From: a virus | Lineage: Duplodnaviria > Heunggongvirae > Uroviricota > Caudoviricetes | IMG/VR virus record: IMGVR_UViG_3300028453_000025 | Length of the DNA: 6,905 bases | Direction: 5' to 3' (one strand) | Notes under the pieces: generated by a model | Seen by the model: only the letters and a program-made list of their open reading frames with translations | Told to the model about the DNA's origin: nothing | The model's database searches: none | Shown: positions 1 through 6,905 of the stretch, piece by piece | Position numbering within the stretch: position 1 is the first letter of the stretch | Layout of the letters: every line of letters begins with the position of its first letter | Program-made: the position numbers and the translations under genes

Positions 1-2833
1 CACCGGACATACTGTTTGCCGCCATCTTAATGCCGTTGACAATGGCCGCATTCATAAGAACTTTTGATATTTCCTGCAGGATTGATGCAGCCCAGCTGCG
101 CCATTCCACTTTATTTCCGTTCAGCATCTCCGTGATGTTATTCACCATCCCTGAGATACCGTCTGTCGCAAGCTGTGCTGCCTGTGAAGCGTAATCTGAT
201 GCGCTGTCCACCCAGTTACTTAGCCCTTCCTGCAGCCCTTTCTGCCAGTCAGCACGCTGCGCATCCGATTCGGCATAAAAAGCCTCCTGGTCTTTAAGGC
301 GTTCACTCAGATACTGCGCATTCTGCGCCAGCGCCTGTCTGTAAAAATCCTCACTGATATCCCCTGTCTGATACTGAGACTGCAGGTCCGCATCCTTCTG
401 GCGGTAGCCGTCACGAATCTGCTGCAGCTCCCGCATCCGTTCACGGACCCGCTCACCCTGCCCGTACCCCAGCAGCTCAGCGTCATTTGATGCCCTTGCG
501 TCTGCATTATCATTTTTCAGGGTCTCCTCCCGGGCCCGTAACTGCTCCCGGATTTTCTTCTGGTCAATCAGGGCAGCATTGCGCAGCAGCTCCTGCTTCT
601 GTATCTCCGTCAGGGTTTTCAGCTCGCCCTGCGAGGTCTGGTATTTCAGTTTTGCCAGTTCTGTATTCTTCCCGGCCAGTGCCAGTTGTTCCTTCTGCTG
701 CTTCAGCAGACGGGAAAAACTGTCTTCCGCTTTTTCCGCCCCTGATTTTCCGGCCCGGGATTTGGGTTTATTCGCCTCATTATTGCGCCAGGCTTCCATC
801 GAATTACGGATGTAACGCTGCCTCGCCTCCTGATACGTATCCCCCACCAGACCAAGGTCATCCGCCGCATACCCCAGCCGGGCACGCTCTTTTTCTTCCC
901 CTTTCAGCCGGGACAGGGCCAGTTGACGCTCTGTGTTATTCAGGGCGCTCTGCTGTTTATCATCCAGAGTGGCCTGTGGCAGTCGCAGCGGTACACTCGC
1001 CAGTCCCTGACGCTGTTGCAGCAGTTCATTACCCAGCCCCAGCAGGCGGTTGAATTCCGTATGCTGACCGTTCATGACCAGCAGTGACTGATACGCTTTA
1101 TTCTGCTCTGCTGCCTGCTGACGAATTAACACAACACGGCGCTCTTCCAGTCCGGCAAGCACATCCTGAATGGACTGCGCTTTTTCCTGCATCTGTGCCA
1201 GACGGGACTGCTCAACAGCAAACTGCTCTGTTGCCTGAGCAAGCTCTTCCGTTACAGTTTTCACCGATGTCAGATGGTTTATCATGAAGCCGTTACCGGT
1301 CGTCCAGCCCGGATTAGCCAGCACATACTGATACCCGGCGATTTTTTCCTGCAGGGATTTCACCCGGCTGGCCTGCTCATCAATCAGCCGGTTCTGCTCT
1401 GTCAGCGCCTCCCGTGTTCGCCCTTCATTATCTGAGGCTTCAGGCAGAGACATTGATGGCGTTTTATGCGCGATTTCATCAATCGTCAGTGCATACTGGC
1501 GCGCAGACTCCCTGGCCTGCTCCTGATTCTGGTACAGCGTGTACCATGCGGCAGCTCCCAGCATCACCAGTCCGGGTACGCCTCCAACCAGTCCCAGCGC
1601 ACCGCTCATCAGACGTGAGCCCACCGCCGTTGTACTGTTCAGCGCATTCTGGGCGGCGGTTCTGGCAGCAATATTTCTGTTCAGGCGTTCCTGTGTGACC
1701 GCCAGACGGGCCTCTGCCGCAATCTGCATCTCAGTCCCGCGGGCTGCCGCCACAGCCTGCTGAGCCCGGTACACGGCTGCCCTTGCCCGCGCCGTGGCAA
1801 TCTGCGTTCCCCTTAACTGGGCCTCAGCCAGTGCCACTTCATTACGTGCAGCGGTCACAAGTCCTGCCGTGGCAGACATCGCTCCGGAAGCCAGATTACC
1901 AAAGTACCGGGCCACCCCGACAGCAACCAGCACACCCGCAGCTGTTGCCACGGTATCAATATTTCCGGCCACACCGTTCAGTGCGCCGGAGAGCGTTTTC
2001 GTCGCTCCGCTGGCCTCATTCGCGCCGCCCACCCAGGCCATAAAGGCGTTTTCCACCTTCGTGATCCCGTCAGACACCGTTTCCGGCATGGCTGCATATT
2101 CATCACGCAATATCCCCAGCTGGCTGATTAACGCGGGAACGACTTTATCCGCCGTCAGTTGACCATCGTCCGCCATCGCCTTCAGATCCTTACGGGCCAC
2201 GCCCATGCCTGCAGCCAGTGCGCGAATGATCCGGTCCCCACTTTCATTGACCGAATTAAATTCCTCGCCGCGCAACACCCCCTGTGCCAGCGCCTGGCTG
2301 AACTGGGTGATCACCGAACCCGCCTCTGCCGCACTGGCACCGGAAATTTTCAGCCCTGTCGAAATGGCCTCCGTCACCTTCAGCACATCATCAGCACTGT
2401 AACCATATTCACGCATCGAGGCAGCCGAACGGGCAAACAGGGTCGCATTATCCGAAAATGCGGTGCCTGTCCGCTGGCTGATGTCCATCAGCACTTTCTG
2501 TGATAACGCAAATTCATCCGATGACTGCGACGCCTGTTTCAGACGGGCATTCACGGAGCTCCATTCATCTGCCAGCGAAATCAGGTGTCCGGTGGCAAAG
2601 GCACCGGCAAACGCACTGGTCATTCCGACAGCCGAAGCGCGGATTTCCGTCAACTGGCTGTTCAGCTCAGCCAGAGCCCGGCACTGCTCCCTGGCTGCCG
2701 CAGCAGCCTGACGTCCGCCATTCTGCAGGGTCCGGTAATATTCACTGCCCATACGGGACGCCCGCTGGATCTCCGACTGGAATGACTGTGAATTTGCCGA
2801 AATTTTGATAATCAGTTCACGTAACGTCGCCAT
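1..2833 (-). CDS. Phage tail tape measure protein, 3'-partial (continues beyond window start); about 944 codons in window
   Basis: Minus-strand ATG at 2833..2831, preceded by AGGAGA-type Shine-Dalgarno (complement of 2838..2847) and an in-frame TGA just upstream. My manual translation stays open to position 2, consistent with the ORF track reporting no stop-bounded ORF in this frame. N-terminus (MATLRELIIKISANSQ...FSQALAQGVLRGEEFNSVNESGDRIIRALAAGMGVARKDLKAMADDGQLTADKV) matches the conserved tape-measure N-terminal domain; long Ala/Gln/Glu/Arg-rich coiled-coil middle; window end (..WVDSASDYASQAAQLATDGISGMVNNITEML..) resembles the lambda-H-type C-terminal region. Sits directly downstream of G/G-T. 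Confidence 0.85.
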   Translation of the reverse strand, partial: MATLRELIIKISANSQSFQSEIQRASRMGSEYYRTLQNGGRQAAAAAREQCRALAELNSQLTEIRASAVGMTSAFAGAFATGHLISLADEWSSVNARLKQASQSSDEFALSQKVLMDISQRTGTAFSDNATLFARSAASMREYGYSADDVLKVTEAISTGLKISGASAAEAGSVITQFSQALAQGVLRGEEFNSVNESGDRIIRALAAGMGVARKDLKAMADDGQLTADKVVPALISQLGILRDEYAAMPETVSDGITKVENAFMAWVGGANEASGATKTLSGALNGVAGNIDTVATAAGVLVAVGVARYFGNLASGAMSATAGLVTAARNEVALAEAQLRGTQIATARARAAVYRAQQAVAAARGTEMQIAAEARLAVTQERLNRNIAARTAAQNALNSTTAVGSRLMSGALGLVGGVPGLVMLGAAAWYTLYQNQEQARESARQYALTIDEIAHKTPSMSLPEASDNEGRTREALTEQNRLIDEQASRVKSLQEKIAGYQYVLANPGWTTGNGFMINHLTSVKTVTEELAQATEQFAVEQSRLAQMQEKAQSIQDVLAGLEERRVVLIRQQAAEQNKAYQSLLVMNGQHTEFNRLLGLGNELLQQRQGLASVPLRLPQATLDDKQQSALNNTERQLALSRLKGEEKERARLGYAADDLGLVGDTYQEARQRYIRNSMEAWRNNEANKPKSRAGKSGAEKAEDSFSRLLKQQKEQLALAGKNTELAKLKYQTSQGELKTLTEIQKQELLRNAALIDQKKIREQLRAREETLKNDNADARASNDAELLGYGQGERVRERMRELQQIRDGYRQKDADLQSQYQTGDISEDFYRQALAQNAQYLSERLKDQEAFYAESDAQRADWQKGLQEGLSNWVDSASDYASQAAQLATDGISGMVNNITEMLNGNKVEWRSWAASILQEISKVLMNAAIVNGIKMAANSMSG

Positions 2834-2850
2834 TCACCTTTCTCCTGGCG

Positions 2851-2872
2851 TAAAAAAACCGCCTCAGCGGTT
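2851..2872 (-). terminator. Terminator-like hairpin plus T-tract between G-T stop and tape measure start (possible attenuator)
   Basis: Minus strand reads AACCGC-TGAG-GCGGTT followed by TTTTT: a 6-bp stem (4 GC + 2 AT), 4-nt loop, then a U-run, immediately upstream of the tape measure ribosome binding site. Stem is short, so termination is likely weak or partial. Confidence 0.3.
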
Positions 2873-2880
2873 CTCATCAT

Positions 2881-3560
2881 TCATGACTGTGCTGCAAGGC
2901 TCAGCGCGTCTTCCAGCGCCGCAAACGGATCCACCTCCGGCTTATCCTCATCCTCGCCCCAGCAGAGCATGGCGTCCTTCAGTGCAACATTCATCCCCTG
3001 TGCCCCGAAAACCGCTTTCACGATCTGTGCATTACGGATATCCCCGCGCTCATCACCCAGCGGGGATATCCTGTCGAACTCCATCCACATCATCGCCTCG
3101 CTCGCACTCAGGCTGTGCCGCAGTTCGGATAAGGTGCGCCCCAGACGGAGCGCAAGTCGCATCAGAAAGCGAATTTCCGGGCGGGCTACTTTTTTCTGAC
3201 CGACTCTGCATCAGCGATCAGTTCCAGTGCCTGACGCAGCAAGCGGGCATGTACCGGACCATAGACGGCCAGCACCTGCTCACGGTCGTCCGGAGTGAAC
3301 ACCCGTTGCAGATCCGTATCACACAGGACATCGCAGAACAGCGTCACATCCGCTTCCAGGTTACGGCGGGTTTTCGCCACCACCGACAGAGTATCGTCAT
3401 CCTCTCCATCACCATTGAGCACGTCCTGCCACAGATACCAGGCCTCTGCCGAAGGCTCCCGCAGCACCACGCTGACATTACCCCATTCCGGCACCTTCAC
3501 CGTTTTATGACGAAACCCTGACAGTCTGGCCAGCGCCAGCGTTTTCAGATCCTTTTTCAT
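2881..3560 (-). CDS. G-T tail assembly chaperone fusion made by programmed -1 ribosomal frameshift (about 226 aa)
   Basis: Slippery heptamer A AAA AAG (minus strand, 3195..3189) sits at the last two G codons before the TAG. The -1 frame reads ..KK-VARPEIRFL-MRLALRLGRTLSELRHS.. and continues open into the 93-aa track ORF 2881..3162, stop TGA at 2881..2883. Matches the conserved G/G-T arrangement of long-tailed dsDNA phages. Confidence 0.75.
3186..3560 (-). CDS. Tail assembly chaperone (lambda gpG analogue), 124 aa
   Basis: Start MKKDLKTLALARL at 3560 with GGGGA Shine-Dalgarno (complement of 3561..3574), 14 nt after the major tail protein stop; ends VRKK-TAG at 3186..3188. Acidic and the right size for a G-type chaperone, in the conserved position between major tail and tape measure genes. 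The track's upstream ATG at 3608 would overlap the major tail gene and lacks a ribosome binding site. Confidence 0.8.
   Translation of the reverse strand: MKKDLKTLALARLSGFRHKTVKVPEWGNVSVVLREPSAEAWYLWQDVLNGDGEDDDTLSVVAKTRRNLEADVTLFCDVLCDTDLQRVFTPDDREQVLAVYGPVHARLLRQALELIADAESVRKK
3189..3195 (-). other. -1 programmed frameshift slippery site (A AAA AAG)
   Basis: Read directly: minus strand GTC AGA AAA AAG TAG; heptamer A-AAA-AAG is the classic XXXYYYZ slip motif, and the -1 frame downstream is open for about 100 codons. Confidence 0.7.
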
Positions 3561-3574
3561 GATGCCCCATCCCC

Positions 3575-4291
3575 TTATCCGGCGGCTGCGCTCACTGTCA
3601 CGGTGCATTCAACAGACGTCACACTCTGTGCTTTCTCTGCCGAATCGGTCACCACGCAGGTATATTTCCCCGCATCAGCGGACTGCGCACCGGGCTTACT
3701 GAAGGTGTCTGTCGTCTGCCCGTCAACCGGCTGACCATCCTTCTTCCAGGCGTATTTATACGGCGGCATTCCCCCGTTGGCACTGACTGACATTGTCAGC
3801 AGCGCACCGGTATTCACGGTAAGTGTCTTATCCAGATTTTTCACAAACGCCAGCGGTACCACAAAGGACACCGGTTTGCCTTTCAGACGCAGTGAGAACG
3901 TTGCAGCCACCACGCCGTTGGTACCGGATGACCAGGTGTGCTGACGCACTTCCGCCAGGAATTTAAAGCCCTTACCGGACGGAAACTGCACCTTAAACGC
4001 ATACAACGCGTCATTGTCATAAGCATCACGCAGGGCATTCTGGGCCTGATTCAGATAAAAATTACCCGACATGGAAATCTCGGACGACGCCCCCAGACCG
4101 TTGATGTTCTCCTGCTCTGTGGAGCAGAGCGTGGTCACATCAATATCCTGTTTCTGACCGGCGGTGAACTGGACTTCCTTGATGGTGCAGTCCAGGCGCA
4201 GATATTCCGCCTTATCCATAGTTTCAGCAGTCGCCGGGGCAGATGAAATCATCACCTGCGTCAGCTGTGAGCGTTCATACAAAGCAGACAT
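3575..4291 (-). CDS. Major tail (tail tube) protein with C-terminal Ig-like domain, 238 aa
   Basis: ATG at 4291 with AGGAGG Shine-Dalgarno (complement of 4293..4300), stop TAA at 3575..3577. Sits just upstream of G/G-T. C-terminal roughly 70 aa (..PPYKYAWKKDGQPVDGQ..AGKYTCVVTDSAEKAQS..) has the Ig-fold signature W..(20-30)..Y-x-C-V. Confidence 0.85.
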   Translation of the reverse strand: MSALYERSQLTQVMISSAPATAETMDKAEYLRLDCTIKEVQFTAGQKQDIDVTTLCSTEQENINGLGASSEISMSGNFYLNQAQNALRDAYDNDALYAFKVQFPSGKGFKFLAEVRQHTWSSGTNGVVAATFSLRLKGKPVSFVVPLAFVKNLDKTLTVNTGALLTMSVSANGGMPPYKYAWKKDGQPVDGQTTDTFSKPGAQSADAGKYTCVVTDSAEKAQSVTSVECTVTVSAAAG

Positions 4292-4307
4292 TCTGCCTCC
4301 TGATAAT

Positions 4308-4328
4308 AAAAAACCCGCACGCGGCGGG
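4308..4328 (-). terminator. Terminator-like hairpin plus T6 just upstream of the major tail protein ribosome binding site
   Basis: Minus strand CCCGC-CGCGT-GCGGG (5-bp GC stem, 5-nt loop; plus 4314..4328) followed directly by TTTTTT (plus 4308..4313), then ATTATCAGGAGGCAGA-ATG. Lies in the 66-nt gap between the tail terminator-like gene and the major tail gene. Confidence 0.3.
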
Positions 4329-4357
4329 GTATGGGTTTTGTGGGAAAAAAGAAAAAG

Positions 4358-4702
4358 TCACACCGTGACCTGAAACTCCAGGGTTGCACGGTAACAGCGG
4401 TTTTCCGGAATATAGTCCTGCATTTCACTGACGGCTCCCGGGGCCAGCAGCATTATGGCTTCACGGGCGTCCTGACGTATCTGACGCGCCTGCGTCACAG
4501 TCCCGGCATAAACGTCTATCTGCACCGACACTGAGGACTCCGCCTGCCCGCCCATCACGTCCGCAGACACCGATGAAATCAGGCTGAAAACCACCCACGG
4601 AAGCGCCACCGACGGCCTGCCATCCAGCAGGGGGACCACATACGGGTACACCTGCCCGCCGGCAAGATGCGCCAGATGAGGATACAAATCCGCCTCCGTC
4701 AT
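4358..4702 (-). CDS. Putative tail terminator / tail completion protein (gpU functional analogue), 114 aa
   Basis: ATG at 4702 overlaps the upstream gene stop (ATGA). Call is mainly positional: last small gene before the major tail protein in the canonical siphovirus order, with appropriate size. No specific motif recognised. Confidence 0.5.
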   Translation of the reverse strand: MTEADLYPHLAHLAGGQVYPYVVPLLDGRPSVALPWVVFSLISSVSADVMGGQAESSVSVQIDVYAGTVTQARQIRQDAREAIMLLAPGAVSEMQDYIPENRCYRATLEFQVTV

Positions 4703-5145
4703 CGTCTCAGTACCTCATCAATGGCCCGGTTCATCCGCGCAATCGCCACCTGCGCTGCCTGTTCACTGCGCACATCAAACGCCGGGCGCACAAACGGGTG
4801 CGGTGGCATATTCACGGTCCCCATTTCCACAAACCGCCAGTAGAAAGCATTCCGCGGGTTATCCGCCTTCATGGTGTTATCGCTGTTACCGGTGTCCGGA
4901 TTAACACCACGGATATGGACACCGGATTCCATCCCGCCATCGCGGGAGCGCCGGGAAAGGACCACCACATTGCGGCGCAGTTTTCCCCTGCGCACCGGTG
5001 CCCGTGACACCACTTCTTCTTTCAGCACATTCGCACCCGCACGGGTTGCCTCACGCAGCACCCGGTTGTTTTCCGTACCACTCAGAAGCTGCAAATCGCG
5101 GCTGATGTCCTCCAGCCCCGAAAAATCCAGCAGGGTTTCGATCAT
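4699..5145 (-). CDS. HK97 gp10-family phage protein (neck / tail-attachment component), 148 aa
   Basis: ATG at 5145 in ATGA overlap with the head closure gene stop. N-terminus MIETLLDFSGLEDISRDLQLL....VLREATRAGANVLKEEVVSRAPVRRGKLRR fits the HK97 gp10 family pattern, and the position is canonical. Confidence 0.65.
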   Translation of the reverse strand: MIETLLDFSGLEDISRDLQLLSGTENNRVLREATRAGANVLKEEVVSRAPVRRGKLRRNVVVLSRRSRDGGMESGVHIRGVNPDTGNSDNTMKADNPRNAFYWRFVEMGTVNMPPHPFVRPAFDVRSEQAAQVAIARMNRAIDEVLRR

Positions 5146-5492
5146 TTTTCCCCTCCCAGCCGACAGAGAATTTCCAGACGTCCGCCGGTCGCATCCGGCA
5201 CGGGCAGCCCGACAACGTTCAGGATCCGGTCACGCCATGGACCACTCAGCACATGAAGTCGTGACGCTGCCGTGATTTCCCGACCGGACTGACCGCGCAC
5301 CCAGATGCGGATTTCCGCCTGCGCCATTTCCGCACCGGACTGCATCCGCTCCCGGCTGCTCCTGCCACGGATATCCGCATGAATTTTCCCGCATGACACC
5401 CATTCTTCCGTCATTTCTCCGGCAGCATTACGGGTTAACACCGGGTTCAGAACACTTATCATCTGTGTCAGACGACCTGCATATATTGCCAT
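5142..5492 (-). CDS. Head closure / head-tail joining protein (HK97 gp7 / SPP1 gp16-like), 116 aa
   Basis: ATG at 5492 with GGAGGGGGA Shine-Dalgarno (complement of 5493..5501), 9 nt after the connector stop. Size and position between the gp6-like and gp10-like genes match the canonical head closure protein; sequence similarity not verified. Confidence 0.55.
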   Translation of the reverse strand: MAIYAGRLTQMISVLNPVLTRNAAGEMTEEWVSCGKIHADIRGRSSRERMQSGAEMAQAEIRIWVRGQSGREITAASRLHVLSGPWRDRILNVVGLPVPDATGGRLEILCRLGGEK

Positions 5493-5501
5493 TCCCCCTC
5501 C

Positions 5502-5828
5502 TCATAACACCGTCGGACAACGCAAATCGTAAATCAGCACGGAAACAGAAAACGGCAGCTCCCCCTGAAGCAGTTCTTCCCGCTCCGCAAGATCCGGATT
5601 CCGGTACAGCATCCCGGTCAGCCGCATGGCAGCCCCCTTCATCCGGGTTAATGCCTCGCCCGGGATCAGTTCACCGTCCTCACGAATCACTTTATCCCGG
5701 CTGCCCTGAATGTAGGCCAGCAGCACGGCGGTAGCCTGACGAACCTTGTCCATCAGCATGTCATCATCCGCGTCATGGTCGACACGCAGATGTGCCTTGA
5801 TCTCTTCCAGTGTCAGTAATGCCGTCAT
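5502..5828 (-). CDS. gp6-like head-tail connector (adaptor) protein, 108 aa
   Basis: N-terminus MTALLTLEEIKAHLRVDHDADDDMLMDKVRQATAVLLAYIQ matches the hallmark of the gp6-like connector family (L-x-L-E-E-x-K-x-H-L-R-x-D, acidic run, then helix). ATG at 5828 overlaps the upstream repeat-protein stop (ATGA). Confidence 0.8.
   Translation of the reverse strand: MTALLTLEEIKAHLRVDHDADDDMLMDKVRQATAVLLAYIQGSRDKVIREDGELIPGEALTRMKGAAMRLTGMLYRNPDLAEREELLQGELPFSVSVLIYDLRCPTVL

Positions 5829-6905: not shown

What the first reader, a model, noticed from the sequence alone, without database searches (positions are those of the whole stretch)
2851..2872. Terminator-like hairpin between G-T and the tape measure gene: possible attenuator setting tape-measure dose
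The 47-nt T-to-tape-measure intergenic region holds a stem-loop followed by a U-tract on the coding strand, just before the tape measure ribosome binding site. Tape measure is needed in far fewer copies than the major tail protein, so a partial terminator here could help set stoichiometry alongside the frameshift. The stem is short, so it may instead be an RNase processing or stability element. Lambda has no obvious terminator at this junction.
Basis: seen in the sequence. Interest (0 to 1): 0.4.

Follow-up and report, generated by a model that had tools for sequence, protein, structure and literature searches.

The report
Conserved terminator before tape-measure gene
The hairpin is a real, evolutionarily conserved transcription terminator just upstream of the phage tape-measure gene, at the spot where related phages carry extra "moron" genes; this kind of element was already annotated in phage HK97, and a dose-setting role is possible but unproven.

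Summary
On the coding (minus) strand, the 47-nt gap between the T stop codon (2883..2881) and the tape-measure ATG (2833..2831) contains AACCGC-UGAG-GCGGUU followed by U7, then the AGGAGA ribosome binding site.

It is not a chance hairpin. In 70 prophages from different bacterial species, 42 have a canonical terminator 15-24 nt before the tape-measure ATG. That is about 40 times the coding background. At least 49 different stem sequences occur, with compensatory changes.

This junction is the classical HK97 gene 15 "moron" slot. 27 of 70 loci carry unrelated cargo genes there, and 25 of those 27 have the terminator right after the cargo. 17 of 43 cargo-free loci have a solo terminator, as this window does.

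The HK97 GenBank record already annotates a putative terminator at this position and at several other late-operon junctions. Close relatives of the window (phage 2851) have Q antitermination about 19 kb upstream. The site should therefore be largely read through in lytic growth and should stop only unmodified RNA polymerase.

The dose-attenuator idea is not excluded but fits the distribution poorly. An equivalent terminator sits upstream of the most abundant tail protein gene in 60 of 64 loci, and many relatives lack the tape-measure one. Verdict: new member of a known kind, modest interest.

The parts
2857..2872 (-). Terminator hairpin core: 5' arm AACCGC (2872..2867), loop UGAG (2866..2863), 3' arm GCGGUU (2862..2857). 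It can extend to 2875..2854 using G.U and A-U pairs.
   Evidence: Sequence. Folds: -10.8 kcal/mol, z -4.3. Structure kept in 49 distinct homologous versions, with covariation.
2852..2858 (-). U tract: seven consecutive U. The first two can pair with the AA at the base of the stem.
   Evidence: Sequence. The T run is the only invariant block in the alignment of relatives.
2834..2880 (-). The 47-nt T-to-tape-measure intergenic region, which is an empty 'moron slot'. It holds the terminator and then the tape-measure ribosome binding site AGGAGA (2846..2841).
   Evidence: Relatives carry 277-1688 nt of cargo at this point. HK97 gene 15 sits here.
2881..3162 (-). T segment of the G-T tail assembly chaperone, reached by a -1 frameshift. 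Its stop codon UGA (2883..2881) lies 8 nt before the hairpin core.
   Evidence: PHROGs phrog_337, E 9e-40. T frame open from 3210.
3186..3608 (-). G tail assembly chaperone ORF, with slippery heptamer AAAAAAG at 3195..3189. The true start is probably a later ATG, near residue 16.
   Evidence: phrog_344, E 2e-46..
1..2833 (-). Tape measure protein gene. Only the 5' part lies in the window; ATG at 2833..2831.
   Evidence: phrog_339, score 1211 bits.
4308..4328 (-). Sister element: terminator-like hairpin CCCGC-CGCGU-GCGGG plus U6 in the 66-nt gap upstream of the major tail gene. It brackets the V-G-T block together with the finding.
   Evidence: A homologous position carries a terminator in 60 of 64 related loci. 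It is annotated as a putative terminator in HK97.

Best explanation
The element is a genuine Rho-independent (intrinsic) transcription terminator. It belongs to the conserved backbone of HK97-type siphophage tail modules and sits directly in front of the tape-measure ribosome binding site. It marks the 3' edge of a hot spot where related phages carry prophage-expressed cargo genes (morons such as HK97 gene 15). In this prophage the slot is empty, so the terminator stands alone.

Shown here: the structure, its position, and its conservation with compensatory changes. Also shown: the presence of cargo at this junction in relatives, and the presence of Q in close relatives.

Inferred mechanism: it stops RNA polymerase that has not been modified by the phage Q antiterminator. 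That means transcription in the lysogen from moron promoters or stray promoters, which keeps the tape-measure and distal tail genes silent. During lytic growth, Q-modified polymerase starting at the late promoter about 19 kb upstream reads through it, as it must read through at least six other intergenic terminators in the same operon. Any effect on tape-measure dose in the lytic cycle would then be small and secondary, through leaky termination or protection of the 3' end of V-G-T message.
For: Structure: a 6-9 bp GC-rich stem, a tetraloop and U7 on the sense strand, folding at -10.8 kcal/mol with z -4.3. No alternative fold appears in 165 nt of context.

Enrichment: in 72 prophage loci from different species, 44 have a sense-strand terminator motif in the 100 nt before the tape-measure ATG. 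The tape-measure coding region gives about 1 per 100-nt bin.

Position: the stem end lies 15-24 nt before the ATG, with 49 distinct sequences.

Compensatory change:
- Among near-identical E. coli prophages (T protein 97-100% identical) there are two alleles, AACCGC/GCGGTT and AACCTGC/GCAGGTT, which differ by an inserted T:A pair. There is also one G.U wobble variant.
- In a 19-sequence alignment, 89.5% of cells are paired, against 40-58% when the partners are slid.
- In the same alignment, 4 of 6 pairs changed on both sides, and 0 of 500 shuffles reach the covariation score.

Moron slot:
- 27 of 70 loci carry 277-1688 nt of unrelated cargo between T and the terminator: YebO/gp15-like proteins, lipoproteins, a zinc-ribbon membrane protein, and TPR and VasI-like proteins.
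- 25 of those 27 have the terminator at the 3' edge, and 17 of 43 cargo-free loci have a solo terminator.
- The terminator type follows the tape-measure leader, not the cargo.

Prior annotation: HK97 and HK75 records annotate a (putative) terminator at this spot.

Q context:
- Phage 2851, 98.4% identical to the window here, has Q upstream of a co-directional late operon. That operon contains sense-strand intergenic terminator motifs after the tRNAs, stx2B, Rz, terL, the U-like gene, T and L.
- HK97 has Q.
- Late transcription in Stx phages depends on Q antitermination (PMC7547250).

Morons are defined as prophage-expressed units with their own promoter and terminator (PMC3594210).
Against: No 3'-end or termination data exist for this site, so the function is inferred.

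The window has no cargo and no sigma-70-like promoter on the sense strand of V-G-T. It is therefore unclear what the terminator would need to insulate here.

In EPEC E2348/69, prophage PP6 has the identical architecture, and its tail genes are almost silent in the lysogen (base means 2-27, no step at the junction).

The element is dispensable: 26 of 43 cargo-free loci, HK022 and lambda lack it.

The core stem is on the weak side (-7.2 kcal/mol for 6 bp), so termination may be partial even for unmodified polymerase.

The near-universal terminator upstream of the major tail gene is rarely associated with cargo. These hairpins may therefore have a moron-independent role, such as RNA stability, that this explanation treats only as secondary.
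Confidence: 0.55

Rival explanations
1. Partial terminator (attenuator) that lowers tape-measure and distal tail transcription relative to V, G and G-T during lytic growth. It would help set stoichiometry alongside the frameshift.
For: The terminator is real and conserved immediately upstream of the tape-measure gene. That gene has its own strong ribosome binding site rather than the overlapping T/H arrangement of lambda. Tape measure is needed in a few copies per tail and V in hundreds (established knowledge). Q antitermination is not necessarily 100% efficient at every site.
Against: Close relatives use Q antitermination for the whole late operon. The same phages carry a like terminator directly upstream of the major tail gene in 60 of 64 loci and upstream of the major head gene in phage 2851, where lowering downstream dose makes no sense. 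The element is absent from 26 of 43 cargo-free relatives, HK022 and lambda. There is no alternative antiterminator fold that would make it regulated.
Confidence: 0.18
2. RNA processing or stability element. After read-through, the hairpin acts as a barrier to 3'-to-5' exonucleases for the V-G-T message. Alternatively it acts, like its sister hairpin upstream of V, as a protective 5' structure after endonucleolytic cleavage. Either way the V-G-T segment would have a longer life than the flanking message.
For: The only two sizeable intergenic gaps in the cluster (66 nt before V, 47 nt after T) both hold such hairpins, and they bracket V-G-T. The bracketing is common in relatives: U|V in 60 of 64 loci, and 37 loci with both. 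Hairpin barriers that set segmental mRNA stability are an established mechanism in polycistronic operons (own knowledge).
Against: A stability hairpin does not need a U tract, yet the T run is the most conserved part of the element. Every version found looks like a canonical terminator, although my scan required a T tail and so could not detect hairpins without one. There are no data on processing sites. The RNase E and Hfq cross-linking literature on EHEC and EPEC prophages that I could read reports nothing at this junction.
Confidence: 0.14
3. Functionless relic: the terminator of a moron whose promoter and ORF have been deleted.
For: The terminator is nearly identical to those following cargo in relatives. 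Examples are Salmonella phage SP-016 and the Leclercia and Enterobacter prophages with AAACCGC-TTCG-GCGGTTT. Sequence similarity with those relatives stops at the 5' edge of the stem.
Against: Structure is maintained by compensatory change even among very close relatives. Solo terminators have a tight, compact geometry (intergenic gap 32-37 nt in 17 loci, 47 nt here) with no cargo remnants. The terminator class follows the tape-measure leader rather than the cargo. The region occurs in 1245 of 5426 complete E. coli genomes, with up to 7 copies each.
Confidence: 0.1
4. 3' end and Hfq-binding module of a small RNA derived from the end of the T gene (isrK-like, or one of the known EHEC/EPEC prophage sRNAs).
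For: A sub-threshold Rfam hit to isrK over 2919..2852 (23.7 bits, E 0.066 for the window). A terminator hairpin plus poly-U is the usual Hfq module (PMC4104026). Multicopy prophage sRNAs do exist within late regions (PasB, HnrS).
Against: The isrK score is far below the gathering threshold of 50, and the match is mostly the terminator, with broken pairs elsewhere. PasB lies antisense between tail genes I and J, and its probe is absent from the window. HnrS/EcOnc10-12 lies upstream of the packaging genes. No Hfq peak is listed in the Sp9 tail region. No RIL-seq coordinates fall at the identical EPEC junction, and read counts there are near zero. There is no sense-strand promoter within T.
Confidence: 0.03

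Closest known systems
Putative terminator downstream of moron gene 15 of phage HK97 (GenBank AF069529, 8398-8422; also annotated in HK75), described with the moron concept by Juhala et al. 2000
   Same: Same position, immediately upstream of the homologous tape-measure gene (about 80% amino-acid identity at the N terminus). Same strand, and the same canonical build: GC stem, 4-nt loop, U8, then the ribosome binding site. Both lie in a late operon governed by Q.
   Different: In HK97 it follows a 62-aa cargo gene with its own promoter. Here T's stop codon is 8 nt upstream and there is no cargo or promoter. The stem sequence differs (ACCCGCU/AGCGGGU against AACCGC/GCGGUU). Neither has been tested experimentally, as far as I could find.
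Lambdoid tR' / Q antitermination system (lambda, Stx phages)
   Same: An intrinsic terminator within the late transcription unit that Q-modified polymerase must pass. It is effective against unmodified polymerase in the lysogen (PMC7547250).
   Different: tR' lies directly after the late promoter and is the regulatory switch. This site is about 19 kb downstream, between structural genes, and is one of at least seven such sites. Lambda itself has none at the T/H junction.
Internal partial terminators after highly expressed phage structural genes, e.g. T7 T-phi after gene 10 (own knowledge, not tested here)
   Same: A terminator inside a structural gene cluster that could lower transcription of downstream, lower-copy genes.
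   Different: T-phi acts on T7 RNA polymerase, is experimentally established, and follows the major capsid gene. Here host polymerase with Q is expected to ignore the site, and sister terminators sit upstream of the most abundant proteins.
Rfam RF01394 isrK (Gifsy-1 prophage Hfq-binding RNA)
   Same: A prophage RNA ending in a similar terminator (AgcCGC...GCGgcUUUUUU). The hit aligns to the full length of the model.
   Different: The score is 23.7 bits against a gathering threshold of 50. The upstream helices are poorly matched. isrK lies in the Q/late-promoter region, not in the tail genes (PMC7547250 discussion).

Membership tests
Rho-independent (intrinsic) terminator | GC-rich stem-loop of about 5-14 bp with a short loop | tested here: met
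   AACCGC-UGAG-GCGGUU with 4 G-C pairs, extendable to 9 pairs. Folding energy -7.2 to -10.8 kcal/mol; z -4.3.
Rho-independent (intrinsic) terminator | Run of U immediately 3' of the stem | tested here: met
   Seven consecutive U at 2858..2852. The T run is the only invariant block in relatives.
Rho-independent (intrinsic) terminator | Sense orientation, downstream of a stop codon, in an intergenic region | tested here: met
   It is on the coding strand, 8 nt after the T stop codon, in a 47-nt gap. The opposite strand lacks a T tail.
Rho-independent (intrinsic) terminator | Structure, not sequence, conserved at the homologous position | tested here: met
   42 of 70 loci, 49 distinct versions, compensatory changes.
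Rho-independent (intrinsic) terminator | RNA 3' ends generated at the U tract in vitro or in vivo | not testable with these tools
   Term-seq for EHEC Sakai exists (GSE143631, cited in PMC7547250) but cannot be read here.
Moron cassette (promoter - cargo ORF - terminator) as defined for HK97 gene 15 | Extra ORF inserted between conserved neighbours | tested here: not met
   The gap is 47 nt and holds no ORF. Relatives have 277-1688 nt of cargo at this point.
Moron cassette (promoter - cargo ORF - terminator) as defined for HK97 gene 15 | Own sigma-70 promoter active in the lysogen | tested here: not met
   No promoter-like site on the sense strand in or near the gap.
Moron cassette (promoter - cargo ORF - terminator) as defined for HK97 gene 15 | Terminator at the 3' edge | tested here: met
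   This is the element itself. It corresponds in position to the HK97 annotated terminator.
Regulated transcription attenuator (alternative antiterminator fold or leader peptide) | Competing structure that can sequester one arm of the terminator | tested here: not met
   The hairpin is present in both the minimum-energy and centroid folds of 71 and 165 nt. No conserved upstream partner appears in the alignment.
Rfam RF01394 isrK | Covariance-model score at or above the gathering threshold (50 bits) | tested here: not met
   23.7 bits.
Known EHEC/EPEC prophage sRNAs (PasB, HnrS/EcOnc10-12) | Sequence and genomic position match | tested here: not met
   The PasB probe is absent from the window, and PasB lies between I and J. 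HnrS lies upstream of the packaging genes.

The most novel reading that the evidence does not exclude
The terminator is a working, ribosome-sensitive stoichiometry device. T is translated only by the few ribosomes that frameshift, and the T stop codon lies 0-8 nt from the 5' arm of the hairpin (0-3 nt in the 17 solo-terminator relatives, 8 nt here). A ribosome finishing G-T would therefore mask the stem and let polymerase pass. Transcripts without a T-frame ribosome would terminate. Transcription of the tape-measure and distal tail genes would then be coupled to G-T chaperone synthesis.

A milder novel reading is better supported: the terminator came first, and morons are captured only directly upstream of it. 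That would reverse the textbook view that each moron brings its own terminator.
Probability: 0.08. Interest if true: 0.65.

Novelty: new member of a known kind. Interest (0 to 1): 0.3.

Why it matters
The practical value is for annotation. This short gap in more than a thousand E. coli genomes, including EHEC and EPEC prophages, can be labelled as an intrinsic terminator and an empty moron slot, not an sRNA or a novel regulator.

The comparative result has some wider interest. Terminators in front of the tape-measure gene and in front of the major tail gene are backbone features of HK97-type tail modules across Enterobacterales. The tape-measure one is the fixed 3' boundary of a cargo hot spot, filled in 39% of species-level loci by unrelated small membrane proteins or lipoproteins.

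This points to where to look for new superinfection-exclusion or defence cargo. It also raises a testable question: what are terminators doing inside an operon that is transcribed by terminator-resistant polymerase?

Tried and rejected
1. Rfam scan: the only result was a sub-threshold isrK hit (23.7 of 50 bits), driven by the terminator. Rejected as homology.

2. Known prophage sRNAs:
- PasB (EPEC) maps antisense between I and J, outside the window, and its probe is absent.
- PasA, PasC and PasD lie in the Q/lysis region.
- HnrS/EcOnc10-12 lies upstream of terminase.
- None of the Hfq peaks listed for prophage Sp9 (Tree 2014, Table S2) lies at or beyond its terminase gene, so none is in its head or tail genes. 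I did not fetch Sp9's tail region or confirm that it carries this terminator.

3. EPEC RIL-seq and RNA-seq supplements for the identical PP6 junction show no chimeras and near-zero counts. They are uninformative about termination, and some of these files were truncated when stored.

4. The search for related loci with the T protein in viral contigs returned only 97-100% identical copies. In genome contigs it confirmed nothing. A second genome scan, using an alignment of tape-measure N termini, gave the 78 diverse loci used here.

5. RNAalifold on the MAFFT alignment recovered only 3 of the pairs, because stems of different length are out of register. I relied on per-sequence folds and on pair counting with an explicit structure.

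6. The Cumby 2012 paper on gp15 and the Juhala 2000 paper are not in the library. What I say about them rests on the 2012 commentary (PMC3594210) and the GenBank records.

7. A small second helix enclosing the tape-measure ribosome binding site (CGCCA...UGGCG) is not conserved in relatives, so I dropped it.

Full report
**What is in the window**

All genes lie on the minus strand. PHROGs identify, in order:
- the end of a portal-like gene
- head-tail adaptor, head closure and tail completion proteins
- a U-like tail terminator protein (4702..4358)
- the major tail protein with an Ig-like C-terminal domain (4291..3575)
- the G chaperone (3608..3186)
- the T segment (3162..2881)
- the tape measure protein (ATG at 2833..2831, running off the window)

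G ends with the slippery heptamer AAAAAAG (3195..3189) directly before its stop codon, and the T frame is open from 3210. The G-T frameshift pair is therefore real.

The region is 98-99% identical to long-tailed Stx phages and O157 lambdoid prophages such as phage 2851, YYZ-2008 and BP-4795. A 311-nt piece around the junction occurs in 1245 of 5426 complete E. coli genomes, with up to seven copies per genome.

**The observation**

The T stop codon (UGA, 2883..2881) and the tape-measure ATG are 47 nt apart. On the coding strand the gap reads AUGAUGAG-AACCGC-UGAG-GCGGUU-UUUUU-ACGCC-AGGAGA-AAGGUGA-AUG.

The six-pair core (2872..2857) has four G-C pairs. It can extend by three A-U or G.U pairs into the U run. 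There are seven U in a row (2858..2852), followed by a strong Shine-Dalgarno sequence.

- The element folds at -10.8 kcal/mol, z = -4.3, with 0 of 200 shuffles as good.
- It is unchanged in a 165-nt context, with no competing helix.
- The reverse strand has no T tail.
- The built-in terminator scan missed it. I infer this is because its stem rule swallows the U run. A scan with a free stem length finds it.
- That scan finds three such motifs on the sense strand of the window, against 0.4 +/- 0.6 in dinucleotide shuffles.

**Conservation**

This is the decisive evidence. Diverged phages whose tape-measure 5' ends are only 72-77% identical in DNA have a hairpin plus T tract at the same place, but with different stems:

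| Phage | Hairpin | Cargo upstream |
|---|---|---|
| Evi | AACCGC-TTCG-GCGGTT | none |
| Serratia OS31 | AACCCGC-TTAG-GCGGGTT | none |
| mEp390, Fraca | GCCCGC-GGCT-GCGGGC | none |
| Bordetella PHB09 | GGCCCGC-ATG-GCGGGCC | none |
| HK97, HK75 | ACCCGCT-ATCA-AGCGGGT | gene 15 |
| Salmonella SP-016 | AAAACCGC-TTCG-GCGGTTTT | extra ORF |
| Klebsiella and Aeromonas phages | other stems | extra ORFs |

A scan of one genome per bacterial species with an alignment of tape-measure N termini gave 78 prophage loci.
- 44 of 72 full-length loci have a sense-strand terminator motif (at most -7 kcal/mol) within the 100 nt before the ATG. The tape-measure coding sequence gives about one per 100-nt bin.
- The stem ends 15-24 nt before the ATG, and 49 different versions are seen.
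- Among 80 near-identical E. coli copies (T protein 97-100% identical) there are two alleles. One is the window's AACCGC/GCGGTT. The other, in 24 loci, is AACCTGC/GCAGGTT, which is a compensatory insertion of a T:A pair. Two loci have a variant that keeps pairing through G.U.
- On a 19-sequence alignment, 89.5% of cells are paired against 40-58% for slid partners. Four of six pairs changed on both sides, and no shuffle out of 500 reaches the observed covariation score.

The hairpin is therefore under selection as a structure. The U run is its most invariant part, which points to termination rather than to a mere hairpin.

**The junction is the HK97 moron slot**

In HK97 and HK75, gene 15 lies between T (gp14) and the tape measure (gp16). 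Gene 15 is the original "moron", a prophage-expressed superinfection exclusion protein. The GenBank records annotate a putative terminator between gene 15 and the tape-measure gene (PMC3594210).

Of the 70 species-level loci in which T could be placed:
- 27 carry 277-1688 nt of extra DNA there, and 25 of these have the terminator at the 3' edge.
- 43 have no insert. Of these, 17 have a solo terminator in a compact 32-37 nt gap, and 26 have none, in gaps of 8-33 nt.

The cargo is unrelated from locus to locus. It includes YebO/gp15-like small membrane proteins, lipoproteins, a membrane zinc-ribbon protein, a TPR protein and a VasI-like protein.

The terminator type goes with the tape-measure leader and not with the cargo. 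The leaders fall into two families...ACGYCNGGAG... and ...TTTTATGGGTGAAATATG. Similarity between cargo-bearing and cargo-free relatives begins at the 5' base of the stem. I infer that the terminator belongs to the phage backbone and forms the fixed 3' boundary of the variable slot. The window is an empty slot. HK022 (19-nt gap) and lambda (T and H overlap) have no terminator here.

**This terminator is one of a series**

In the window, the only other sizeable gap is 66 nt, between the U-like gene and the major tail gene. It also holds a terminator-like hairpin, CCCGC-CGCGU-GCGGG plus U6 (4328..4308). The homologous junction has one in 60 of 64 related loci.

Phage 2851 has antiterminator Q upstream of a co-directional late operon. 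Sense-strand intergenic terminator motifs lie after the tRNAs, after stx2B, after Rz, between terL and the major head gene, before V, before the tape-measure gene, and after L.

The HK97 record annotates putative terminators at portal|protease, after gp5, before and after gp12, after gene 15, at K|I, and after moron 22. It also annotates a Q protein.

In Stx phages, late transcription depends on Q antitermination at tR' (PMC7547250). It follows from established knowledge of lambdoid Q that polymerase making virion messages is terminator-resistant and must pass all these sites.

**Most likely mechanism, and rivals**

Shown: a conserved canonical terminator, its position, the cargo slot, and Q in close relatives.

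Inferred: it halts unmodified polymerase and is read through in lytic growth. In the lysogen, that polymerase would come from moron promoters or adventitious starts.

The dose-attenuator proposal is weakened on three counts:
- the Q context
- the sister terminators placed upstream of the most abundant proteins (V, major head)
- the element's absence from many relatives

It is not excluded, because read-through need not be complete.

A role as an RNA-decay barrier bracketing V-G-T is attractive given the two flanking hairpins. It does not explain the conserved U run.

A pure relic is unlikely, given the compensatory change among close relatives and the compact, remnant-free geometry.

An sRNA reading has no support:
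- the isrK hit is far below threshold
- PasB and HnrS map elsewhere
- the identical EPEC junction shows no Hfq chimeras and near-zero reads in lysogens

That last observation also weakens my own explanation, since there is little transcription to insulate against in a cargo-free prophage.

**Comparison and novelty**

The element works like, and passes every sequence-level test for, an intrinsic terminator. It occupies the same position as the HK97/HK75 putative terminator before the tape-measure gene, so the kind has been known since the HK97 genome paper. It is not a moron (no ORF, no promoter), not isrK, and not a regulated attenuator (no alternative fold).

What I did not find stated in the material available to me:
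- the terminator occurs without cargo in a sizeable fraction of phages
- its type tracks the tape-measure leader
- the terminator upstream of the major tail gene is nearly universal in this family

**Verdict**

Observation confirmed; interpretation partly supported. This is a new member of a known kind. Interest is 0.3. The interest comes mainly from the open question of why terminators are conserved inside a Q-antiterminated operon, and from the value of the slot as a place to look for prophage cargo.

Noticed in passing
window 4308-4328 (minus strand), in the 66-nt gap between the U-like gene (4702..4358) and the major tail gene (4291..3575): A second canonical terminator-like hairpin, CCCGC-CGCGU-GCGGG plus U6, lies directly before the major tail gene's ribosome binding site. 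The homologous junction has one in 60 of 64 related prophage loci, and HK97 annotates a putative terminator there. Its role upstream of the most abundant tail protein is unexplained.
   Followed up: partly
window 4355-4371 (minus strand): A third hairpin, AGGUCAC-GGU-GUGACUU followed by UUUCUUUUUU, overlaps the stop codon of the U-like gene. It lies in tandem with the hairpin at 4328..4314.
   Followed up: no
L179 (phage 2851) 15187-15204, between terL and the major head gene: Here the hairpin is GAACCGC-TGCG-GCGGTTT plus a T run. It differs from the T|tape-measure hairpin (GAACCGC-TGAG-GCGGTTT) by one loop base, so nearly the same terminator occurs twice in one late operon.
   Followed up: no
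window 6205-6859, with a run of 10 N at 6656-6665: There are four tandem copies of a unit of about 162 nt (54 codons) in the 3' part of the portal-like gene. A 10-N assembly gap lies inside the repeats, which breaks the reading frame into two listed ORFs (6885..6613 and 6616..5825).
   Followed up: partly
L100-L177, between the T stop codon and locus position 2500: The T|tape-measure slot carries diverse cargo in 27 of 70 species-level prophages. The cargo includes YebO/gp15-like proteins, several unannotated lipoproteins, a membrane zinc-ribbon protein found in Leclercia and Enterobacter, a 296-aa TPR protein, and a VasI-like protein. Most have no known function and are candidates for superinfection exclusion or defence.
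   Followed up: partly
L001 (E. coli E2348/69, NC_011601 1466261-1466343): The published Hfq-dependent sRNA PasB lies antisense in the gap between tail genes I and J of a prophage (PP6). The head-to-tape-measure region of PP6 has the same architecture as the window. PasB lies beyond the end of this window.
   Followed up: yes
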